DNA of 64,000 nucleotides, taken from assembly GCA_037440005.1 (NCBI GenBank), contig JBBIUY010000008.1:7806-71805 (forward strand). Reading direction: 5' to 3'. The notes beneath the pieces were generated by a model. That model saw only the letters and a list, made by a program, of their open reading frames with translations. It ran no database searches and was not told where the DNA came from. This DNA comes from Armatimonadota bacterium (GTDB lineage: Bacteria > Sysuimicrobiota > Sysuimicrobiia > Sysuimicrobiales > Kaftiobacteriaceae). Shown piece by piece: positions 1-64,000 of this stretch. The position numbers and the translations under genes are program-made. Within the stretch, counting starts at the first letter, position 1, and the number at the start of each line of letters is the position of its first letter.

Positions 1-46
1 CCCGGCGATGACGGAGTCCCGCCTCCCGCGCGGGCGGAGAGGCGTC

Positions 47-952
47 TCAGTCGGACGCCGGAGCCGCCGGGGCGGCGCGTCGGGCGGGGAGGTCGGGGAC
101 CTGCACCAGAATCACCCCGGCCAGGATGGCCAGGGCCCCCGCCGCCTGGACGCCGCCCAGGGTGTCGCCCAGGATCACGGCGGCTGCGGCGCTGCCCACC
201 ACCGGCTCCACCGTGGCGGTCAGGCTGGCCACGGTGCCGCTAACCGACCGCAGGCCGTGCAGGAACAGGCCGAACGGCACCACAGTGGCGCAGACCACGA
301 TGGAGGCCATCAGGGCCCACTCGGCCGCCCCGTACCCGCGCCCGTAGGCCGACCAGGGAGGGACGAGCAAGCTCCAGGCCGCCGCGCCGGTTCCCAGCGC
401 GTACAGCAGCATCCGGCGCGCCCCCACCTGCGGGGCGAGCCCCCGGCCCAGGATCACGTAGGCGCCGAAGGCGACCGCCGAGCCGATCCCGCTCAGCACG
501 CCCAGCGGGTGCGCGCGGATGCCCGCGCCGCCGGTGACCAGAAGGTACGCTCCCCCCAGGGCCAGCACGATGGCGACGGCCCGCCGGGGCGTCACCGACT
601 CGCGTCCGACCAGCCGGCCGTACACGGCCACCAGCACCGGCGCCGTGTACTGCAGGAAGAGGGCGGTGGGCACGCCGGCCAGGTGGATGGCCAGGTAGTA
701 AGCGCTCTGGGCGCCCGTCATGGCCAGCCCCAGCAGGACCAGCGGGCGCACCACCGCGCCGGGCACACGGACGGGTCGTGTGGTCGCCAAAGACAGCGCC
801 AGCAGGACCGCCCACGCCGCCGTCAGACGGATCTCCACCAGCGCCCACGGGTCGACGCCGCGGGTGAACAGGACCTTGGCCACCACCCCGAACAGGCCCC
901 ACAGGGTGGCAGCCCCCGCCACGCAGAGCACCCCGCGCACGCGGTCGGTCAT
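47..952 (-). CDS. EamA/DMT family transporter
   Basis: About 10 hydrophobic segments in two EamA-like halves (LWGLFGVVAK...LQYTAPVLV...EPVVGS); start at the ATG of MTDRVRG. Confidence 0.85.
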   Translation of the reverse strand: MTDRVRGVLCVAGAATLWGLFGVVAKVLFTRGVDPWALVEIRLTAAWAVLLALSLATTRPVRVPGAVVRPLVLLGLAMTGAQSAYYLAIHLAGVPTALFLQYTAPVLVAVYGRLVGRESVTPRRAVAIVLALGGAYLLVTGGAGIRAHPLGVLSGIGSAVAFGAYVILGRGLAPQVGARRMLLYALGTGAAAWSLLVPPWSAYGRGYGAAEWALMASIVVCATVVPFGLFLHGLRSVSGTVASLTATVEPVVGSAAAAVILGDTLGGVQAAGALAILAGVILVQVPDLPARRAAPAAPASD

Positions 953-978
953 CGGCCGGCGAGCTCGGTCTCCTGCGG

Positions 979-1866
979 TCAGGCCGCCGCCCGCACCGCC
1001 TGGGCCGCCAGGACGAATCCTCCCAGCATGTCCGAGCCTGAGGTCTCCCCCAGGGCCATGACCTGCGCGGCGGCCCGGCGGACGGCGGCGGGATCCGGGC
1101 CGGCGAGGGCGTCCCGCAGATCGTGCCAGCGCTGGCCGGCCTCTCCCCGCGCAGCCGCCGCCAGGTAGGCGGCGCTGATGCGCGTGGTGCGGGGGACGGC
1201 CTGGTCCGCGATCAGGCGCCTGAGGTCGGACCGTCCCCGCGGAGGCCACAGGGTCAGGGCCACCAGGCATCCGGTCAGGACGTCGTCCCCCGACGGCGTC
1301 AGTCCGGGCCCCAGTCCGGCCAGGCGGCGGGCGGCGTCGGCGGCCGCGGAGGGGTCCTGGTCGCGCAGGGCGGCGGCCAGGTCGTGCAGGCCGGGACGGG
1401 CGGCCCGGGCCAGGGGACCGTCGTCGTCTTCCCCCACCGCGGGGCGGCCAAGACCTGCAGGTGGCGCGGCCTCCAGCAGCAGGTCCCGCAGCAGGGCCAG
1501 GTGGTCGGCCAGGCGGCCCCGATCACCCGCCCACGGCGTCAGGGTGGCGTCCCAGGGGACGGCGGCGGCCAGGTTCACCCACAAGCTCCCGCCCACCTCC
1601 ACCGCGTCCTCCCGCACGGTGACGGGCTCGCCGGGGCGCAGGAGGGAGAACGGCGGCGTCCCCTCCACGACCACGGTGAACGGACCCGCCGGCAGATCCC
1701 CGCAGACCACGGCGACGACCTGCCCGTGCAGGTCCAGGTAACAGCTGCGGCTGAAACCAGCCAGCACCACGCCCCCCCGGCCCCGGCCCAGCAGCGGCAG
1801 GACCGACCGGCCCACCACCCTCGCCGGCACCACGCCCGCCTGCGCCCTCACCGCCTCACCCGTCAC
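979..1866 (-). CDS. DUF2877 (YlbF/AllH-like) family protein
   Basis: Signature GLGPGLTPSGDD and GETSGSD motifs. Confidence 0.8.
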   Translation of the reverse strand: MTGEAVRAQAGVVPARVVGRSVLPLLGRGRGGVVLAGFSRSCYLDLHGQVVAVVCGDLPAGPFTVVVEGTPPFSLLRPGEPVTVREDAVEVGGSLWVNLAAAVPWDATLTPWAGDRGRLADHLALLRDLLLEAAPPAGLGRPAVGEDDDGPLARAARPGLHDLAAALRDQDPSAAADAARRLAGLGPGLTPSGDDVLTGCLVALTLWPPRGRSDLRRLIADQAVPRTTRISAAYLAAAARGEAGQRWHDLRDALAGPDPAAVRRAAAQVMALGETSGSDMLGGFVLAAQAVRAAA

Positions 1867-2416
1867 CGTGCATCCGCCGGGCGGCGTCGGCGATGGCCTC
1901 CACGATTCCCTGGTAGCCGGTGCAGCGGCAGAGGTTGCCGGCGATGGCCTCGCGGATCTGGGCCTCGGTGGGATGGGGGTGCTCGCGGAGAAAGGCCAGG
2001 GCCGTCATCAAAAAGCCGGGCGTGCAGAACCCGCACTGCAGGCCGTGGTGGTCCCGGAACGCCTCCTGCAGGGGGTGCAGGCGCTCGGGGGTGCCCAGGG
2101 ACTCCACGGTGGTGATCTCGGCGCCGTCGGCCTGGACCGCCAGCATCAGGCAGCTGCGCACCGGCTCGCCGTCCAGCAGGACGGTGCAGGCGCCGCACAC
2201 GCCGTGCTCGCATCCCAGGTGGGTGCCGGTGAGGCCGGCACAGCCGCGGATGAAATCGGCCAGGGTCGTCCGCACGTCCACCTCATCCCGGTACACCGTG
2301 CCGTTGATGCGCACGGCGACCTCCTGCCGGCTGACCGGAGACACGGACACCCCCGGCCCGGCCGGGGCGCGGGCGCGCCCGCGGTTGCGCGCTTCTCGGG
2401 CTGCGCCGCCTGCCAT
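1856..2416 (-). CDS. Molybdenum hydroxylase small [2Fe-2S] subunit (CoxS/CutS-like)
   Basis: GCEHGVCGACT, QCGFCTPG and NLCRCTGY motifs. Confidence 0.92.
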   Translation of the reverse strand: MAGGAAREARNRGRARAPAGPGVSVSPVSRQEVAVRINGTVYRDEVDVRTTLADFIRGCAGLTGTHLGCEHGVCGACTVLLDGEPVRSCLMLAVQADGAEITTVESLGTPERLHPLQEAFRDHHGLQCGFCTPGFLMTALAFLREHPHPTEAQIREAIAGNLCRCTGYQGIVEAIADAARRMHGDG

Positions 2417-3286
2417 CTAGCCGACCTCCCGGGCCCGGTCCGCGGCCCGGCGCAGGGCGCGCTCGGCCAGCACGCCGGCCACCTCGCGGCGGTACTCGGC
2501 GGAGGCGTGGATGTCGCTGTCGGGTTCCAGCCGCGCGGCCACCACCTTGCGCACCTCCGCGGCCACCGCCGGCGTGAGCTCGCGACCCTCCACGGCGGCC
2601 TCCGCCTCGGCCACCCGCACGGGCGTGGGGCCGACGCCGGTGAACGCCAGGCGCACGCCCTGGCACCGGCCGTCCCGCAGGCGCACCAGGGCCGCCGCCC
2701 CCACCAGGGCGTAGTCGCCGTGGCGGCGGGCCACCTCCATGAAGGCGGTGCCGGCCCCGGGGTGGGCCGGGAACCGCACCTCCACCAGCAGGTCTTCCGG
2801 CGCCAGGGCCGTGGTCAGGTAGGAGACGAAGAAGTCCGCCGCCGGAATCCGCCGGGTGCCTGCCGGTCCCCGCACCACCACCGATCCGTCCAGGGCCAGG
2901 AGCACCGCCGGCAGCTCGGCGGAGGGGTCGGCGTGGGCGATGCTGCCCCCCACCGTCCCGCGGGTGCGGATGGGCGGGTGGCCCACCAGAGGCAGCGCGT
3001 CCGCCAGCAAGGGCAGGAGGCGGCGCACCAGCGCCGACCGCTCGGCGGTCCGCTGTCGGGTCATGGCGCCGATGGCCACCTCGCCGTCGTCCTCCCGGAT
3101 GTAGTCCAACTCCCGCACTCGGTTCAGGTCCACCAGCACGCCGGGCCGCACCAGGCGGAGGTTGAGCAGGGGCATCAGGCTCTGCCCGCCCGCCAGGACC
3201 TTGGCCTCGGGGCCGAAGGCCGACAGCAGGGCCAGGGCCTGGTCCACCGACGTGGGGGCGGCGTACCGGAAGGGCGGAGGCTTCAT
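2417..3286 (-). CDS. Molybdenum hydroxylase FAD-binding subunit (CoxM/CutM-like)
   Basis: MKPPPFRY start overlapping the upstream stop (ATGA); AGGQSLMP and GTVGGSIAHADP motifs. Confidence 0.92.
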   Translation of the reverse strand: MKPPPFRYAAPTSVDQALALLSAFGPEAKVLAGGQSLMPLLNLRLVRPGVLVDLNRVRELDYIREDDGEVAIGAMTRQRTAERSALVRRLLPLLADALPLVGHPPIRTRGTVGGSIAHADPSAELPAVLLALDGSVVVRGPAGTRRIPAADFFVSYLTTALAPEDLLVEVRFPAHPGAGTAFMEVARRHGDYALVGAAALVRLRDGRCQGVRLAFTGVGPTPVRVAEAEAAVEGRELTPAVAAEVRKVVAARLEPDSDIHASAEYRREVAGVLAERALRRAADRAREVG

Positions 3287-5625
3287 GGCGACGACCGCGG
3301 GCCCGCGGCGCGGATCAGGTCCCGCAGCCGGCTGGGGCTGAGGGGCATCTCGTTGATCTTCACCCCGAACTCCGACAGGGCGTCTTCCACCGCCTGGGCG
3401 AACAGGGCCGGCACCGGGATGACCCCGGCCTCGCCGGCGCCCTTGATGCCCAGGGGGTTCAGCGGCGAGGGGGTCTCCAGGTGGGCCACCTCCACCTCCG
3501 GGATCTCCATGGCGGTGGGGAGCAGGTAGTCCATGAACGTCTGGGTCAGCAGCTGCCCGCCGCTGTCGTACACCAGCTTCTCGTAGAAGACCCCGCCGAT
3601 GCCCTGGGCCACCCCGCCGCGGATCTGCCCGTCCAGGATCTTGGGGTTGATGACGCGGCCGCAGTCGTGGACCACCACGTAGCGCAGAAAGCGCGCCAGG
3701 CCCGTCTCCGGGTCCACCTCCACCAGGGCCGCGTGCACGCCGTTGGGGAAGGTCCCCCGGGGCGGGGCGAAGTAGCGGCTGGCCTCCAGACCGGGCTGCT
3801 CCCACTCCTCGGGGATGGTGCCCCGCAGGGGGTTGGCCAGGACGGCGATCTCCCCCAGGGTCAGGGACCGTGCCGGCGCCCCGCGCACGTACACCCGGCC
3901 TCCTTCCAGGACCAGGTCCTCCACCCGCGCCTCCAGCCGGGTGGCCGCCACCTTCAGCGCCTTCTCCCGCACCGCCTGGGCGGCTAGGTGCGCGGCGGTG
4001 CCGGCCACCACCGCGGCCCGGCTGGCGAAGGTGCCGGTCCCCCACCCGAAGGCCCCGCTGTCCCCGGTGGTGACCACCACGTCCTCCACCGGCACGCTCA
4101 GGACGTCGGCGATGATCTGGGCGAAGGAGGTGAAGTGCCCCTGCCCCTGGGTGCCCACGCTGGTGGCGGCGTACACCTTGCCCGAGGGCTCCACCGTCAC
4201 CCGGCACCCCTCGTAGGGGCCGATGCCCGACCCTTCCACGTAGCAGGCCACGCCCAGCCCCACGTACCGGCCCTGCCGGCGGTAGCGGGCCTTCTCCTCC
4301 GGCCAGCGGTCGTAGCCGATCATCTGCAGGGCCTTGTCCAGGGTGGCCGGGTAGTTGCCGCTGTCGTACACCAGCGGCGCGTTGTCCTGGTAAATCAGCC
4401 CCACGTCGTAGGGGAACTCGTGGGGCTGGATGAAGTTGCGCCGGCGCACCTCCGCGCGGTCCAGGCCCAGCTGGTCGGCCACCCGGTCCAGCAGCCGCTC
4501 CATGACGAAGACCCCGTGGGGACGGCCCGCCCCCCGGTAGGGGCTGACGATGGTCTTGGTGGTGAACACCGCCCGGAACTCGCAGTGGTAGGCGGGGATC
4601 TTGTACGGGCCCGGCAGGGTGGTGCTCGCCACGATGGGCACGATCAGGCCGTAGGGGATGTAGGCGCCGGCGTCGTACAGGAACTCGGTGCGCACCCCCA
4701 GGATGCGGCCGTCCCGGTCGGTGGCGATGGCCGCGTCGTGGATCTGTTCCCGCTCCTGGTTCATGGCCACAAAGCACTCCCGGCGGTCTTCGATCCACTT
4801 GACCGGGCGGCCCAGCTGCATGGCGGCGCAGGGGACCAGGACCTCTTCCGGGTAGAACATCATGATCTTGGGGCCGAACCCGCCGCCGATGTCGGGGGCG
4901 ACGACCCGCACCTGGGCCTGGGACAGCCCCAGCAGCCGGGCCAGGCCGTTGCGGATGGGGATGGGGGCCTGGGTGGAGTCCCACACCACCAGCTGGCGCA
5001 TGCGCGGGTCCCACTGGGCCACCACGCCCCGGGTCTCCAGCGGCGCCGCGGTGCCCCGGTCGATCACAAACCGCTCCCGCACCACCACCGGCGCCCGGGC
5101 GAACGCCTCCTCCACGTTGCCCACCCGCTGGGTGTAGTGGGCGCACACGTTGGTGCCGATGTCCTCGTGCACCAGGGGGGCGTCGGGGCGGACGGCCGCT
5201 TCCAGGTCCACCACCGGAGGCAGCGGCTCGTAGTCCACCTCGATCAGCTCGGCGGCGTCCTCGGCCCGGTACCGGCTGTCGGCGACCACGAAGGCCACCG
5301 GCTCCCCCACGTGGCGGACCTTGTCCGCGGCCAGGGCGTACTGGGTCTTGTGGTGGACCAGGGCCGGATGCGGGATCAGCTTCGGCAGCGGTCCCGCCAG
5401 GGCGGGCGGCAGGTCGGCGTGGGTGAAGACCGCCACCACCCCCGGGGCCTGGCGGGCCCGGGAGACGTCCACCCGCCGGATGCGGGCGTGGGCGTGGGGG
5501 CTGCGCAGCACGGCGGCGTGCAGCATCCCCGGCAGGGTGATGTCGTCCACGTAGGTGCCCCGTCCGGTGAGCAGCCGGGGGTCTTCCAGACGGGGGATGG
5601 GAGCGCCGAAATACCGGGTCGCCAT
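3283..5625 (-). CDS. Molybdenum hydroxylase large subunit (CoxL form II / xanthine dehydrogenase family)
   Basis: GGGFGPK, PYRGAGR, QGQGH and KGAGE motifs; lacks the form I CODH AYxCSFR motif. Confidence 0.9.
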   Translation of the reverse strand: MATRYFGAPIPRLEDPRLLTGRGTYVDDITLPGMLHAAVLRSPHAHARIRRVDVSRARQAPGVVAVFTHADLPPALAGPLPKLIPHPALVHHKTQYALAADKVRHVGEPVAFVVADSRYRAEDAAELIEVDYEPLPPVVDLEAAVRPDAPLVHEDIGTNVCAHYTQRVGNVEEAFARAPVVVRERFVIDRGTAAPLETRGVVAQWDPRMRQLVVWDSTQAPIPIRNGLARLLGLSQAQVRVVAPDIGGGFGPKIMMFYPEEVLVPCAAMQLGRPVKWIEDRRECFVAMNQEREQIHDAAIATDRDGRILGVRTEFLYDAGAYIPYGLIVPIVASTTLPGPYKIPAYHCEFRAVFTTKTIVSPYRGAGRPHGVFVMERLLDRVADQLGLDRAEVRRRNFIQPHEFPYDVGLIYQDNAPLVYDSGNYPATLDKALQMIGYDRWPEEKARYRRQGRYVGLGVACYVEGSGIGPYEGCRVTVEPSGKVYAATSVGTQGQGHFTSFAQIIADVLSVPVEDVVVTTGDSGAFGWGTGTFASRAAVVAGTAAHLAAQAVREKALKVAATRLEARVEDLVLEGGRVYVRGAPARSLTLGEIAVLANPLRGTIPEEWEQPGLEASRYFAPPRGTFPNGVHAALVEVDPETGLARFLRYVVVHDCGRVINPKILDGQIRGGVAQGIGGVFYEKLVYDSGGQLLTQTFMDYLLPTAMEIPEVEVAHLETPSPLNPLGIKGAGEAGVIPVPALFAQAVEDALSEFGVKINEMPLSPSRLRDLIRAAGPRSSP

Positions 5626-5788
5626 GATCTGTCTGCGATACCCGCGCCGCGCGGGCGGGAACGGTGGAAGTAGTTCTCCGTCCGGCGGGAGACTCCTGGA
5701 GGGCCGCGGGGCGCGGGCGGGGCGATGGACGCCCCGCGGCGGCGGATGGTACAGTACTGGTGCGCACGGTGCGCCCGCTCTGACGCCT

Positions 5789-7837
5789 ATGCCTCAGCCC
5801 CTGTGGGTGCCGTCCGACGACCGGATCCGCGCGGCCAACATGACCGCGTTCCAGGAGATGGTCGCCCGCCGGCACGGCCTGGCGCTGCGGTCCTACCGGG
5901 ACCTGTGGGAGTGGTCGGTGGACCACATCCCCGAGTGCTGGGCCGCGGTGTGGGATTTCGTGGGAATCGTCGCCTCCCGGGGCTACGACCGGGTGGTGGA
6001 CGACCTCACGCGGTTTCCCGGCGCGCGCTGGTTCGAGGGCGCCCGGCTGAACTTCGCCCAGAACCTGCTGCGCCACACAGACAGCCCCCGGACAGCCCTG
6101 CTGTTCCGAAACGAGGCCGGACAGCGGCGGGCGCTCACCTACGCCGAGCTGGCGGACGAGGTGGCGAAGGTGGCCGCCTCGCTGCGGGCGGCCGGGGTCC
6201 GGCCGGGGGACCGGGTGGCCGCCTACATGCCCAACGTTCCCGAGACCGTCATCGCCATGCTGGCGGCCACCAGCCTGGGTGCCACCTGGGCGTCCTGCGC
6301 CACCGACCTGGGGCCGGCGGCCGCCCTGGACCGGCTGGGGCAGCTCAGCCCGGTGGTCCTGTTCACCGCCGACGGCTACGTGTACAAGGGGGAGCGCTAC
6401 GACACCCGGGAGAAGGCCGCGGCGGTCGCCGCGGGCATCCCCACCCTGCGCCAGGTGGTGGTCGCCTCCTCCCCCGGCGGGGACGGCGAGCCCGGACCGA
6501 TCCCCCGCGCCGTGCGGTGGGAGGAGTTCCGGGCGCCGGCGGGGACCCTGAGGTTCGAGCAGCTGCCCTTTGACCACCCGGTCTACATCATGTTCTCCTC
6601 GGGCACCACCGGCCGGCCCAAGTGCATGGTGCAGGGCGCGGGCGGGGTCCTGCTCAACCACCTCAAGGAGCTGGTCCTGCACACCGACCTGACGCCCCAG
6701 GACCGCATCGTGTACCTCACCACCTGCAGCTGGATGATGTGGAACTGGCTGGTGTCCGCCCTGGCCGTGGGGGCCACGGTGGTCCTCTACGACGGCCATC
6801 CGGCCTGGCCGCGCCCCGACGCCCTGTGGCGGATGGTGGAGGAGGAACGTCTGACCGTGGTCGGGGTGAGCGCCAGCTACCTGAACGCCCTGCGGGCCGC
6901 GGGCGCGCGGCCGGGGGCCAGCTGGGACCTGTCGTCGCTGCGGGAGATCTCCCAGACCGGATCGCCCCTGTCCCCCGACGGCTTCGCCTACGTGTACCGG
7001 GAGATCAAGGCCGACGTGCACCTGAACTCCATCTCGGGCGGCACCGACATCAACGGCTGCTTCGCGGCCGGCAGCCCCACCCTGCCGGTCTACCCGGGCC
7101 AGGTGCAGGGCCCGGCCCTGGCCATGAAGGTGCGGGCCTACGACGAGGACGGGAATCCCGTCTACGACCGGCCCGGGGAGCTGGTGTGCGAGGCGCCGGC
7201 GCCGTCCATGCCCCTGTATTTCTGGGACGACCCCGACGGCCGCAAGTACCGGGAGGCGTACTTCGCGTTCTACCCGCACCGCCGAGTGTGGCGGCACGGG
7301 GACTACGTGACCTTCCACAGCGACACCGGCGGGATCACCTTCCACGGGCGGTCCGACGCCGTCCTCAAGCCGTCCGGGGTGCGCATCGGGACGGCGGAGA
7401 TCTACAACGTGGTGGAGAAGCTGCCCGGTGTGGCCGACAGCCTGGCGGTGGGGCAGCCCTGGCAGGGCGACCAGCGCATCGTCCTGTTCGTCAAGATGGC
7501 CCCGGGGCACGCCTTCACCCCCGAGGTGGCGGACCGGATCCGGCGGGCGCTGCGGGAGCAGGCGTCCCCCCGGCACGTGCCCGCGGTGATCCTGCCCGCC
7601 CCCGACATCCCCTACACCCTGAACATGAAGAAGGTGGAAAGCGCCGTGACCAACATCCTGTCCGGCCGGCCGGTGGTCAACCGGGACGCGCTGGTCAACC
7701 CGGAGGCGCTGGCCTACTTCGAGCGGGTCCGGGAGGAGCTGGAGCGCCTCCCGTCCCAGCGAGGAGGCACCCATGAAGGTGGAGGGGACGTACACGCTGA
7801 CGGCTCCCCGGCAGAGGGTGTGGGAGCTGCTCAATGA
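5789..7837 (+). CDS. Acetoacetate--CoA ligase (acetoacetyl-CoA synthetase)
   Basis: PLWVP N-terminus, MFSSGTTGRPKC, SISGGTDI, GRSDAVLKPSGVRIGTAEIY; extended -10 TGGTACAGT at 5747-5755. Confidence 0.88.
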   Translation: MPQPLWVPSDDRIRAANMTAFQEMVARRHGLALRSYRDLWEWSVDHIPECWAAVWDFVGIVASRGYDRVVDDLTRFPGARWFEGARLNFAQNLLRHTDSPRTALLFRNEAGQRRALTYAELADEVAKVAASLRAAGVRPGDRVAAYMPNVPETVIAMLAATSLGATWASCATDLGPAAALDRLGQLSPVVLFTADGYVYKGERYDTREKAAAVAAGIPTLRQVVVASSPGGDGEPGPIPRAVRWEEFRAPAGTLRFEQLPFDHPVYIMFSSGTTGRPKCMVQGAGGVLLNHLKELVLHTDLTPQDRIVYLTTCSWMMWNWLVSALAVGATVVLYDGHPAWPRPDALWRMVEEERLTVVGVSASYLNALRAAGARPGASWDLSSLREISQTGSPLSPDGFAYVYREIKADVHLNSISGGTDINGCFAAGSPTLPVYPGQVQGPALAMKVRAYDEDGNPVYDRPGELVCEAPAPSMPLYFWDDPDGRKYREAYFAFYPHRRVWRHGDYVTFHSDTGGITFHGRSDAVLKPSGVRIGTAEIYNVVEKLPGVADSLAVGQPWQGDQRIVLFVKMAPGHAFTPEVADRIRRALREQASPRHVPAVILPAPDIPYTLNMKKVESAVTNILSGRPVVNRDALVNPEALAYFERVREELERLPSQRGGTHEGGGDVHADGSPAEGVGAAQ

Positions 7838-8210
7838 CCCCGACGTCCTGGCCCGGGCCACGCCGGGGATCACGAGGCTGGTCCCCCAGGGGAACGACAC
7901 CTACCGCGCCACCATCGAGATCGGGGTGGGGCCCGTGCGGGGGACCTACGAGGGACAGGTGCGGATCGCCGACCGCGCGCCGCCGGAGAGGATCCGCCTG
8001 GAGGTGGAAGGGGGCGGCCGCCCGGGGACCATCCGGGCCGTCGGGGAGCTGCACCTGGACGAACGCGGGGGCCAGACGGTGATCACCTACACCGGGGACG
8101 CCCAGGTGACCGGCCTGATCGCCAGCGTGGGGCACCGGCTCATCGGGGGCGTGGCCCGTCAGATGGCCACCGAGTTCTTCAAAGCCCTCGAGCGCGAGCT
8201 GGCCCGCTAG
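7773..8210 (+). CDS. coxG: CoxG family (SRPBCC) accessory protein
   Basis: VWELLNDPDVLARATPG and GLIASVGHRLI; GGAGG RBS. Confidence 0.85.
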   Translation: MKVEGTYTLTAPRQRVWELLNDPDVLARATPGITRLVPQGNDTYRATIEIGVGPVRGTYEGQVRIADRAPPERIRLEVEGGGRPGTIRAVGELHLDERGGQTVITYTGDAQVTGLIASVGHRLIGGVARQMATEFFKALERELAR

Positions 8211-8215
8211 CCCCC

Positions 8216-10540
8216 ATGGTCCTGTCCAAGGCCCTCGGAGCCCGGATCCCGCGCCGCGAAGACCCCCGGCTGGTCACGGGCACCGCCACCTACGTGGACG
8301 ACATCGCCCTGCCGGGGATGCTGCACGTGGCCCTGGTCCGCAGCCCCCACGCCCACGCCCGCATCCTCGACCTGGACCCCGCCCCCGCCCGCCGCGCGCC
8401 CGGTGTGGTGGCGGTGTGGACGGGAGACGATGTCCGCGACCGCTGCGGCCCCCTGCCCGTCGGGCCGCGCATCAGGGACATGAAGGTCCCCCGCCGCTAC
8501 CCGCTGGTGGTGGACGGGGTGGTCCGCCATGTCGGAGACCCGGTGGCGGCGGTGGTGGCTACCCGCCCGGACCTGGCCCGGGACGCGGCCGACCTGGTGG
8601 AGGTGCGCTACGACCCGCTGCCGGCCGTGGTGGACGTGGAGCAGGCGGCGGCCCCGGGCGCGCCGGTCATCCACCCCGACCTGGGCTCCAACGTCTGTTA
8701 CCGCCTGACCTTCGGCGAACCGGTGGACGGGGCGCTGGCCCGCAGCGACGTGGTGGTGTCCCTGCGCATCGTCCAGCAGCGCCTGATCCCCGCGGCCATG
8801 GAGACCCGGGGGGTGGTGGCCGACCCGCGCGGCGGGGAGCTGACCGTGTGGACGTCCACCCAGATCCCCCACGTGGTCCGGACGGCGCTGGCGCAGATGC
8901 TGGGCCTGCCCGAGCACCAGGTGCGGGTGATCGCCCCGGAGGTGGGAGGGGGTTTTGGCAGCAAGCTGGACGTCTACGGCGAGGAGGCGCTGGTGGCGGC
9001 CCTCGCCCTGGCCCTGGGCCGGCCGGTGAAGTGGGTGGAGACCCGCCGGGAAAACTTCCTGGCCACCGTCCACGGCCGCGGGCACGTGGAGTACGTGGAC
9101 CTGGGCGCCCGGCGGGACGGGAGCCTTCTGGCGCTGCGGGTGCGGGTGCTGGCCGACCTGGGCGCCTACTCCCAGCTGCTGACCCCGGGCGTCCCCACCA
9201 ACACCGGCCTGATGGCCTGCGGGTGCTACCGCATCCCGCAGGCGTTCGCCGAGGTGACGGGGGTGTTCACCACGCTGCCGCCCACCGACGCCTACCGGGG
9301 GGCCGGCCGGCCCGAGGCCACCTTCCTCATCGAGCGGGCCATGGACGTCCTGGCGGCCCGGCTGGGGATGGACCCGGCGGAGCTGCGCCGGCGCAACTTC
9401 ATCCCCCCCGAGGCGTTCCCCTACCGGACCCCCACCGGCGCCACCTACGACACCGGCGACTACGCCGCCGCCCTGGACCGGGCCCTGCAGATGGTGGACT
9501 ACGCCGCCCTGCGGGAGGAGCAGCGCCGCCTGCGGGAGCAGGGGCGGTACCTGGGCATCGGCATCAGCAGTTACGTGGAGATCACGGGGCTGGGCGCCGC
9601 GGCGGGCCTGCCGGGCGGGAGGTGGGAGAGCGCCACCGTGCGGGTGGACCCCACCGGCTCGGTGGTGGTCCTGACCGGGTCTTCACCCCACGGCCAGGGG
9701 GAGGAGACCACCTTCGCCCAGATCGTCAGCGACCGCCTGGGCGTGGCCGTGGACGACGTCCGGGTGGTCCACGGGGACACCCGCGCCGTGCCCTACGGGG
9801 TCGGCACCTTCGGCAGCCGCACCACGCCCGTGGGCGGCTCGGCGGTGTACCTGGCCTGCCAGCGGGTCCGCGACAAGGCGGTGCGCCTGGCGGCCCACCT
9901 GCTGGAGGCGTCCCCGGCCGACATCGTCTGGGACGGCGCGCGCCTGGCGGTGCGGGGCAGCCCGGACCGGGCGCTGTCGTTTGCGGAGGTGGCCCGGGCG
10001 GCCTACAAGGGGACGCGGCTGCCGGCGAGCGAGGAACCGGGGCTGGAGGCCACGGCGGTGTTCGCGTCGGCGGAGAGCGTGTTCCCCTTCGGCACCCACG
10101 TGTGCGTGGTGGAGGTGGACCCCGACACAGGCCAGGTCCGCATCCTGCGGTATGTGGCGGTGGACGACTGCGGTGTCGTCCTCAACCCCCTGCTGGTGGC
10201 CGGGCAGGTCCACGGCGGCGTGGTCCAGGGGCTGGCCCAGGCGCTGTGGGAGGAGGCCGTCTTCGACGGCCAGGGCCAGCTGCTGACCGCGAGCCTGGCC
10301 GACTACGCCGTGCCCCGGGCCACCCAGGTGCCGACCATGGAGCTGGCCCACACCGTCACCCCCACCCCCCACAACCCCCTGGGGGCCAAGGGCGTGGGGG
10401 AGGCCGGGACCATCGGCGCCACTCCGGCGGTGGTGAACGCGGTCCTGGACGCCCTGGCTCCGGCCGGCATCGAGCACCTGGACATGCCCCTCACCCCGCG
10501 CAAGATCTGGGAAGCCCTGCACGCGGGCCGGCGCCGGTAG
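8216..10540 (+). CDS. Second molybdenum hydroxylase large subunit (CoxL form II / CutL-like)
   Basis: GGGFGSK, DAYRGAGRPEA, PHGQGEET and KGVGEAG motifs. Confidence 0.9.
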   Translation: MVLSKALGARIPRREDPRLVTGTATYVDDIALPGMLHVALVRSPHAHARILDLDPAPARRAPGVVAVWTGDDVRDRCGPLPVGPRIRDMKVPRRYPLVVDGVVRHVGDPVAAVVATRPDLARDAADLVEVRYDPLPAVVDVEQAAAPGAPVIHPDLGSNVCYRLTFGEPVDGALARSDVVVSLRIVQQRLIPAAMETRGVVADPRGGELTVWTSTQIPHVVRTALAQMLGLPEHQVRVIAPEVGGGFGSKLDVYGEEALVAALALALGRPVKWVETRRENFLATVHGRGHVEYVDLGARRDGSLLALRVRVLADLGAYSQLLTPGVPTNTGLMACGCYRIPQAFAEVTGVFTTLPPTDAYRGAGRPEATFLIERAMDVLAARLGMDPAELRRRNFIPPEAFPYRTPTGATYDTGDYAAALDRALQMVDYAALREEQRRLREQGRYLGIGISSYVEITGLGAAAGLPGGRWESATVRVDPTGSVVVLTGSSPHGQGEETTFAQIVSDRLGVAVDDVRVVHGDTRAVPYGVGTFGSRTTPVGGSAVYLACQRVRDKAVRLAAHLLEASPADIVWDGARLAVRGSPDRALSFAEVARAAYKGTRLPASEEPGLEATAVFASAESVFPFGTHVCVVEVDPDTGQVRILRYVAVDDCGVVLNPLLVAGQVHGGVVQGLAQALWEEAVFDGQGQLLTASLADYAVPRATQVPTMELAHTVTPTPHNPLGAKGVGEAGTIGATPAVVNAVLDALAPAGIEHLDMPLTPRKIWEALHAGRRR

Positions 10541-10610
10541 CGGGTGACGACGGCCCGCCCGCGGGGCCGCCGTCCGCCGGCACCGACCCGCCGGGCGATG
10601 TCGTTTGGCG

Positions 10611-10616
10611 TATAAT
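10611..10616 (+). promoter_or_regulatory. Putative -10 box (TATAAT) upstream of coxD
   Basis: Perfect TATAAT in a GC-rich intergenic region. Confidence 0.5.
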
Positions 10617-10668
10617 GGGCGGGGATGGAGGCGCCATCCCCGCTGCGTTTTTCGGCGACGGAGGGATC

Positions 10669-11619
10669 ATGCACCCCGACATCCACCGCATCCAGGCCAT
10701 GCTCGACGCCCAGGGCTACGTGGCCGACGAGGCCCTGGCCACCTCGGTGTACCTGGCCATCCGGCTGCGCAAGCCGCTGCTCATCGAGGGCGCGGCCGGG
10801 GTGGGCAAGACCGAGGTGGCCAAGGTCATGGCCCGCGCCCTGGACACCGACCTGATCCGGCTGCAGTGCTACGAGGGGCTGGACGCCACCACGTCCCTGT
10901 ACGAGTGGAACTACCAGCGCCAGCTCCTGCACATCCGCCTGCAGGAGCACAGCGATCTGCCCCTGGACGTGCGGGAGCGGGAGATCTTCAGCGAGCCGTT
11001 TCTGCTCAAGCGGCCGCTGCTGGCGGCCATCACCCACCACCGCCCGCCGGTGCTGCTCATCGACGAGGTGGATCGCGCCGACGAGGAGTGGGAGGCGTTC
11101 CTGCTGGAGGTGCTGTCCGACTGGCAGGTCACCATCCCCGAGATCGGCACCATCACCGCCCGGCACGTCCCCTACGTGGTCCTCACCAGCAACCGCACCC
11201 GGGAGCTGGGAGACGCCCTGCGCCGGCGGTGCCTGTACCTGTGGATCGACTATCCCACCTTCGAGAAGGAGCTGGCCATCGTGCGGCGCAAGGTGCCGGA
11301 GGTGAACGGCGTCCTGGCCGAGCAGATCGCGGCGTTCATGCAGATGGTCCGCCGGGCCCGCCTGGAGAAGACGCCGGGCCTGGCGGAGACCCTGGACTGG
11401 AGCGCGGCGCTCATCGCCCTCCACCGCGACCACCTGGACCGGGAGGCCGTCGAGCAGACCCTGGGCGTGCTCTTCAAGCACCGGGACGACGCCGAGATGA
11501 TCCGGGGGCAGTGGCTGGAGCACCTGCTGCGGGGGCTGGAGGAGATCCAGCGGGAACCCCGGCCCTGGACCCAGGACACGGTGGCCCGGGTGGCCGATCG
11601 GGTGCTGCCCCACCGATGA
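10669..11619 (+). CDS. coxD: MoxR-family AAA+ ATPase (CoxD-like)
   Basis: Walker A GAAGVGKT, RLQCYEGLD, Walker B LLIDEVDR. Confidence 0.88.
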   Translation: MHPDIHRIQAMLDAQGYVADEALATSVYLAIRLRKPLLIEGAAGVGKTEVAKVMARALDTDLIRLQCYEGLDATTSLYEWNYQRQLLHIRLQEHSDLPLDVREREIFSEPFLLKRPLLAAITHHRPPVLLIDEVDRADEEWEAFLLEVLSDWQVTIPEIGTITARHVPYVVLTSNRTRELGDALRRRCLYLWIDYPTFEKELAIVRRKVPEVNGVLAEQIAAFMQMVRRARLEKTPGLAETLDWSAALIALHRDHLDREAVEQTLGVLFKHRDDAEMIRGQWLEHLLRGLEEIQREPRPWTQDTVARVADRVLPHR

Positions 11620-12758
11620 GGATCACAGGCGACCTCACCACTCACGTGGTCGGCTTCTGCCGGGCGCTGCGGGCCCGCGGGCTGACCGTGGGGCCGCAGG
11701 AGGCGGCCGACGCCCTGCGGGCCCTGGCCGCCGTGGACGTGGCCGACCGGCGGGATTGCTACCTGGCCCTGCGCACGGTCCTGACGTCCCGCCACGAGGA
11801 GCTGGAGGTGTTCGACCAGGTCTTCGCCGAGTTCTGGAACCCTCCGGCGCCGGTCCCCGACGGCCCGCCGGGCGGCCAGACCGACGCGCCGACGCCCCGG
11901 GACGACGGCGAGCCCGCCGTCCCCCAGGTTCGTGAGTGGCTGGACGACGCCCTGGGCCCCGCCGACGGGGAGGAGGCCGCGGCCGCCTACAGTCCGGTGG
12001 ACGTCCTCACCCACAAGGACTTCAGCGCCTTCAGCGCCGACGAGCTGGCCGAGGTCAGCCGCCTGGTGGTGGCCATCGCCCGCCGGGTGGCCACGCGCCT
12101 GTCCCGGCGCATGCGGGCCGCCCGCCGGGGCCACCTGGTGGACCTGCGCCGGACCATCCGCCACAGCCTGCGGCGGGGCGGAGAGGTGATCGACCTGGCG
12201 TACCGCCGTCGGCGGATCCGCAAGACCCGGGTGGTGGTCCTGGCGGACGTGAGCGGGTCGATGGACCTGTACAGCCGGTTTCTGGTGCAGTTCATCTTCG
12301 CCCTGCAGCACACCCTGGGCCAGGTGGAGACCATGGTGTTCAGCACCCGCCTCACCCGGGTGACCGACGCCCTGTCCGAGGCGGACCTGCACACCGCCCT
12401 GGACCAGGTGGCCCGCCAGGTGCCCGACTGGTCGGGCGGGACCAAGATCGGTCACAGCCTGCGCCAGTTCCTGGACCGCTACGGGGCCGGCCTGCTGGGC
12501 GCGCGGACGGTGGTCATCATCATCAGCGACGGGTGGGACACCGGGGACATCGACGTCCTGGACGCGGCCATGCGGGAACTACGGGCGCGGGCGGGGAGGG
12601 TCATCTGGCTGAACCCGCTGCTGGGCAGCCCGGGCTACGAGCCCATCTGCCAGGGCATGCGGACGGCGCTGCCCTACGTGGACGTCTTCGCGTCCGCCCA
12701 CAACCTGGACAGCCTGCGCCGGCTGGAGCGGCACCTGGCCCTGCACGGCCGCCGGTAG
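11616..12758 (+). CDS. coxE: VWA-domain CoxE-like protein
   Basis: MIDAS DVSGSM, WSGGTKIG, ISDGWD and WLNPL; ATGA coupling to coxD. Confidence 0.88.
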   Translation: MRITGDLTTHVVGFCRALRARGLTVGPQEAADALRALAAVDVADRRDCYLALRTVLTSRHEELEVFDQVFAEFWNPPAPVPDGPPGGQTDAPTPRDDGEPAVPQVREWLDDALGPADGEEAAAAYSPVDVLTHKDFSAFSADELAEVSRLVVAIARRVATRLSRRMRAARRGHLVDLRRTIRHSLRRGGEVIDLAYRRRRIRKTRVVVLADVSGSMDLYSRFLVQFIFALQHTLGQVETMVFSTRLTRVTDALSEADLHTALDQVARQVPDWSGGTKIGHSLRQFLDRYGAGLLGARTVVIIISDGWDTGDIDVLDAAMRELRARAGRVIWLNPLLGSPGYEPICQGMRTALPYVDVFASAHNLDSLRRLERHLALHGRR

Positions 12759-12790
12759 GCGGCCGGCGGCGCGGGCGGGGAGCGGAGGCC

Positions 12791-13933
12791 ATGAAGGAGC
12801 TGGTGGAGATCCTGGACGCCATGGAGGGCTTCGCCCGGGCCGGGGAGCCCATGGCCCTGGCCACCATCGTGGGCGTGCGCGGCTCCACCTACCGGCGGGA
12901 GGGGGCGCGGCTGCTGCTGACCCGCAGCCAGCAGATGGTCGGCAACATCAGCGGCGGCTGCCTGGAGAGCGACGTGATGGTGGTGGCCGACGAGGTGATG
13001 CGCACGGGCCGGCCGCGGGTGGTGACCTACGACCTCACCGCCGACGACGACGTGGTGTGGGGGCTGGGGCTGGGGTGCAACGGCGCCGTGGACATCTTCA
13101 TCGAGCCCGTGGACCCCGCCCAGGAGGTCTTCGCCCTGTACCGCCGCGCCGTCGCCGAGGAGAGGTCTCTGGTCGTGGTCACGGCCCTGGGCGGGGCCGT
13201 TGCCCCGGGAGCGCGGCTGGCGGTCTGGCCGGACGGCGTCCGGGTGGGTACTTTGGGCGATCCGGACCTGGACCAGCGGGCGGTCCGGACGGCCGAGGCC
13301 GCCCTGCAGGAGGGCGCCTCCCGGGTGCACACCCTCGCGGCCCGCGGGGGCGAGGCGTCCTGCTTCGTGGAGGTGGTGCGTCCGCCGATCCGGCTGGTGG
13401 TGTGCGGCGCGGGCCACGACGCGGTGCCGGTGGTGCAGATGGCCTCCGCCCTGGGGTGGCGGGTGGTGGTGGTGGACTCCCGGGAGCGGTTTCTCACGCC
13501 CCAGAGGTTTCCCGGCGCCCGGCAGTTCGTGCGGGCCGAGCCGGCCGAGGCGGCCCGCCGGGTGCCCGTGGACCGGCGCACCTACGTGGTGGTCATGACC
13601 CACAACTACCTGCACGACCGCGACCTGCTGCGCGGGTTTCTGGCCACCGAGGTTCCCTACATCGGGATGCTGGGCCCCCGCATCCGCACCGAGAAGATCC
13701 TGGCCGACCTGCGCCGGGACGGCGTGCGCGTCACCGACGACGATCTGGCGCGGGTCTACGGCCCGGTGGGTCTGGACCTGGGAGGGGAGACCCCCGAGGA
13801 GATCGCCCTGGCGGTGGTGGGCGAGATCCAGGCGGTCCAGGCGGGCCGGCGCGCCGGGTTCCTGAGGGACCGGCCCGGCCCCATCCACCAGCCCCTCGAC
13901 CGCCGGACCCAGGTGCCGGGCGGACCGGCCTGA
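12791..13933 (+). CDS. XdhC/CoxF/CoxI molybdenum-cofactor insertion chaperone
   Basis: GSTYRREGA, ISGGCLE, GLGCNG and GLDLGGETPEEIA motifs. Confidence 0.88.
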   Translation: MKELVEILDAMEGFARAGEPMALATIVGVRGSTYRREGARLLLTRSQQMVGNISGGCLESDVMVVADEVMRTGRPRVVTYDLTADDDVVWGLGLGCNGAVDIFIEPVDPAQEVFALYRRAVAEERSLVVVTALGGAVAPGARLAVWPDGVRVGTLGDPDLDQRAVRTAEAALQEGASRVHTLAARGGEASCFVEVVRPPIRLVVCGAGHDAVPVVQMASALGWRVVVVDSRERFLTPQRFPGARQFVRAEPAEAARRVPVDRRTYVVVMTHNYLHDRDLLRGFLATEVPYIGMLGPRIRTEKILADLRRDGVRVTDDDLARVYGPVGLDLGGETPEEIALAVVGEIQAVQAGRRAGFLRDRPGPIHQPLDRRTQVPGGPA

Positions 13934-13970
13934 TTCCCGCGAGGGCCCGCCCTCAGGAGCGCATCAGTCC

Positions 13971-14561
13971 GTGAGCGAGGACCGTGCCGCCGTCGCCGCG
14001 GTGGTCCTGGCGGCCGGGGCCAGCCGCCGCATGGGACGGCCCAAGCTGGCGCTGACCCACCAGGGACGTCCTCTGCTGCGCCGCGTGGTGGAGGCGGCGG
14101 TCGAGGGCGGCTGCGACCCGGTGATGGTGGTGCTGGGCGCCGACGCCGACAGATACCGGCCGGTGCTGGAGGGCACGCCGGCCCGGGTCGTCTACAATCC
14201 GGAGCACGAGCACGGCATGAGCACGTCCATCCGCGCCGGCATCGAGGCCCTGCCCGAGGACGCCCGCGCGGCCGTGATCCTGCTGGCCGACCAGCCGTTC
14301 ATCGACGCGGAGGTCATCCGCCGGATGCTCCAGACCTACCGCATCACCGGGAGCAGGATCGTCGCCTGCCGGTACGGAGACGTGGTCGGCGTCCCCGCCC
14401 TGTTCGACCGGGCCCTGTTTTTGGAGCTGCTGGTGCTGGACGGAGACCAGGGAGCGCGCCAGGTGCTGCAGGCCTACCCCCGGCACGTCGCCACCGTCGA
14501 GATCCCCCCCGAAGCCGCCCGCGACATCGACACGCCCGACGACGCCGCGTTGCTGCGCTGA
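13971..14561 (+). CDS. mocA: Molybdenum cofactor cytidylyltransferase
   Basis: LAAGASRRMGRPK, LADQP, GDQGAR and DIDT motifs; cluster context. Confidence 0.82.
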   Translation: MSEDRAAVAAVVLAAGASRRMGRPKLALTHQGRPLLRRVVEAAVEGGCDPVMVVLGADADRYRPVLEGTPARVVYNPEHEHGMSTSIRAGIEALPEDARAAVILLADQPFIDAEVIRRMLQTYRITGSRIVACRYGDVVGVPALFDRALFLELLVLDGDQGARQVLQAYPRHVATVEIPPEAARDIDTPDDAALLR

Positions 14562-14572
14562 CCCACTTGTCC

Positions 14573-14618
14573 GGGGTCTGTCCCCGGGGGGGGACAGACC
14601 CCGCTGGGGACAGACCCC
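14573..14618. repeat. REP-like repeat: GGGGTCTGTCCCC followed by two inverted copies GGGGACAGACCCC
   Basis: Exact 13-mers at 14573-14585, 14590-14602 and 14606-14618 between convergent genes. Confidence 0.7.
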
Positions 14619-14650
14619 CGGCGTCGCACGAGCGGGTGAAGAGGCGGACC

Positions 14651-16534
14651 TCAGGGAGCAGGGGGCGGCACCACGACCAGGGCCGCCGGCACCGGGCGCT
14701 CGCCGGTCTCGTCGGAGGGGAGGTTCAGCAACCGGCCCCCGACCACCAGGGTGGTCGAGCCGCCGCCGTCCAGGTTGATCCCGTCCACCGCCCCCAGCCG
14801 GTACAGTTCCAGGGCCAGTTCCGGCAGCGTCATGCCCAGGCTGTGGGTGGGCTGCCGGCCGTCCACGGCCACCAGCACGATCCGCCCGTCGGACAGCACC
14901 CCCAGCGCCGTGCGGGGGTGCCGGCGGAACACCAGCGAGGCCGGGAGGCCCTCATCGGCCACCAGCTGGCCGCCCCCCAGCAGGCGCGGGCCGCCGCCCA
15001 CGGCGTGACTCACCTGCGCCCAGCGGGGATCCCCGGAGGCGGGCACCAGGCGGATCTCCACCGACACCGGCGTGCCGACCGTCAGGTGCTCCAGGATCCA
15101 CCGGCGCGCCCTCCCGTGGCCCGAGATCACCACGCCGTCGGGAGGGATCGGCGTGTTTCCCCTCCCGTCGACCACCGCGGTGACCACGCCCGCGCGGACG
15201 GTCGCTTCCGCGCCGTACGGGTTGGTCCGGGTGGAGGCGTCGAAGGTCGGCCGGAACAGGATCAGTTCGTCGGCGCCGCGCTCGCGGTTGACCCCGTCCA
15301 GGACCGCCCGGGACCGGGGGGTGGCGACGGCGGCGTCCCACCGAACGCGGTCGATCAGGACGCCGCCGTCCTCGGTCAGCCCGGCGCAGCTGCGCTGGGG
15401 GTCCGGCTCGCTGAGCACCTCCCCGTCCAGGACCAGGCACCCCGCGGGGTCGCCGGTGGGGCTGAAGAAGTTGGCGTTCACCGCGGCCAGCGCCTGGGTG
15501 CGCCGGGCGATGTCGCTGGTCCGGGCCCGGCGCATCCGCCGGTCGTCGCCGAGGGCGGGCCGGATCCTGATACCCGTGCGGGGGTCCACCACCACGGCCG
15601 CCACCCGGAACGGCCCGGGCAGGATGTCCGGGTCGGCGACCGTCTGCACGACCCAGGTGGGATACCCGTCCGAGGCCAGATCGTCCCGGGCCAGCGCCGC
15701 TTCGGCGGGCGTGGCGAAAGCTCCCACCCGGACCTTGTACAGCCCGTCCACGAACTCCACCATCACCGGCAGCCCTCTGGAGCCTACGGCCGCGGCCAGC
15801 CGCCGCGCGTTGTCCTCGCTGCGGAAGGCGCCCACCTGCACCCGCCAGACCGGCGGAACCCGCAGGACGCCGCGGCGCTCCACCCACACGTCCACCCCTC
15901 CGGCCGCCAGGGTGTAGCGCAGCCGCAGCCCCCGCTCCACCGCCAGCAGGGCGCCGCCCACCAGGCTCGCGGCTTCCCCTCGGGTGAGGGCGGCGGATGG
16001 ACGGAACTGCAGGGCGGGAGGTTCCCGCAGCAGCGGAGGATCGGTCCGCGCCGCGACGGCGATCGCCCCGCGCACGGACGCCGGCAGGTCGGCCACGTCG
16101 TCGTAGTGGGGAGGATCGTCGGCCAGGGCGAGGGCCTCGAAGGAGTACCCCAGGGCGGACACCACCTGGGCCACCGCGTCCGCCCGCGTCTGGGGCGCGT
16201 CCGGGGCGAACACCGCCGTCCGGGAGATCAGTCCGTAGGCGGCGGCCGCCTCCACGTACGGCGCCAGTGGGTGGGTGGCTGGAACGTCCGGCAGCAGGGT
16301 CGAGGACGGGCGCAGCGGAATCCGCAGAGCCCGCACCAGCCACGCGGTGAACTCGGCGCGGGTGAGGGGCTCGTCGGGGCGGAACAGGCCGGCGGCGAGG
16401 TCGGCGACGCCGCGCTGCACCAGCAGCAGGATCCGATCCTCGGCCCAGTGGCCGGCCGCGTCGGCCGCCGCAGGTTGCGCCCGCGCGGCCAGGGGCAGCA
16501 CGGCGACGATGAGGACGCACGCCGCGACACGCAT
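14651..16534 (-). CDS. Secreted SLH + SPOR + phosphodiester glycosidase (NAGPA-like) protein
   Basis: Signal peptide; SLH motifs (GHWAE, FRPDEPLTRAE); SPOR motif (VQVGAF, YKVRVG); NANFF, HPRTA and NLDGGGST. Confidence 0.82.
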   Translation of the reverse strand: MRVAACVLIVAVLPLAARAQPAAADAAGHWAEDRILLLVQRGVADLAAGLFRPDEPLTRAEFTAWLVRALRIPLRPSSTLLPDVPATHPLAPYVEAAAAYGLISRTAVFAPDAPQTRADAVAQVVSALGYSFEALALADDPPHYDDVADLPASVRGAIAVAARTDPPLLREPPALQFRPSAALTRGEAASLVGGALLAVERGLRLRYTLAAGGVDVWVERRGVLRVPPVWRVQVGAFRSEDNARRLAAAVGSRGLPVMVEFVDGLYKVRVGAFATPAEAALARDDLASDGYPTWVVQTVADPDILPGPFRVAAVVVDPRTGIRIRPALGDDRRMRRARTSDIARRTQALAAVNANFFSPTGDPAGCLVLDGEVLSEPDPQRSCAGLTEDGGVLIDRVRWDAAVATPRSRAVLDGVNRERGADELILFRPTFDASTRTNPYGAEATVRAGVVTAVVDGRGNTPIPPDGVVISGHGRARRWILEHLTVGTPVSVEIRLVPASGDPRWAQVSHAVGGGPRLLGGGQLVADEGLPASLVFRRHPRTALGVLSDGRIVLVAVDGRQPTHSLGMTLPELALELYRLGAVDGINLDGGGSTTLVVGGRLLNLPSDETGERPVPAALVVVPPPAP

Positions 16535-16595
16535 CCGCCCGATCAGGTTCCCCCCTCCCCCGCGCTCTCCCTGCGAGGACCCGGGATACCGTTCG

Positions 16596-16648
16596 CCCCC
16601 AAATTTTGGGGACGGACGCAGAAGGAGAACCCAGATGTGGTGGCGAAC
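16596..16648 (+). promoter_or_regulatory. Tandem NrdR-like boxes (16596-16611 and 16628-16643) overlapping a sigma-H-like promoter (AGGA 16623-16626, GAAC 16645-16648)
   Basis: Both boxes match the core CnAnATnTnG and are offset by 32 bp; AGGA-N18-GAAC. Confidence 0.6.
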
Positions 16649-16730
16649 TAATGTGCGCGACGGTCACAGGACCGTCCATTCTGCGCCGGCGCCTCCGGGC
16701 GACCCGGCGCCACGCGGGGGAGGGTGGTCC

Positions 16731-16763
16731 ATGGCCAAGAAGAAGGCCAAGAAGAAGAAGTAG
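16731..16763 (+). CDS. Lysine-rich micropeptide MAKKKAKKKK (10 aa)
   Basis: GGGAGGG RBS 7 nt before the ATG; own putative promoter and terminator; lies in an intergenic gap. Confidence 0.55.
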   Translation: MAKKKAKKKK

Positions 16764-16787
16764 GACCGACCCAACGGAGGTTGGGTG

Positions 16788-16825
16788 AAACAAGAGACGG
16801 CGCGGTGTGCCGCCTCTTGTTTTTT
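16788..16825 (+). terminator. Intrinsic terminator, probably bidirectional
   Basis: AAACAAGAG-ACGGCGC/GTGCCGC-CTCTTGTTT stem followed by a T run; lies between convergent units. Confidence 0.8.
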
Positions 16826-16885
16826 GCTTCCCGCCCGGGGAGTCCGCCGACTGCCAGTCTGTCGGGGCGCGTGGGGGCGGACCGC

Positions 16886-18250
16886 TCAGGCGGCGGAGGA
16901 CTGCACCAGGGCCGAGGCGTCCACGCCCGCGTCGGCGGGATCCACGCCGCCGGCGATCCACCGGTCCGCATCCGCCGACAGGTCCACCACCTCGGCCGGG
17001 TGTCCGTCGCGCACCACCTGCACCACGGGGCGGTCCGCCTGCGCCTCCGCCGGCCGGACCACCACCGCCAGCTCTCCGGTGTTGAGCTGCACCAGGCTGC
17101 CCACCGGATACACGCCCATCATCCGCAGGAAGATCTTGCCCACCACCGGGTCGTAGACGCTGCCCAGCCCGACGGCGATCCACTTCATCGCCAGCTCGGG
17201 GCGCAACGGGCGCTGGGTGCCCCGGCGGGCCGACGTCACCGTGTCGTAGGTGTCGGCCACGGCCACGATGCGGGAGAACAGGTGCGGCCGCACCCCGCTG
17301 GCCGGCTCCGGGTAGCCGGAGCCGTCGGCGTGCAGATGGTGTTCCAGGGCGCACACCATGGCCAGCCGGCCCAGCCCGTCCAGGTCCCGCAGGATGTTGG
17401 CCCCGTGCAGGGGGTGCCGGTCGAGGGCGGCCTGCTCGCCGGGCTCCAGGGGCCCGGCCCGGTTCAGCAGGTCGGCGGGCACCCGCACCTTCCCGATGTC
17501 GTGGAGCAGCGCGCCCATCCCCAGGGCCATCAGCGCCTCGCGGCCGAGCTCCAGCCGGGTGCCGATCAACAGGGCCAGCAGCGCCACGTTGACGGCGTGG
17601 TACGCGCTGGACTCGTCGTGGCGGCGGTCGGCCAACAGAGCCAGCAGGGCCGACCGGTTCTCCAGGACCACCTCGATGGCCGCCGAGAGGAAGATCCGCG
17701 CCCGGTGCATGTCCAGGGGCTGGCGGCGCACCGCCTGGGCCCGGAGCTCCTGGGCCACCAGGGCCCCCGCCTGATACGCGCTGGCCGGTTCCACCTCCAC
17801 GGGCATGTCGGTGGGCGGCGCGTCCCGGGGGGGCTCCACCGTCAGGTGCTGCACGCCGGCCTCCGACAGCACCGCGGCCGGTCCGCCGCGGGCGCGCACC
17901 ACGGCGGTGGGGGTGGTCAGCAGCCCGACGAAGGCGTGCACCTCCTGGGCGGTCACTCCCCGGCGGACCGCAAACAGCCCCACGCCCCGCTCCAGGCAGG
18001 CGGTGAGCAGGGCGGCGTTGCGCAGGCTTTCCTCCGGCAGCATCTGGTTGTCCAGGAAGAACGTGTCCTCGTAGATCTGGAACGTGATCGCCTCGCGGTC
18101 CCGCAGCAGCAGGTCCACCAGCTGCACCAGGTCGTCCATGGCCCGCCGGACGATGGGGTGCTCGGACGGATACATGGCCCGGTGTTTGCACGCGGTGGCC
18201 AGGTACCGCAGCAGGGTGGCCGTCACCGAGGGGCTCCGCAGGCGCGTCAC
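16886..18250 (-). CDS. HD-GYP domain phosphohydrolase with an uncharacterised N-terminal domain
   Basis: LLHDIGK, HHLHADGSGYP and VADTYD motifs; C-terminal GVYPVGSLV. Confidence 0.85.
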   Translation of the reverse strand: MTRLRSPSVTATLLRYLATACKHRAMYPSEHPIVRRAMDDLVQLVDLLLRDREAITFQIYEDTFFLDNQMLPEESLRNAALLTACLERGVGLFAVRRGVTAQEVHAFVGLLTTPTAVVRARGGPAAVLSEAGVQHLTVEPPRDAPPTDMPVEVEPASAYQAGALVAQELRAQAVRRQPLDMHRARIFLSAAIEVVLENRSALLALLADRRHDESSAYHAVNVALLALLIGTRLELGREALMALGMGALLHDIGKVRVPADLLNRAGPLEPGEQAALDRHPLHGANILRDLDGLGRLAMVCALEHHLHADGSGYPEPASGVRPHLFSRIVAVADTYDTVTSARRGTQRPLRPELAMKWIAVGLGSVYDPVVGKIFLRMMGVYPVGSLVQLNTGELAVVVRPAEAQADRPVVQVVRDGHPAEVVDLSADADRWIAGGVDPADAGVDASALVQSSAA

Positions 18251-18253
18251 GGG

Positions 18254-20299
18254 CTATCCACCCCGGCCGGCCGGTCCGGCCCGCCGCAACCGGTTCAGCG
18301 CGGCGCGGGCGGCGCGGGCGACCTCGCGGTCGCGGCGGCGCAGCCGGAACGGCGAGCTCAGCCGCCGCAGGACCGGAATCGCCTCCTGCACCCCGACGGA
18401 GGCCAGCAGCTCGATGACCCGTATCCGCAGCTGCGGGCGGGGCGCCGTCTCCGGCCGGGTCAGCAGATCGGTCAGGGCGCCGGCGGCGCGCCGCACCGTC
18501 TCCGGCCGCAGGTGGCGCACGCAGGCCTCCCGGACCTCCAGGTCCGGGTCCTGCAGAAACGCCAGCAGGGCCGCCTGGCCGTCGGCGCCGGGGAGAGGTC
18601 CCAGGGCGACCACCACGTCCCGGCGCAGCTGGGGGTCGGGGTGACGCGCCGCCGATCGCAGCGCCGCCACGGCCCGGGAGGTGCGGATGTGGACCAGCGG
18701 CGCGATGGCGGCGCGGGCGGCGGCGGCGGTGCGGTCGAGCAGGAGCGCTCCCAGCGCGTCCACGACGGCGTCTCCCATCCGGACCAGGACCGCTCCCAGC
18801 GCCTGGCGGCGGGCGGGATCGCGTTCAGAGGCGGCGGCGCGGACCAGATCGGCGCCCAGGCCCGGGCCCAGCTCGCGCAGCGCCTGCAGCACCGGGTGGT
18901 CGTCGGGCCAGGCCGTCAGGTCGCGGGCGCCGAGGCGGGACGCCATGGTGGCGACCATCCCGCGCAGTCCCGCGCGGGCGACCTCTCCCGGGCGGCCAGG
19001 AGCCCGCAGGACCGGCGCCAGGCGCCCGAGAACCGCGGCGACCACGTCGGTGGCACCGCGCTCCAGCAGGGCGTCCACGTCGGCGGCCAGGGCGGCCAGG
19101 GTCGCCTCCAGTTCCTGGGGGTCGTCCTCCCCCCGGGCCAGGCGCGCCAGGGCCAGCGCGTGCTCCCGCAGGACCGCGTCGTCGTCCACGGACGCCTCCT
19201 CCCGCAGGGCGGCGATCTCCTCGTCGGTGACCAGGAGGCTGTCGTCGGAGACCTGGTAGTCCGAGAGGTCCTGGGGGATGTCCCGGACCCACGGCGGCAG
19301 CCGCAGTTCCTCCGGGACCGGAGGCAGGTCGAAGGTGCGCCCGGTGTGCTGGCTGACCAGGGCCAGCGCGTCGCGGGCCTTGTCGGGGTCGAAGGGGAGG
19401 CCGCGGGCCACCTGGGCCACCTGGGGGGGAGGTTCGCCTTCCTCCAGGCACGGGATGACCATGCGGGCGATCTGCTCGCTGGTCATGGCCGCCAGCAGCG
19501 CCCGGGCCGACAGGTCCTGGGCCGCCCGCTCCAGGACGGCCCGGTGCACGTCGCGCGAATGCGGGTCGGACAGGTCCGTGACCGCCGACGCCAGGTGCTG
19601 GAGCAGCTGCTGGGAGTCGGCGGCCGGCGTGTCGGCGATCAGCCGGTCCACCGCGGCCAGCGCCGCGTACACCCGCGCGCCCAGGGCGTGGCCTGCGGCG
19701 GCGTCGGGGAACGCCTGCCGAGTCCGCTCCACCAGGACCGACAGCAGCCGGGCGGCGTGCTGGGGTCCCGCCCGCAGCACGCCCACCAGCGCCGCCCTCT
19801 CCGCCGCGGACAGGGAGCCGTCCAGCAGGCGGTGGTACGTCTCCAGGGAGATCTGGGCGGGGTCGTCGTCGCTCGGCCGCAGCTCCACCACCCGGGCGTG
19901 GTCGATGCGGTGGGCCACGAGCAATCCCGCGAGCCCTCCTTCCCGCAGGATGACCTCGGGGTCCATGGTCACCACGTCCAGCAGCCGGTGGGCCTCGTCC
20001 TCGGTCAGGCCCGGCAGCAGGACCAGCTGCCAGACGCCGGCCGAGTACAGCTGCAGGGCCAGGCTGTCGATGGACTCGCCTCCCTCGAACGGGCGTCCTT
20101 CCAGGATCAGGCCGTCCCGGTGGGTCTCCAGGACGAACCCTCCGTAGCGCTCGTGGAAGGAGGCCAGGGTGGCCACCAGCGCCTGCACGGTCTGGGCGCG
20201 CAGGGGGTGTCCCGCCGCGTACAGCCGGCGGGATTTCACGGCCGCGTTCAGCCGCCGCACCACCGCGGCCGCCGCCTGGGCCCGGCCCGAGACGCTCAT
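18254..20299 (-). CDS. HEAT-repeat protein
   Basis: C-terminal HEAT/PBS-lyase-like repeats (HPDPQLRRDVV, DPDLEVREAC). Confidence 0.72.
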   Translation of the reverse strand: MSVSGRAQAAAAVVRRLNAAVKSRRLYAAGHPLRAQTVQALVATLASFHERYGGFVLETHRDGLILEGRPFEGGESIDSLALQLYSAGVWQLVLLPGLTEDEAHRLLDVVTMDPEVILREGGLAGLLVAHRIDHARVVELRPSDDDPAQISLETYHRLLDGSLSAAERAALVGVLRAGPQHAARLLSVLVERTRQAFPDAAAGHALGARVYAALAAVDRLIADTPAADSQQLLQHLASAVTDLSDPHSRDVHRAVLERAAQDLSARALLAAMTSEQIARMVIPCLEEGEPPPQVAQVARGLPFDPDKARDALALVSQHTGRTFDLPPVPEELRLPPWVRDIPQDLSDYQVSDDSLLVTDEEIAALREEASVDDDAVLREHALALARLARGEDDPQELEATLAALAADVDALLERGATDVVAAVLGRLAPVLRAPGRPGEVARAGLRGMVATMASRLGARDLTAWPDDHPVLQALRELGPGLGADLVRAAASERDPARRQALGAVLVRMGDAVVDALGALLLDRTAAAARAAIAPLVHIRTSRAVAALRSAARHPDPQLRRDVVVALGPLPGADGQAALLAFLQDPDLEVREACVRHLRPETVRRAAGALTDLLTRPETAPRPQLRIRVIELLASVGVQEAIPVLRRLSSPFRLRRRDREVARAARAALNRLRRAGPAGRGG

Positions 20300-20395
20300 G
20301 GTGGAGGGTCCCCCCTGTAAGGAATGCCCGGAATCCTCCACGGAAACTCCCGGGCGGAGCCCGGGCAGGGTTTCGGCGGCCGTCCCGCCGGGCCG

Positions 20396-21202
20396 TCAGG
20401 GTGAGGGCAGGCGCCCGCGCAGGTAGATCTCCCGCAGACCGTCCTGCCGGTAGTGGTAGACGCTGATCACGTCCAGCGGGCCCCCGGGCACCGGCCCCGC
20501 GAACAGCCGGGGCTGGGCGGGGTCGCCGCCGACCCGCAGGGTCACCGTCAGGAACACCTCGTCCACCAGGCCGGCGCGCACCAGAGCGGTGGTCAGCGTC
20601 GGGCCGCCCTCGCACAGCAGCCGGCGGACTCCCCGGCCGGCCAGATGGCGCAGGGCCGCCCGCAGGTCCACGCCTCCGTCGGGGCCGGCGGGCAGGACCT
20701 CGACGGCGACCCCCCGGGCGCGGACCCGGGCGACGTCGGCGGGGTCGGCCTGCGGCGTGGTGAGGACCAGGCGGTCGAAGTCGGCGCGGCGGAAGAACTG
20801 CTTGCCGAACGTCTGTGGATCGAACTGACAGGTGGCGCTGAGCAGCACCGCCGGCGGGTTGGGCGGGAATCCCGCCCGCCGGCGCCGTTCCTGCAGCCAG
20901 GGGTGGGTGGTCACCACCACGTCGTCCCGGCGCAGGGTGCCGGCGCCGGAGAGGACCGCGTCGGCGTGCACCCGCAGCTGCCGGAACAGGTGGTGGTCCA
21001 CCTCGGTGCCGATGGCCCACGCCGACCCGCCCACGGCCGTCTGCCCGTCCAGGGTCACGACCATGTTCAGGTACACGAAGGGCCGGTCCGGGCCGCCCGA
21101 GGGCAGCTCCAGGTCCGCGTAGACGGTCTCCAGGGGCACCGCCCGCGGATAGGGCTCGCGGGCGTGGAAGACCAGGTCCAGGTGAGACGGCAGGGACGCC
21201 AC
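20396..21202 (-). CDS. RibD C-terminal (pyrimidine reductase / DHFR-like) protein
   Basis: PFVYLNMVVTLDG, ADAVLSGAGT and LLCEGGPTL motifs; start inferred at a GTG with RBS. Confidence 0.82.
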   Translation of the reverse strand: MASLPSHLDLVFHAREPYPRAVPLETVYADLELPSGGPDRPFVYLNMVVTLDGQTAVGGSAWAIGTEVDHHLFRQLRVHADAVLSGAGTLRRDDVVVTTHPWLQERRRRAGFPPNPPAVLLSATCQFDPQTFGKQFFRRADFDRLVLTTPQADPADVARVRARGVAVEVLPAGPDGGVDLRAALRHLAGRGVRRLLCEGGPTLTTALVRAGLVDEVFLTVTLRVGGDPAQPRLFAGPVPGGPLDVISVYHYRQDGLREIYLRGRLPSP

Positions 21203-21240
21203 CGCCACCTCGCCGCTGCGTGTCCGCGTGTCGTCCTCAT

Positions 21241-21282
21241 CCCTCTTCCTTCTTCCCTCTTCCCTCTTCCCTCCTGTATAAT
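21241..21282 (+). promoter_or_regulatory. Pyrimidine heptamer run (CTCTTCC-like, about 4 copies) followed by a TATAAT -10 box for the tRNA pair
   Basis: TATAAT at 21277-21282, about 20 nt before tRNA-Asp. Confidence 0.6.
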
Positions 21283-21302
21283 GCGCTGTGCGGGAGCGGA
21301 GC

Positions 21303-21381
21303 GGGGGCGTGGTGTAGCCTGGTTCAACACACCTGCCTGTCACGCAGGAGATCGCGGGTTCAAATCCCGTCGCTCCCGCCA
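21303..21381 (+). tRNA. tRNA-Asp(GTC)
   Basis: Cloverleaf with GGGGGCG/CGCTCCC acceptor stem, CCTGC-CTGTCAC-GCAGG anticodon arm, TTCAAAT T-loop and encoded CCA. Confidence 0.95.
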
Positions 21382-21382
21382 T

Positions 21383-21458
21383 GCCGGGGTAGCTCAGTTG
21401 GTAGAGCGCGGGCCTGAAGAGCCCGGCGTCGGCGGTTCAAGTCCGTCCCCCGGCACCA
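21383..21458 (+). tRNA. tRNA-Phe(GAA)
   Basis: GCCGGGG/CCCCGGC acceptor stem, CGGGC-CTGAAGA-GCCCG anticodon arm, encoded CCA. Confidence 0.95.
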
Positions 21459-21600
21459 GGGCGGCCGTGACGGCGGGGTGGCGCTGACGGTCCGCCCACG
21501 GGCATCACGCGATGGAGCTCGCGTAACCGCCCGCCGCGACGGGCTGATAGCTCCTACCGGAAGTCCGGTGGGAGCTTTGCTGCTTATGGGGGAATCACCG

Positions 21601-22044
21601 GTGACCGCAGACGTCGTCCTGACCGACGAGGACTACCGGCGGCTGTCGGCCGCCCTGCGCGTCCGGGGACGGCCGACCCCGCAGGGATTCGCCTGGCTCA
21701 TCGGCGAGGGCCTCCTGCACTACCGGCGCGACCAGGAGGCCTGGGCCACCGCGTCCGACGGCCCCGACGCCCGGGAACTCCAGCGGCGAGAAGCCCGGGC
21801 CCACCTGCTTTTGATGCGGACCCGGGCGGCCGAGCTGGACGCCCGGGTCGCCGCGTTGCGGGAGACGGTGGCGGATCTGGGCCCCCGATACCGGCAGCTG
21901 CGCGCCGTCCTGTTCGCTCTGCAGCGGGAGCGTCGCGCCCTCCGGACCGCGGCCTCTTCCGCTCCGTCCGACCTGCCGCCCCGCCGTCCCGGGCTGGTGG
22001 CCCGCCTGCGAGAGGTGCTCCGCGGGGCCCGGTGGCGATGGTGA
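21601..22044 (+). CDS. Hypothetical coiled-coil protein
   Basis: Natural composition with a heptad-like helix; overlaps the next gene; start uncertain (21586 or 21601). Confidence 0.55.
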   Translation: MTADVVLTDEDYRRLSAALRVRGRPTPQGFAWLIGEGLLHYRRDQEAWATASDGPDARELQRREARAHLLLMRTRAAELDARVAALRETVADLGPRYRQLRAVLFALQRERRALRTAASSAPSDLPPRRPGLVARLREVLRGARWRW

Positions 22045-22460
22045 CGGTCACGGTGTCCCTGGACGCCCCGCTGTGGGAGCAGGTCGTGGTGCTGGCCCGC
22101 GCCCAGGGATGGTCGGTGCCCGACGCGGTCCTGATCCTGCTCGGCTACGGGGCGGCCGTGCACCTCGACGAGCTGACCGACGACCCTGTGGCCGCCCTGG
22201 GAGCGGCCCGGGCGGAGCTGGCACTGCTGCGCCACCGGGCGTTCAGCGCGGGAGAGGCGGTCCGGGACCTCCAGATGACCATCACGGGGCTGACCGCGTC
22301 CATCGCCCAGGCCGAGCGGTCTCTGGCCGTTCTGCAGCCCCTGGTGGCACAGCTGCGGGCCCGCGCGGAGCCGTCCGCCGCCGCCGCCACCGGCCCGTCC
22401 GCTCGGGACAGGCTGTGTGCCTTTCTGGCCCGCGGTCGCCCGGGGACTCCCGGGACGTGA
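22038..22460 (+). CDS. Hypothetical coiled-coil protein, likely paralogue of the upstream gene
   Basis: Similar length and layout to the upstream ORF; operon-like overlap. Confidence 0.6.
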   Translation: MVTVTVSLDAPLWEQVVVLARAQGWSVPDAVLILLGYGAAVHLDELTDDPVAALGAARAELALLRHRAFSAGEAVRDLQMTITGLTASIAQAERSLAVLQPLVAQLRARAEPSAAAATGPSARDRLCAFLARGRPGTPGT

Positions 22461-22463
22461 CCC

Positions 22464-23189
22464 GTGTCTCCCCCGGTGCGCCGATCGTCCGCGCCGTCGG
22501 TTCCGCCCGACGACATCACCATGGTCAAGGTGCGGGAGGCCCTGCGCCGGGGCGGCTGCCCGGTCTGCCGCGTCGCCTCCGCATCGGCGCGCCGGTACCT
22601 GTGGGGGTTCCTGTACGAGCAGGTCAACGACCCTGAGGTGCGGGACACGCTGCGGCGGTCCCGGGGCTTTTGCCGCCACCACGCCTGGATGCTCACCCAG
22701 TTTTACGACACCCTGGGCGTGTCCATCGTCCACCACCACCTGGTCCGGGATCTCGCCCAGGACCTGCGGGCTGTCGCCGGGGGCGCCCGCGGCCTCCGCC
22801 CGCGCGCGCCGGCGCGTACCCAGCCCTGTCCGGCCTGCCGGGTGGTGCGCCAGAGCGAGCAGAACGCGCTGGAGGCGCTGGTGCAGCGCCTGGACGACGA
22901 ACAGGTCCGCGCCGGCCTGGCCGGGGACGCTCCCCTGTGCCTGCCGCACCTGCTGGCCGCGTGGGACCGTGTTCCCGACGCCGCCGCGCTGCGGCGTCTG
23001 GCCGCGCTGCAGGTGTCCGCGCTGGAGGCGCTGGGCCGGCAACTGGAGGAGTTCATCCGCAAGCAGGACTACCGCTTCCGGCACGAAGGGGTCAGCGCGC
23101 AGGAGGGGACGGCGTGGCTGCGGGCCCTCGAGGTCCTGGCGGGAAGCGACCCGCTGGAGGACCGGCGCCCGGGCGAGCCCGGAGGGTGA
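22464..23189 (+). CDS. DUF6062-like protein with a duplicated Cys/His zinc-binding module
   Basis: CPVC...GFCRHH and CPAC...LCLPHL; start may be the ATG at 22521. Confidence 0.72.
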   Translation: MSPPVRRSSAPSVPPDDITMVKVREALRRGGCPVCRVASASARRYLWGFLYEQVNDPEVRDTLRRSRGFCRHHAWMLTQFYDTLGVSIVHHHLVRDLAQDLRAVAGGARGLRPRAPARTQPCPACRVVRQSEQNALEALVQRLDDEQVRAGLAGDAPLCLPHLLAAWDRVPDAAALRRLAALQVSALEALGRQLEEFIRKQDYRFRHEGVSAQEGTAWLRALEVLAGSDPLEDRRPGEPGG

Positions 23190-23201
23190 GGTGATCGGTC
23201 G

Positions 23202-24383
23202 GTGAGCCGGCCCGCACCGTCCGCAGGGGCGGCGATGCGCTTCATCGTGCTGCTGGGTCTGGTGAGCCTGGCGGCCGATATGACCTACGAAGGCGCCCGC
23301 AGCGTCACCGGTCCCTTCCTGGGCGTCCTGGGCGCCGGCGCCGTCGTCGTCGCGACCACCTCCGGCCTGGGAGAGCTCGTCGGCTACGGCCTGCGGGCGG
23401 CCTCCGGCTACCTCAGCGACCGCACGGGACGCTACTGGGCCGTCACCGGCGTCGGCTACGCCGTCAACCTGCTGGCCGTGCCGCTGCTGGCGGTGGCCGG
23501 CCGGTGGGAGGTGGCGGCCGGGTTGATCGTCGCCGAGAGGGTCGGCAAGGCGGTCCGCACGCCGGCCCGGGACGCCATGCTCTCCCACGCCGCCGCGGCC
23601 GTGGGCCGGGGATGGGGGTTCGGCCTGCACGAAGCCCTGGACCAGGTGGGGGCGGTGGCGGGCCCGCTGCTGGTGGCGGCGGTCCTGGCGGCAGGCGGCG
23701 GCTACCGGACGGCCTTCGCGGTCCTGGCAGCTCCCGCGGTGGTGGCCCTGGCCACGCTGCTCCTGGCGCGGCTGTCCTACCCGTCTCCCCGGCGCCTGGA
23801 AGCGGAGGTCCCGTCCGCGCCGGCCCCGTGGCCTCGCAGGTTCTGGCTGTACCTGGCGGGCACCGGGCTGGTCGCCGCCGGGTTTGCCGACTTCCCCCTG
23901 GTGGCGTTCCACGTGGCGCGGCACCGCCTGGCGCCCGACGCCTGGATTGCGGGCCTGTACGCTCTGGCGATGGGCGTGGACGCCCTGGCGGCGCTGGTTG
24001 TGGGCCGGCTATATGACCGCGCGGGCGTGGTGGTGCTGGCGTGGGCGGTGGCGGCCGCCGCCCTGTTCGCGCCGCTGGTCTTTGTGGGGTCGCTGCCCGG
24101 GGTGCTGGTCGGAGTGGCGCTGTGGGGCCTGGGGATGGGCGCCCAGGAGTCGGTCATGCGCGCGGCGGTGGCGGGCCTGGTCGCGCCGCCGCACCGCGGC
24201 GCGGCCTTCGGCCTGTTCCACGCCTGGTACGGCGTCACCTGGTTTGCCGGCAGCGCCCTGATGGGCGTCCTGTACGAGATCTCGCCGGCGTGGGTGGCGG
24301 CGTTCTCGGTGGCCGCCCAGGCGGCGGCGGTCCCGCTGCTGCTGGCAGGGGCGCGGGCGGACGGCCGTCCGCGGGCGCCGTAG
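23202..24383 (+). CDS. MFS transporter
   Basis: About 12 TM segments; ADMTYEGARS, GYLSDRTG and ERVGKAVRTPARD. Confidence 0.85.
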   Translation: MSRPAPSAGAAMRFIVLLGLVSLAADMTYEGARSVTGPFLGVLGAGAVVVATTSGLGELVGYGLRAASGYLSDRTGRYWAVTGVGYAVNLLAVPLLAVAGRWEVAAGLIVAERVGKAVRTPARDAMLSHAAAAVGRGWGFGLHEALDQVGAVAGPLLVAAVLAAGGGYRTAFAVLAAPAVVALATLLLARLSYPSPRRLEAEVPSAPAPWPRRFWLYLAGTGLVAAGFADFPLVAFHVARHRLAPDAWIAGLYALAMGVDALAALVVGRLYDRAGVVVLAWAVAAAALFAPLVFVGSLPGVLVGVALWGLGMGAQESVMRAAVAGLVAPPHRGAAFGLFHAWYGVTWFAGSALMGVLYEISPAWVAAFSVAAQAAAVPLLLAGARADGRPRAP

Positions 24384-24389
24384 ATGCGG

Positions 24390-25817
24390 TCAGGGCGCCG
24401 ACGCACTGCGGGGGATTCGCCCGGCGTGCCCGCGGGGCGGGGAGGGGAGATACGCTCCCGCCGCCACCAGGCGGCGCTGCAGCTCGGCCACCAGGCGCAT
24501 GTCGCTTGCCAGCCGGGTGGGGGTGGTCTCGCGTTCCAGCGCCAGGGCGGCGGCCTCCCCGGCGGCCTCCCCCAGGGACATCCCTGTGGGGATGATCCGC
24601 AACGACCCCCAGGCCAGGTGGGTGGCCGAGAACGCCTTGCCCACCACCATCAGGCGGTCCACTCCCACCGGCACCAGGGCCCGGAAGGGGACCGTGTAGA
24701 CCCGGCGCACCGGCCGCAGCAGGTTCACCTGGCCGCGGGCGTAGGGGTGCAGGTCGATGGGGTACGACGCGACCGCGATGCGGTCGGGGAAGACCCGTTC
24801 GTGCATGATGTCCTCGGCGGTCATGCGGTACAGCCCGACGATGTGCCGCGTCTCCCGGACGTACAGGTACGGGGCCGCCCCCGCCAGGGTGGCGCGGGCG
24901 AACCCGGGGGCGGAGGACCGCAGGAAGGCCACCACAGCCGGCAGCTCGGCGAGGGCCAGCTCCCGCCCCTGGGCCACCGACCGGGGGTCGGCGCCGTCCA
25001 CGTCGAAGATCTGCAGGGCGTTGACCAGCACGGTCCCGTCGCTCTGCCATCCCAGGTTGAGGTCAAACAAACCCAGCCGCGGGATGGACGGGACGTAGCG
25101 GCGGGCGATCTGGCTGTACCCCCACGCGTACCGGCCGCGCACCCCGCCCCGGCGGTGGGGGACGTCCTCGCTGGCCACGTACCGGCTGACGGCGGCGGCG
25201 TCCACCCCGTCCAGCCGGAAGATCAAAGTGGCGGCCTGGGTGCGGCGGTCCCCCCCGCTGTCCTCGCGACCGACGGTGAACGGCACGCCGCTGGCCACCG
25301 CCACGGCGCCGTCGTCGGTGGCGTCGATCACCTGGCGGGCGCGGACCAGCCACTGCTGGCCGGTCTGCCGGTCCGCCAGAACCGCCCCCGCCAGAGCGCC
25401 GGCGTCCAGCACCGGACGGACCACCGTTGTGTGGGTCCGCACCACCAGGCGCGGCTGGGAGCCGACCAGGTCGTCGAAGACCGCCTGGGCCTGATCGATG
25501 TCGAAGGTCTGCCCCAGCTGCTGGTACACCCGGGCGAACAGACCCCCCGCGAGGATCTTTCCCCGGGGCGTCCGGTTGAGGTCCAGCATGTCCAGCCAGG
25601 CCAGGGTGATGTCGCCGCCGATGGCCTCGCGGGGCTCCACTAGCAGCACCCTGGCTCCGGCCCGCGCGGCGGCCACGGCGGCGGCGATGCCGGACGGTCC
25701 GCCGCCCACCACCAGCACGTCCGCGTCCACGGCGGCGTCGGCCGGAGGGCGGTCCACCGCCGCGACGCCGACCAGCAGGACGGCCGCGGCAACTCCGACA
25801 CCCAGCGCTCTGCCCAT
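24390..25817 (-). CDS. Secreted FAD-dependent oxidoreductase
   Basis: Signal peptide; VLVVGGGPSG, IDATDDG and YVRETRHIVG motifs. Confidence 0.8.
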   Translation of the reverse strand: MGRALGVGVAAAVLLVGVAAVDRPPADAAVDADVLVVGGGPSGIAAAVAAARAGARVLLVEPREAIGGDITLAWLDMLDLNRTPRGKILAGGLFARVYQQLGQTFDIDQAQAVFDDLVGSQPRLVVRTHTTVVRPVLDAGALAGAVLADRQTGQQWLVRARQVIDATDDGAVAVASGVPFTVGREDSGGDRRTQAATLIFRLDGVDAAAVSRYVASEDVPHRRGGVRGRYAWGYSQIARRYVPSIPRLGLFDLNLGWQSDGTVLVNALQIFDVDGADPRSVAQGRELALAELPAVVAFLRSSAPGFARATLAGAAPYLYVRETRHIVGLYRMTAEDIMHERVFPDRIAVASYPIDLHPYARGQVNLLRPVRRVYTVPFRALVPVGVDRLMVVGKAFSATHLAWGSLRIIPTGMSLGEAAGEAAALALERETTPTRLASDMRLVAELQRRLVAAGAYLPSPPRGHAGRIPRSASAP

Positions 25818-25993
25818 CGCCGGTTCTCCGCCGGCCGCCCCCCGGACAGTGCGAGCGTCCGCCTGTCCCGGGAGGTTCCCCGCCCCTGCGGCCGGCTATC
25901 CCCTCTATGCCCCCGGGGCGGCGGATGAGGCGCGGGCGTATAATGGCAGGTGGAGATCCGGTGTCGTCACATCGGCGCGGAGGAGGGATCGTC

Positions 25994-26314
25994 ATGGCCA
26001 ACCGCAGCGAGTTCATCGCGGGACTGGTGGTCGGCGCCCTGGTGGGGGTGGGCGTGGGCCTGCTGCTGGCGCCCCGGTCGGGGGAGGAGACCCGCGGGCG
26101 GCTGCGGGGCAAGGCCGACGAGATGGCCGACCGGCTGCGCGGCCGGACCCGCGACGTCACCAACCAGCTCAAGGAGACGGTGGAGGAGCTGGGCAGCCGG
26201 ATGCGCCGCAGCGCCGACGAGGTCACCGCCCGGGTCCAGAAGGCGCTGGGCGAGCAGGTGCAGCGGCTGCAGGCCGCTCTGGAGCGGCCCGGGACTCCTC
26301 CCGAGCACAACTGA
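25994..26314 (+). CDS. YtxH-domain protein
   Basis: GLVVGALVG...LLLAPRSGEETR; AGGAGG RBS; TATAAT at 25939-25944. Confidence 0.85.
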   Translation: MANRSEFIAGLVVGALVGVGVGLLLAPRSGEETRGRLRGKADEMADRLRGRTRDVTNQLKETVEELGSRMRRSADEVTARVQKALGEQVQRLQAALERPGTPPEHN

Positions 26315-26365
26315 CCCTGCCGGCCCCACAGCGGAGCAGCTCCACCCCTGCTTTTGCCGTTCTCT

Positions 26366-26397
26366 ATATTGACGAACTTCGATTTTTAGAGTACCGT
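26366..26397 (+). promoter_or_regulatory. ars promoter (TTGACG-N17-TACCGT) with an overlapping ArsR-type imperfect inverted repeat
   Basis: ATATTGA-N6-TCGATTT overlapping the -35 element, directly upstream of arsR. Confidence 0.55.
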
Positions 26398-26410
26398 GGT
26401 CCCACGCGTG

Positions 26411-26821
26411 ATGCGGAGTCGCCCCGTGGCCGTCTCACTTCCTTCCCGTCTGTCCGACGACGGGCGGCGGGCCCCTGCGCGCCGCCCGTGCTGCCGCGGG
26501 AGGTGCGCGTCGGTGGTGGCCGCCACCCGGCTGGACCGGCGCGACCTGGCGCAGCGGGCGGAGGCGCTGGCGGCGGTGGGCGATCCGGTGCGGCTGGCCA
26601 TGGTGACCCTGTTGGCCCGCCACCAAGCGCTGTGCGTGTGCGAGATCCAGACCGCCTTCGACCTGGGCCAGCCGACGATCTCTCACCATTTGAAGGTGCT
26701 GCGGGAGGTCGGGCTGGTGACCGTGGAGCGGCGGGGGCTGTGGGCCTACTACTCCCTGCGCCGGGACGCCCTCAGCGACCTGGCGCAGGACCTGCTCACC
26801 CTGGCCCGGCCGCAGGGGTAG
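26411..26821 (+). CDS. arsR: ArsR/SmtB family arsenic-responsive repressor
   Basis: GDPVRL, LCVCEI and QPTISHHLKVL motifs plus an N-terminal CC pair; start uncertain. Confidence 0.85.
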   Translation: MRSRPVAVSLPSRLSDDGRRAPARRPCCRGRCASVVAATRLDRRDLAQRAEALAAVGDPVRLAMVTLLARHQALCVCEIQTAFDLGQPTISHHLKVLREVGLVTVERRGLWAYYSLRRDALSDLAQDLLTLARPQG

Positions 26822-26826
26822 CCCCC

Positions 26827-27276
26827 ATGGAGATCCGACCCGCTGGTCCGTCCGATCTGCCCGCCATCCAGTCCCTGCTGGCCGCCGCCGGTCTCCCTCC
26901 GAACGGCGTGGCCGAGCAGAGGGGAGGGTTCGTGGTCGCCGTCGAGGGAGACCAGGTGGTGGCCTGCGCCGGATTGGAGGTCTACGGGCCGCACGGCCTG
27001 CTGCGTTCGGTGGCCGTGCGGCCCGACCGTCGCGGCCGCGGTGTGGGACGGGCTCTGGTCAGTCACCTGGCCGCGCGCGCCCGCGCGTCGGGCCTGACCG
27101 ATGTCTACCTGCTGACGACCACCGCCGCGGACTACTTCTCCCGGCTGGGCTTTCACCCGGTGGACCGGGACCAGGTCCCGGAGGACGTGAGGACGTCTGC
27201 GGAGTTCACGGCAACCTGCTGCGCCACCGCCCGGGCGATGCGCCGGACGCTGCGGGCCGGAGGAGAGACACCGTGA
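26827..27276 (+). CDS. arsN2: Arsenic-resistance GNAT N-acetyltransferase, ArsN2 family
   Basis: GLLRSVAV, RGRGVG, VYLLTTTAADYF and SAEFTATCC motifs; ars context. Confidence 0.75.
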   Translation: MEIRPAGPSDLPAIQSLLAAAGLPPNGVAEQRGGFVVAVEGDQVVACAGLEVYGPHGLLRSVAVRPDRRGRGVGRALVSHLAARARASGLTDVYLLTTTAADYFSRLGFHPVDRDQVPEDVRTSAEFTATCCATARAMRRTLRAGGETP

Positions 27277-27971
27277 TGACGCCGGAGGACCTCAAGAAGA
27301 GCGTGCGGGACCACTACGCCCGGGCGGCCCTGGGCGACTGCGGGTGCGCCGACGCCGGCTGCTGCGCGCCCTCGGCCGCCTCCTGCGAGACCGCAGGAGA
27401 CGGCCTGGGCTGCGGGTTTCCCCTGGCCCATGCCGACCTGCGGCCCGGAGAGGTGGTGGTGGACCTGGGGTCCGGCGCGGGAGGCGAGGTGATCCGGGCG
27501 GCGACGCAGGTCGGTCCGGCCGGCCGGGCCCTGGGGGTGGACATGACCGCGGAGATGGTGGCCCGGGCGCGCGAGGCCGCCCGCGGGGCGGGAGTGCCCG
27601 CCGCGGAGTTCCTGCTGGGCGAGATGGAGCGCCTGCCTCTGGCCGACGCGGTGGCCGACGTGGTGATCAGCAACTGCGCCATCAACCTGGTCCCCGACAA
27701 GGCGGCGGCGTTCCGGGAAGCCTTCCGGGTGCTGCGGCCCGGCGGGCGGCTGGTGGTCTCCGACATGGTCTCCCGGGGGCCGCTGTCCCCGTCTCTGCGG
27801 GCCGACCCCCGGGCGTGGGCGGGCTGCGTGGGCGGCGCCCTGGACGTGGAGGAGTACCTGGCGCTGATCCGCTCCGCCGGATTCCACCCGGTGGAGGTCG
27901 TCGACGCCTCGCCGGCTGCTCCCGGTCAGGTGTTCAGCGTGACGGTGCGGGCCCGCCGGCCTGTGGCCTGA
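27273..27971 (+). CDS. arsM: Arsenite S-adenosylmethionine methyltransferase
   Basis: GLGCG, DLGSGAG, ISNCAINLVPDK and WAGCVGGAL motifs. Confidence 0.85.
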   Translation: MMTPEDLKKSVRDHYARAALGDCGCADAGCCAPSAASCETAGDGLGCGFPLAHADLRPGEVVVDLGSGAGGEVIRAATQVGPAGRALGVDMTAEMVARAREAARGAGVPAAEFLLGEMERLPLADAVADVVISNCAINLVPDKAAAFREAFRVLRPGGRLVVSDMVSRGPLSPSLRADPRAWAGCVGGALDVEEYLALIRSAGFHPVEVVDASPAAPGQVFSVTVRARRPVA

Positions 27972-27974
27972 CCG

Positions 27975-28844
27975 TCAGGAGCCGGTCGCGGAGGACGCCC
28001 CCTCGTCCGCCCGGTGGGCGGGCCGGCCGGCGTACTGCTCGGCCATCTCCCGGGCGCGCTCGGCCGCCCTCCGGATGGCGTCCTGCACGGCGCGGGCGAA
28101 GCCGCGGTCTTCCAGCACCCCCAGGGCCGCCATGGTGGTGCCCCCGGGCGAGGTGACCCGGCGGCGGAGCTCGCCGGGGTCGGCCGCCGACTCGGCCAGC
28201 ATGCGGGCCGCCCCCACCAGGGTCTGCACCGCCAGCCGGCGGGCGAGCTCGCCGCTGAGCCCCAGGTCGGTGCCGGCGCGGACCATCGCCTCGATCAGGT
28301 GGTACACGTAGGCGGGGCCGCTGCCCGACAGCCCGGTCACCACGTCCAGCACGTCTTCGGAGACCACCACGGTGTCGCCCACCGCCTCGAACAGCCGCAC
28401 GGCCGTGGCCAGGTGGTCGGCGGTGGCGCGGCGTCCCGCCGCCAGCGCCGTGGCCGACGCCAGGACGGCGGCGGAGGTGTTGGGCATCGCCCGGATCACC
28501 GGCACCCCCGGCAGCGCCGCCTCCAGGGTGGCCAGGGGGATGCCGGCGATGACCGACACCACCAACTGGTCGGGCCGCACCGCGCCGGCGATCTCCGCCA
28601 GCACCTCCTGGGTGTCCCGGGGCTTGACGGCCAGGACCAGCACCGAGGCGGCCGCCAGCAGCGGGGGTTTGGTCGGCGTCACCCGCACGCCGTAGCGGGC
28701 GCCCACCGACAGCAGCCGCTCCCGGTTGGAGCGGTTGGTGACCCAGATGTCCTCCGGGGAGACCACGGCTCGGTCCAGCAGCCCCCGCAGCAGAGCGTCC
28801 GCCATGTTGCCGGCACCGATCATCCCGATGACCAGCTGCCCCAC
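27975..28844 (-). CDS. proC: Pyrroline-5-carboxylate reductase
   Basis: IGAGNMA, RAMPNT, GLSGSGPAY and VTSPGGTT motifs; GTG start with a GGAGG RBS. Confidence 0.95.
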   Translation of the reverse strand: MGQLVIGMIGAGNMADALLRGLLDRAVVSPEDIWVTNRSNRERLLSVGARYGVRVTPTKPPLLAAASVLVLAVKPRDTQEVLAEIAGAVRPDQLVVSVIAGIPLATLEAALPGVPVIRAMPNTSAAVLASATALAAGRRATADHLATAVRLFEAVGDTVVVSEDVLDVVTGLSGSGPAYVYHLIEAMVRAGTDLGLSGELARRLAVQTLVGAARMLAESAADPGELRRRVTSPGGTTMAALGVLEDRGFARAVQDAIRRAAERAREMAEQYAGRPAHRADEGASSATGS

Positions 28845-28860
28845 GTCTGCCACCTCCGCC

Positions 28861-29050
28861 AAACACACACGCCCTCCCGCCGCAAGGGCGGAAGGGCGTT
28901 CCGCGGTACCACCTTACTTCCGGCGCGCCCGGCTGGCCGTCCGGGGGCGCCGGCACTCTGCGCCGTCTATCGGCCGGCGACCCGGCCCGCTTAGGACCCG
29001 GGTGGGTCGGTCACGGGCTGCTCCGGGGTGGGAGCCCCTTCATCGCGTGT
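28861..29050 (-). promoter_or_regulatory. T-box riboswitch (Pro specifier CCC, ultrashort Stem I) upstream of proC
   Basis: AAGG-TGGTACC-GCGG T-box at 28915-28901; antiterminator and terminator hairpins; Stem I GCGATGAAGGGG-CTCCCA-CCCCGGAGC. Confidence 0.88.
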
Positions 29051-29057
29051 AAGCGTT

Positions 29058-29086
29058 ACTGTAGCACGCCCCGGCCGCAGGCGCAA
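29058..29086 (-). promoter_or_regulatory. Sigma-A-type promoter for the T-box/proC transcript
   Basis: TTGCGC-N17-TACAGT with an extended TG. Confidence 0.65.
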
Positions 29087-29108
29087 GAGGTCGGTGTCCT
29101 GGGTTCGG

Positions 29109-29765
29109 CTACAGCCACCGGTCCCGCCCCCGGTAGATCTCCACCACCGGTCCGGTGGGGTGCTGCCGGCGGTACTCGCGGTACCGGCGGAGCAGGCGGC
29201 GGTACCGGCGGTCTGACGAGCGCAGGCGCCGGTGGGGGACCTGCAACAGGTACCGCTCCACCTTCCACACGTTGCGCCGGGACAGGCGCCAGTCGTACCC
29301 GCCCAGCTCCCGCAGGTCCACCAGCTGGTAGCCGGTGATGCGCCCGCTGTAGTCCACGTAGGGGTCGAAGTAACTCCACACCAGGTCCCGGAGGCTGCGG
29401 AACACCGGCCGCCGGCCGTGCAGCCCGGCGTCCCGGGACCGCCCCACGGCGCCCCACCGTCCCCGGCGGCGGAAGACGAACAGGACGTGGTCGATGCCGT
29501 CCTGGGACTCGAAGCTCAGCAGCAGGGGCGGGTAGCCGTGCTGCTCCAGGATGACGGCGGCCGCCAGGGCCGCTTCCAGGCAGTGGGCGGCGCCCCGGCG
29601 GACCACCTCCCGGAACGAGCGCAGGGTCTCTCCGCGCCGCTCCCAGTTGTACCGCAGCGACCGCAGAAACCGCTGGACCTGCTCGGGGGTGCGGTGGGCC
29701 TGGACGATCCGCCACTCCCTCCGGGTGAACGCCTCCCGCGGGGGCGGTCGGTAGCCTGCCGTCAC
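29109..29765 (-). CDS. Transglutaminase-like cysteine peptidase, vasohibin-like
   Basis: LRYN, HCLEAA, DHV and GAVGRSR...PVFRSLRDLV motifs; GTG start inferred. Confidence 0.65.
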   Translation of the reverse strand: MTAGYRPPPREAFTRREWRIVQAHRTPEQVQRFLRSLRYNWERRGETLRSFREVVRRGAAHCLEAALAAAVILEQHGYPPLLLSFESQDGIDHVLFVFRRRGRWGAVGRSRDAGLHGRRPVFRSLRDLVWSYFDPYVDYSGRITGYQLVDLRELGGYDWRLSRRNVWKVERYLLQVPHRRLRSSDRRYRRLLRRYREYRRQHPTGPVVEIYRGRDRWL

Positions 29766-29882
29766 GGGGGCAGGAATTCGCAGCCTGGCCCCGGGACGCC
29801 TGCCCGCGGCGGCGGGGCGGCCAGGGAGACGGCCTGGCTGCCGTCGAAGTGATGACACCCAGACCGGAAGGAGGTGTCCCCC

Positions 29883-30086
29883 GTGGCGGCCCGGGAGCCG
29901 GCGTTCGCTTCGGCCGACGAGGAGCGCGCGTACCTGGAGCGGGTGAAGGCGGAGCTGGACGCCTGCCGCACCAAGGAGGACGTGGTCCGGGTGTGGCGGG
30001 CCCACTACCTCCGGATCGGCCACCGCAGGCTGGGGCGGCTGCTGCTGGGCCGCAGCGTGGACGAGCTGGTGCGGGGCACGGAGTAG
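29883..30086 (+). CDS. Small helical hypothetical protein
   Basis: GGAGG RBS, typical codon usage, co-oriented with the cupin gene. Confidence 0.6.
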   Translation: MAAREPAFASADEERAYLERVKAELDACRTKEDVVRVWRAHYLRIGHRRLGRLLLGRSVDELVRGTE

Positions 30087-30089
30087 GCC

Positions 30090-30470
30090 GTGGACGTCGT
30101 CCGGCCGGACCGCGCTCAGGCCGGCCCTCCGGAGCGGCCGGAGTACGTCGCGGGGACGGTGCGCCTGCAGTACCTGCGCCGGCCCGCACCCGGGGGGATG
30201 GAGCTGATCGCCGTCTTTTTCGACCCCGGCGCCCGCACCATTCCCCACGTCCACCACGCGGAGCAGGTCCTGGTGTTCGTAGAGGGCGAGGGAGTCGTCG
30301 CCACCGAGGACGGACGGCGCGTCGTGCGCGCCGGGCAGATCGCGGTCATCCCCGCGGGCGCCTGGCACTGGCACGGCGCCACCCGCACCTCGCCCGCCTG
30401 TCACATCTCCATCAAGGCCGCCGGCCCCACCGACTGGACCGTGGAGCGCCGGGACTGGGACGACTACTGA
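30090..30470 (+). CDS. Cupin domain protein
   Basis: PHVH...EQVL and IPAGAWHWHGA cupin motifs. Confidence 0.85.
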   Translation: MDVVRPDRAQAGPPERPEYVAGTVRLQYLRRPAPGGMELIAVFFDPGARTIPHVHHAEQVLVFVEGEGVVATEDGRRVVRAGQIAVIPAGAWHWHGATRTSPACHISIKAAGPTDWTVERRDWDDY

Positions 30471-31402
30471 GGGCCCGCGGACAGCGGCGCCCAGGCGTCC
30501 GGCGGGACGTCGGCGGCGACGACGCCGGGGTGCAGCAGGGTCGCCAGGATTTCCACCCCCGTCACGATCCGGGGGCCGGGGCGGTTGAAGTACGCCGACG
30601 CGTCGGTGAGGTAGACCCGGCCGGACCGCACCGCCGGCAGGGTGTCCCACCCCGGCCGGGCGGTGAGCGGGGAGATCTCCCGCCGCGTCCGCGCCACGTC
30701 GAACCCGCACGGCATCACCACCAGGACCTCGGGCGCCGCGGCCACGACGTCCTCCCAGGGCACGACCACCGACGGCTCCCCCGCCCGGCCGAGCACGTCG
30801 CGCCCCCCGGCGATCTCCACCATCTCCGGCACCCAGTGGCCTGCGATGAAGACCGGGTCCAGCCACTCGATGCACACCACCCGGGGCCGGGGCAGCCCGG
30901 CGGTCGCCCGCCGCACGCGCTCGATCCGGGCCTGAAGGTCAGTCGTCAGTTCTTCGGCCCGGGCGCTCCGGCCGGTCAGGTCCCCCACCAGGCGGATGGT
31001 GTCCAGGATGCCCGCCCAGTCATGCGGTTCCAGCGAGACGATCTTCGGCTGCGCGTCCAGGAGACGGGCGGCCGCGGTGACCAGGGTGTAGGAGGGCGCG
31101 CACACCGCGCACAGCTCCTGGGTGAGGATCAGGTCGGGTCGCAGGGCCGCCAGCCGGGCCGCGTCCAGGTGGTAGACGCTGGTCCCCCGGTGCAGGTGGT
31201 CGCGGATGCGGGCGTCGATCGCCCCGCTGGGGAAGTCCGCGGTGACCACCGCCTGGCTCAGCACGGGCAGCCCGGCGACCTGAGGCGGGTAGTCGCAGTC
31301 GTGGGAGATGCCGACCAGCGAGTCGGCCAGCCCCAGGGCGCAGACGATCTCGGTGGCGCTGGGCAGCAGCGAGACGATCCGCACGACCTGCCCCTTTGGC
31401 AT
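30464..31402 (-). CDS. Cobalamin/iron ABC substrate-binding-like (BtuF family) protein
   Basis: RIVSLLPSATE, SHDCDYP, LCAVCA and FNRPGPR motifs; no signal peptide evident. Confidence 0.8.
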   Translation of the reverse strand: MPKGQVVRIVSLLPSATEIVCALGLADSLVGISHDCDYPPQVAGLPVLSQAVVTADFPSGAIDARIRDHLHRGTSVYHLDAARLAALRPDLILTQELCAVCAPSYTLVTAAARLLDAQPKIVSLEPHDWAGILDTIRLVGDLTGRSARAEELTTDLQARIERVRRATAGLPRPRVVCIEWLDPVFIAGHWVPEMVEIAGGRDVLGRAGEPSVVVPWEDVVAAAPEVLVVMPCGFDVARTRREISPLTARPGWDTLPAVRSGRVYLTDASAYFNRPGPRIVTGVEILATLLHPGVVAADVPPDAWAPLSAGPQ

Positions 31403-31460
31403 CCGGAGCCGGCGTCCCTGCCGCCGCTCCGCGACCTCCCCCGGCCGGGGGTCGGCCGGC

Positions 31461-32582
31461 CTAGGACTGGTAGATGTTGAGCGGGTGCCGCCGGAACGCC
31501 GGGCCCAGCGCCCGGCGCAGTTCGTCGAACATGGCGATGTCGTGCTGGCCCACGAAGGTGACGGCCACCCCCGGCCGCCCCGCCCGCGCCGTGCGGCCCA
31601 CCCGGTGGATGTAAGTCTCCACGTCTTCGGGCATGTCGAAGTTGATCACGTGGGAGACCTCGGGCAGGTCCAGCCCCCGGGCGGCCACGTTGGTGGCCAC
31701 CAGGACCGGCGTGCGCCGCGCCGCGAACTCCCGCAGGGCCTGCAGGCGGGCCCCCTGGCGCAGGCCGCCGTGCAGCAGCCCCACCCGGAGGTCGCGCCTC
31801 AGCGCCCGGGCCAGCCGGTCGGCGCGGTGCTGGGTCCGCCGGAACACCAGCGCGGCCTCCACCGGTTCGGTGCGCAGCAGGCGCCGCAGGGCCCGCACCT
31901 TGTCCTGCTCGGCCACCTCCAGGTAGAACTGGTCCACCGTGGGAACGGTGGGCCGCTCGGCCGCGATGCGGATCCAGACGGGCTGGCGCATCTGCGCCTC
32001 GGCCACGGCCCGCACCGCCGGGGGCATGGTGGCCGAGAACAGCGCCGTCTGGCGGGTCCGGGGCGTGTGGCCGAGGATGCGGGTCACGTCGGGCAGGAAA
32101 CCCATGTCCAGCATCCGGTCCGCCTCGTCCAGGACGACGGCGCCGACGGCGCCCAGGCGGACGGTGGCGCGCTGCAGGTGATCCAGCAGGCGGCCGGGGG
32201 TGGCCACGACCAGGTGCGGACCCCGGCGCAGCTCGCGCAGCTGCCCCTCCATGGACGCCCCGCCGAACAGGGCCACGGGCACCAGACCCCGGGGCCGGCC
32301 CAGGGCCGCCAGGTCGTCGGCCACCTGCAGGGCGAGCTCGCGGGTGGGGACCAGGACCAGAGCCTGCGCCTCCCGGCGGGCGGGGTCCAGCCGCTCCACC
32401 AGGGGGATCCCGTACGCGCCGGTCTTGCCGGAGCCGGTCTGGGCCTGACCGACCACGTCGCGGCCCTCCCGCATCAGCGGGATGACCTTCTCCTGGATGG
32501 GGGTGGGCTGGGTCCAGCCCAGCCCGGCGACGGCCTTCGCCGTCTCGGGGAGGACCGTCAGAGTTCCAAACTGTGTCGACAT
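31461..32582 (-). CDS. DEAD-box RNA helicase
   Basis: Q motif, QTGSGKT, PTRELA, DEAD, SAT, ARGLD and HRVGRTAR. Confidence 0.95.
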   Translation of the reverse strand: MSTQFGTLTVLPETAKAVAGLGWTQPTPIQEKVIPLMREGRDVVGQAQTGSGKTGAYGIPLVERLDPARREAQALVLVPTRELALQVADDLAALGRPRGLVPVALFGGASMEGQLRELRRGPHLVVATPGRLLDHLQRATVRLGAVGAVVLDEADRMLDMGFLPDVTRILGHTPRTRQTALFSATMPPAVRAVAEAQMRQPVWIRIAAERPTVPTVDQFYLEVAEQDKVRALRRLLRTEPVEAALVFRRTQHRADRLARALRRDLRVGLLHGGLRQGARLQALREFAARRTPVLVATNVAARGLDLPEVSHVINFDMPEDVETYIHRVGRTARAGRPGVAVTFVGQHDIAMFDELRRALGPAFRRHPLNIYQS

Positions 32583-32739
32583 ACAATAAGCCTCCTTCGT
32601 CCCCGGCGGTGCCGGGGCGGGTGTGCCGGCATCTGCGCGTGTCTCGCCGGTCCCACCCTGCGAAGAAGGCCCGTCGACACACACGCGAAGGGCGCCGCCA
32701 GCGGCGCCCCTCGCAGAACGCATCTATGACGACGCCGTC

Positions 32740-32768
32740 AGGATATCACACCCTGCAGCCCCCGTCAA
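32740..32768 (-). promoter_or_regulatory. Sigma-A-type promoter for the DEAD-box helicase, giving an approximately 150-nt 5' UTR
   Basis: TTGACG-N17-TATCCT with an extended TG. Confidence 0.6.
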
Positions 32769-32804
32769 ACGGTCGCGGGGCCGGTCCGCCACGCAGGCGG
32801 GCCG

Positions 32805-33191
32805 CTACCAGCGAGGCCGCCGGTCCCGCCGCTCGCGCCGGCGTCCTCCGCCGCCTCCCCGGCGGCCGGACCGCTCGCCTCCTCCACCCCCGCCGGACCA
32901 CCCGCCCGGCCGTCCTCCGCCGTAGCCGCGGCCGCCGGGGGGACCCTGGGGCCGCGGCCGGGCTTCGTTGACGATCAGGCTGCGCCCTTTGAACTCCTTG
33001 CCGTGCATCGCCGAGATGGCCTCGGCCATCCGCTCGGCCGGGATCTCCACGAACCCGAACCCCCGCTCGGCGAGCAGGCGCGCGTCGGTCACCGGCCCCC
33101 AGGTGGTGAACAGGCCGCGCAGCTCCTCTTCGGTGGTGTCGTAGGACAGGTTACCGACAAACAACCGCTTGGTGCTCGTCACATCCGCCAC
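32805..33191 (-). CDS. RRM RNA-binding protein with a Gly/Arg-rich tail
   Basis: RNP2 LFVGNL, RNP1 RGFGFVE and VNEARPR. Confidence 0.92.
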   Translation of the reverse strand: MADVTSTKRLFVGNLSYDTTEEELRGLFTTWGPVTDARLLAERGFGFVEIPAERMAEAISAMHGKEFKGRSLIVNEARPRPQGPPGGRGYGGGRPGGWSGGGGGGERSGRRGGGGGRRRERRDRRPRW

Positions 33192-33206
33192 TCCTCTCCT
33201 GTGAAA

Positions 33207-34034
33207 TCACGCCTCCCGTCGGGGGGGCGTTCCGTTGGACGTCCAGGCGGGGGAGGGGCCGTACGCCTGGCGCGCCCGCCGCGCCCGGGGCAGGGACCGC
33301 ACCGGGTCCTGGTAGGCAAACTGCAGCAGCCGCCGGGCCGCCGGCCCGGTGTAGGTCAGCTCGTGGGTGCCGTCCCGCCGCACCCGCACCTGCCCGCCGT
33401 TCACGCCGGCGTGACGGGCCAGGGCGCGGCGCAGGTCGGAGGCAAACTGTTCGGGACCGGTCAGGGAGACGGCGGGCCGGCGTCCTGCGCTCACGCGTCC
33501 GCCGCCTTCCAGGTAGCCGCGGACGAAGTGGTCCAGCAGGCCGGGAGGCACCAGGGCCACCGGCACCGACCCGTCGGTCGGGTCATCGGGGATCCCCCAG
33601 TCGGCCAGCATGCGGCCCAGGTCCCGGTCGCGGATGTAGGCCTGCAGGCCGTCCCGGCTGCTGCGGCACCACTCGCAGGTGGGGTGACCGGCGCACAGGT
33701 CCTCCACCAGGGTGGCCACGTGGGCGGTGTCCCGGGGATCCACCGTGAGGACCAAGGTGGGCACGGGGCCCTGCTGGAACAGCCGGCCGCAGGCGGCAAT
33801 GTAGCCCACCCAGTACAGCTGCACGGCCCCGCGGCCGCGGCGGGCGTGCTGGCGCAGGTGGAAGGGCGTGGGCAGCCGGTCGTCGGCGCGGCGCCGGAGA
33901 ATGGCGGCCACCGCCGACAGCGGGAGACCGTGCTTGGCGGCGATGGCTGCAGGCGGAAGCCCCGCGGCAAAATCGGCGTGGATCGAGAAGAGCTGGTACG
34001 GATCCCGCCGCGGGAGCCGGCGGGTAGGCGTCAC
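33207..34034 (-). CDS. Degenerate LAGLIDADG-fold DNA-binding protein with an N-terminal HTH-like segment
   Basis: YWVGYIAACG and HFVRGYLEGGG resemble the two LAGLIDADG helices. Confidence 0.6.
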   Translation of the reverse strand: MTPTRRLPRRDPYQLFSIHADFAAGLPPAAIAAKHGLPLSAVAAILRRRADDRLPTPFHLRQHARRGRGAVQLYWVGYIAACGRLFQQGPVPTLVLTVDPRDTAHVATLVEDLCAGHPTCEWCRSSRDGLQAYIRDRDLGRMLADWGIPDDPTDGSVPVALVPPGLLDHFVRGYLEGGGRVSAGRRPAVSLTGPEQFASDLRRALARHAGVNGGQVRVRRDGTHELTYTGPAARRLLQFAYQDPVRSLPRARRARQAYGPSPAWTSNGTPPRREA

Positions 34035-34077
34035 GTTCCGAGCATACCACGTTTTCGGGTCCCGCTCCAGCCCGGCG

Positions 34078-35223
34078 TCAGCCGGACGGGCGGGTGAGGG
34101 CGGGCCGGCGGGGGTCGAACAGCGCGATGGGGTGGCGGGTGCGGCCCTCCAGCGCCAGGTCGGCGGCGATCTCCCCCACCACGGGGGCGAACTTGAACCC
34201 GTGGCCCGAAAAGCCGCAGGCCACCACCACCTGCGGGTGGCGGGGGTGCAGGCCCAGGACGAAGTGGCCGTCGGGGGTGTTGGTGTACAGGCAGGTAGCC
34301 GCCCGGGCCAGCTCCCCGGCCGCGTCGGGCAGGTAGCGCTCCAGCAGCGCCCGCATGGCGTCCGCCTCCTCCGGAGCGACCTGCCGGCGGACGGTCTGGG
34401 GGGTGCACGCCTCCCCGCTGTGGTGGTGGGCCACCTTCACCGTGCCGTCCTCCTGGGTCGGAAAGCCGTAGAAGAACGCTCCGGGCCGGTACTCGCAGAT
34501 GTAGATGGGGAAGCGCCCGGGGCTGAACAGCTCTGGCCGGCGGGGCCGGAACCAGTACATCACGTTGCGCTCCACCACCAGGGGAAGGTCCAGGTCGTCC
34601 AGGACCTGGAGCGCCCACGGCCCCGGGCACAGGACCAGACGGCCGGCCCGGTAGGTTTCCCGGGAGGTCTCCACGGTCACCCCCTCCGGACCGGCGCGCC
34701 AGTGCCGGACGGGCTCGTCGTAGCGCAGGTCCGCTCCCGCGGCGGCGGCCTGCTGCAGGTGCGCGCGCACGCACCCTTCGGGGTCCAGCACGCCCGCCCG
34801 CGGCTCCGCCACGGCCACGTATCCGGGAGGGGGACGAAACGCCGGGTACCGGCGGGCGATCCCGTCGCCGTCCAGGACCTCGTGGGCCAGCCCGTGCTGC
34901 CGGGCGCTGGCCAGGGTGCCGGTGACCAGTTCGCCGTCGGGCGGGCCCACCATCAGCCCGCCGGTGATCCGCAGCAGCGGGGTCCCGCAGCGGTCCTGCA
35001 GCTCCTCCCACAGCCGGTAGCTGCGCTGGACCAGCGGCACGTAGTCGGGGTGCTCGAAGTACGCCTCGCGGATGATGCGCGAGCGGCCGTGAGAGGACCC
35101 CCGGTCGTGGGGCGGCGCGTACTGGTCCACGCCCACCACCCGCGCGCCCCGGCGGGCCAGGTGGAAGGCGGCGGCGCCGCCCATGGCGCCCAGCCCCACG
35201 ACCACCACGTCGGCGGTGACCAT
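34078..35223 (-). CDS. solA: N-methyl-L-tryptophan oxidase / monomeric sarcosine oxidase family
   Basis: GLGAMG, GSSHGRSRIIR, CLYTNTPDGHF and SGHGFKF motifs. Confidence 0.85.
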   Translation of the reverse strand: MVTADVVVVGLGAMGGAAAFHLARRGARVVGVDQYAPPHDRGSSHGRSRIIREAYFEHPDYVPLVQRSYRLWEELQDRCGTPLLRITGGLMVGPPDGELVTGTLASARQHGLAHEVLDGDGIARRYPAFRPPPGYVAVAEPRAGVLDPEGCVRAHLQQAAAAGADLRYDEPVRHWRAGPEGVTVETSRETYRAGRLVLCPGPWALQVLDDLDLPLVVERNVMYWFRPRRPELFSPGRFPIYICEYRPGAFFYGFPTQEDGTVKVAHHHSGEACTPQTVRRQVAPEEADAMRALLERYLPDAAGELARAATCLYTNTPDGHFVLGLHPRHPQVVVACGFSGHGFKFAPVVGEIAADLALEGRTRHPIALFDPRRPALTRPSG

Positions 35224-35366
35224 CGCCACAGGGGAGTTCGCCCCGGCGGATCGTTTTCCCCGGGAGAGGCTACGGGTGCGGCTTAAGTTGGCCAACACTG
35301 ACTTTTCTTTCGATCCGCCCCGTCGGGGTGGCGCGGGCTGCACACGTCCACTATCATAGAACCCAC

Positions 35367-37613
35367 ATGGCGACACCCACTCCCGCTCCGCAACCGGCGG
35401 TGCGACGTCCCCCCTCCGGCCGGCTGCGCGTGCTCCTGCAGGACGTCGGCACGCCCCCGCCGGGTCCGTTCGTCCCGGCGCCGTTCCAGGAGGCGGCGCT
35501 GGCGGCGGTGCGCGTCACCGACGTGCTGGTGTGCGCGCCCACCGGCAGCGGCAAGACCTGGATCGCCGAGCAGGCCATCGGCGAGCTGCTGGCGGCCGGA
35601 GGGTCGGCGTGGTACACCACCCCCCTGAAGGCGCTGTCCAACCAGAAGTTCCACCGGTTCACCGGCCTGTACGGCGCCGAGTCGGTGGGCCTGCTCACCG
35701 GCGAGCGGCGGATCAACGCCAGCGCCCCGGTGATCGTGGCCACCACCGAGATCCTGCGCAACGTCCTGTACGGGGAGCGCCTCAGCCCGGATCTGATCGT
35801 CCTGGACGAGGCCCACTACCTGGCCGACCGGGAGCGGGGCACCGCCTGGGAGGAGATCCTGCTGCTGGCGCCCCCGCGGGCGCGGCTGCTGCTGCTGTCG
35901 GCCACCTTCCCCAACGCCGACACGGTGGCGGGCTGGCTGGCGGAGGTGCGGGGCCGCAGGCCCGAGGTCATCGTCGAGCGCACCCGTCCCGTGCCCCTGC
36001 GCTTCGTGCTCGCCGACGGGCGGGGCCGGCTGCTGGCTCCCGACAGCCTGGGCCACCTCCCCGCCGACGGCGCCGCCCCGGGCTGGCTGGCCGGCCTGCT
36101 GCGCGACCTGGAGCACTACAACCTGCTGCCGGCCATCCTGTTCTACCCGTCGCGCCGCCAGTGCGACGAGGCCGTGCGGGAGCTGGCCGGGATGCGCGCC
36201 TTCGGGCCCGAGCTGCGGGCCGCCGCCCTGGCCCGGTGGGAGCGGGACTACCCGTTCCTGCGCGCCCACCCCTTCCGCGCCGTCCTGATTGACGCCGGGG
36301 TCGCCCCCCACCACGCGGGCCACACCACGGCCTGGCGGCTGGCGGTCGAGGACCTGCTGGCCCGGGGCCTGGTGCGGGTCGTGTGCGCCACCACCACCCT
36401 GGCCGCCGGTCTGGACGTGCCGGCGCGCACGGTGGTGCTGTCCACCCTGGTGCGCCACAGCCCCCAGGGACCGGTCCAGCTGTCGGCCACCGAGTTCCAC
36501 CAGATGAGCGGTCGCGCCGGCCGCCGGGGCAAGGACACCGTGGGGGTGGTGGTCCTGCCGGCCACCTCCCGGGACGAAGCCCGGGAAGCTCTGTCGCTGA
36601 TCGACGCCGAGCCCGAGCCGGTCACGTCGTCCTTCACCCCGGGTTACGTGCAGGTGCTCAACCTGCTGCGCCGGTCCTCCCTGGAAGACGCCCTGCGCAC
36701 CCTCGGCCGGTCCCTGGCGGCCTACGAGCGGCGGGAAGAGGTCCGGCGGCTGCGGGAGGCCATCGCCGCCATCCCCCCCGACGACCTCGCCGAGCGGCCC
36801 TGCGACGACCGGCTGGTGACCCGCGGCCGCTACGAGCGCCTGCAGGAGCGCCTCAGCCGCCTGCGCCGGGCGCGCGCCGAGGGGGACGTCGCGCGGGTGG
36901 CCGAGGAGCTGGCGGCGTGGCCGTGCGCCTCCTGCCCGGTGGAGCAGCGCTGCCTGCAGACCCTGGAGGCGCTGCGGGCGCGGGAACTGCGTCGCTCGTC
37001 GCTGCGTCAGGCGCTGCACGCGGTGGAAGGGTCGCTGGCCGACGAATTCCTCCGGCGCGCGGCGGTCTTGCGGCGGCTGGGCTACCTGGACGACGCGCAC
37101 CGCCTGACCCCCGACGGCCTGTGGGCCTCCGAGCTGCGCCACCCCCGCGTCCTGATCCTGGCCGAGATCGTCCGGCGCAGCCTGATCGGCGGGTCCACGG
37201 CCCTGTGGGCGGCGGCGGCCGGCGCCCTGGCCACCGAGCGGGCTCCCTACCGGGGCGGGGAGGCCGGCCTGCAGACGCTGGCGCGCCTGGCCCGGGAGCT
37301 GGACCTGCTGGAGCGCCAGCACGCCCTGCCCCCCGACGACCTGGCCAGGCAGTTCGAGCCCGAGTGGGACCCGCGCGCGCGCCGGCGCCTCCCCTCCCCC
37401 GCCGACCGCCGGGCGGACGTGGTGGTGGCCTGGATGCGCGGGGCCGACTGGCTCACCCTGGTGGCCCACAGCCAGGCCGAGGAGGGCGACCTGCAGCGCA
37501 TCATCCTCCAGGCGGCCGAGGTGCTGATGCAGGTGGAGGGGCTGCCGTTCCCCGACGTGCGGACCGCCGCCCGGGACGCCCGCCTGCGCCTGCTCCGTCC
37601 CCCCGTCGTCTGA
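35367..37613 (+). CDS. helY: Ski2-like DExH RNA helicase (HelY family)
   Basis: APTGSGKT, PLKALSNQK, DEAHY, HHAG and QMSGRAGRRG. Confidence 0.8.
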   Translation: MATPTPAPQPAVRRPPSGRLRVLLQDVGTPPPGPFVPAPFQEAALAAVRVTDVLVCAPTGSGKTWIAEQAIGELLAAGGSAWYTTPLKALSNQKFHRFTGLYGAESVGLLTGERRINASAPVIVATTEILRNVLYGERLSPDLIVLDEAHYLADRERGTAWEEILLLAPPRARLLLLSATFPNADTVAGWLAEVRGRRPEVIVERTRPVPLRFVLADGRGRLLAPDSLGHLPADGAAPGWLAGLLRDLEHYNLLPAILFYPSRRQCDEAVRELAGMRAFGPELRAAALARWERDYPFLRAHPFRAVLIDAGVAPHHAGHTTAWRLAVEDLLARGLVRVVCATTTLAAGLDVPARTVVLSTLVRHSPQGPVQLSATEFHQMSGRAGRRGKDTVGVVVLPATSRDEAREALSLIDAEPEPVTSSFTPGYVQVLNLLRRSSLEDALRTLGRSLAAYERREEVRRLREAIAAIPPDDLAERPCDDRLVTRGRYERLQERLSRLRRARAEGDVARVAEELAAWPCASCPVEQRCLQTLEALRARELRRSSLRQALHAVEGSLADEFLRRAAVLRRLGYLDDAHRLTPDGLWASELRHPRVLILAEIVRRSLIGGSTALWAAAAGALATERAPYRGGEAGLQTLARLARELDLLERQHALPPDDLARQFEPEWDPRARRRLPSPADRRADVVVAWMRGADWLTLVAHSQAEEGDLQRIILQAAEVLMQVEGLPFPDVRTAARDARLRLLRPPVV

Positions 37614-37624
37614 AGCCCCCTTAC

Positions 37625-37783
37625 TGACGTTGGAACGTTGAAACGTTGGAGCGTTGGAACGTTGAACCTTTCCCCTTTCCCCTTTTCCTTTTTCCCTTTT
37701 CCCTCCCTCCGTTGGAACGTTGAAGCGTTGGAGCGTGAGATTTTTCCCCTTTTCCCTTTTCCTTTTTCCCCTTTCCCTCCCTC
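37625..37783 (+). repeat. Composite short-tandem-repeat element, copy A: (CGTTGGAA)n-(TTTTCCC)n-(CGTTGGAA)n-(TTTTCCC)n
   Basis: Degenerate 8-mer and 7-mer arrays alternate just after the helicase stop codon. Confidence 0.85.
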
Positions 37784-37841
37784 CGCAGGATCCCCCCGCC
37801 CCGCAGAGAAAAGCCTTATCCAGCGCCCGTTCTCCCGTCGG

Positions 37842-38579
37842 ATGACGATGCGTCACTGTCCGGTCTGCGACAGCGAGATGTCGCCGCGGTTCGCCAGCGA
37901 GTGCGAGCCTCCCGTGGCCTGGGCGTGCCTGGAGTGCGGCCTGCTGCAGCTGGAAAGCGGCGGCCGCCCGTTCACGCCCGAGCAGGCCGAGGCCGTGGCC
38001 GCCCTGGCCCCCGCCGTCGCGTCCCGCCGCCCGCGCCCGGCGTCGGCGGCGGCGGCCCAGGCGCGCGAGATCCTGGACACCTTCGGGGCGGACGTCCCCG
38101 TGGACGTGGAGGCCCTGGCGCAGCGGCTGGGCTTTGTCGTGCGGTGGCGCAGCCTGCCGGCCGGTGTGCGCGGCACCGTGGGCGGGGAGGAGGGCCACCG
38201 GGTGCTGGTCCTCAACCGCGACTACCCCTTCCGCACCGAGGCCGAACGCCGGTGGGCGGTGGCCGAGGAGCTGGCCCACGCCGTGCTCGGCCACGGCACC
38301 CTGGTGGCCAGCGAGCAGCCCGGGGCCGCGCCGGTGCTGCAGGAGCCCGCCCGGCGGGCGCGGGAGCGGGAGGCCCGCGCGTTCGCCGCCGAGCTGCTGA
38401 TGCCGGCCGCTCGGGTCCGCCAGGCCTTCGCCCGGGAGCAGGCCATCATCCTGCGCGCGCTGGGAAGCGAGGAGCGGGCGCACGCCGTCCGCACCGTCGT
38501 CGCCGACCTGGCGCGGGAGTTCCGGGTTTCCCAGCAGGCGATGCGCCTGCGCCTGGCCGAGCTGGGCCTGCTGGCGTAG
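37842..38579 (+). CDS. ImmA/IrrE-family metallopeptidase-like protein with an N-terminal zinc ribbon
   Basis: CPVC...CLEC; PVDVEALA, RRWAVAEELAH and EARAFAAELLMP. Confidence 0.75.
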   Translation: MTMRHCPVCDSEMSPRFASECEPPVAWACLECGLLQLESGGRPFTPEQAEAVAALAPAVASRRPRPASAAAAQAREILDTFGADVPVDVEALAQRLGFVVRWRSLPAGVRGTVGGEEGHRVLVLNRDYPFRTEAERRWAVAEELAHAVLGHGTLVASEQPGAAPVLQEPARRAREREARAFAAELLMPAARVRQAFAREQAIILRALGSEERAHAVRTVVADLAREFRVSQQAMRLRLAELGLLA

Positions 38580-38644
38580 GGCGGGGTGCAGACCGGTCCC
38601 GGGACGGCCAGGGACAGCCGGGCCGGCGGCGAACCACAACGCTC

Positions 38645-39757
38645 GTGATCCCGCTGCCTGTGCTGGACCTGCCGCCTGAGCCCGCCGCCGCCGGGTGGGA
38701 GCACGGCCGCCGCGCCCGCGACCTGGTCGCCGCCAACGTGGCCGTGTACTTCGACCGGTTCGCCCGGGAGGCGCATCTGGCTCCCGACCAGGTGCGGGAA
38801 CGCGCCCGGGCCTACCTGCCGGTCATCGAGCAGGCCGACCCCGCCTACGCCGCCGCCCTGCGGGCCCTGGCCGAAGCCAGCGGGCTCCCGCTGGAGGACC
38901 TGGCGGCGCTGAACGTCCGCTACGAGCTGCTGTACAGTCAGTACTCCGCCCTCAACCAGGCCCGGCTGCAGCTGTCGTCGGGGTGTACGGCGTTCGCCGT
39001 GACCCCCCAGGCGTCCGCCGACGGGCACCTGTGGCTGGGGCAGAACTGGGACTGGTTTCCCCGGGTGCGCGGGCTGGTGATGCGGTCGGCCGGCCCGGGG
39101 GGCCTGCGGGTGGCGGCGTTCACCGAAGCGGGCATCGTGGGCGGCAAGATCGGTCTCAACTCGGCGGGGCTGGGGCTGGCGATCAACGGACTGCTGTCCA
39201 CCGACGACGACTGGACGCGCCTGGGTACCCCCTTCCACGTGCGGACCTGGAGGATCCTCCGGGCCGCGTCGGTGGCGGACGCCGTGGAGGCGGTCACCCG
39301 GGGCGAGCGCGCCTGCTCCGCCAACTTCCTCATCGGCCAGGCCGACGGGGAGGGACGGGTCGTGGACGTGGAAGCCGCGCCCCGTGCCGTCCGCACCCTG
39401 GCGCCGTCCGGAGGCATCCTGGTGCACGCCAACCACTTCGAGGACCCCCGGGCGCTGGGCGTCGAGCAGCCCCTGGCCGAGGAGCGGGTGTCCACCTATC
39501 ACCGGGCGGCGCGGGCCCGGAGGCTGTTGGAGGCGGGCCGGTCCGCGGGCGGACTGTCGGCGGAGGACCTGATGCGGGTGCTGCGCGACCACGACGGCCG
39601 CCCCGAGTCGGTGTGCCGCCACCTCAACCCCGCCCTGCCGGAGGAGGAACGGGTGCAGACGGCGGTGTCGGTGCTGATGGACCTGTCGGCGCGGCGGCTG
39701 TTCGTCGCGGCCGGCCCGCCCTGCCAGGCCGCCTACCAGGAGATCCCTCCGGCCTGA
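38645..39757 (+). CDS. C45 family Ntn-hydrolase (acyl-CoA:6-APA acyltransferase-like)
   Basis: GCTAF autoproteolysis site; GQNWDW, GLNSAG and HANHF motifs. Confidence 0.85.
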   Translation: MIPLPVLDLPPEPAAAGWEHGRRARDLVAANVAVYFDRFAREAHLAPDQVRERARAYLPVIEQADPAYAAALRALAEASGLPLEDLAALNVRYELLYSQYSALNQARLQLSSGCTAFAVTPQASADGHLWLGQNWDWFPRVRGLVMRSAGPGGLRVAAFTEAGIVGGKIGLNSAGLGLAINGLLSTDDDWTRLGTPFHVRTWRILRAASVADAVEAVTRGERACSANFLIGQADGEGRVVDVEAAPRAVRTLAPSGGILVHANHFEDPRALGVEQPLAEERVSTYHRAARARRLLEAGRSAGGLSAEDLMRVLRDHDGRPESVCRHLNPALPEEERVQTAVSVLMDLSARRLFVAAGPPCQAAYQEIPPA

Positions 39758-39758
39758 C

Positions 39759-40510
39759 GTGGAACCGGTGCTGGCCGCCAACGGCGCGTTTGCCCTGGTC
39801 CTGCTGGTGGTGGCGTTCGCGTCGGCCGTCAAGGGCGCTCTGGGATTCGGATTCCCCCTGATCGCCGTGCCGCTGGCCGCCAACCTGATCGGCGCCCGCA
39901 CCGCGGTGGTGCTGATCGCCGTCTCGGTGGTCTTCAGCAACTTCCTGATCCTGTTCCGGGGAGGCGGCCGCCGGGAGGACCTGTCCCGGTTTGGCGGGCT
40001 GCTGGCCGGCGTGGTGGCGGGGACGGCGGTGGGCGCCCAGCTCCTGGGCCGGCTGGACCCGAGGGTCCTGTCGGTCCTGGTGGGCGTCACGGCGGTGGTG
40101 CTGGGAGGGATGGGCCTGCTCGACCGGTCCCCCACGGTCCCCGCCCGCGCCGAACGGGTGGTGGGTCCGGCGGTGGGGCTGGCGGCGGGCGTCATGGGCG
40201 GGACCACCGGCATCTTCGCCCCCTTGATCGCCGCCTACGTCCAGTCGCTGCCCGTGGACAAGCGCGGCTTCGTGTTCTGGCTCACCCTGTCGTTCTTCGT
40301 GGGAGGGCTGACCCAGGTGACCAGCTACTGGCGCCTGGCCTGTACACGCCCACGATCCTGGCCTACGCCGCGGCCACCTTCGTGCCGGTGGTGGTGGGGA
40401 CCCGGGTGGGGTTCTGGATCCAGGACCGCCTGCCCGGCCCCCTGTTCCGCCGGCTGGTCCTGGCCCTGGTCCTGCTCAGCGGGGTGAATCTGATTGGGAG
40501 GAGCGTCTAA
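39759..40510 (+). pseudogene. TauE/SafE sulfite-exporter family membrane protein with a frameshift near 40337
   Basis: VKGALGFGF motif; the hydrophobic C-terminus (LYTPTILAYAAATF...LIGRSV*) continues in a shifted frame to the TAA at 40508-40510. Confidence 0.7.
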
Positions 40511-40657
40511 AAAGGGAAAAGGGAAGAGGGAAAAGGGAAGAGGGGAAAACCCACGCTCCAACGTTCCAACGGTCCAACGCGACAGAAGGGAAAAGGGAAA
40601 AAGGAAAAGGGAAAAGGGAAAAGTCCAACGTTCCAACGGTCCAACGTTCCAACGTCA
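40511..40657 (-). repeat. Composite short-tandem-repeat element, copy B (inverted relative to copy A)
   Basis: (GGGAAAA)n and (TTCCAACG)n blocks; the reverse complement has the same block order as 37625-37783. Confidence 0.85.
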
Positions 40658-40660
40658 TCG

Positions 40661-41641
40661 TCAGATGTACACCGTCCGTCCGGTGCGGGCGGCGGTGGCG
40701 AGGGCGTCCAGCACCCGCAGGTTCGCCACCGCGTCCTCCGGCGGATAGCGCGGGGGTTGTCCGTCCAGCAGGCAGCGCCCCATGTGGTCGAGCATCCGGG
40801 TGTACTGGTTGGTCCCCTCCACCACCAGCCGCTCCTCCCGGTCCCCGCGGCGCACGATCAGGACCGCCGGATCCTCCTCCGGCTGGAACGGCCGGGGCAC
40901 GGTGATGGTGCCCTCGGTGCCCACCACCTCCGCCATCTGCCGGTACGGCGCCCGCAGGCCGCAGTCCACCAGCGCGGCGGCGCCGTCCCAGCCCAGGCCC
41001 GCCGCCAGCCTCACGTCCACGCCCCCCTCGTAGACCGCCGCGGCCCACGCCGCCCGGGGCTCCCCCAGCAGCAGGCGGCTGAGGTTGACCCCGTAGCAGC
41101 CTACGTCCAGCAGCCCGCCGCCGCCCAGGGCGGGGTTGAGGCGGATGTCGTCGGGGCGAGCCACGGTGAACGTGAACGCCGCCCGCACCAGCCAGGGCGT
41201 CCCCACGGCGCCGTCCCGGACCAGGCGCTGCAGGGTCTCGATCTGCGGGTGGAAGCGGTACATGAACGCCTCCTGCAGCACCACCCCGGACCGCCGGCAC
41301 GCCTCCACCATCTCCTCCGCCTCCCGGCTGCTGACCGCCAGGGGCTTCTCGCACAGCACGTGCTTGCCGGCCCGCGCCGCCCGGACCGTCCACTCCCGGT
41401 GCAGGCTGTTGGGCAGGGGATTGTAGACGGCGTCCACCTCGGGGTCGGCCAGCAGCTCGTCGTAGCTGCCGTAAGCCCGGGGGATGCCGAACTGGTCCGC
41501 CACCGCCCGCGCCCGAGCCGGCTCGCGGCTGGCCACGGCCGCGGCGACGCCGGTGTCGCTGCGCAGGAGCGCGGGCAGGACCCGCCGCACCGCGATGCGG
41601 GCGGCGCCGAGGATGCCCCACCGGACCCGCCGCCCGCTCAC
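40661..41641 (-). CDS. Gfo/Idh/MocA family oxidoreductase
   Basis: WGILGAARIA, YNPLPNSLH, CEKP and GGGLLDVGCY motifs. Confidence 0.9.
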   Translation of the reverse strand: MSGRRVRWGILGAARIAVRRVLPALLRSDTGVAAAVASREPARARAVADQFGIPRAYGSYDELLADPEVDAVYNPLPNSLHREWTVRAARAGKHVLCEKPLAVSSREAEEMVEACRRSGVVLQEAFMYRFHPQIETLQRLVRDGAVGTPWLVRAAFTFTVARPDDIRLNPALGGGGLLDVGCYGVNLSRLLLGEPRAAWAAAVYEGGVDVRLAAGLGWDGAAALVDCGLRAPYRQMAEVVGTEGTITVPRPFQPEEDPAVLIVRRGDREERLVVEGTNQYTRMLDHMGRCLLDGQPPRYPPEDAVANLRVLDALATAARTGRTVYI

Positions 41642-42276
41642 CGCACCCGCTCCCCTGCCTGGCGCAGCCACGCCGCCAGCGCCTGGGCCAGCGCCACCAG
41701 GGCCCCCGCGCCCAGAGCGGCCACGGCCACCACGCCGGCGGTGAGAGCGAAACCCACCGCCAGCACGGCGGCGTCGCGGTTGAGCAGTCCCACCCCCAGC
41801 ACCAGGACCGTGAGGGCGGGGACGGTGTTGAGAAACGGCAGAGGCGACAGCAGGACCACGCCCAGCAGCAGCACCGCCACCGCCACCACCCGGGTCACGA
41901 TCCGCTGGTCCAGGCCGGCCAGCCGGGGCCGCGAGTAGCGCTCCACCCGCTGCAGCAGGGGCAGGCCGCGGTCCCGCAGGACCCGTACCGCCCTCCCGCT
42001 GAGCCGGTAGCGGCGCACCCGGGCCGGCAGCCAGGGCCGGGGCAGGCCCGCCAGCATCTGGGCGGCCAGGAGGATGTACAGCAGCCCGACGGTGGCCGCC
42101 GATCCCGGCGGCAGCACGGGGATCATGGTGGGCAGCGCCAGCGCCACCATGATCAGGCCGAACCCGCGCTCGGCGACCCGGTCGGCCAGTTCGCCCACGG
42201 TCAGGTCGCGGTCGCCCAGGACGTCGGCCAGTACGGCGGACAGCGGGGCGGACTCCGGTGTGAGCGGGGAGGTCAT
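41638..42276 (-). CDS. exoD: ExoD family membrane protein
   Basis: ERGFGLIM...LALP, PWLP and PLPFLNTVPA motifs. Confidence 0.8.
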   Translation of the reverse strand: MTSPLTPESAPLSAVLADVLGDRDLTVGELADRVAERGFGLIMVALALPTMIPVLPPGSAATVGLLYILLAAQMLAGLPRPWLPARVRRYRLSGRAVRVLRDRGLPLLQRVERYSRPRLAGLDQRIVTRVVAVAVLLLGVVLLSPLPFLNTVPALTVLVLGVGLLNRDAAVLAVGFALTAGVVAVAALGAGALVALAQALAAWLRQAGERVR

Positions 42277-42387
42277 CTCGGACACGGCGCCCACCACCAG
42301 AGTTTCACCGCCGCCGGCGGCCTCCCTGTCGGGCAGGAATGCCGCCGGGGCGGGGGGAACTCGTCCTCACCTGCGCGGGGGCGGACG

Positions 42388-42771
42388 ATGAGGCTGTGGG
42401 CGGCGGGGGTGATCCTGGCGGCGGTCCTGTCCGGGGCGGCCGCAGCACCGGCGGCGCAGGTGGCGCGCAACCTCGCCGAGAACGTCCTGGGGCCGGGGAC
42501 CGTGCGGTGGGTGAGCGTCTCCTCCGACGGCCAGCGCATCGACATCGCGTGGGAGGCGGTGCTGTACCACCCGGCCCACAGCGCGGAGCGCAATCGGGAG
42601 CAGATGCGGGGCGAAGCCGAACTGGCCACCGGCGCCATCATGGGCGTGCTGTGGCCCGAGGTGATCTCCTACGCCATGCTGCGGGACAGCCGGACCCTGG
42701 CCCGGGGCCGGCGCACCCGGCAGGGGGAGTTCCACATCACCTTCGCCCCCGAGCTGGGCGGACAGCCGTGA
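42388..42771 (+). CDS. Hypothetical secreted protein
   Basis: Signal peptide; overlaps the next gene by GTGA. Confidence 0.6.
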   Translation: MRLWAAGVILAAVLSGAAAAPAAQVARNLAENVLGPGTVRWVSVSSDGQRIDIAWEAVLYHPAHSAERNREQMRGEAELATGAIMGVLWPEVISYAMLRDSRTLARGRRTRQGEFHITFAPELGGQP

Positions 42772-43199
42772 CGCCGGTGCCGTTCACCTCCTCCGACCGG
42801 CAGGTCCTGGCCGACATCGTCCACCACGTCTGGCGGGCGTGCCAGGTGTACGTCACCGTGGCGGTGGAACGGGGGCCGGCGGCGGCCCGACCGGCCCTGG
42901 AGGAGCTGGCCCAGTGGGCGGCGGCCCGGCGCCGGGAGCTGGCGTCCCCCTCGCGTCCTGCGGCCCTCAGCCCTCCCGCCTTGCGGGCGGGGCGGGAACT
43001 GCTGGACGACGTGGAGGCCGTCAGCCGTCAGGTGCTGGCCATGGTGGCGGCTCTGGACGGATCGTCGGCGGCGCCGGAGGAGGTGGAGGAGCGGATGCTG
43101 GGCATCGTGGAGGGCGTCCTGCGGTGGACCGGGCTGATGGCCTCCCAGCTGGGGTTCGCGCACCGCCTGCGTCCCCGCACGCTGTGGCAGGACCGGTGA
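42768..43199 (+). CDS. Hypothetical helical protein
   Basis: GTGA coupling and natural composition. Confidence 0.55.
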   Translation: MTPVPFTSSDRQVLADIVHHVWRACQVYVTVAVERGPAAARPALEELAQWAAARRRELASPSRPAALSPPALRAGRELLDDVEAVSRQVLAMVAALDGSSAAPEEVEERMLGIVEGVLRWTGLMASQLGFAHRLRPRTLWQDR

Positions 43200-43215
43200 T
43201 CGGAGGGAGGAGCCC

Positions 43216-43707
43216 GTGTCCGCCTACGACGACGCCTACCGCGAGATCCTGACCCTGGCCCGCCGTCCCGACGCCGCCCAGGCCATCGTGGACTACCTGC
43301 AGACCCGCTTGCCGACCTACTCGTGGGTGGGGCTGTACTGGGTGGAGGGCTCCGACCTGGTCCTGGGCGAGTGGCGGGGGCCCGAGCCCACCGAGCACAC
43401 CCGCATCCCCATCGGCACCGGCATCTGCGGCGCCGCCGCCGCCTCGGGCAGGGTGGAGATAGTCCCCGACGTCAGCCGGGACCCCCGCTACCTGGCCTGC
43501 TTTCCCTCCACCCGCTCGGAGATCGTCGTTCCCATCAGCGACGGCGGCCGGGTCGTGGGCGAGATCGACATCGACAGCACGGCGGTGGACGCCTTCGGGC
43601 CGGAGGACCAGCGGTTCCTGGAGCGGGTGGCCGCGGTCCTGGCGGAGGTCCGCCGGCGGCAGGCGGCCGCCCGGTCCGGCTCGGGTTCGGGCGCATCCGA
43701 CCCGTAG
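43216..43707 (+). CDS. msrC: GAF-domain protein, free methionine-R-sulfoxide reductase-like
   Basis: WVGLY, GICGAAA, YLAC, SEIVVP and IDIDS motifs. Confidence 0.72.
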   Translation: MSAYDDAYREILTLARRPDAAQAIVDYLQTRLPTYSWVGLYWVEGSDLVLGEWRGPEPTEHTRIPIGTGICGAAAASGRVEIVPDVSRDPRYLACFPSTRSEIVVPISDGGRVVGEIDIDSTAVDAFGPEDQRFLERVAAVLAEVRRRQAAARSGSGSGASDP

Positions 43708-43725
43708 GCCGCCCGGTCCGTCCCC

Positions 43726-44436
43726 ATGGGGATGCTGGACGACGTGGTCGCCGTCATCACCGGCGCCGCCGGGGCCCTGGGACGGGAGACGGTGCGGGTC
43801 TTCTTGTCCGAGGGGGCGCAAGTGGTGGCCGCCGACATTGCCGACGCCGCAGCCGTGCTGGACCTGCCCGTCCCGCTGCAGGACCGCTGCGCCGTCGTCC
43901 AATCCGACGTCACCACCGAGTCGGGGGCGCAGGCGGTGGCGGATGCCGCGGTGACCCGCTTCGGGCGTGTGGACGCCCTGCTCGCCCTCGTGGGCGGGTG
44001 GGAGGGAGGCCGCGGGGTCCACGAGACATCCCCGGACGAGTGGACCCGCATGCTCACCCTCAACCTCACCACGGCGGTCCTGTGCTGCCGGGCCGTCCTG
44101 CCGCACATGTTGGAGCGCCGCAGCGGACGGATCGTGACCGTGGGATCCCGGACGGCGGTTCACCCCGCTCCCCGGCAGGCGGCCTACAACGCCGCCAAGG
44201 CGGCCGTGGTCGCCTTCACCCGGACGCTGGCCGAGGAGGTCAAAGACTGGGGGATCGCCGTCACCTGCGTGCTGCCCAGCATCCTGGACACCGAGGCCAA
44301 CCGCCGGGCGTTCCCCCGGGCCGACTACAGCCGGTGGGTGAAGCCGGCGGACCTGGCCCGGATCCTGGCGTTTTTAGCCTCCCCGGCCGCCGGGCCCCTG
44401 ACGGGCGCCGTCATCCCGGTCTACGGGCGCGCGTGA
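43726..44436 (+). CDS. Short-chain dehydrogenase/reductase
   Basis: TGAAGALG and YNAAK motifs. Confidence 0.88.
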   Translation: MGMLDDVVAVITGAAGALGRETVRVFLSEGAQVVAADIADAAAVLDLPVPLQDRCAVVQSDVTTESGAQAVADAAVTRFGRVDALLALVGGWEGGRGVHETSPDEWTRMLTLNLTTAVLCCRAVLPHMLERRSGRIVTVGSRTAVHPAPRQAAYNAAKAAVVAFTRTLAEEVKDWGIAVTCVLPSILDTEANRRAFPRADYSRWVKPADLARILAFLASPAAGPLTGAVIPVYGRA

Positions 44437-44451
44437 AGGGTCCGCGAGGCC

Positions 44452-45342
44452 TCAGCCGCGGGCGGCCACGACCCGGTTGCGCAGGACCCCGATCCCCTCC
44501 ACCTCGGCCTCCATCACGTCCCCGGGCTGGAGCCACCGGGGAGGGGAATATCCCATGCCCACCCCTTCGGGGGTCCCGGTGGTCAGGATGTCTCCGGGCT
44601 CGACGGTCATGCCCGCCGACAGGACCTCGATCAGCTGCGCCACCGTGAAGATCATCTTGGCCGTGGTGGAGTCCTGGCGGGTCTCGCCGTTGACCCGCAT
44701 CCGCAGCCGCAGCCGCTGGGGGTCGGGCAGGGCGGACCGGTGGACGATCCACGGGCCCAGGGGCGCAAACGTGTCCAGGGACTTGCCCTTGAACCACTGC
44801 TGGTGACGGCGCTGCAGGTCCCGGGCCGTCACGTCGTTGAGGATGGTGTAGCCGAAGACGTACTCCAGCGCCCGGGAGGCGGGAATGTTCCGGCCGCGCC
44901 GCCCGAAGACCACCGCCAGCTCCACCTCGTAGTCCAGCTGCTGGGTCACGGGGTGGTAGATCACGGGCGCGTCGGGGCCCACCACCGCCGTGGGGGGTTT
45001 GGTGAAGAACACCGGCACGTCGGGCGGCGCCACGCCCCCTTCCCGGGCGTGCTCGGCGTAGTTGCGGCCCATGCACACGATGTTCTTGCGGGGCCGCGGG
45101 ATAGGGGCCAGCAGCCGCGTGCGGCGCAGCGGCGCCGCCGGCCGTCCCGCCGCCACCCAGGCGTCCGCGTCGCGGGCCAGGGCCTTGAGGGTCGCTGGGG
45201 GGACCTCCGCGATGACGTCCACCATCTCCCGCGGCGTCCGGACTCCGCGCCGGCGGGCCAGCGCCTCCAGGTCCACGATCCTGTCGCCGACCACGTAGCC
45301 CACCCGCGCCTCGCGCCCTGCCCGGTAGGTTGCCAGCCTCAC
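44452..45342 (-). CDS. Fumarylacetoacetate hydrolase family protein
   Basis: GRNYAEH, DYEVEL, NDVTARD, GKSLD and TGTPEGVG motifs. Confidence 0.9.
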   Translation of the reverse strand: MRLATYRAGREARVGYVVGDRIVDLEALARRRGVRTPREMVDVIAEVPPATLKALARDADAWVAAGRPAAPLRRTRLLAPIPRPRKNIVCMGRNYAEHAREGGVAPPDVPVFFTKPPTAVVGPDAPVIYHPVTQQLDYEVELAVVFGRRGRNIPASRALEYVFGYTILNDVTARDLQRRHQQWFKGKSLDTFAPLGPWIVHRSALPDPQRLRLRMRVNGETRQDSTTAKMIFTVAQLIEVLSAGMTVEPGDILTTGTPEGVGMGYSPPRWLQPGDVMEAEVEGIGVLRNRVVAARG

Positions 45343-45463
45343 CTCTGCCCTCCTGGGTACCGGAATCCGGCGGGGACTGCCGCCGCCGTCCGCCCGCGCC
45401 GACAGCAGGGGAGTTTCCACACGCAGCGAAGGCTACCCTCCGGCACACGCCGAGGAGGGTCTT

Positions 45464-46588
45464 ATGGCTGGGGTCCGGGTGTACGTCGGCACCACCGACG
45501 GTCTGTACGTGTTCACCTCCGACGCGCGGCGCCGGACGTGGCGCCGCCAGGGGCCGTACCTGCGGGGCGTCCCCGTCAGCCACTGCGCCTGGGACGCCCG
45601 CACGCGCACGCTGTACGCCGCCACCCTCGCCGAGGGGGTGTATGCCAGCCGGACCGGGGGCCGGACCTGGACGCCGCTCAACGACGGCCTGTCCATCCGC
45701 CGGGTGTGGACTGTGGCGGTGAACCCCCGCGACCCCGACGAGCTGTGGGCGGGCACCCACTTCAGCTACCTGTTCTGGAGCACCGACCGCGGGCGCACCT
45801 GGCGGGTGCACCCCGGCTACTTGGAGGCGCCCGGCAAGGAGGGGCGGTACGGGGACTGGGGGTACGGCACCATCGGCAACTCCCTGCACGGCATCCACCT
45901 GGACCCGCGCGACCCCCGGCGGATGCTGGTGGTCAGCAGCACCAACCACGGCGCGGTGCGGTCCCTGGACGGCGGGCGGACCTGGGAGTACGCGCGCGCC
46001 GGCGTGTTTGAGTCCTGCCCGGCGGCCGGAGCGGCGGACCTGCGGCGGCCGATGAGCGCCGAGGAACGGGCCCGGGCCGCCGCGCAGCACCTGGCCGAGG
46101 TCCACGCCTGCACCCACCGCATCGGCGTCTGCGCCGCCGCGCCCCGGGTCCTGTACCGCCAGCAGCACTGCGGGGTCTACCGCAGCGACGATTTCGGGGC
46201 GACCTGGCAGGACGTCTCCGCCGGGCTGCCCGACCGCCACGGCTTCCCGGTGGCCGTGCATCCCGCCGACCCCGACACCGCGTTCGTGGTGCCGGCGTAC
46301 CAGGGCAACGGGTGCACCCGCCACAACTCCTGCATCCGCGGACCCCTGGACGTGTACCGCACCCGGACCGGCGGCCGCAGCTGGGAGCGCCTGTCCGACG
46401 GCCTGCCCCGCCGGGTGCACTGCGTGGTGCTGCGGCACGCCATGGACGCCGACACCCTGCGCCCGGCCGGCGTGTACGTCGGGACCACCAGCGGAGAGGT
46501 CTACGGCAGCGCCGACGAAGGCGACAGGTGGGTCCTGCTGGGGCGGGGCCTGCCCCGGGTGCAGGGCATCACGGCGGTGGTGGGATAG
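45464..46588 (+). CDS. BNR/Asp-box beta-propeller protein
   Basis: Repeated SxDxGxTW Asp-boxes; YRQQHCGVYRSDD. Confidence 0.8.
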   Translation: MAGVRVYVGTTDGLYVFTSDARRRTWRRQGPYLRGVPVSHCAWDARTRTLYAATLAEGVYASRTGGRTWTPLNDGLSIRRVWTVAVNPRDPDELWAGTHFSYLFWSTDRGRTWRVHPGYLEAPGKEGRYGDWGYGTIGNSLHGIHLDPRDPRRMLVVSSTNHGAVRSLDGGRTWEYARAGVFESCPAAGAADLRRPMSAEERARAAAQHLAEVHACTHRIGVCAAAPRVLYRQQHCGVYRSDDFGATWQDVSAGLPDRHGFPVAVHPADPDTAFVVPAYQGNGCTRHNSCIRGPLDVYRTRTGGRSWERLSDGLPRRVHCVVLRHAMDADTLRPAGVYVGTTSGEVYGSADEGDRWVLLGRGLPRVQGITAVVG

Positions 46589-47405
46589 GCGACCCGCCCC
46601 CGGCGGCGGCCTCCGGGGCGGGGGCGTCGACAAGCAGGGAGGGGTCGCGTTCGAGGACCTCCACGGGACCCGTGGGCAGGGAGACCACCCGGATCCGGAA
46701 GTCCCTGTACAGAGCCGGGGCCAGCGGCCGCGCCACGTCCCGGAAGATGGTCACCGCCACCTCCCGCATCTCCTGGTCCACGTGCAGCTCACCCCGCTTT
46801 TCGAAGAACTCCCGCCAGGCCCGGTGGTTGCCGGTGATAACGATGTGGGTCTCGGTCATGTTGGGCAGCACGCACCGGGCGGCCTCCCGGGCCCGCTTGC
46901 GGCGCAGGGTCTTGTCCTGAAGGCCCGCGAGCTTGCGGGCGCCGATCTCGGCGAGGGCCTGGTAGGCCTGCTGGACCCGGTCGTACAGGTCGGCCAGGAT
47001 CGCCAGGGCCTCGGGGTCGTCCCGGAACAGCGGGGGGACCACCCACGGCGCGTCGTCCTCGCTGACGAACCGCTGGCTGAGCTGGGAGAAGCTGAAGTGG
47101 CGGTGGCGGACCATCTCGTGGGTGAACGAGCGGGACACGCCCGTCAGCATCACCGTGAAGCCGGCGTGCTCCAGGACCGAGTAGTGCCCCTGGGCCAGCA
47201 GGTGGGCCAGGTAGTCGGCGTTGGTGCGGGTGGCGGGGTTGGGCTTGTGCCAGGACTGGTAGCAGGCCCGCCCGGCGAACTCCACCAAGGCGCTGGCCGG
47301 GTCGGCGGCGTCGGTGGTCCACACCGCCCACGGCGTCCCCTCCCGGTCGTCCAGGACGAACCGGGTCTCGGCGACTTTGACGACGCGCAGCTGCGCGGTC
47401 CTCAT
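46569..47405 (-). CDS. thyX: FAD-dependent thymidylate synthase
   Basis: EFAGRACY, HYSVLEH and the RHRHFSFSQLSQR ThyX motif. Confidence 0.95.
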   Translation of the reverse strand: MRTAQLRVVKVAETRFVLDDREGTPWAVWTTDAADPASALVEFAGRACYQSWHKPNPATRTNADYLAHLLAQGHYSVLEHAGFTVMLTGVSRSFTHEMVRHRHFSFSQLSQRFVSEDDAPWVVPPLFRDDPEALAILADLYDRVQQAYQALAEIGARKLAGLQDKTLRRKRAREAARCVLPNMTETHIVITGNHRAWREFFEKRGELHVDQEMREVAVTIFRDVARPLAPALYRDFRIRVVSLPTGPVEVLERDPSLLVDAPAPEAAAGGGSPIPPPP

Positions 47406-47553
47406 GGCCAACCTCCCGCAGGCAACGACCCCAGGGAGGAGGTGCGGGCGAAGGAGGAGTGGTGTCGGGATACTGCCGTGTGGGGAGCCAGGCGTGGAAG
47501 GCGTCCAGGATTAGACTCGAAGGCTCCTCCCCCCTGTGGGTCCGGACACCAGT

Positions 47554-47635
47554 ATTCCCCCTCCCCCTCCCGAATTCCTTCTGGCGATATCAACATGTTG
47601 TGGATAAGCTGCGGGTTTGCTCCCATATCCTGGGG
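47554..47635 (-). promoter_or_regulatory. thyX promoter region: sigma-H-like AGGA-N18-GAAT, tandem NrdR-like boxes (47588-47603 and 47620-47635) and a perfect DnaA box (47599-47607)
   Basis: tatCAACATGTTGtgg and ctcCCATATCCTGggg offset by 32 bp; TGTGGATAA is the reverse complement of TTATCCACA. Confidence 0.7.
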
Positions 47636-47712
47636 CGAGCAGGCGTTTGAGGGTTCTGGCAGGCCACGCCGGGGGGAGGGGGATCCGGGCGGCCGGAGGG
47701 GGCGCCCCCGCG

Positions 47713-48333
47713 ATGGCTAAGTTAGCGGACCTGGAACAGCACATCCTCCGGAGGCTACAGGGCCGGAGGCGGCGGGACCTGGCGGTGCCGGGCCTGCGCC
47801 GGGCGGCCGTCCTGCTCGCCCTGCTCTCCCACGGAGGGGAGGTGCGCGTGCTGCTCACCCGGCGGACCGAGCAGGTCGAACACCACAAAGGCCAGATCAG
47901 CCTCCCCGGAGGGGAGGCTGACCCGTCCGACGCCGGGCCCGTGGAGACCGCCCTGAGGGAGACCGAGGAGGAGCTGGGGATCCCCCGCACTGCGGTCCAG
48001 GTCCTGGGGATCCTCGACGACGTCCTGACGGTGGTCAGCGGCTTTGTCATCACCCCCGTGGTCGGCATCATCCCGCAGCCGGCCGACCTGCGGGTGAACG
48101 CCGCCGAGATCGCCGAGGTGCTGGCCGTCCCCCTGGCCGTGTTCACCGACCCGCAGGCCCTGCGCGTGGAGAGGCGGGTGCGGGACGGGCAGTGGGTAGA
48201 CGTGCTGTTTTACCGCTACGGCCCCCATGAGATCTGGGGGGCGACAGCACGGATCCTCAAGAGTTTCGTGGACGCGGTGTTCGGCGACGATCCCCCCGTC
48301 CCCGGGCGGATTTTGGGGTCAGACGCTGGATAG
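47713..48333 (+). CDS. Nudix CoA pyrophosphatase (NudL/PCD1-like)
   Basis: LLTRR..HKGQISLPGG, ALRETEEELG and IWGATA motifs. Confidence 0.88.
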   Translation: MAKLADLEQHILRRLQGRRRRDLAVPGLRRAAVLLALLSHGGEVRVLLTRRTEQVEHHKGQISLPGGEADPSDAGPVETALRETEEELGIPRTAVQVLGILDDVLTVVSGFVITPVVGIIPQPADLRVNAAEIAEVLAVPLAVFTDPQALRVERRVRDGQWVDVLFYRYGPHEIWGATARILKSFVDAVFGDDPPVPGRILGSDAG

Positions 48334-48527
48334 CGTTTCATCCGCCGCACGCCCAAAAGGGCCAGTGTCCGGAAGAAACTAGCCAGAAACTGCGTACGGT
48401 ACGTCAATTTCTTTGATTTTCGCTGGCTTTCACTTGGTTGCTCCGTTTTTCACACGCCCGTTCGCCCGTTTCTGGGGGGTGGTCCCCCTGCTATACTGGA
48501 CCCGGCAGGACCCTCGGGAGGCTCCCC

Positions 48528-48857
48528 ATGATGCACTTCGCTCGTCCTTTGTTCACAATTTCCGTCGCAGCCAACCTGGTCGGGGTCTCTCCGCAGACGC
48601 TGCGCCGGTGGGAGCGGGTCGGGCTGCTGTCCCCCCTGCGGGAGGGGCCCCGGCGGCGCCGGCTGTACTCCTGGCGCGACATCGAGCGCGCCCAGGAGAT
48701 CCGCTACCTCGTGGTGCGCAGGAGGCTGCCGCTGAAGGCCGTGCGGGCTCACCTGCGCCTGGCCGCCGCCAGGCGCCTGGTCGCGGTGCTGCCGAAGATC
48801 GGCTCCCGGTCGGGCACCCCGCTCGTGCCTCCCATCGCCCTGGCCATCCCCCGCTGA
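48528..48857 (+). CDS. MerR-family (HspR-like) transcriptional regulator
   Basis: FTISVAANLVGVSPQTLRRWE...RLYS; extended -10 TGCTATACT at 48489-48497. Confidence 0.8.
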   Translation: MMHFARPLFTISVAANLVGVSPQTLRRWERVGLLSPLREGPRRRRLYSWRDIERAQEIRYLVVRRRLPLKAVRAHLRLAAARRLVAVLPKIGSRSGTPLVPPIALAIPR

Positions 48858-48950
48858 CGCCGGCCGCCGTCTCTGCGTGGTAGGCTGGGAGGCAGACGCG
48901 GGTCCCCGGCGGGGCCCGCCGGAGGGCCCCGCCGGGCGGGAAGGTGGGCC

Positions 48951-50117
48951 ATGAGCGCACAGCGGCGGATCTACATGGACCATGCGGCCACCACCCCGGT
49001 GGACCCCCGGGTGGTGGACGCGATGCTCGCGTACTTCACCGAGCGGTTCGGCAACGCCAGCAGCGTCCACCAGTTCGGCCAGGAGGCCCGGGAGGCCGTG
49101 GACCGGGCGCGGGAGGCCGTGGCCCGGGCCATCGGGGCTCAGCCCTCGGAGATCGTCTTCACCAGCGGGGCCACCGAAGCCGACAACTTCGCCGTGCTGG
49201 GGACGGCGTGGGCCAACGAGGACCGGGGCCGGCACATCATCACCTCGGCGGTGGAGCACCACGCCGTCCTGGAGCCCTGCCGGTTTTTGGAGTCTCGGGG
49301 ATTTGAGGTCACCTACGTGCCCGTGGACCGGTACGGCCGGGTGGACCCCGACGACGTGCGCCGGGCGATCCGCCCCGACACCATCCTGATCTCGGTGATG
49401 CACGCCAACAACGAGATCGGGACCCTGCAGCCGGTGGCCGAGATCGCGCGCCTGGGCCGGGAGCGGGGCATCCTGGTCCACACCGACGCCACCCAGTCGG
49501 TGGGCATCCTGCCCGTCCGGGTGGACGAGCTGGGCGTGGACCTGCTGTCCCTGTCGGCCCACAAGCGGTACGGCCCCAAGGGAGTGGGCGCCCTGTACAT
49601 CCGCCGCGGGGCCCGGGTCGCCCGGATCCAGCACGGGGGAGCCCACGAACGCAACCGGCGGGCGGGGACCGAAAACGTGCCGGGCATCGTGGGGATGGGG
49701 GCCGCCCTGGACCTGGCGGTGCAGGAGATGGAGGAGGAGGCGGCCCGCCTGCGCCGCCTCCGGGACCGGATGATCGCCGGACTGCTGCAGATCGACGGCG
49801 CGCGGCTGAACGGCCATCCCACCGAACGCCTGCCCGGCAACGTCAACGTCTCCTTCGCCGGCACCGACAGCGAGTCGCTGTTGCTGGCCCTGGACCTGCG
49901 GGGGGTGGCGGCCAGCAGCGGCTCCGCCTGCACCGCCGGCAGCCTGGAGCCCTCCCACGTGTTGTCGGCCATCGGGCTGCCCCCCGAGGTGGCCGCGGGC
50001 ACGCTGCGCTTCTCTTTGGGCCGGGGCACCACCGAGCAGGACGTGGACGACGTGCTGGCCCTGATGCCGGAGATCGTCGCCGCCGTCCGCCGCGCCGCGC
50101 GCGCCGGCGTGCGTTGA
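48951..50117 (+). CDS. iscS: Cysteine desulfurase (IscS/NifS class)
   Basis: [19 protein letters not shown] and SSGSAC motifs. Confidence 0.9.
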
Positions 50118-50150
50118 CACCGCCCGCGGCCTCTGCGATCATCGGGAGTA

Positions 50151-50504
50151 GTGGCGGACTACCTTCCCATCGTCGTGCACATCGCCCTGGTGGTGCTGGT
50201 GGTGACGGGCCTGGTGGCCCTCCACCACCGGCTGGGCCGTCCCCGGCCGCTGCCGGGCAAGCTGGAGCCCTACGAATCCGGCGTGTGGCCGGTGGGGACC
50301 GCCCGGGAGCGGGTGCCGGTCCGCTACTACCTCATCGCCATGCTGTTCCTGCTGCTGGACGTGGAGGCGGTCTTCCTGTACCCGTGGGCGGTCATCGCCC
50401 GGGAACTGCGGGTGCTGGGCCTGGTGGAGATGCTGACCTTCGTGGGCGTGCTGGGGGCGGGGTTCGTCTACGCCTGGCGCCGGGGGGCGCTGCAGTGGCA
50501 GTGA
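50151..50504 (+). CDS. nuoA: NADH-quinone oxidoreductase subunit A
   Basis: PYESG and [10 protein letters not shown] motifs. Confidence 0.92.
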
Positions 50505-51037
50505 CGGGGTCGCCCACCGTGGTCTCCCGCGCCCGGTTGCCGGGCGAGGTGACCGAGGCGGACGTGCGGGCCCTGCAGGGCAACGTGCTCACCACCACCG
50601 TGGAGCGGCTGGTGGCCTGGGCCCGGCGCAACTCCATCTGGCCCGCCCAGTTCGGGCTCGCCTGCTGCGCCATCGAGATGATGTCCACCGCGGCGGCGCG
50701 GTTTGACATCGCCCGCTTCGGCAGCGAGCTGTTCCGGGCATCGCCCCGGCAGGCGGATCTGATGATCGTCTCCGGCCGGGTGAGCCAGAAGATGGCGCCG
50801 GTGGTCAAGCACATCTACGAGCAGATGCTGGAGCCCAAGTGGGTCATCGCCATGGGCGACTGCGCCTCCTGCGGCGGCGTGTTCAACAACTACGCGCTGG
50901 TCCAGGGCGTGGACAAGCTGATCCCCGTGGACGTCTACGTGGCCGGCTGCCCGCCCCGGCCGGAAGCCCTGCTGTACGGGCTGCTCAAGCTCCAGGAGCT
51001 CATCGCCCACCCGGAGCGCCGGCGGGGACGGCCATGA
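50501..51037 (+). CDS. nuoB: NADH-quinone oxidoreductase subunit B
   Basis: [11 protein letters not shown] and GCPPRPE motifs. Confidence 0.95.
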
Positions 51038-51546
51038 CCGACGCCCCCGCCCGCTTGGCCGCGCGGCTGGGAGAGGTCGTCCGGGAGCGGGTGGAGTTCC
51101 GGGACGAGCTCACCCTGGTGGTCCCCCGGGAGGCCGTTCTGGCGGCCCTGGAGGCGGCCCGGGCGGAGGGCTTTGGGATGCTGACCGACCTCACCGCCGT
51201 GGACCGCCACCCGGCCCGGCCCCGGTTCGAGGTGGTCTACCTGCTGACCTCCCTGGACCCGCCGGCCCGGGTGCGGCTGAAGGTGCGGGTGGACGCCGAC
51301 GACCCGACGGTGCCGTCGGCCACCGGCCTGTGGCCCGGTGCGTCCTGGCTGGAGCGGGAAGTGTACGACCTGTTCGGCATCGTCTTTTCCGGGCATCCCG
51401 ACCTGCGGCGGATCCTGCTGCCGGACGACTGGGAGGGCCACCCCCTGCGCAAGGACTACCCGCTGGTCGAGGAGCCGGTGCAGTTCCTGGGCCGCACGCC
51501 CAAGGTCCCCAGCGAGATCATCCCCCGGGTTCCGCGGGGTCAGTAG
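51034..51546 (+). CDS. nuoC: NADH-quinone oxidoreductase subunit C
   Basis: [10 protein letters not shown] and GHPLRKDYP motifs. Confidence 0.93.
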
Positions 51547-51609
51547 GCGGGAGAGGCCGGGCGACGGATGGGGGGCCGGCCGGCCGCGGGCGCGCGTGCG
51601 GGTGCGGGC

Positions 51610-52788
51610 ATGGGTGAGCTGACGCGGGAAACCCTCGTCCTGAACATGGGCCCCCAGCATCCCAGCACCCACGGGGTGCTGCGGCTGCTCCTGGAGCTGG
51701 AGGGCGAGGTGATCGTGGGCGCCCAGCCGGTCATCGGCTACCTGCACACCGGCTTCGAGAAGGAGATGGAGACCCGCACCTACCACCAGAACATCGTCTT
51801 CCCCCCGCGGATCGAGTACCTGGCCACCTTCATCGAGGAGCAGGCCTACGTGCTGGCCGTGGAAAAGCTGCTGGGCATCACCGCCCCGCCCCGGGCGCAG
51901 ACCATCCGGCTCATCCTGGCCGAGCTGTCCCGCATCGCCAGCCACCTGGTGTACCTGGGCACCGCCGCCATCGACCTCAACGTCAGCAGCGTGTTCATGT
52001 ACTGCTTCCGGGACCGGGAGCAGATCCTGGACATCTTCGAGATGGTGAGCGGCCAGCGGATGATGCACGGCTACTTCCGCATCGGCGGCCTGCAGTGGGA
52101 CCTGCCCGAGGGGTTCGTGCCCCGGGTGCGGGCGTTCCTGGAGGAGTTCCCCCGCCGCCTGGACGAGTACGAGGCGCTGCTGACCGACAACCTGATCTGG
52201 CGGAAGCGCACCGAGGGGGTGGCGGTGCTCAGCGCCGACGACGCCGTGCGCTACGGCTGCACCGGCCCGGTGCTGCGGGGGTCGGGGATCGCCTACGACG
52301 TGCGCAAGGCCTTCCCCTACGGCGGCTACGACGAGTACGCCTTCGACGTGCCGGTGGGCAGCCGCGGGGACGCCTTCGACCGGTACCGGGTGCGGATGGA
52401 AGAGATGCGCCAGAGCCGCCGGATCATCCTGCAGGCCCTGGACCGCCTGGCGCCGGGGCCCGTCATGGTGGACGACCGGAAGGTGGCGCTGCCGCCCCGG
52501 GCGGAGCTGGTCCGCAGCATGGAGGCGGTGATCCACCACTTCAAGCTGGTCAGCGAGGGGATCCACCCGCCGCCGGGGGAGGTGTACGCGGCGGTGGAGT
52601 CTCCCCGGGGCGAGAAGGGCTACTACATCGTCAGCGACGGGAGCAACCGGCCGGTGCGGGTGCGGGTGCGCTCGGCGTCGTTCAACAACCTGCAAGCCCT
52701 GCCGGTGATGCTGTACCGGGGAACCGTTGCCGACGTGGTGGTGGCCATCGCCAGCATCGACATCGTGCTGGGAGACGTGGACCGGTGA
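51610..52788 (+). CDS. nuoD: NADH-quinone oxidoreductase subunit D
   Basis: NMGPQHPSTHGVLR and the DIVLGDVDR C-terminus. Confidence 0.95.
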   Translation: MGELTRETLVLNMGPQHPSTHGVLRLLLELEGEVIVGAQPVIGYLHTGFEKEMETRTYHQNIVFPPRIEYLATFIEEQAYVLAVEKLLGITAPPRAQTIRLILAELSRIASHLVYLGTAAIDLNVSSVFMYCFRDREQILDIFEMVSGQRMMHGYFRIGGLQWDLPEGFVPRVRAFLEEFPRRLDEYEALLTDNLIWRKRTEGVAVLSADDAVRYGCTGPVLRGSGIAYDVRKAFPYGGYDEYAFDVPVGSRGDAFDRYRVRMEEMRQSRRIILQALDRLAPGPVMVDDRKVALPPRAELVRSMEAVIHHFKLVSEGIHPPPGEVYAAVESPRGEKGYYIVSDGSNRPVRVRVRSASFNNLQALPVMLYRGTVADVVVAIASIDIVLGDVDR

Positions 52789-54632
52789 TCCCTCTGGAGC
52801 GCGACGCCGCGCAGGCCCCCGTGCTGTCCGAACAGGCCCGGGCGGAGATCCGCCGGCTGATGGGCCGCTTCCCCCACCGCCAGTCGGCCCTGCTGGGCGC
52901 CCTGTTCGTCGCCCAGGCCGAGGCGGGCTACCTGAGCCCACCGGTGCTGGCGGAGGTGGCGGAGGTGCTGGACCTGCCCTACAGCGAGGTGGTGTCGGTG
53001 GCGTCGTTTTACCACCTGTACCATCTGAAGCCGGTGGGCCGCCACGTGATCCAGGTCTGTACCAACATCTCCTGCCACCTCCGGGGCTGCGCCCGGGTGG
53101 TGGACCACCTGCGGGATCGGCTGGGGGTGGAGGTCGGGCAGACCACCGCCGACGGCGTGTTCACCCTGCGGACGGCCGAGTGCCTGGCGGCCTGCGACCG
53201 CGCCCCGGTCCTGATGGTGGACGACGACCTGTTCGGCCCGGTGGACGCCCCCGTCGCCGAGCAGATCCTCTCCGCCTACGCCGCCGGCGCCCGCCCCGCC
53301 GCCTCCGCCGTCTCCGGCCCCCGGGCCCCCCGCGTTGAAGCCCGGACCCCGGACTCTGAGGGGGGTCCGGTCCTGCTGCGCTATGTGCACGAGCCCGACC
53401 AGGGCGAGCTGGACGCCTACCTCGCCCGGGGCGGCTACGAGGGGCTGCGCCGGGCCCTGTCCATGGCGCCCGAGGCGGTCATCGAGGAGGTGGAGCGCTC
53501 GGGGCTGCGCGGCCGGGGCGGGGCCGGATTTCCCACCGGCCGCAAGTGGAAGTTTCTGCCCCGGGACCCCGCGGTCACCAAGTACGTGGTGGTGAACGCC
53601 GACGAAGGCGAGCCCGGCACCTTCAAGGACCGCACCCTCCTGGAGGGAGACCCCCACCGGCTGGTGGAGGGGACCGTCATCGCCGCCTATGCGGTGGGCG
53701 CCCGCCAGGCGTTCATCTACCTGCGCCGGGAGTTCGCCCGCGCCCGCGCGGTGCTGGAACGCGCCCTGGCCCAGGCCGAACAGGCGGGGCTGGTGGGCCG
53801 CAACATCCTGGGCCGGGGGGTGGACGTGGAGGTGGTCCTGGCCACCGGGGCGGGCGCCTACATCGCCGGGGAAGAGACGGCGCTGCTGGAGTCCCTGGAA
53901 GGCCGGCGCGCCCTGCCGCGGCTGAAGCCTCCCTACTACCCCGCCGTCAAGGGCCTGTACGGGCAGCCCACGGCCCTGAACAACGTGGAGACCCTCTGCC
54001 ACGTGGCCTGGATCCTGGCCCGGGGGGCGGAGTGGTACCGCCGGCAGGGGCCGCCGATTCTGATCTCGGTCAGCGGGCACGTGGCTCGCCCCGGGGTGTA
54101 CGAGGTGCCCCTGGGCACGACCATCCGGCAGGTGATCGAGCGGGCGGGGGGCATGCGGGACGGCCGCGCCTTCAAGGCCTGCTTTCCCGGCGGGTCGTCG
54201 TCGGCCATCCTCCCGGCGGCGTACCTGGACACCCCGATGGACTACGACGCCCTGGCCCGGCTGGACGTCTATGGGTCCATGCTGGGCTCGGCGGCGCTGA
54301 TCGTCATGGACGACACCACCTGCATGGTGGAGGTGGTGGCCCGCACCGTGGAGTTCTACCGGGACGAGTCCTGCGGCAAGTGCACCCCCTGCCGGGAGGG
54401 GACCGTGTGGCTGGGCCAGGTCCTGCGGCGGATCCTGGCCGGCGGCGGGCGTCCGGCGGACCTGGACCTGCTGGAGGGGATCGCCCGGGGGATGACCGGA
54501 ACGTGCTTCTGCCCGCTGGGGGAGAGCGTGCCCCCGGCCATCTACGCGTCGCTGCGCTTTTTCCGCCATGAGTTCGAGCACCACATCGCCCACCGGACCT
54601 GCGACGTGCGGTCGCCGGTCCCGGCCGCATAA
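52785..54632 (+). CDS. nuoEF: Fused NADH-quinone oxidoreductase subunits E and F
   Basis: NuoE motifs (VCTNISC, ECLAAC) in frame with NuoF motifs (GRGGAGF, NADEGEPG, ESCGKCTPCREG). Confidence 0.9.
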   Translation: MIPLERDAAQAPVLSEQARAEIRRLMGRFPHRQSALLGALFVAQAEAGYLSPPVLAEVAEVLDLPYSEVVSVASFYHLYHLKPVGRHVIQVCTNISCHLRGCARVVDHLRDRLGVEVGQTTADGVFTLRTAECLAACDRAPVLMVDDDLFGPVDAPVAEQILSAYAAGARPAASAVSGPRAPRVEARTPDSEGGPVLLRYVHEPDQGELDAYLARGGYEGLRRALSMAPEAVIEEVERSGLRGRGGAGFPTGRKWKFLPRDPAVTKYVVVNADEGEPGTFKDRTLLEGDPHRLVEGTVIAAYAVGARQAFIYLRREFARARAVLERALAQAEQAGLVGRNILGRGVDVEVVLATGAGAYIAGEETALLESLEGRRALPRLKPPYYPAVKGLYGQPTALNNVETLCHVAWILARGAEWYRRQGPPILISVSGHVARPGVYEVPLGTTIRQVIERAGGMRDGRAFKACFPGGSSSAILPAAYLDTPMDYDALARLDVYGSMLGSAALIVMDDTTCMVEVVARTVEFYRDESCGKCTPCREGTVWLGQVLRRILAGGGRPADLDLLEGIARGMTGTCFCPLGESVPPAIYASLRFFRHEFEHHIAHRTCDVRSPVPAA

Positions 54633-54635
54633 GCC

Positions 54636-57080
54636 ATGAGCGCCAGCGCCACCGTCACCCTGACCATCGACGGCCGCACGGTCACCGTGCCCCGGGGGAC
54701 CACCGTCTACCAGGCGGCCCGGGCGGCGGGGATCGACATCCCCATCTTCTGCTACCACGACCGCATGCCGCCCCTGGGGGCGTGCCGGATGTGCCTGGTG
54801 AAGGTGGAGAAGATGCCGCGGCTGCAGACCTCCTGCACCCTGGAGGCCGCCGACGGCATGGTGGTGTCCACCACCGCCCCCGAGGTGGTGGCCGGCCAGC
54901 GGGCGATTCTGGAGTTTTTGCTCATCAACCACCCGCTGGACTGTCCCATCTGCGATAAGGGGGGCGAGTGCCCCCTGCAGGACCAGACGGTGCGCTACGG
55001 CCCGGGGCGCAGCCGCTTCGTGGAGCCCAAGCGCGACTTCGCCAAGCCGGTGTCTTTGGGGCCGGTCCTGGTCCTGGACCGGGAACGGTGCATCCTGTGC
55101 TGGCGGTGCGTGCGCTTCGGGGAGCTGGTGGCCGGCGACGACGCGCTGAAGGGCTTTGAGCGGGGGTTCCGCAGCGAGATCAACACGCCGTTCACCCTCC
55201 CGGTGCAGTCCAAGTTCATCGGCAACACCATCGCCATCTGCCCGGTGGGGGCCCTCACGGCCCGCCCGTACCGGTTCGTGGCGCGCCCCTGGGACAACCG
55301 GCCGGTGGCCAGCACCTGCACCCTGTGCGGGGTGGGCTGCGCGGTGGAGTTCGACGTCCGCGACGGGCAGGTGGTGCGGGTGCGGGCGCGGGAGGAGCCG
55401 GCGGTCAACGACATCTGGCTGTGCGACCTGGGATTTTTCGGGCACGCCGCCGTCTCCCACCCCGACCGCCTGCGCACGCCGTTGGTGCGCCGGGACGGCC
55501 TGCTGGTGGAGGCGTCCTGGGACGAGGCCCTGGACTACGTGGCCTCCCGGCTGCGGGCCGCCCCCCGGGGACGGGTGGCGGCCCTGGGCGGGGCGCGGCT
55601 GACCACCGAGGACGCGTACGTGGCCGCCCGGTTCTTCCGCGCGGTGGTGGGCACCCCGCACCTGGACCACCGGGTGGACGCCGCGCCGGGGTCCGCCAGC
55701 CTGCTGGTGGGCTGGGGCATGCGCCGCCCCCTGGGAGACCTGGACGAGGCCGACGTGGTGGTCCTGGTGGGCTGCGACGTCACCGAGGAGTACCCGGTGC
55801 TGTGGCTGCGCCTGCGGCGCGCCGTCGACCGCGGCGCCGCGGTGGTGGCCGTCACCCCGCGGCGGCTGGAGGTGGACCGGTTCCTGCGGGCGCACCTGGT
55901 GCACCGGTTCGGGGAGGGCGCTCAGGTCCTGGACGCGCTGCTGGGAAGCGCCGCCGGCGCCGCGGGCGGCGTGGATCCTGCCGCCCTGGCCGCGGCCACC
56001 GCGGCCGTGCAGGACGCCCGCCGCCCGGTGGTGATGGTGGGGCGGCTGGCCCTGGAGGCTCCCGACGGCATCGAGATCCTGCGGCGGGTCCGGGAGCTGG
56101 CGGCGCGCTGGGGCGTGCCGGTGGACGTCCTGCGGGGCAAGGGCAACGCCTGGGGGGCCGCCCTGGCCGGCCTGCTGCCCGATGCCGCCCCCGGAGGCCG
56201 CCCGCTGGAGGACGCGCAGAACGCGCTGCGGGCCCTGTGGGGAGAAGAGGCGGTGGTGGACGCCGGGTGGACGGCGCCGGAGATCGTCCAGCAGGCGGCC
56301 CGGGGCGCCGTGGAGGTGCTGTTCGCGCTGGGGGCGGACCCGGCGTCGGAGGTCGTGGACCGCTCCCTGTGGATGCAGGCCCGCCGGCGCGTGGGGGTCC
56401 TGGTGGCGGTGGACGCGTTTCTGTCGCCCACCGCCCGCATGGCCGACGTGGTCCTGCCCGTCCTGATGGCCCCGGAAAAGGACGGCACCGTCTGCGGCGT
56501 GGACGGGCGGGTGCACCGGGTCCGGGCGGCCGTGCCCGGCCCGGGCTCGGCGTGGGCGGAGGCAGCCATCTTCGCCGCCCTCGCCGACCGTCTGGGGCGG
56601 ACCCTGGTCTACAGCGGGTGGGAGGAGATCTTCGACGAGATGCGGACCCTCCTGCCCTCCCTGGCCGTGGGCGGGCGGGTCTTCCCGCCGGCCGACCGGT
56701 CCCTGCCGGCGGCGCGGGCGGAGACGGCGGCGTCCGACGGCGACGGCCTGGTCCTCATCCCCGGCGACGCCCTGTTCGACCTGGGGACGATGACCTCCCG
56801 CAGCCCGGCGGTGGCCGACCTCGCCCGCGAGCCGTGGGCGATGCTGCACCCGGAGGACGCGTCCCGGCTGGGGGTGGCCGACGGCGATCCGGTGGTCCTG
56901 CGGGGGGCGCGGGGGGAGGTGGCCGTGCGCGTCCGGGTGGCCGCCGACATCCTGCCCGGGCAGGTCTTCCTGCCCCGGGGCTTCGACCAGGCGCCGGCCA
57001 ACGCCCTGGCCGACGGCGCCGGGCCGGCGCGGGTCCGGCTGGTCCCCCTGCACGCCCGGACGGCAGGAGGCGGTCGGTGA
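54636..57080 (+). CDS. nuoG: NADH-quinone oxidoreductase subunit G
   Basis: GACRMCLV, HPLDCPICDKGGECPLQD, CILCWRC and CTLCGVGC motifs. Confidence 0.95.
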   Translation: MSASATVTLTIDGRTVTVPRGTTVYQAARAAGIDIPIFCYHDRMPPLGACRMCLVKVEKMPRLQTSCTLEAADGMVVSTTAPEVVAGQRAILEFLLINHPLDCPICDKGGECPLQDQTVRYGPGRSRFVEPKRDFAKPVSLGPVLVLDRERCILCWRCVRFGELVAGDDALKGFERGFRSEINTPFTLPVQSKFIGNTIAICPVGALTARPYRFVARPWDNRPVASTCTLCGVGCAVEFDVRDGQVVRVRAREEPAVNDIWLCDLGFFGHAAVSHPDRLRTPLVRRDGLLVEASWDEALDYVASRLRAAPRGRVAALGGARLTTEDAYVAARFFRAVVGTPHLDHRVDAAPGSASLLVGWGMRRPLGDLDEADVVVLVGCDVTEEYPVLWLRLRRAVDRGAAVVAVTPRRLEVDRFLRAHLVHRFGEGAQVLDALLGSAAGAAGGVDPAALAAATAAVQDARRPVVMVGRLALEAPDGIEILRRVRELAARWGVPVDVLRGKGNAWGAALAGLLPDAAPGGRPLEDAQNALRALWGEEAVVDAGWTAPEIVQQAARGAVEVLFALGADPASEVVDRSLWMQARRRVGVLVAVDAFLSPTARMADVVLPVLMAPEKDGTVCGVDGRVHRVRAAVPGPGSAWAEAAIFAALADRLGRTLVYSGWEEIFDEMRTLLPSLAVGGRVFPPADRSLPAARAETAASDGDGLVLIPGDALFDLGTMTSRSPAVADLAREPWAMLHPEDASRLGVADGDPVVLRGARGEVAVRVRVAADILPGQVFLPRGFDQAPANALADGAGPARVRLVPLHARTAGGGR

Positions 57081-58060
57081 TGGAGACCCTGGTGGTGGCC
57101 GTCGCCAAGAGCCTGGGGCTGATCGTCCTGCTGCTGACCACCTTTGCGTACATGACGCTGCTGGAGCGCCGGCTGCTGGCTCGCTTCCAGGTCCGCATCG
57201 GCCCCAACCGGGTGGGCCCCGGCGGGCTGCTGCAGCCCCTGGCCGACGGGATCAAGCTGCTGTTCAAGGAGAGCTTCATTCCCGCCCGGGTGGACCGCCT
57301 CGTGTACCTGGTGGCGCCGGTCCTGTCCATGGTGGCGGCGCTGGCGGTGTACGCGGTGATCCCCCTGGGCCCAGCCGTCACCGTGGCCGGGCGGCGGGTT
57401 ACCCTGTACCTGGCCGACGTGAACGTGGGCATCCTGCTGGTCCTGGCCACGTCCTCCCTGGGCGTGTACGGGATCATCCTGGGGGGATGGTCCACCGACA
57501 ACAAGTACGCCCTGCTGGGCAGCCTGCGCAGCAGCGCCCAGCTGATCAGCTACGAGCTGGCCCTGGGGCTGGCGGTCATCAGCGTGGTCCTCCAGGCCGG
57601 GTCCCTCAGCCTGGTGGAGATCGTGCGCGCCCAGCGCGAGCGGTGGTTTGTGGCGGTGCAGCCCCTGGCCTTCCTGCTGTTCTTCGTGGCGGCGGTGGCC
57701 GAGACCAACCGGGCGCCCTTCGACCTGCCCGAGGCGGAGCAGGAGCTGGTGGCGGGCTACCAGACCGAGTACGGGGGGTTTCGCTTCGCCCTGTTCTACG
57801 CCGGAGAGTACATCGGCATCGTGACCATGAGCGCCCTGGCCACCCTGCTGTTCTGGGGGGGATGGTGGGGGCCGGTGCTGCCCGGGGTGGTGTGGTTCGT
57901 CCTGAAGACTTTTGCCTTCATCTTCGTGTTCATCTGGCTGCGGGCGACCCTTCCGCGGGTCCGCCATGACCAGCTCATGGCCCTGGGGTGGAAGGTGCTG
58001 GTGCCGGCGGGCCTGGTGAACATCGCGGCGACCGCGGTGTGGGTCGCCCTGCGGGGGTAG
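57080..58060 (+). CDS. nuoH: NADH-quinone oxidoreductase subunit H
   Basis: GPNRVGP and ETNRAPFDLPEAE motifs. Confidence 0.95.
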   Translation: METLVVAVAKSLGLIVLLLTTFAYMTLLERRLLARFQVRIGPNRVGPGGLLQPLADGIKLLFKESFIPARVDRLVYLVAPVLSMVAALAVYAVIPLGPAVTVAGRRVTLYLADVNVGILLVLATSSLGVYGIILGGWSTDNKYALLGSLRSSAQLISYELALGLAVISVVLQAGSLSLVEIVRAQRERWFVAVQPLAFLLFFVAAVAETNRAPFDLPEAEQELVAGYQTEYGGFRFALFYAGEYIGIVTMSALATLLFWGGWWGPVLPGVVWFVLKTFAFIFVFIWLRATLPRVRHDQLMALGWKVLVPAGLVNIAATAVWVALRG

Positions 58061-58068
58061 AGCGGCCC

Positions 58069-58554
58069 ATGGCGACGGTGGCGACTACGATCCGGCAGGC
58101 GTGGGCGATGGTGCGGGGGCTGGGGGTGACCCTGCGCTACCTGGTCCGGCCGCCGGTCACCGTGCCCTACCCCGACGTCAAGCGCGACGCCGTCCAGCCG
58201 CGCTTCAAGGGGCGGCACTGGCTCACCCTGTACGAGGACGGCCTGGAGCGGTGCGTGGGCTGCGAGCTGTGCGTGATCGTGTGCCCGTCCCAGGCCATCT
58301 ACGTCCGCGCCGCCGAGAACACCCCCGAGCACCAGGTGAGCCGGGGGGAGCGCTACGCCGCCGACTTCCAGATCAACGAGCTGCGCTGCATCTTCTGCGG
58401 GTTCTGCGAGGAGGCGTGTCCCACCGGCGCCATCGTCCTGGGACGGGACTACGAGCTGGCCGCGTCCAGCCGGGAGGAACTGATCTACACCAAGGAGATG
58501 CTCACCGAGCCCTACCCGGGGGCGTCGGGGCGGGACCCGCGGCGGGAGGTGTGA
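58069..58554 (+). CDS. nuoI: NADH-quinone oxidoreductase subunit I
   Basis: Two CxxCxxCxxxCP ferredoxin motifs. Confidence 0.93.
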   Translation: MATVATTIRQAWAMVRGLGVTLRYLVRPPVTVPYPDVKRDAVQPRFKGRHWLTLYEDGLERCVGCELCVIVCPSQAIYVRAAENTPEHQVSRGERYAADFQINELRCIFCGFCEEACPTGAIVLGRDYELAASSREELIYTKEMLTEPYPGASGRDPRREV

Positions 58555-58567
58555 GGCCACGGAGCGG

Positions 58568-59095
58568 GTGATGGAGGTCGCCCTGTTCGTGCTGGCCGCC
58601 GCCGGGGCGCTGGCCGGCGGGGTGGGCGTGGTGGCCAGCCGGCTGCCGGTGCGCAACGCCCTGTCCCTGTTGCTGGTGCTGGTGTGCCTGGCGGTGCTGT
58701 ACCTGCTGCTGGCCGCCCCGTTCATCGCGGTGCTGCAGGTGATCGTCTACGCCGGGGCGATCGTGGTCCTGTTCCTGTTCGTGGTGATGCTCCTGCACGC
58801 CCGCAGCGGCGAGCCGCCGCCGGACCGCCTGCGGGGCCAGCGCCCCCTGGCCGCGCTGCTGGTGGCGGCGTTGCTGGCCGCCCTGGCGGCGGTGGTGCGG
58901 GCCGGTCCGCAGGCGGCGGCTCCTCCGCCCCCGGAGTTCGGCACCGCCCAGGCGGTGGGCCGCGTCCTGTTCACCACGTACCTGCTGCCCTTCGAGGTGG
59001 CGTCGGTCATCCTGCTGGTGGGCATGGTCGCCGCGGTGGTCATCGGCCGCCCCCTCCCGCGGCCGCCGGCCGGACCGGGGGAGGCCCGGCGGTGA
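58568..59095 (+). CDS. nuoJ: NADH-quinone oxidoreductase subunit J
   Basis: [15 protein letters not shown] and PFEVAS motifs. Confidence 0.92.
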
Positions 59096-59397
59096 CGGTC
59101 CCCCTGGCCGCTTACCAGGCGCTGGGCGCCCTGCTGTTCGCCCTCGGGGTGGCGGGGGTGCTGCTGCGCCGCAACGCCCTGGTGGTGTTCATGTCGGTGG
59201 AGCTGATGCTCAACGCCGTCAACCTCAGCTTCGTGGCCTTCGCCCGCCAGCACGCGGCCATGGCGGGACAGGTGGCGGTGTTCTTCGTCGTGGCGGTGGC
59301 GGCCGTGGAGGTGGTGGTGGGCCTGGCCATCATCATCGCCATCTTCCGGGCCCGGGAGACGGTGGACCTGGACAGCGTGGATCTGCTGCGGGGGTAG
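59092..59397 (+). CDS. nuoK: NADH-quinone oxidoreductase subunit K
   Basis: [19 protein letters not shown] motif. Confidence 0.93.
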
Positions 59398-59403
59398 CCG
59401 GTC

Positions 59404-61241
<1,838 letters not shown>

Positions 61242-61245
<4 letters not shown>

Positions 61246-62879
61246 CGTCGGTGCCCTGGCTGTCCGCTGCCCTGGTCCTGCCGCTGGCCACCGCCGCCGT
61301 GGCCGCCGCGGTGGACCGGCGCCGCACCGGCGCCCTGTACGGGGTGGGGATGGCAGGCATGCTGGCGGTGGCGGCGGTGGCCGGGGTCGTCTTCGTGCGC
61401 TTTGACGCCCGGAGCGCCGCCCTGCAGTTCGTCGAGCGCGCGCCCTGGATCCCCTCGGTGGGCATCGGCTACCACGTGGGCGTGGACGGCATCTCCCTGC
61501 CCCTGGTGATGCTGACGGCGGTCATGATGCCCCTGGCGCTGCTGTCGGCGTGGGGGTCGATCACCGAGCGGGTGAAGGAGCTGGTGGTGGTCCTGCTGGT
61601 CCTGGAGAGCGCGCTGCTGGGGACGTTTGTGGCCCAAGACCTGGTCCTGTTCTACGTGTTCTGGGAGGCCGTGCTCATCCCCATGTACTTCCTCATCGGG
61701 CTGTGGGGCGGGCCGGCCCGGGTCCTGGCCGCCATGAAGTTTTTGCTGTACACCATGGCCGGCAGCGCCCTGATGCTGGTGGCGATCATCGTCCTGTACC
61801 TGCAGTCGGGCGCCCAGCTGGGCGCCCGGACCTTCGACCTGGTGGCACTCCAGGGGCTGCGGCTGGATCCGGCCCTGGAGCCGTGGCTGTTCGCCGCCTT
61901 CGCCCTGGCCCTGGCCATCAAGGTGCCGGTCTGGCCCCTGCACACCTGGCTGCCCGACGCCCACACCGAGGCGCCCACCGCCGGCAGCGTCATCCTGGCC
62001 GCCGTCCTGCTGAAGATGGGCACCTACGGGTTCCTGCGGTTTGTCCTGCCGCTGTTCTCCGCCAGCGCCGTGCGCTATGCGCCCGCCCTGATGGCCCTGG
62101 CGGTGGTGGGGGTCCTGTACGGCGGCGCCGTGTCGTGGGCCCAGCGGGACGTCAAGCGGCTGGTGGCCATGAGCAGCGTCAGCCACCTGGGGCTGATCAC
62201 CCTGGGCCTGTTCGCGCTGTCGCCGGAGGCCGTGCAGGGGAGCCTGCTGCAGATGGTCAACCACGGCCTGAGCACCGGCGGCCTGTTCCTGCTGGTGGGG
62301 GTGCTGTACGACCGGACCCACTCCCGGCGGATGGACGACTACGGCGGGGTGGCGTCCCTGATGCCGCGCCTGGCCCCCCTGGCCCTGATCGTGGTCCTGT
62401 CGTCCCTGGCGCTGCCGGGCACCAACGGCTTTGTGGGGGAGTTTCTGGTGCTGGTGGGGACGTACCGGGTGGCGCCCCGCTACGCCGTCCCCGCCCTGGG
62501 CGGCGTGATCCTGTCGGCGGCCTACCTGCTGTGGATGTACCAGAAGGTGATGCACGGGCCGGTGGCGGTGCGCGAGCCGGCGGCGGTGCGGGACCTGTCG
62601 CGGCGGGAACAGGCCCTGTTCTGGCCGCTGGTGATCCTGATCTTCTGGATCGGGTTGTACCCCGCGCCCCTGCTGCGGCGCAGCGAGGCGTCGGTGCGCG
62701 CCCTGCTGGCCCTGGTGCACGAGCGCGCCGCCGCGCCGGCGGCGGTGCCCGCCCAGGCGCCTCCGGCGCCGTCCTTCCCGACAGCTCCGAGCGCCGTGGT
62801 GGACCGTGGCCTCCCGGCGGGACCTCCCGCCGATGCCCGCGAGTTCCGGGCCGCCCCCGGAGGTGAGGTCCGGCCGTGA
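61242..62879 (+). CDS. nuoM: NADH-quinone oxidoreductase subunit M
   Basis: FYVFWE, HTWLPDAHTEAP and LPGTNGFVGE motifs. Confidence 0.95.
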
Positions 62880-64000
62880 CGGCGGCCCTGGATGTGAGGC
62901 TGCTGCTGCCCGAGCTGGTCGTGCTCGGGACCGCCCTGGTGGTGCTGCTGGCGTCGGTGGGAGGGGCCGCGTCCCGGCCGGCGGTGCTGCGGTGGCTGGC
63001 GGTGGCCGGGGCGGCCGCCGGCCTGGGGGCCGTCGCCGCGGTACCGCCAGCGGGCGGGGCGGCGTTCTGGGGGTCCTACGTCCGGGATCCGCTGACGGCG
63101 GCCCTCCAGGCTGTGGTCCTGGTGGGGACGCTGCTGGCCGTGATCCTGTCGGGAGAGTACGTGCGGCGCACCCGGCTGGACGCGGGGGAGTTCTACGCCC
63201 TGGTCCTGGTGGCGGCCGCCGGTGCCATGCTGATGGCGGCCAGCGCCGACCTGCTGCTGCTGTTCGTGGGTCTGGAGACCCTGTCCGTCCCCCTGTACGT
63301 GCTGGCGGCCCTGGCCCGCGCCGACGCCCGCTCCCAGGAGGCCGGGCTGAAGTACTTCCTGCTCGGCGCGTTCGCCACCGCCTTCTTCCTGTACGGCGTC
63401 GCCCTCGCCTTCGGCGCCACCGGCTCCACGGCCCTGGCCGCCCTGTCCGGGGCGGCCCCCTCGGCCACCCTGCGGGCGGCGGTGGCCCTGCTGACCACGG
63501 GGCTGGCGTTCAAGGCGGCGGTGGTCCCGTTTCACGTGTGGGCCCCCGACGTTTACGAAGGGGCGCCGCTGCCGGTGACCGCGTACATGGCGGTGGTGGC
63601 CAAGGCGGGCGCGTTCGCGGCCTTTTTGCGCGTGTTCGTGGCCACTCTGGGCCCCCGGGTCGGCGAGTGGGGGGCGGTGCTGGCGGCCGCCAGCGTCCTG
63701 ACCATGGTGGTGGGCAACGTGGCCGCCCTGCACCAGACCGGGATCAAGCGGCTGCTGGCTTACAGCAGCATCGCCCACGCCGGCTTCCTCCTGACCGGGG
63801 TGCTGGCGGCCAGTCCCGCCGGGACCGCGGCCGTGGTCTTCTACCTGCTGGCGTACACCCTGATGACCCTGGGGGCGTTCGCGGTGGTCCTGATGGTGCG
63901 CCGGGCCGACGGGGAGGCGGACCGGATCGCCGACCTGGCCGGACTGGCCTCCCGGTCTCCCGCCCTGGGGGCGGCCATGGCGGTGTTCATGGCCGCCCTC
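62876..64000 (+). CDS. nuoN: NADH-quinone oxidoreductase subunit N (partial, runs off the window)
   Basis: EAGLKYF, PFHVWAPDVYEGAP and KRLLAYSSIAH read from the sequence; GTGA coupling to nuoM. Confidence 0.92.
   Translation, partial: MTAALDVRLLLPELVVLGTALVVLLASVGGAASRPAVLRWLAVAGAAAGLGAVAAVPPAGGAAFWGSYVRDPLTAALQAVVLVGTLLAVILSGEYVRRTRLDAGEFYALVLVAAAGAMLMAASADLLLLFVGLETLSVPLYVLAALARADARSQEAGLKYFLLGAFATAFFLYGVALAFGATGSTALAALSGAAPSATLRAAVALLTTGLAFKAAVVPFHVWAPDVYEGAPLPVTAYMAVVAKAGAFAAFLRVFVATLGPRVGEWGAVLAAASVLTMVVGNVAALHQTGIKRLLAYSSIAHAGFLLTGVLAASPAGTAAVVFYLLAYTLMTLGAFAVVLMVRRADGEADRIADLAGLASRSPALGAAMAVFMAAL

What the first reader, a model, noticed from the sequence alone, without database searches (positions are those of the whole stretch)
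16596..16825. Stand-alone gene for a 10-aa polylysine micropeptide (MAKKKAKKKK) under apparent NrdR control
Seen in the sequence: the gap between two minus-strand genes holds a complete plus-strand unit. It has a promoter-like AGGA-N18-GAAC, two 5' hairpins (GACGGTC/GACCGTC; GGCGCC..CCGG/CCGG.CGCC), a GGGAGGG RBS, ATG GCC AAG AAG AAG GCC AAG AAG AAG AAG TAG, a hairpin (ACCCAAC/GTTGGGT) and a strong intrinsic terminator. Two 16-bp boxes matching CnAnATnTnG (cccCcAaATtTtGggg; aacCcAgATgTgGtgg) sit exactly 32 bp apart, the second inside the promoter spacer. The same box pair and spacing occur at thyX in this window. Established: NrdR, the ATP/dATP-sensing repressor of ribonucleotide reductase genes, binds tandem acaCwAtATaTwGtgt boxes about 31-32 bp apart. 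Inference: a dNTP/replication-coupled, protamine-like nucleic-acid-binding micropeptide or dual-function sRNA, below gene-caller size limits. I know of no described system like it.
Basis: partly seen in the sequence, partly recalled or inferred. Interest (0 to 1): 0.85.

Follow-up and report, generated by a model that had tools for sequence, protein, structure and literature searches.

The report
NrdR-controlled polylysine micropeptide gene
A tiny stand-alone gene for a 10-residue, almost pure lysine peptide is real and conserved, and it carries the DNA switch that bacteria normally use only for genes that make DNA building blocks, in two unrelated bacterial phyla.

Summary
Window 16596-16825 carries a complete plus-strand unit: two NrdR boxes 32 bp apart, a sigma-H-like promoter whose spacer is filled by box 2, a 5' hairpin, a strong Shine-Dalgarno site, the sORF ATG 16731 to TAG 16763 (MAKKKAKKKK), a post-stop hairpin and an intrinsic terminator.

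The unit is present in 20 of 22 genomes of the window's family and in a sister family. There the sORF is 10-14 aa, with ATG/GTG and TAA/TAG swaps, synonymous Ala codons and Lys-to-Arg changes through unrelated codons.

A matrix built only from nrdR promoters ranks this box pair in the genome's top five, with nrdR-RNR, thyX, mraZ and ftsA. Eight of 8 orthologues of the divergent SLH-SPOR gene that lack the sORF also lack the boxes, so the operator belongs to the sORF.

Independently, 17 of 30 sampled nrdR loci of the Rokubacteria/Methylomirabilota phylum have a polylysine sORF convergent to nrdR. Fifteen of those 17 have an NrdR-like box pair upstream.

No Rfam, Pfam or NCBIfam family and no paper found covers it. 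Expression, NrdR binding and peptide function are untested. My best reading is a translated oligolysine polycation made when dNTP synthesis is derepressed. Interest is high.

The parts
16596..16611 (.). NrdR box 1 (CCCCCAAATTTTGGGG)
   Evidence: Scores 12.6 bits with a matrix built from 42 nrdR-promoter boxes of the family. The pair ranks 4th genome-wide. It is conserved at the same place in 26 orthologous units.
16621..16629 (+). Sigma-H-like -35 element (GAAGGAGAA)
   Evidence: One mismatch to RNAGGAWWW, the consensus quoted in PMC8510167. It sits at the same position in 26 of 26 orthologues. A SigH orthologue is present in the genome.
16628..16643 (.). NrdR box 2 (AACCCAGATGTGGTGG), filling the promoter spacer
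   Evidence: Scores 12.6 bits and lies 32 bp from box 1. It resembles box 2 of the family's nrdR promoters.
16642..16650 (+). Sigma-H-like -10 element (GGCGAACTA)
   Evidence: One mismatch to RNNGAATWW. GGCGAAC is invariant in the 19-sequence alignment.
16655..16678 (+). Conserved 5' stem-loop, probably at or near the 5' end of the transcript
   Evidence: Six-pair stem in 19 of 19 sequences. One pair covaries: CG in 13, UA in 4.
16683..16712 (+). Variable second hairpin (lineage-specific insertion)
   Evidence: Present in 8 of 19 aligned sequences with differing sequence, absent in 11.
16716..16727 (+). Extended Shine-Dalgarno region (GGGGGAGGGTGG)
   Evidence: GGGAGG-type SD ends 7-14 nt before the start codon in 26 of 26 orthologues.
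16731..16763 (+). sORF MAKKKAKKKK plus TAG stop
   Evidence: Among 26 orthologues, 10 are 10 aa, 10 are 12 aa and 6 are 13 aa. Starts are ATG 20, GTG 6; stops are TAA 19, TAG 7. All four Ala2 codons occur; Lys-to-Arg changes use AGA, AGG or CGG.
16769..16786 (+). Post-stop hairpin ACCCAAC/GTTGGGT
   Evidence: Predicted in the MFE fold. The stem sequence differs between genera while pairing is kept, e.g. GACGCAG/CTGCGTT.
16788..16825 (+). Intrinsic terminator with an A-tract before and a T-tract after (looks bidirectional)
   Evidence: The stem base ACAAGAG/CTCTTGT is nearly invariant in the family and unique in the genome.
14651..16534 (-). Divergent neighbour: SLH + SPOR + NAGPA protein. Context only, not part of the unit.
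   Evidence: Pfam. It is upstream of the unit in 19 of 20 f1 loci and 10 of 10 f5 loci. Orthologues without the sORF have no boxes.
16886..18250 (-). Convergent neighbour: HD-domain protein (HD_5). Context only.
   Evidence: Pfam and NCBIfam. It is downstream in 15 of 20 f1 loci and replaced by another gene in f5.
47588..47635 (.).
   Evidence: Pair score 26.0, rank 3 in the genome. Conserved in 6 of 6 family genomes that have thyX.

Best explanation
This is an independent, very small protein-coding gene.

1. A sigma-H-type promoter (-35 at 16621-16629, -10 at 16642-16650) drives a transcript of about 170-180 nt. The transcript begins at a protective 5' stem-loop and ends at a strong terminator.
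2. An NrdR operator, two boxes 31-32 bp apart, sits on this promoter. Box 2 fills the -35/-10 spacer and box 1 lies just upstream. NrdR loaded with ATP and dATP would therefore shut the promoter when dNTPs are plentiful and release it when dNTP synthesis is called for, together with nrdR-RNR and thyX.
3. A very strong SD then drives translation of MAKKKAKKKK. After likely removal of Met before Ala, the product is a 9-mer of net charge about +7.
4. The peptide is the product. It most likely acts by plain electrostatics as a genetically encoded oligocation on nucleic acid, chiefly newly made DNA. This would be a minimal (AKKK)2 counterpart of histone-H1-like or protamine-like proteins, supplied in step with DNA synthesis.

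Shown here: the anatomy, its conservation, the NrdR-type operator, its attachment to the sORF, and its recurrence in another phylum next to nrdR.
Inferred: transcription start, repression by NrdR, translation, Met removal, and the target of the peptide.

My own odds: real conserved unit 0.97; operator serves the sORF 0.8; translated 0.8; the peptide rather than the RNA is the effector 0.65; nucleic-acid polycation role 0.35.
For: Conservation:
- The unit was found in 20 of 22 genomes of family f1 and in 10 f5 genomes examined.
- All 26 orthologues analysed keep SD, start and stop.
- Changes look like those of a coding sequence: four synonymous Ala2 codons, insertions of whole Ala/Gly/Lys codons, terminal Lys to Arg by AGA, AGG or CGG, ATG/GTG and TAA/TAG swaps.

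NrdR:
- nrdR is present, with Zn-ribbon and ATP-cone.
- A PWM built only from nrdR promoters of 21 loci gives five outstanding box pairs in 2.44 Mb: 34.8 nrdR, 30.2 ftsA, 26.0 thyX, 25.2 this unit, 24.3 mraZ. The next scores 15.9.
- The spacing of 31-32 bp equals the 15-16-bp spacer reported as the common NrdR site (PMC12051234, passages read).

Operator belongs to the sORF:
- 8 of 8 SLH-SPOR-NAGPA orthologues in families f4 and f7 have neither sORF nor box pair within 630 nt upstream (best scores -4.4 to -10.9).
- 10 of 10 f1/f5 loci with the sORF score 11.2-27.6.
- The box-to-sORF distance is held at 103-149 nt. In the ten loci, box 1 lies at offsets 84-334 in a region that begins 30 nt inside the approximate SLH gene start.
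- Box 2 lies between the -35 and -10 of a plus-strand promoter motif present in 26 of 26 orthologues. SigH scores 355.7 bits against a cut-off of 294.8.

Second phylum:
- 17 of 30 nrdR loci sampled from the phylum of G041 carry a 10-14-aa polylysine sORF convergent to nrdR.
- The best upstream core pair has at most 1 mismatch in 11 of 17 and at most 2 in 15 of 17.
- Tiling the same loci gives 10 and 14 of 486 windows at those thresholds.
- RNR genes of those genomes carry similar pairs.

Composition: there is a continuum from 10 aa to more than 300 aa of AKKK-repeat ORFs in many phyla. A 60-aa form gives a sub-threshold HC2/H1-like hit.
Against: - There are no expression data of any kind.
- AAG is a trinucleotide repeat, so in-frame length change alone is weak evidence for coding.
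- AAG runs are also (ARN)n-like motifs, and an Hfq-like gene exists (30.8 bits, cut-off 27).
- The promoter assignment rests on a consensus from Bacillus with 1-3 mismatches. The -10 reads GAAC, not GAAT.
- Two other polylysine sORFs in the same genome have no NrdR boxes, so the peptide is not tied to NrdR as such.
- The divergent SLH-SPOR gene stays linked to the unit in 29 of 30 f1/f5 loci, and NrdR pairs also precede the division genes mraZ and ftsA. Co-control of the SPOR gene is therefore not excluded.
- H1/HC2 similarity is below the family cut-off (18.9 bits against 40).
- A nonamer binds DNA only weakly unless it is abundant (my knowledge of oligolysine-DNA binding, not tested).
- Relatives are not independent samples.
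Confidence: 0.45

Rival explanations
1. Regulatory or dual-function small RNA. The roughly 170-nt terminated transcript is the effector, for example by base-pairing, by titrating an RNA-binding protein such as Hfq through its AAG (A-R-N-like) run, or as an antisense or interference RNA toward the convergent gene. Translation would be incidental or only tune its stability.
For: - sRNA-like size, with a 5' stem-loop and a strong terminator.
- The terminator stem base and GGCGAAC are conserved in sequence more than pairing alone requires.
- An Hfq-like gene is present.
- The unit is convergent with nrdR in 17 of 30 sampled loci of the second phylum.
Against: - The SD, start and stop are kept in 26 of 26 orthologues while the codons drift. 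Lys to Arg via CGG destroys the A-R-N pattern but keeps the charge.
- GGCGAAC is better explained as a -10 element.
- The convergent partner differs between lineages: an HD-domain gene, an acyl-CoA-dehydrogenase-like gene by its N-terminal sequence (not scanned against any family), or nrdR. A strong terminator lies in between.
- No Rfam family matches.
Confidence: 0.15
2. Lysine-codon leader peptide. Ribosome progress through seven AAG codons would sense Lys-tRNA supply (or another translation state) and set termination or read-through into downstream DNA, like his/phe/thr leaders or the polycysteine sORFs of mycobacteria (both recalled from memory, not read here).
For: - A run of one codon is followed by a hairpin and a terminator.
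- In 6 of the 17 second-phylum loci the sORF lies about 0.9-1.9 kb from nrdR. In the related loci L053, L050, L102, L136 and L126 of the genome-contig scan, an EamA-type transporter gene follows the sORF in the same direction (Pfam run on L053 only).
- One family member (L010) has a co-directional ORF after the unit.
Against: - The downstream gene is convergent in 15 of 20 f1 loci and in the two f5 loci checked (L216, L220), and in the 11 second-phylum loci where nrdR is adjacent.
- Masking the first 14 nt after the stop leaves the terminator intact in 26 of 26 folds, so there is no antiterminator.
- All three sORFs of this genome are stand-alone.
- NrdR control has no obvious link to lysine supply.
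Confidence: 0.12
3. The peptide is a specific partner of the dNTP system itself, for example a modulator of NrdR oligomers or DNA binding, of the B12-dependent RNR, or of nucleotide pools, rather than a general polycation.
For: - The NrdR operator recurs in two phyla, and the sORF is physically adjacent to nrdR in 17 of 30 sampled loci of the second phylum.
- Genes next to a regulator and under its control often feed back on it (general knowledge).
Against: - Other copies of the same kind of peptide lack NrdR boxes and sit elsewhere.
- A low-complexity 9-10-mer offers little specificity.
- No test was possible. The complex predictor needs chains of 30 residues or more, so I did not use it.
Confidence: 0.1
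4. Ribosome- or RNA-associated basic micro-protein, in the manner of the tiny basic ribosomal proteins (eL41, bTHX, bL37/bS22; names recalled, not tested).
For: - Extreme basicity, a strong SD and several copies per genome.
- In the second phylum, tandem arrays lie convergent to a gene whose translation, by eye, reads as ribosomal protein L28 (rpmB); no family scan was run on it.
Against: - Being convergent is not being co-transcribed.
- No ribosomal gene lies next to any of the three copies in this genome.
- The sORFs were not found by the pattern, or upstream of the SLH orthologue, in whole sister families: f3 0 of 23, f4 0 of 12 (f4). That is unlike a core ribosomal part.
- NrdR control would be odd for a ribosomal protein.
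Confidence: 0.08
5. The boxes regulate only the divergent SLH-SPOR-NAGPA gene, and the sORF unit is an unrelated neighbour.
For: - The SLH-SPOR gene is upstream in 19 of 20 f1 loci and 10 of 10 f5 loci.
- SPOR domains bind septal peptidoglycan (established knowledge), and NrdR pairs also precede mraZ and ftsA. A division theme would fit.
Against: - 8 of 8 orthologues without the sORF have no boxes.
- In the ten loci the offset of box 1 from the SLH gene start varies from 84 to 334, while the distance to the sORF is held.
- Box 2 sits inside a plus-strand promoter motif.
- In the second phylum the same sORF-plus-box arrangement has a different divergent gene, a B12-binding radical SAM protein.
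Confidence: 0.05

Closest known systems
NrdR operators of ribonucleotide reductase operons
   Same: Two 16-bp palindromic boxes with a 15-16-bp spacer on a promoter, and nrdR in the genome. The box sequence is like that of the family's own nrdR-RNR promoter.
   Different: The product is a 10-aa peptide, not an RNR. In E. coli and P. aeruginosa only RNR operons have box pairs, and non-RNR genes have single boxes (preprint 10.1101/2025.03.28.645925, passages read). Here pairs also precede thyX, mraZ, ftsA and the sORF.
Attenuator leader peptides (his, phe, thr leaders; polycysteine sORFs of mycobacteria; recalled, not read here)
   Same: A very short ORF dominated by one codon, followed by a hairpin and a terminator.
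   Different: No alternative antiterminator fold. There is usually no downstream gene in the same direction. The unit has its own regulated promoter.
Lys/Ala-rich nucleoid proteins (histone H1-like, chlamydial Hc2, AlgP-type repeats) and protamines
   Same: The same AKKK-type composition. ORFs of this kind form a length continuum from 10 aa to more than 300 aa. Supply in step with DNA synthesis recalls replication-dependent histone genes (analogy only).
   Different: Only two repeats long. No significant family match: the 60-aa form scores 18.9 bits against a cut-off of 40, and forms of 21-41 aa match nothing. DNA binding is untested.
Tiny basic ribosomal proteins (eL41, bTHX, bL37, bS22; recalled)
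   Same: Very short, very basic, encoded by their own small genes.
   Different: Shorter still. Patchy across sister families. No ribosomal gene context in this genome.
Dual-function sRNAs with a small ORF (SgrS/SgrT, RNAIII/hld, SR1/SR1P; recalled)
   Same: An sRNA-sized terminated transcript carrying a short translated ORF.
   Different: No base-pairing target is known. Conservation follows the peptide's charge rather than the nucleotide sequence.

Membership tests
NrdR regulon member | NrdR (Zn-ribbon + ATP-cone) is encoded in the genome | tested here: met
   ATP-cone match of 88.7 bits in a 175-185-aa ORF that starts MRCPYC. An orthologue was found in 20 of 22 family genomes.
NrdR regulon member | Two NrdR boxes separated by a 15-16-bp spacer (31-32 bp centre to centre) | tested here: met
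   Boxes at 16596-16611 and 16628-16643. The PWM from nrdR promoters gives 12.6 + 12.6 bits, rank 4 of the genome. Spacing is 31 (15), 32 (10) or 30 (1) in 26 orthologues. The rule is taken from PMC12051234.
NrdR regulon member | Boxes overlap or abut the promoter of the regulated gene | tested here: inconclusive
   Box 2 fills the spacer of a sigma-H-like motif that points to the sORF, but no transcription start is known. No RNA run holds the locus.
NrdR regulon member | Boxes are conserved with the gene across relatives | tested here: met
   10 of 10 f1/f5 loci with the sORF have the pair and 8 of 8 loci without the sORF lack it. A similar pair stands upstream of 15 of 17 sORFs in a second phylum.
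NrdR regulon member | NrdR binds the site, and the gene is derepressed without NrdR or at low dATP | not testable with these tools
   Needs EMSA/MST and expression data.
Sigma-H-dependent promoter | -35 RNAGGAWWW and -10 RNNGAATWW at the proper spacing, with SigH present | tested here: inconclusive
   Window: GAAGGAGAA, 12 nt, GGCGAACTA, with 2 mismatches. There are 1-3 mismatches in 26 of 26 orthologues. Genome-wide there are 49 sites with at most 2 mismatches against 13 in a reversed-sequence control. SigH scores 355.7 bits, above the cut-off. The consensus comes from a Bacillus paper. The spacing rule is recalled.
Transcription-attenuation leader peptide | Alternative antiterminator structure competing with the terminator | tested here: not met
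   The terminator still forms in 26 of 26 folds when the first 14 nt after the stop are masked.
Transcription-attenuation leader peptide | A regulated gene downstream in the same direction | tested here: not met
   A convergent gene follows in 15 of 20 f1 loci and in the two f5 loci checked. One f1 locus has a co-directional ORF.
Histone H1-like / HC2 nucleoproteins (PF07382, NF038053) | Significant match to the family profile | tested here: not met
   The 10-aa peptide is too short to scan. Forms of 21-41 aa give no hit. The 60-aa form gives 18.9 bits (cut-off 40) and 11.1 bits (cut-off 80).
Known RNA families (Rfam 15) | Match at the gathering score | tested here: not met
   Nothing at 16400-17000 above E = 1.4 and far below gathering. 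Nothing at the paralogue or second-phylum loci.
Translated small ORF | SD at the proper distance, start and stop kept, substitutions that preserve the peptide | tested here: met
   This is comparative evidence only.
Translated small ORF | Ribosome footprints or detected peptide | not testable with these tools
   No RNA or Ribo-seq run is available. A Lys-rich 10-mer is destroyed by trypsin (established knowledge).

The most novel reading that the evidence does not exclude
Bacteria of at least two phyla encode oligolysine peptides of 10-14 residues as regular genes and have wired one copy into the NrdR dNTP-sensing circuit. On this reading a genetically encoded polycation is made in step with DNA synthesis. 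It would be a minimal bacterial counterpart of replication-coupled histone or protamine supply, or a peptide cofactor of the NrdR/RNR system. The same lineage would have widened NrdR from an RNR-only repressor to a cell-cycle regulator that also covers thyX, mraZ and ftsA.
Probability: 0.3. Interest if true: 0.9.

Novelty: categorically new. Interest (0 to 1): 0.82.

Why it matters
If the peptide is made, this is among the smallest conserved bacterial genes, and of a kind (oligolysine) that no annotation pipeline calls and no family library holds.

It would add a new class of target to NrdR, which recent work describes as acting through box pairs only at RNR operons. It would also tie dNTP sensing to chromosome or nucleic-acid handling, and perhaps to cell division.

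The unit is short and sharply defined, so every step can be tested with a synthetic peptide, an 80-bp DNA fragment and purified NrdR.

It also shows that many GC-rich, mostly uncultured lineages carry several such sORFs under different controls. This is a blind spot of genome annotation.

Tried and rejected
- **Sigma-70 promoter.** The consensus scan found none in 16000-17400. By-eye candidates (TAATGT as -10) failed in family f5, where the hexamer reads CCATGT or TCCAGT. Dropped in favour of the sigma-H-type motif.
- **Weak Rfam hit.** 'L31-Actinobacteria leader' at 16680-16711 (16.2 bits, gathering 35, E = 3.4) lies in the non-conserved inserted hairpin. Chance.
- **SD-sequestering alternative fold.** The own-sequence MFE pairs the 3' arm of the 5' hairpin with the SD spacer. 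By eye the pairing is lost in genera whose spacer reads GGGGACGC, and it was not computed. Dropped.
- **GACGG-hairpin as a repeated element.** 53 such hairpins occur in the genome, so it is ordinary in GC-rich DNA.
- **'Polyamine substitute'.** Spermidine-synthase family PF01564 is present in 94 of 94 genomes of the phylum, with or without sORFs. No correlation, so rejected.
- **Synteny within f1.** It cannot separate the boxes from the SLH gene. This was solved by looking at families without the sORF.
- **RNA evidence.** No RNA holder was listed for window 14600-18300. Four DNA runs were listed, one of which may be the source.
- **Literature.**
  - NrdR / small ORF / lysine-rich, polylysine / small open reading frame / bacterial and lysine-rich / small protein / nucleoid / sORF: only the listings were seen, and nothing was relevant.
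  - The exact strings of the two commonest peptides occur in 0 papers.
  - Two searches timed out.
  - Supplements were not opened. Supplementary NrdR-box tables of 10.1101/2025.03.28.645925 and PMC12051234 could list non-RNR sites that I could not see.
  - The library lacks most subscription journals, so 'not in print' means not found in these searches.
- **Counts resting on unpublished genomes.**
  - G074 (L203) is 1 of the 17 second-phylum loci. Without it the count is 16 of 29, with 10 and 14 of 16 at the mismatch thresholds.
  - G033 (L221) is 1 of the 6 f5 type-A loci.
  - G126 (L224) is one paralogue locus.
  - G033 and G126 are also among the f5 genomes tallied.
Full report
**1. What is there**

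The window is contig C8:7806-71805 of a 2.44-Mb, 72.8% G+C genome in 70 contigs. The genes are an SLH+SPOR+NAGPA protein at 14651-16534 and an HD-domain protein at 16886-18250.

On the plus strand the gap holds, in order:
- an NrdR-like box (16596-16611);
- a purine-rich element GAAGGAGAA (16621-16629);
- a second NrdR-like box (16628-16643);
- GGCGAACTA (16642-16650);
- a stem-loop (16655-16678);
- a GC-rich second hairpin (16683-16712);
- an extended Shine-Dalgarno site (16716-16727);
- ATG at 16731, nine further sense codons (MAKKKAKKKK) and TAG at 16761-16763;
- a 7-bp hairpin (16769-16786);
- an intrinsic terminator (16788-16825) with an A-tract before and a T-tract after it.

The terminator is the only one the scan finds in 16000-17400. 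The RNA from 16655 to 16826 folds far better than shuffles (z = -4.96).

The long ORF 16275-16763 listed by the ORF tool is the same frame. It is open upstream only because GC-rich DNA lacks stops. The open stretch varies from 14 to 198 codons among the five family-type loci of the named scan (L040, L045, L097, L100, L110).

**2. Is it more than chance?**

The loose NrdR core CNANATNTNG occurs 95 times in the genome. Only two pairs lie within 60 bp, both exactly 32 bp apart: this one and one in front of ftsA.

Only four ORFs of 5-31 codons in the genome are at least half lysine. Three are polylysine sORFs behind an SD. They are this one, C12:24696 (VAKKKGKKKM) and C20:21236 (VAKKKAAKKKKKK). 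The fourth is a 5-codon chance ORF.

**3. Conservation**

A DNA search of relatives found the unit in the window's family, f1. The orthologous sORF with its flanks is present in 20 of 22 genomes, G000 included. In G004 and G017 only other polylysine sORF types were found.

The sister family f5 has it as well. Six genomes carry VAKKKAAKKKKGK-type sORFs. Four more carry VAKKAKKAAKKKGK and were found through the neighbouring gene.

In 26 orthologues:
- the start is ATG (20) or GTG (6);
- the stop is TAA (19) or TAG (7);
- the length is 10 (10), 12 (10) or 13 (6) residues;
- an SD ends 7-14 nt before the start.

Within the ORF the changes are of a coding kind. All four Ala codons occur at position 2. 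Whole Ala, Gly or Lys codons are inserted. The last Lys is replaced by Arg through AGA, AGG or CGG.

Outside the ORF, indels have any length, and a whole hairpin comes and goes. The 5' stem-loop and the terminator are kept in all 19 aligned sequences, with a few covarying pairs. I read this as selection on a translated peptide whose charge matters.

One caveat applies. AAG repeats slip by three bases, so in-frame length change alone proves little.

**4. Are the boxes NrdR boxes?**

The genome encodes NrdR, with a Zn-ribbon start MRCPYC and an ATP-cone (88.7 bits). It lies directly upstream of an RNR gene on contig C30.

In 21 nrdR loci of the family, the nrdR promoter is a clean TTGACA-N17/18-TAGAAT (TAAAAT in one locus). 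One NrdR box sits in the spacer and a second just after the -10.

I built a weight matrix from these 42 boxes alone and scanned the whole genome for pairs 29-33 bp apart. Five pairs stand out:

| Score | Location |
|---|---|
| 34.8 | nrdR |
| 30.2 | ftsA upstream |
| 26.0 | thyX upstream (window 47588-47635) |
| 25.2 | this unit |
| 24.3 | mraZ upstream |

The next pair scores 15.9.

The spacing of 31-32 bp is the 15-16-bp spacer described as the common NrdR site (PMC12051234, passages read). It holds in all 6 family genomes that have thyX, out of 22 searched.

**5. Whose operator is it?**

Within f1 and f5 that gene is always next to the unit: 19 of 20 f1 loci, 6 of 6 f5 type-A loci and 4 of 4 variant loci. 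Synteny there cannot decide.

Families f4 and f7 have full-length orthologues of the SLH-SPOR-NAGPA gene (49-55% identity) but no sORF. In 8 of 8 such loci, the best box pair in a 630-nt region that starts 30 nt inside the gene start scores -4.4 to -10.9. In 10 of 10 f1/f5 loci it scores 11.2 to 27.6.

In those ten loci the offset of box 1 from the SLH gene start varies from 84 to 334 nt. The distance from box 1 to the sORF start stays at 103-149 nt. So the operator travels with the sORF. Co-regulation of the SLH-SPOR gene from the same site is still possible.

**6. Promoter**

No sigma-70 site is found. The two conserved elements around box 2 match the sigma-H consensus quoted in PMC8510167 (passage read). 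That consensus is -35 RNAGGAWWW and -10 RNNGAATWW.

The window has one mismatch in each element and a 12-nt spacer. All 26 orthologues have 1-3 mismatches and an 11-12-nt spacer at the same place. A paralogue type in f5 matches even better (GCAGGAAAA-N11-CGCGAATAG).

Genome-wide, 49 sites have at most 2 mismatches, against 13 in a reversed-sequence control. The genome has a SigH orthologue above the curated cut-off (355.7 against 294.8 bits). Among 14 control genomes only Bacillus subtilis passes that cut-off.

Box 2 thus fills the spacer of a plus-strand promoter. This is the same geometry as box 1 in the family's nrdR promoter. The transcript would start just before the 5' stem-loop. This is a consistent model, not a mapped start.

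**7. A second phylum**

It returned 119 stretches, and 80 were listed by title. Besides long AKKK-repeat proteins, it showed many stand-alone polylysine sORFs of 10-13 aa with strong SDs in records titled Candidatus Rokuibacteriota or Methylomirabilota. It also showed 20-23-aa forms in Candidatus Eisenbacteria (L052, L106) and other loci whose titles were not shown, and a 17-aa form in Pseudonocardia, with further 18-21-aa Lys/Asp-rich forms in loci whose titles were not shown.

Family members of the window carry only vague titles: 'Bacillati bacterium ANGP1', 'Armatimonadetes bacterium', 'bacterium'.

Some Rokubacteria sORFs sit behind a clear CTTGACA-N17-TAGCAT-type promoter (TAGAGT or TACCTT in three of the seven) that is preceded by NrdR-like boxes. 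They also lie next to nrdR itself (Pfam Zn_ribbon_NrdR + ATP-cone).

As a test with a denominator, I fetched the 30 best nrdR loci (about 1.5 kb of flank each side where the contig allowed) out of 56 nrdR hits in 61 sampled genomes of that phylum. The results were as follows:
- 17 of 30 carry a 10-14-aa polylysine sORF, always convergent to nrdR.
- In 11 of 17 the best upstream core pair at 30-33 bp spacing has at most one mismatch. In 15 of 17 it has at most two. These pairs lie 114-138 nt before the start.
- Tiling the same 30 loci gives only 10 and 14 such windows out of 486. Practically all NrdR-like pairs there are therefore the ones before the sORFs.
- RNR genes of these genomes carry similar pairs.
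- The divergent gene there is a B12-binding radical SAM protein, not an SLH protein.

The same three-way link of NrdR boxes, strong SD and polylysine sORF therefore exists in two phyla with different promoters and neighbours. Whether by common descent, transfer or convergence, this argues for a functional tie between the peptide gene and the NrdR circuit.

Three caveats apply. The 30 loci are relatives of one another. The 26 more distant hits were not fetched. One of the 17 (L203, G074) is from an unpublished genome.

**8. What it is not**

- It matches no Rfam family.
- The peptide is too short for the protein libraries. Longer relatives of 21-41 aa match nothing. A 60-aa form only brushes the H1-like/HC2 models, below cut-off.
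- It is not a classical attenuator. The terminator forms whether or not the first 14 nt after the stop are masked, in 26 of 26 folds.
- The downstream gene is convergent in 15 of 20 f1 loci and in the two f5 loci checked (L216, L220).
- All three sORFs of this genome are stand-alone.
- It does not replace polyamines. Spermidine-synthase homologues are in 94 of 94 genomes of the phylum.
- Within that phylum (94 genomes, one order), the strict sORF pattern occurs in f1 20 of 21, f5 12 of 34, f3 0 of 23 and f4 0 of 12. A reversed-pattern control gives 0. The strict pattern misses variants, as one search showed for f5.

**9. How it most likely works**

Shown: the anatomy, its conservation, an NrdR-type operator that belongs to the sORF, and the recurrence next to nrdR in another phylum.

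Inferred:
1. NrdR loaded with ATP and dATP binds both boxes and blocks a sigma-H-type promoter.
2. When the dNTP signal falls, the promoter fires together with nrdR-RNR and thyX.
3. The 5' stem-loop stabilises the short mRNA.
4. The strong SD gives high output of the peptide.
5. Met is removed before Ala (known specificity of methionine aminopeptidase), leaving a nonamer of net charge about +7.
6. This acts as a bulk polycation on nucleic acid, most plausibly newly replicated DNA.

The function is the weakest step. A specific action on NrdR or RNR, an RNA-level role, a lysine-sensing device and a ribosome-bound peptide are kept as rivals with stated odds.

**10. Novelty**

A 2025 preprint (10.1101/2025.03.28.645925, passages read) states that in E. 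coli and P. aeruginosa only RNR operons have pairs of NrdR boxes, and that non-RNR genes have single boxes. My searches found no description of polylysine micro-ORFs (timed out). No curated RNA or protein family covers them.

I therefore rate it as a new kind of gene product inside a known regulatory frame. The usual reservation applies: the searchable library is incomplete, and supplements were closed.

**Last paragraph: limits**

There are no RNA, ribosome or peptide data (one search listed no RNA run). Promoter and function are models. Relatives are not independent.

Noticed in passing
G000 contig C30:4301-4348 and C30:19234-19281 (outside the window): Strong NrdR box pairs (scores 24.3 and 30.2, 32 bp apart) lie upstream of mraZ and of ftsA. 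These are the two ends of the division/cell-wall cluster, on the same contig as nrdR. NrdR may act as a cell-cycle regulator in this lineage.
   Followed up: partly
window 47588-47635: An NrdR box pair lies upstream of thyX, followed by a near-perfect sigma-H-like motif (C8:55386, minus strand). thyX itself is present in only 6 of 22 family genomes, and all 6 have the pair.
   Followed up: yes
G000 C12:24696-24728 and C20:21236-21277 (outside the window): There are two more stand-alone polylysine sORFs (VAKKKGKKKM; VAKKKAAKKKKKK) with an SD and terminators but no NrdR boxes. The C20 type has a sigma-H-like promoter and a conserved 5' UTR of about 120 nt that looks structured. It recurs in f5, G004 and G017 and has no Rfam match.
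   Followed up: partly
L041, L044, L062, L063, L070, L076, L077, L095, L105, L139, L148 (Rokubacteria records): Tandem arrays of two or three polylysine sORFs, each with its own SD, follow a 356-371-aa gene. Weak, partly sub-threshold HTH_IclR/AbiEi_2 hits were obtained for that gene in L041, L077 and L095 only. In the loci printed, the arrays are convergent with a gene whose translation, by eye, reads as ribosomal protein L28 (rpmB); no family scan was run on it.
   Followed up: partly
L053, L050, L102, L136, L126 (Rokubacteria records): In some second-phylum loci an EamA-family transporter gene follows the NrdR-box sORF in the same direction, before nrdR and glyA. The Pfam scan was run on L053 only. 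This is a possible leader-like use of the same sORF.
   Followed up: no
L052, L060, L106, L117, L124; L049, L115, L120, L122, L142: There are longer relatives. (AKKK)4-type sORFs of 20-23 aa (11 aa in L124) sit behind a conserved upstream element; L052 and L106 are titled Candidatus Eisenbacteria. Lys/Asp-rich sORFs of 17-21 aa include L049, titled Pseudonocardia. The titles of the other loci were not shown. None has NrdR boxes.
   Followed up: no
window 21303-21563: Two tRNA genes (21303-21378 and 21383-21455) are followed by a fluoride riboswitch (21499-21563, 44 bits, gathering 34).
   Followed up: no
window 11936-14561: An XdhC/CoxI-family gene and a MobA-like NTP-transferase gene (molybdenum-cofactor context) lie upstream of the SLH gene.
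   Followed up: no

Follow-up and report, generated by a model that had tools for sequence, protein, structure and literature searches.

A T-box leader with a short Stem I ahead of proC

The minus strand of the window (by which we mean the whole stretch of 64,000 nucleotides that was analysed) carries a complete T-box leader at 29046-28861, followed by a Shine-Dalgarno (SD) sequence and proC (Table 1). The gene was identified by NCBIfam TIGR00112 (273 bits, cutoff 196.75) and by the Pfam models P5CR_dimer and F420_oxidored. The best-scoring model for the ProC of the window was ProI, whose score of 288.8 bits is below the ProI cutoff of 404. The gene is present as a single copy, one tblastn match being found in the genome. 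On the other side of the leader, the upstream open reading frame ends at 29109 and 62 nt separate its stop codon from the K-turn.

Table 1. Features of the proC leader and gene on the minus strand (positions are those of the window)
Feature	Position	Strand	Details
Promoter-like elements	29058..29086	-	-35 TTGCGC 29086-29081, 17-nt spacer, -10 TACAGT 29063-29058
Ultrashort Stem I	29020..29046	-	GCGAUGAAGGGG-CUCCCA-CCCCGGAGC
Specifier loop CUCCCA	29029..29034	-	CCC 29032-29030, then A at 29029
Stem II	28985..29018	-	5-bp lower helix, internal loop UGACC/CUAAG, 5-bp upper helix, loop ACCC
Stem IIA/B pseudoknot, F-box CCGAUAG	28961..28984	-	pairings CGG/CCG and CGCCG/CGGCG
Stem III	28920..28953	-	GAGUG on 5' side, AA on 3' side
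Antiterminator	28884..28915	-	AAGG / bulge UGGUACC 28911-28905 / GCGGA...UCCGC / CCUU
Terminator	28861..28899	-	hairpin 28899-28869, tail GUGUGUUU at 28868-28861
SD GGAGG and proC	27975..28857	-	SD 28857-28853, GTG start 28844, 289 aa, stop included at 27975

The first-pass annotation of this DNA had described a Stem I, a Stem II, a Stem IIA/B, a Stem III, an antiterminator and a terminator, and each of them was recovered at its place on the minus strand. Stem I consists of two closing pairs (G-C and C-G), a K-turn, a 4-bp GGGG/CCCC helix and a 6-nt loop, and its base matches the K-turn pattern by sequence (GC, a GAU bulge, then G.A and A.G). The distal part of Stem I, with the AG bulge, the distal loop and elbow docking, is missing. 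Computed folding energies were -7.0 kcal/mol for the Stem I hairpin, -21.0 kcal/mol for Stem II folded alone, -27.5 kcal/mol for Stem III and -7.2 kcal/mol for the antiterminator in the structure given in Table 1. The internal loop of Stem II bears a partial likeness to the loop E motif and is not a canonical S-turn. The segment AAGGUGGUACCGCGG at 28915-28901 is the T-box core with its UGGN bulge; the core AAGG-UGGUACC-GCGGA (28915-28900) is closed by UCCGC-CCUU as far as 28884. The terminator hairpin has 13 pairs, 10 of them G-C, with a loop of 5 nt and a computed energy of -26.8 kcal/mol, and its sequence runs into the 3' half of the antiterminator. The two elements (28915-28884 and 28899-28869) have 16 nt in common and are therefore mutually exclusive forms. 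The tail GUGUGUUU is a poor U tail and that of the genus mate (G001) is poorer still. Both are among the weakest tails of the ultrashort leaders described below, in agreement with the weak tail noted in the first-pass annotation. The SD sequence lies outside the hairpin, 12 nt past it.

No match of the Rfam T-box model RF00230 to the leader was obtained at the gathering score, nor at E ≤ 10 on 601 nt. When run on the whole genome (2.44 Mb, 72.8% G+C), this model gave 14 partial matches, none of them at the proC leader, and none of the genome's own T-boxes reached its cutoff of 93 bits. By a motif scan and reading, 12 T-box leaders with terminators were found in the genome, of which 11 have a long Stem I and only that of proC is short. 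A covariance model built from three proS leaders of other genomes (R1, see below) matched 29045-28883 with 35.6 bits (E = 2.8e-6 in 218 kb), a model that also matches full-length T-boxes. The terminator was picked up by a consensus scan, which found 2 terminator-like sites in 801 nt versus 0.2 in shuffles, and the fold of the leader as a whole was no more stable than those of shuffles (z = -1.65). A sigma-A promoter had also been suggested. Its hexamers are present, and a TG lies inside the 17-nt spacer at 29066-29065 (minus strand), but the promoter consensus scan flagged no sigma-70-type site by its thresholds, the -35 element fitting at 3 of 6 positions only. Transcription would start near 29051.

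Three tRNA-Pro genes are encoded in the genome, with the anticodons GGG, CGG and UGG, and all three tRNAs end in ACCA (A73), to which the UGGU of the antiterminator bulge is complementary. The same genome provides controls: the UGGA of the thrS box corresponds to U73 of tRNA-Thr, and boxes with UGGC go with tRNA-Trp, which has G73. Because these controls agree, the rule of pairing between the bulge and the discriminator base is supported. The earlier remark that UGGU suits an A73 discriminator is thus true of every tRNA-Pro gene of this genome.

Orthologous proC leaders and the loss of distal Stem I

The leader and the start of proC were compared by BLAST with their own genome and with 60 relatives, which gave 30 T-box/proC loci including that of the window; the 3' half of the leader and the start of proC are detectable in relatives in this way. 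The relatives compared included the unpublished genome G033, on which none of the statements made here depends. Stem I measures 91-100 nt in 27 of these leaders, which bear the usual distal motifs, and 26-27 nt in the other three. These are found in the genome of the window (G000; GGGG-CUCCCA-CCCC), in its genus mate G001 (GGGG-CCUCCCA-CCCC) and in a member of another genus, G020 (GGGG-AAACCCA-CCCC). In alignment A1, made up of 29 of the 30 rows (without G006, whose Stem III region has a long insertion), the leaders differ on a large scale only at distal Stem I, where a gap spans about 75 columns. The alignment of relatives' proC leaders that the first-pass annotation had advised thus yielded 30 orthologous leaders that are homologous save for distal Stem I. 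CCC stands at the homologous place in all 30, followed by A in 27 and by G in 3. The loop bases 5' of CCC are variable in ultrashort leaders, while CCC and the following purine are invariant in Pro leaders. These observations uphold the earlier reading of CCC as a Pro specifier presented in the terminal loop. Poor conservation of CCC, which had been named as evidence that would speak against this reading, was looked for, and the triplet proved to be kept throughout. Promoter-like hexamers are found 12-18 nt ahead of the K-turn in related proC leaders, with a spacing that is alike in short and long forms.

The ProC tree covers 29 of the 30 rows, one short match having been dropped. G000 and G001 form a clade (98/99) that adjoins full-length genera, and G020 falls within another clade (100/99), together with four members that are all full length. 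Taken with alignment A1, this means that the full-length leader is ancestral and that the short form came about when some 70 nt were lost. Because the tree puts G000 and G001 apart from G020 among full-length relatives, the proC leader has, on this topology, lost its distal Stem I at least twice, independently; as G000 and G001 are both short, the loss had already taken place in their common ancestor. No proC orthologue was found in G003, G004 and G005, where only paralogues with 37-42% identity and no T-box were detected, nor in G014, G017, G019 and G021, where nothing was found at E ≤ 1e-20; all of these genomes are incomplete.

The two genus mates were compared position by position. Between G000 and G001, 24/26 positions are identical in Stem I, 31/35 in Stem II, 28/29 in Stem IIA/B, 50/51 in the antiterminator and terminator and 18/32 in Stem III, a stem that is usually variable. 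The third K-turn pair is changed on both sides, from A.G to C.U. At third codon positions identity is 204/286 in proC and 156/200 in the upstream gene, which is identical at 187 and 189 of 200 first and second positions; because the third positions vary most, the upstream reading frame evolves as coding sequence. In the spacer from the upstream stop codon to the K-turn, 32/52 positions are identical and there are 13 gaps. The leader without Stem III is identical at 133/141 positions (94%), compared with 360/486 third positions (74%) for proC and the upstream gene taken together (Fisher p = 2e-8). When Stem III is included the count is 151/173 (p = 3e-4 versus third codon positions). By this pattern of conservation, the short leader is still kept under selection. 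Moreover, proC is a single-copy gene that lies behind a terminator of -26.8 kcal/mol, so a dead sensor should be costly. A contrast is given by G009, in which the orthologous proC has two in-frame stops and the leader is reduced to a promoter and a hairpin: judged by these lesions, G009 is a truly decayed case, unlike the short proC leaders.

Ultrashort leaders in other genes and genomes

All species genomes were scanned with a pattern for this hairpin, and the 120 stretches listed are informative for this lineage and not for other phyla. Among these 120 matches there were at least four T-box leaders with this hairpin, all from this lineage, one having the same sequence as the G001 leader and three lying ahead of proS. 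A fold that RNAalifold produced on MAFFT alignment A2, in which CCCACCCC pairs with GGGUGG, was rejected as a spurious long-range pairing, and in A2 the Stem II and IIB helices were put one column out of register between proS and proC rows. For these reasons model R1 was built from the three proS leaders alone. R1 was run over 94 genomes of the order, which make up the whole phylum sample, and the best 50 matches, in a ranking that favours proS-like leaders, were read by eye. As R1 aligns every match over positions 1-119 and does not separate short from long forms, each leader was classed by reading.

The best 30 loci comprised 23 ultrashort proS leaders, one ultrashort serS leader and six full-length leaders. 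The 23 proS leaders are divided between family f5 (15) and family f1 (8), and number 22 without the one from the unpublished genome G080. Among the next 20 matches, three were ultrashort (alaS in G010 and G014, glyQ in G010) and 17 had a long Stem I. The serS leader, from G074, reads GGAG-CCUCCA-CUCC and has UGGC in its bulge; the loops of the alaS leaders of G010 and G014 are CUCGCCA; and the glyQ leader has the loop AGGGCA and a UGGA bulge. A third ultrashort alaS leader was detected in G020 by a separate pattern search. Together, these searches gave at least 31 ultrashort leaders, spread over 27 of the 94 genomes (proS 23, proC 3, alaS 3, glyQ 1, serS 1). The first-pass annotation had extended the ultrashort class to Pro, and this extension is borne out; the group is wider than had been said, consisting mostly of proS leaders and using several specifiers.

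Long and short forms of one gene occur in close relatives, sometimes within the same genus. The proS leader is long in the genome of the window, in G005 and in G021; G051 has a long proC leader and a short proS leader, and in G020 both are short. The specifiers seen in ultrashort leaders are only G/C-rich ones (CCC, GCC, GGC and UCC). When the T-boxes of four genomes were counted, 6/9 leaders with all-G/C specifiers were ultrashort versus 0/19 of the others. This count comes from related genomes, is limited in three of the lists to boxes of the UGGU type, and leaves out one leader truncated by a contig end as well as one core without a recognisable leader.

In order to describe covariation, 27 ultrashort leaders from two families were aligned to R1, G080 being omitted. 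Standard pairs occupied 98.4% of the cells, compared with 46-55% when partners were slid, and 14 of 26 pairs change on both sides; none of 500 shuffles reached the observed values, in an alignment that is fitted to the model structure and whose rows are related. The Stem I helix is 99.1% paired across the 27 leaders, with 2 of its 4 pairs changing on both sides from G-C to A-U. Changes on both sides were also observed for 5/6 pairs of the Stem II helix and 3/4 pairs of the IIB helix, and both antiterminator helices covary. The K-turn sequence CGAUGA ... GAGC is present in most of these leaders, and all 27 have the closing C-G pair. Every one of them has a hairpin followed by a U-rich tail, examples being the U runs UUGUUUUUC and UUUUGUUUU directly after the hairpin. 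A script placed an SD sequence and start codon 5-34 nt past the hairpin in 20/27 leaders; in the other seven it picked the wrong hairpin length, and the tails were read by eye. Such an arrangement is that of intrinsic terminators and not that of hairpins which sequester the SD sequence. Stem II is a plain 6-bp hairpin in the ultrashort proS leaders and is lacking in the alaS leader of G010, for which reason the idea that the missing arm is always made up for by an S-turn in Stem II was rejected. It is roughly evenly balanced whether ultrashort Stem I T-boxes are a recurrent, selected and transcription-attenuating class in Sysuimicrobiota, repeatedly derived by loss of distal Stem I.

Relation to known T-boxes, mechanism and significance

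The ultrashort Stem I ileS T-boxes of Actinobacteria were reportedly described by Sherwood, Grundy and Henkin in 2015. In PMC7583486, ultrashort Stem I elements are placed among translational T-boxes, mostly of Actinobacteria. The preprint 10.1101/2023.02.28.530422 states that every ultrashort T-box regulates ileS, and PMC12990946 and PMC11297988 agree in substance. As the ileS class is described in these sources, the proC leader resembles it in having a short helix, a specifier in the terminal loop with a purine next to it and no double T-loop for elbow docking, and in the succession of K-turn, Stem II, IIA/B pseudoknot, Stem III and UGGN bulge. The longest-loop members found here share its numbering (codon 16-18, A19; PMC7583486). 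The proC leader differs from this class in its CCC specifier for tRNA-Pro and its biosynthetic gene, where the ileS class has tRNA-Ile; in its intrinsic terminator with a U-rich tail and an SD sequence outside the hairpin, where the ileS class has an SD sequestrator; and in coming from a candidate phylum and not from Actinobacteria. For the ileS class Stem II is reported to be essential, whereas here proS members have a plain hairpin and the alaS member of G010 has none.

With canonical RF00230-type T-boxes, represented by the 27 long proC leaders and by the genome's own proS leader, the proC leader shares the specifier, the K-turn, the IIA/B element with its F-box, the core and the antiterminator/terminator switch. 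By alignment A1 it is clearly orthologous to full-length proC leaders. Unlike them, it lacks the distal Stem I (about 70 nt) with its AG bulge and GGUGNRA distal loop. In its predicted structure, the leader is therefore ultrashort-ileS-like at its decoding end and canonical at its output end. The glyQS T-boxes are also a natural minimal form, in which G/C-rich codons are said to make the lateral support by Stem II dispensable (PMC7913692). The glyQS T-boxes do without Stem II and keep the long, elbow-docking Stem I; the proC leader is the reverse.

According to PMC7583486, a long Stem I is what transcriptional T-boxes "generally require", and the elbow-docking motif is essential to their function, since the tRNA must bind before polymerase reaches the terminator. 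Because elbow docking is called essential in that text, the prior against a co-transcriptional function is raised. The class II model of TBDB was run only on Actinobacteria and on class I matches with a truncated Stem I (PMC7778990). In our literature search, no ultrashort T-box with a terminator, or with specificity for another amino acid, was found reported, although TBDB may include such elements; no report was found on a T-box riboswitch in Armatimonadetes, and the Sysuimicrobiota paper mentions neither riboswitch nor T-box nor proline. Pro-specific T-boxes of Bacillus subtilis proBA and proI are said to have been described by Brill and co-workers in 2011. Those T-boxes have a full-length Stem I, and the proC leader would be like them in a tRNA-Pro-sensing attenuation of anabolic proline genes. 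The novelty claimed in the first-pass annotation is reduced to this extent: a Pro T-box on a biosynthetic gene is known in Bacillus and is by itself not new.

We consider it likely that the leader is a working tRNA-Pro T-box that governs the genome's sole proC gene, most likely via transcription attenuation. The transcript would begin a few bases ahead of the K-turn, and the 4-bp helix would offer CCC and the following A to the anticodon of tRNA-Pro(GGG) in a terminal loop of 6 nt. The distal Stem I being absent, the elbow of the tRNA would be left undocked, and Stem II and the IIA/B pseudoknot would probably buttress the three G-C codon-anticodon pairs. The ACCA end of an uncharged tRNA would then pair with UGGU of the antiterminator bulge; this pairing would stabilise the antiterminator (weak, -7 kcal/mol) against the terminator (strong, -27 kcal/mol) and allow polymerase to read into proC. 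With the tRNA charged or absent, the terminator would form. The anatomy, its conservation and covariation, the matching tRNA and the descent from a full-length ancestor are shown by the sequences; that the leader binds tRNA, what Stem II does, where transcription starts and that the output is termination are predictions of this scheme. Attenuation is favoured over SD sequestration because a U-rich tail follows the terminator and the SD sequence lies 12 nt beyond the hairpin, features that support, on the level of sequence, the transcriptional attenuation put forward in the first-pass annotation. Termination may be inefficient, given the poor tail.

This poor tail, present in both G000 and G001, also fits a tRNA-Pro sensor that works with an output other than termination, or in addition to it, at translation start, pausing or mRNA stability. 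The known ultrashort class is translational, and pairing of the SD region, GGCGGAGG, with CCUUCCGCC, the terminator's 5' strand, is conceivable in principle. Such an output appears rather unlikely to us, as the 5' strand has a nearer partner in the 3' strand, with which it forms 13 pairs around a 5-nt loop, the SD sequence (28857-28853) stays outside this hairpin, 12 nt after it, and other ultrashort leaders have good U runs directly after the hairpin. It is somewhat less probable again that the leader is a relic, in which loss of distal Stem I disabled tRNA capture and left a leaky constitutive attenuator heading to decay. In their functional parts G000 and G001 agree at 94% of positions, as opposed to 74% of third codon positions; each of the three genomes with the short proC form has retained an intact specifier, UGGU bulge and antiterminator; the design is kept with covariation in the 27 aligned leaders of two families; and the truly decayed G009 looks quite different. 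What speaks for decay is that elbow-docking mutations compromise transcriptional T-boxes (PMC7583486), that the weak U tail could be a relaxation allowing proC expression without antitermination, and that the short proC form is found in three genomes only, two of which are genus mates.

Two further readings concern which tRNA is sensed and where the transcript begins. The loop CUCCCA includes CUC (Leu) and UCC (Ser) as well as CCC, and tRNA-Leu genes also have A73. It is nevertheless very improbable that one of these other codons is presented, given that the G020 loop, AAACCCA, contains neither, that CCC with a purine is all that the 30 proC leaders share and that the regulated gene is proC. 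In addition, the sole Ser-specific ultrashort box found (serS, G074) has UGGC and not UGGU, tRNA-Ser presumably carrying G73. A transcript from further upstream, which would supply a normal long Stem I, we regard as extremely improbable. The promoter scan gave no site, but the strands of the K-turn directly flank the 14-nt hairpin on both sides, only the 62 nt between the upstream stop codon (29109) and the K-turn are available ahead of an open reading frame that evolves as coding sequence, and the promoter-like hexamers are conserved at an equal distance from the K-turn in both forms. The first-pass annotation had itself named an upstream start with a long Stem I as the finding that would overturn its reading; the K-turn strand that abuts the hairpin on its 5' side and the constant hexamer spacing contradict it.

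The leader, in the preferred reading a working tRNA-Pro T-box that most likely acts by attenuation, is of interest mainly as a member of a conserved class at odds with a rule stated in the field. If the class reading is true, tRNA could be sensed co-transcriptionally without elbow docking, given a strong codon-anticodon helix, and the alaS members that lack Stem II would be the smallest natural T-boxes. The lineage offers orthologous leaders of the same gene with and without distal Stem I, the short ones having ordinary intrinsic terminators. Natural pairs of long and short forms, such as proC of G012 and G020 or proS of G021 and G019, make it testable how much elbow docking adds to co-transcriptional sensing and whether its place can be taken by three G-C codon-anticodon pairs. 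With their length of about 115-160 nt, such leaders would also be compact parts for engineered tRNA sensors. Finally, the Rfam model misses this class, so that T-box censuses undercount it in uncultivated phyla.

Distal Stem I and Stem II in the proC leaders

In the full-length proC leaders of the genera g7 and g4 (loci L022, L024, L026, L030 and L033), Stem II is a plain hairpin of 5–6 bp with a purine-rich loop, whereas the ultrashort leader of G020 (L025), a genome of the same genus, has retained an internal loop in its Stem II. This contrast shows that within one genus either the distal part of Stem I or the internal loop of Stem II is reduced, but for proC not the two together. The orthologous proC locus of the genome G009 (L233, G009:C125:15198-19013) is an example of decay. 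The gene contains two in-frame stops, TAG and TAA, and its leader has kept a TACAGT box and a terminator-like hairpin while nearly the whole T-box is gone.

In the window's proC leader, the specifier side of Stem I (CCCACCCC, window 29032-29025) and the T-box core GGGUGG (28913-28908) have complementary sequences, as they do in other Pro leaders. This pairing is the fold favoured by RNAalifold on the MAFFT alignment A2, which includes proS and proC leaders. It could be due to chance, given the Pro codon, or it could be an off-state fold.

Ultrashort leaders for other amino acids

Ultrashort Stem I T-boxes were also found for amino acids other than proline. The Stem I loop reads CUCGCCA or UUCGCCA in the alaS leaders, AGGGCA in the glyQ leader, which has the bulge UGGA, and CCUCCA in the serS leader, with the bulge UGGC. 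The alaS leader of the genome G010 has no Stem II, and only 5 nt separate Stem I from the pseudoknot. At about 117 nt, this leader would be, to our knowledge, the smallest T-box known.

Features of the window and of the same phylum
Feature	Location	Strand	Source or loci
tRNA genes Asp GUC and Phe GAA, then fluoride riboswitch	window 21303-21563	plus	aragorn; RF01734
ORF upstream of proC leader, 588 aa	window 29109-30875	minus	Vasohibin-family match, weak
T-box leader before ilvE-like gene	G000:C10:65836-66133	minus	loci L004, L010
Ultrashort Stem I T-boxes, non-Pro	L213 (G010), L216 (G014), L214 (G010), L204 (G074), L176 (G020)		

A tRNA gene within a leader and other features

Inside the T-box leader before the ilvE-like gene lies a tRNA-Ala(GGC) gene (C10 65883-65957 by aragorn) that is complete and includes CCA; it is the only one for this tRNA in the aragorn listing of the genome. 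It takes the usual place of Stem III, with a 7-bp helix (GACAGCG/CGCUGUC) around it, and stops 17 nt before the T-box core. The same arrangement was observed in two genomes of another family (L175 in G061, L177 in G062).

Within the window, the fluoride riboswitch scores 44 bits (gathering score 34) and starts 44 nt after the two tRNA genes. The sole match of the ORF upstream of proC covers residues 422-511 (E = 1.2e-5); compared with the genus mate G001, this ORF shows coding-type evolution.

Rfam coverage of the T-boxes

None of the 12 T-box leaders read in the genome that carries the window (72.8% G+C) reached the gathering score of the Rfam T-box model RF00230, and five of them matched it in the antiterminator only or not at all. 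From this shortfall, most T-boxes of the phylum would escape standard annotation.
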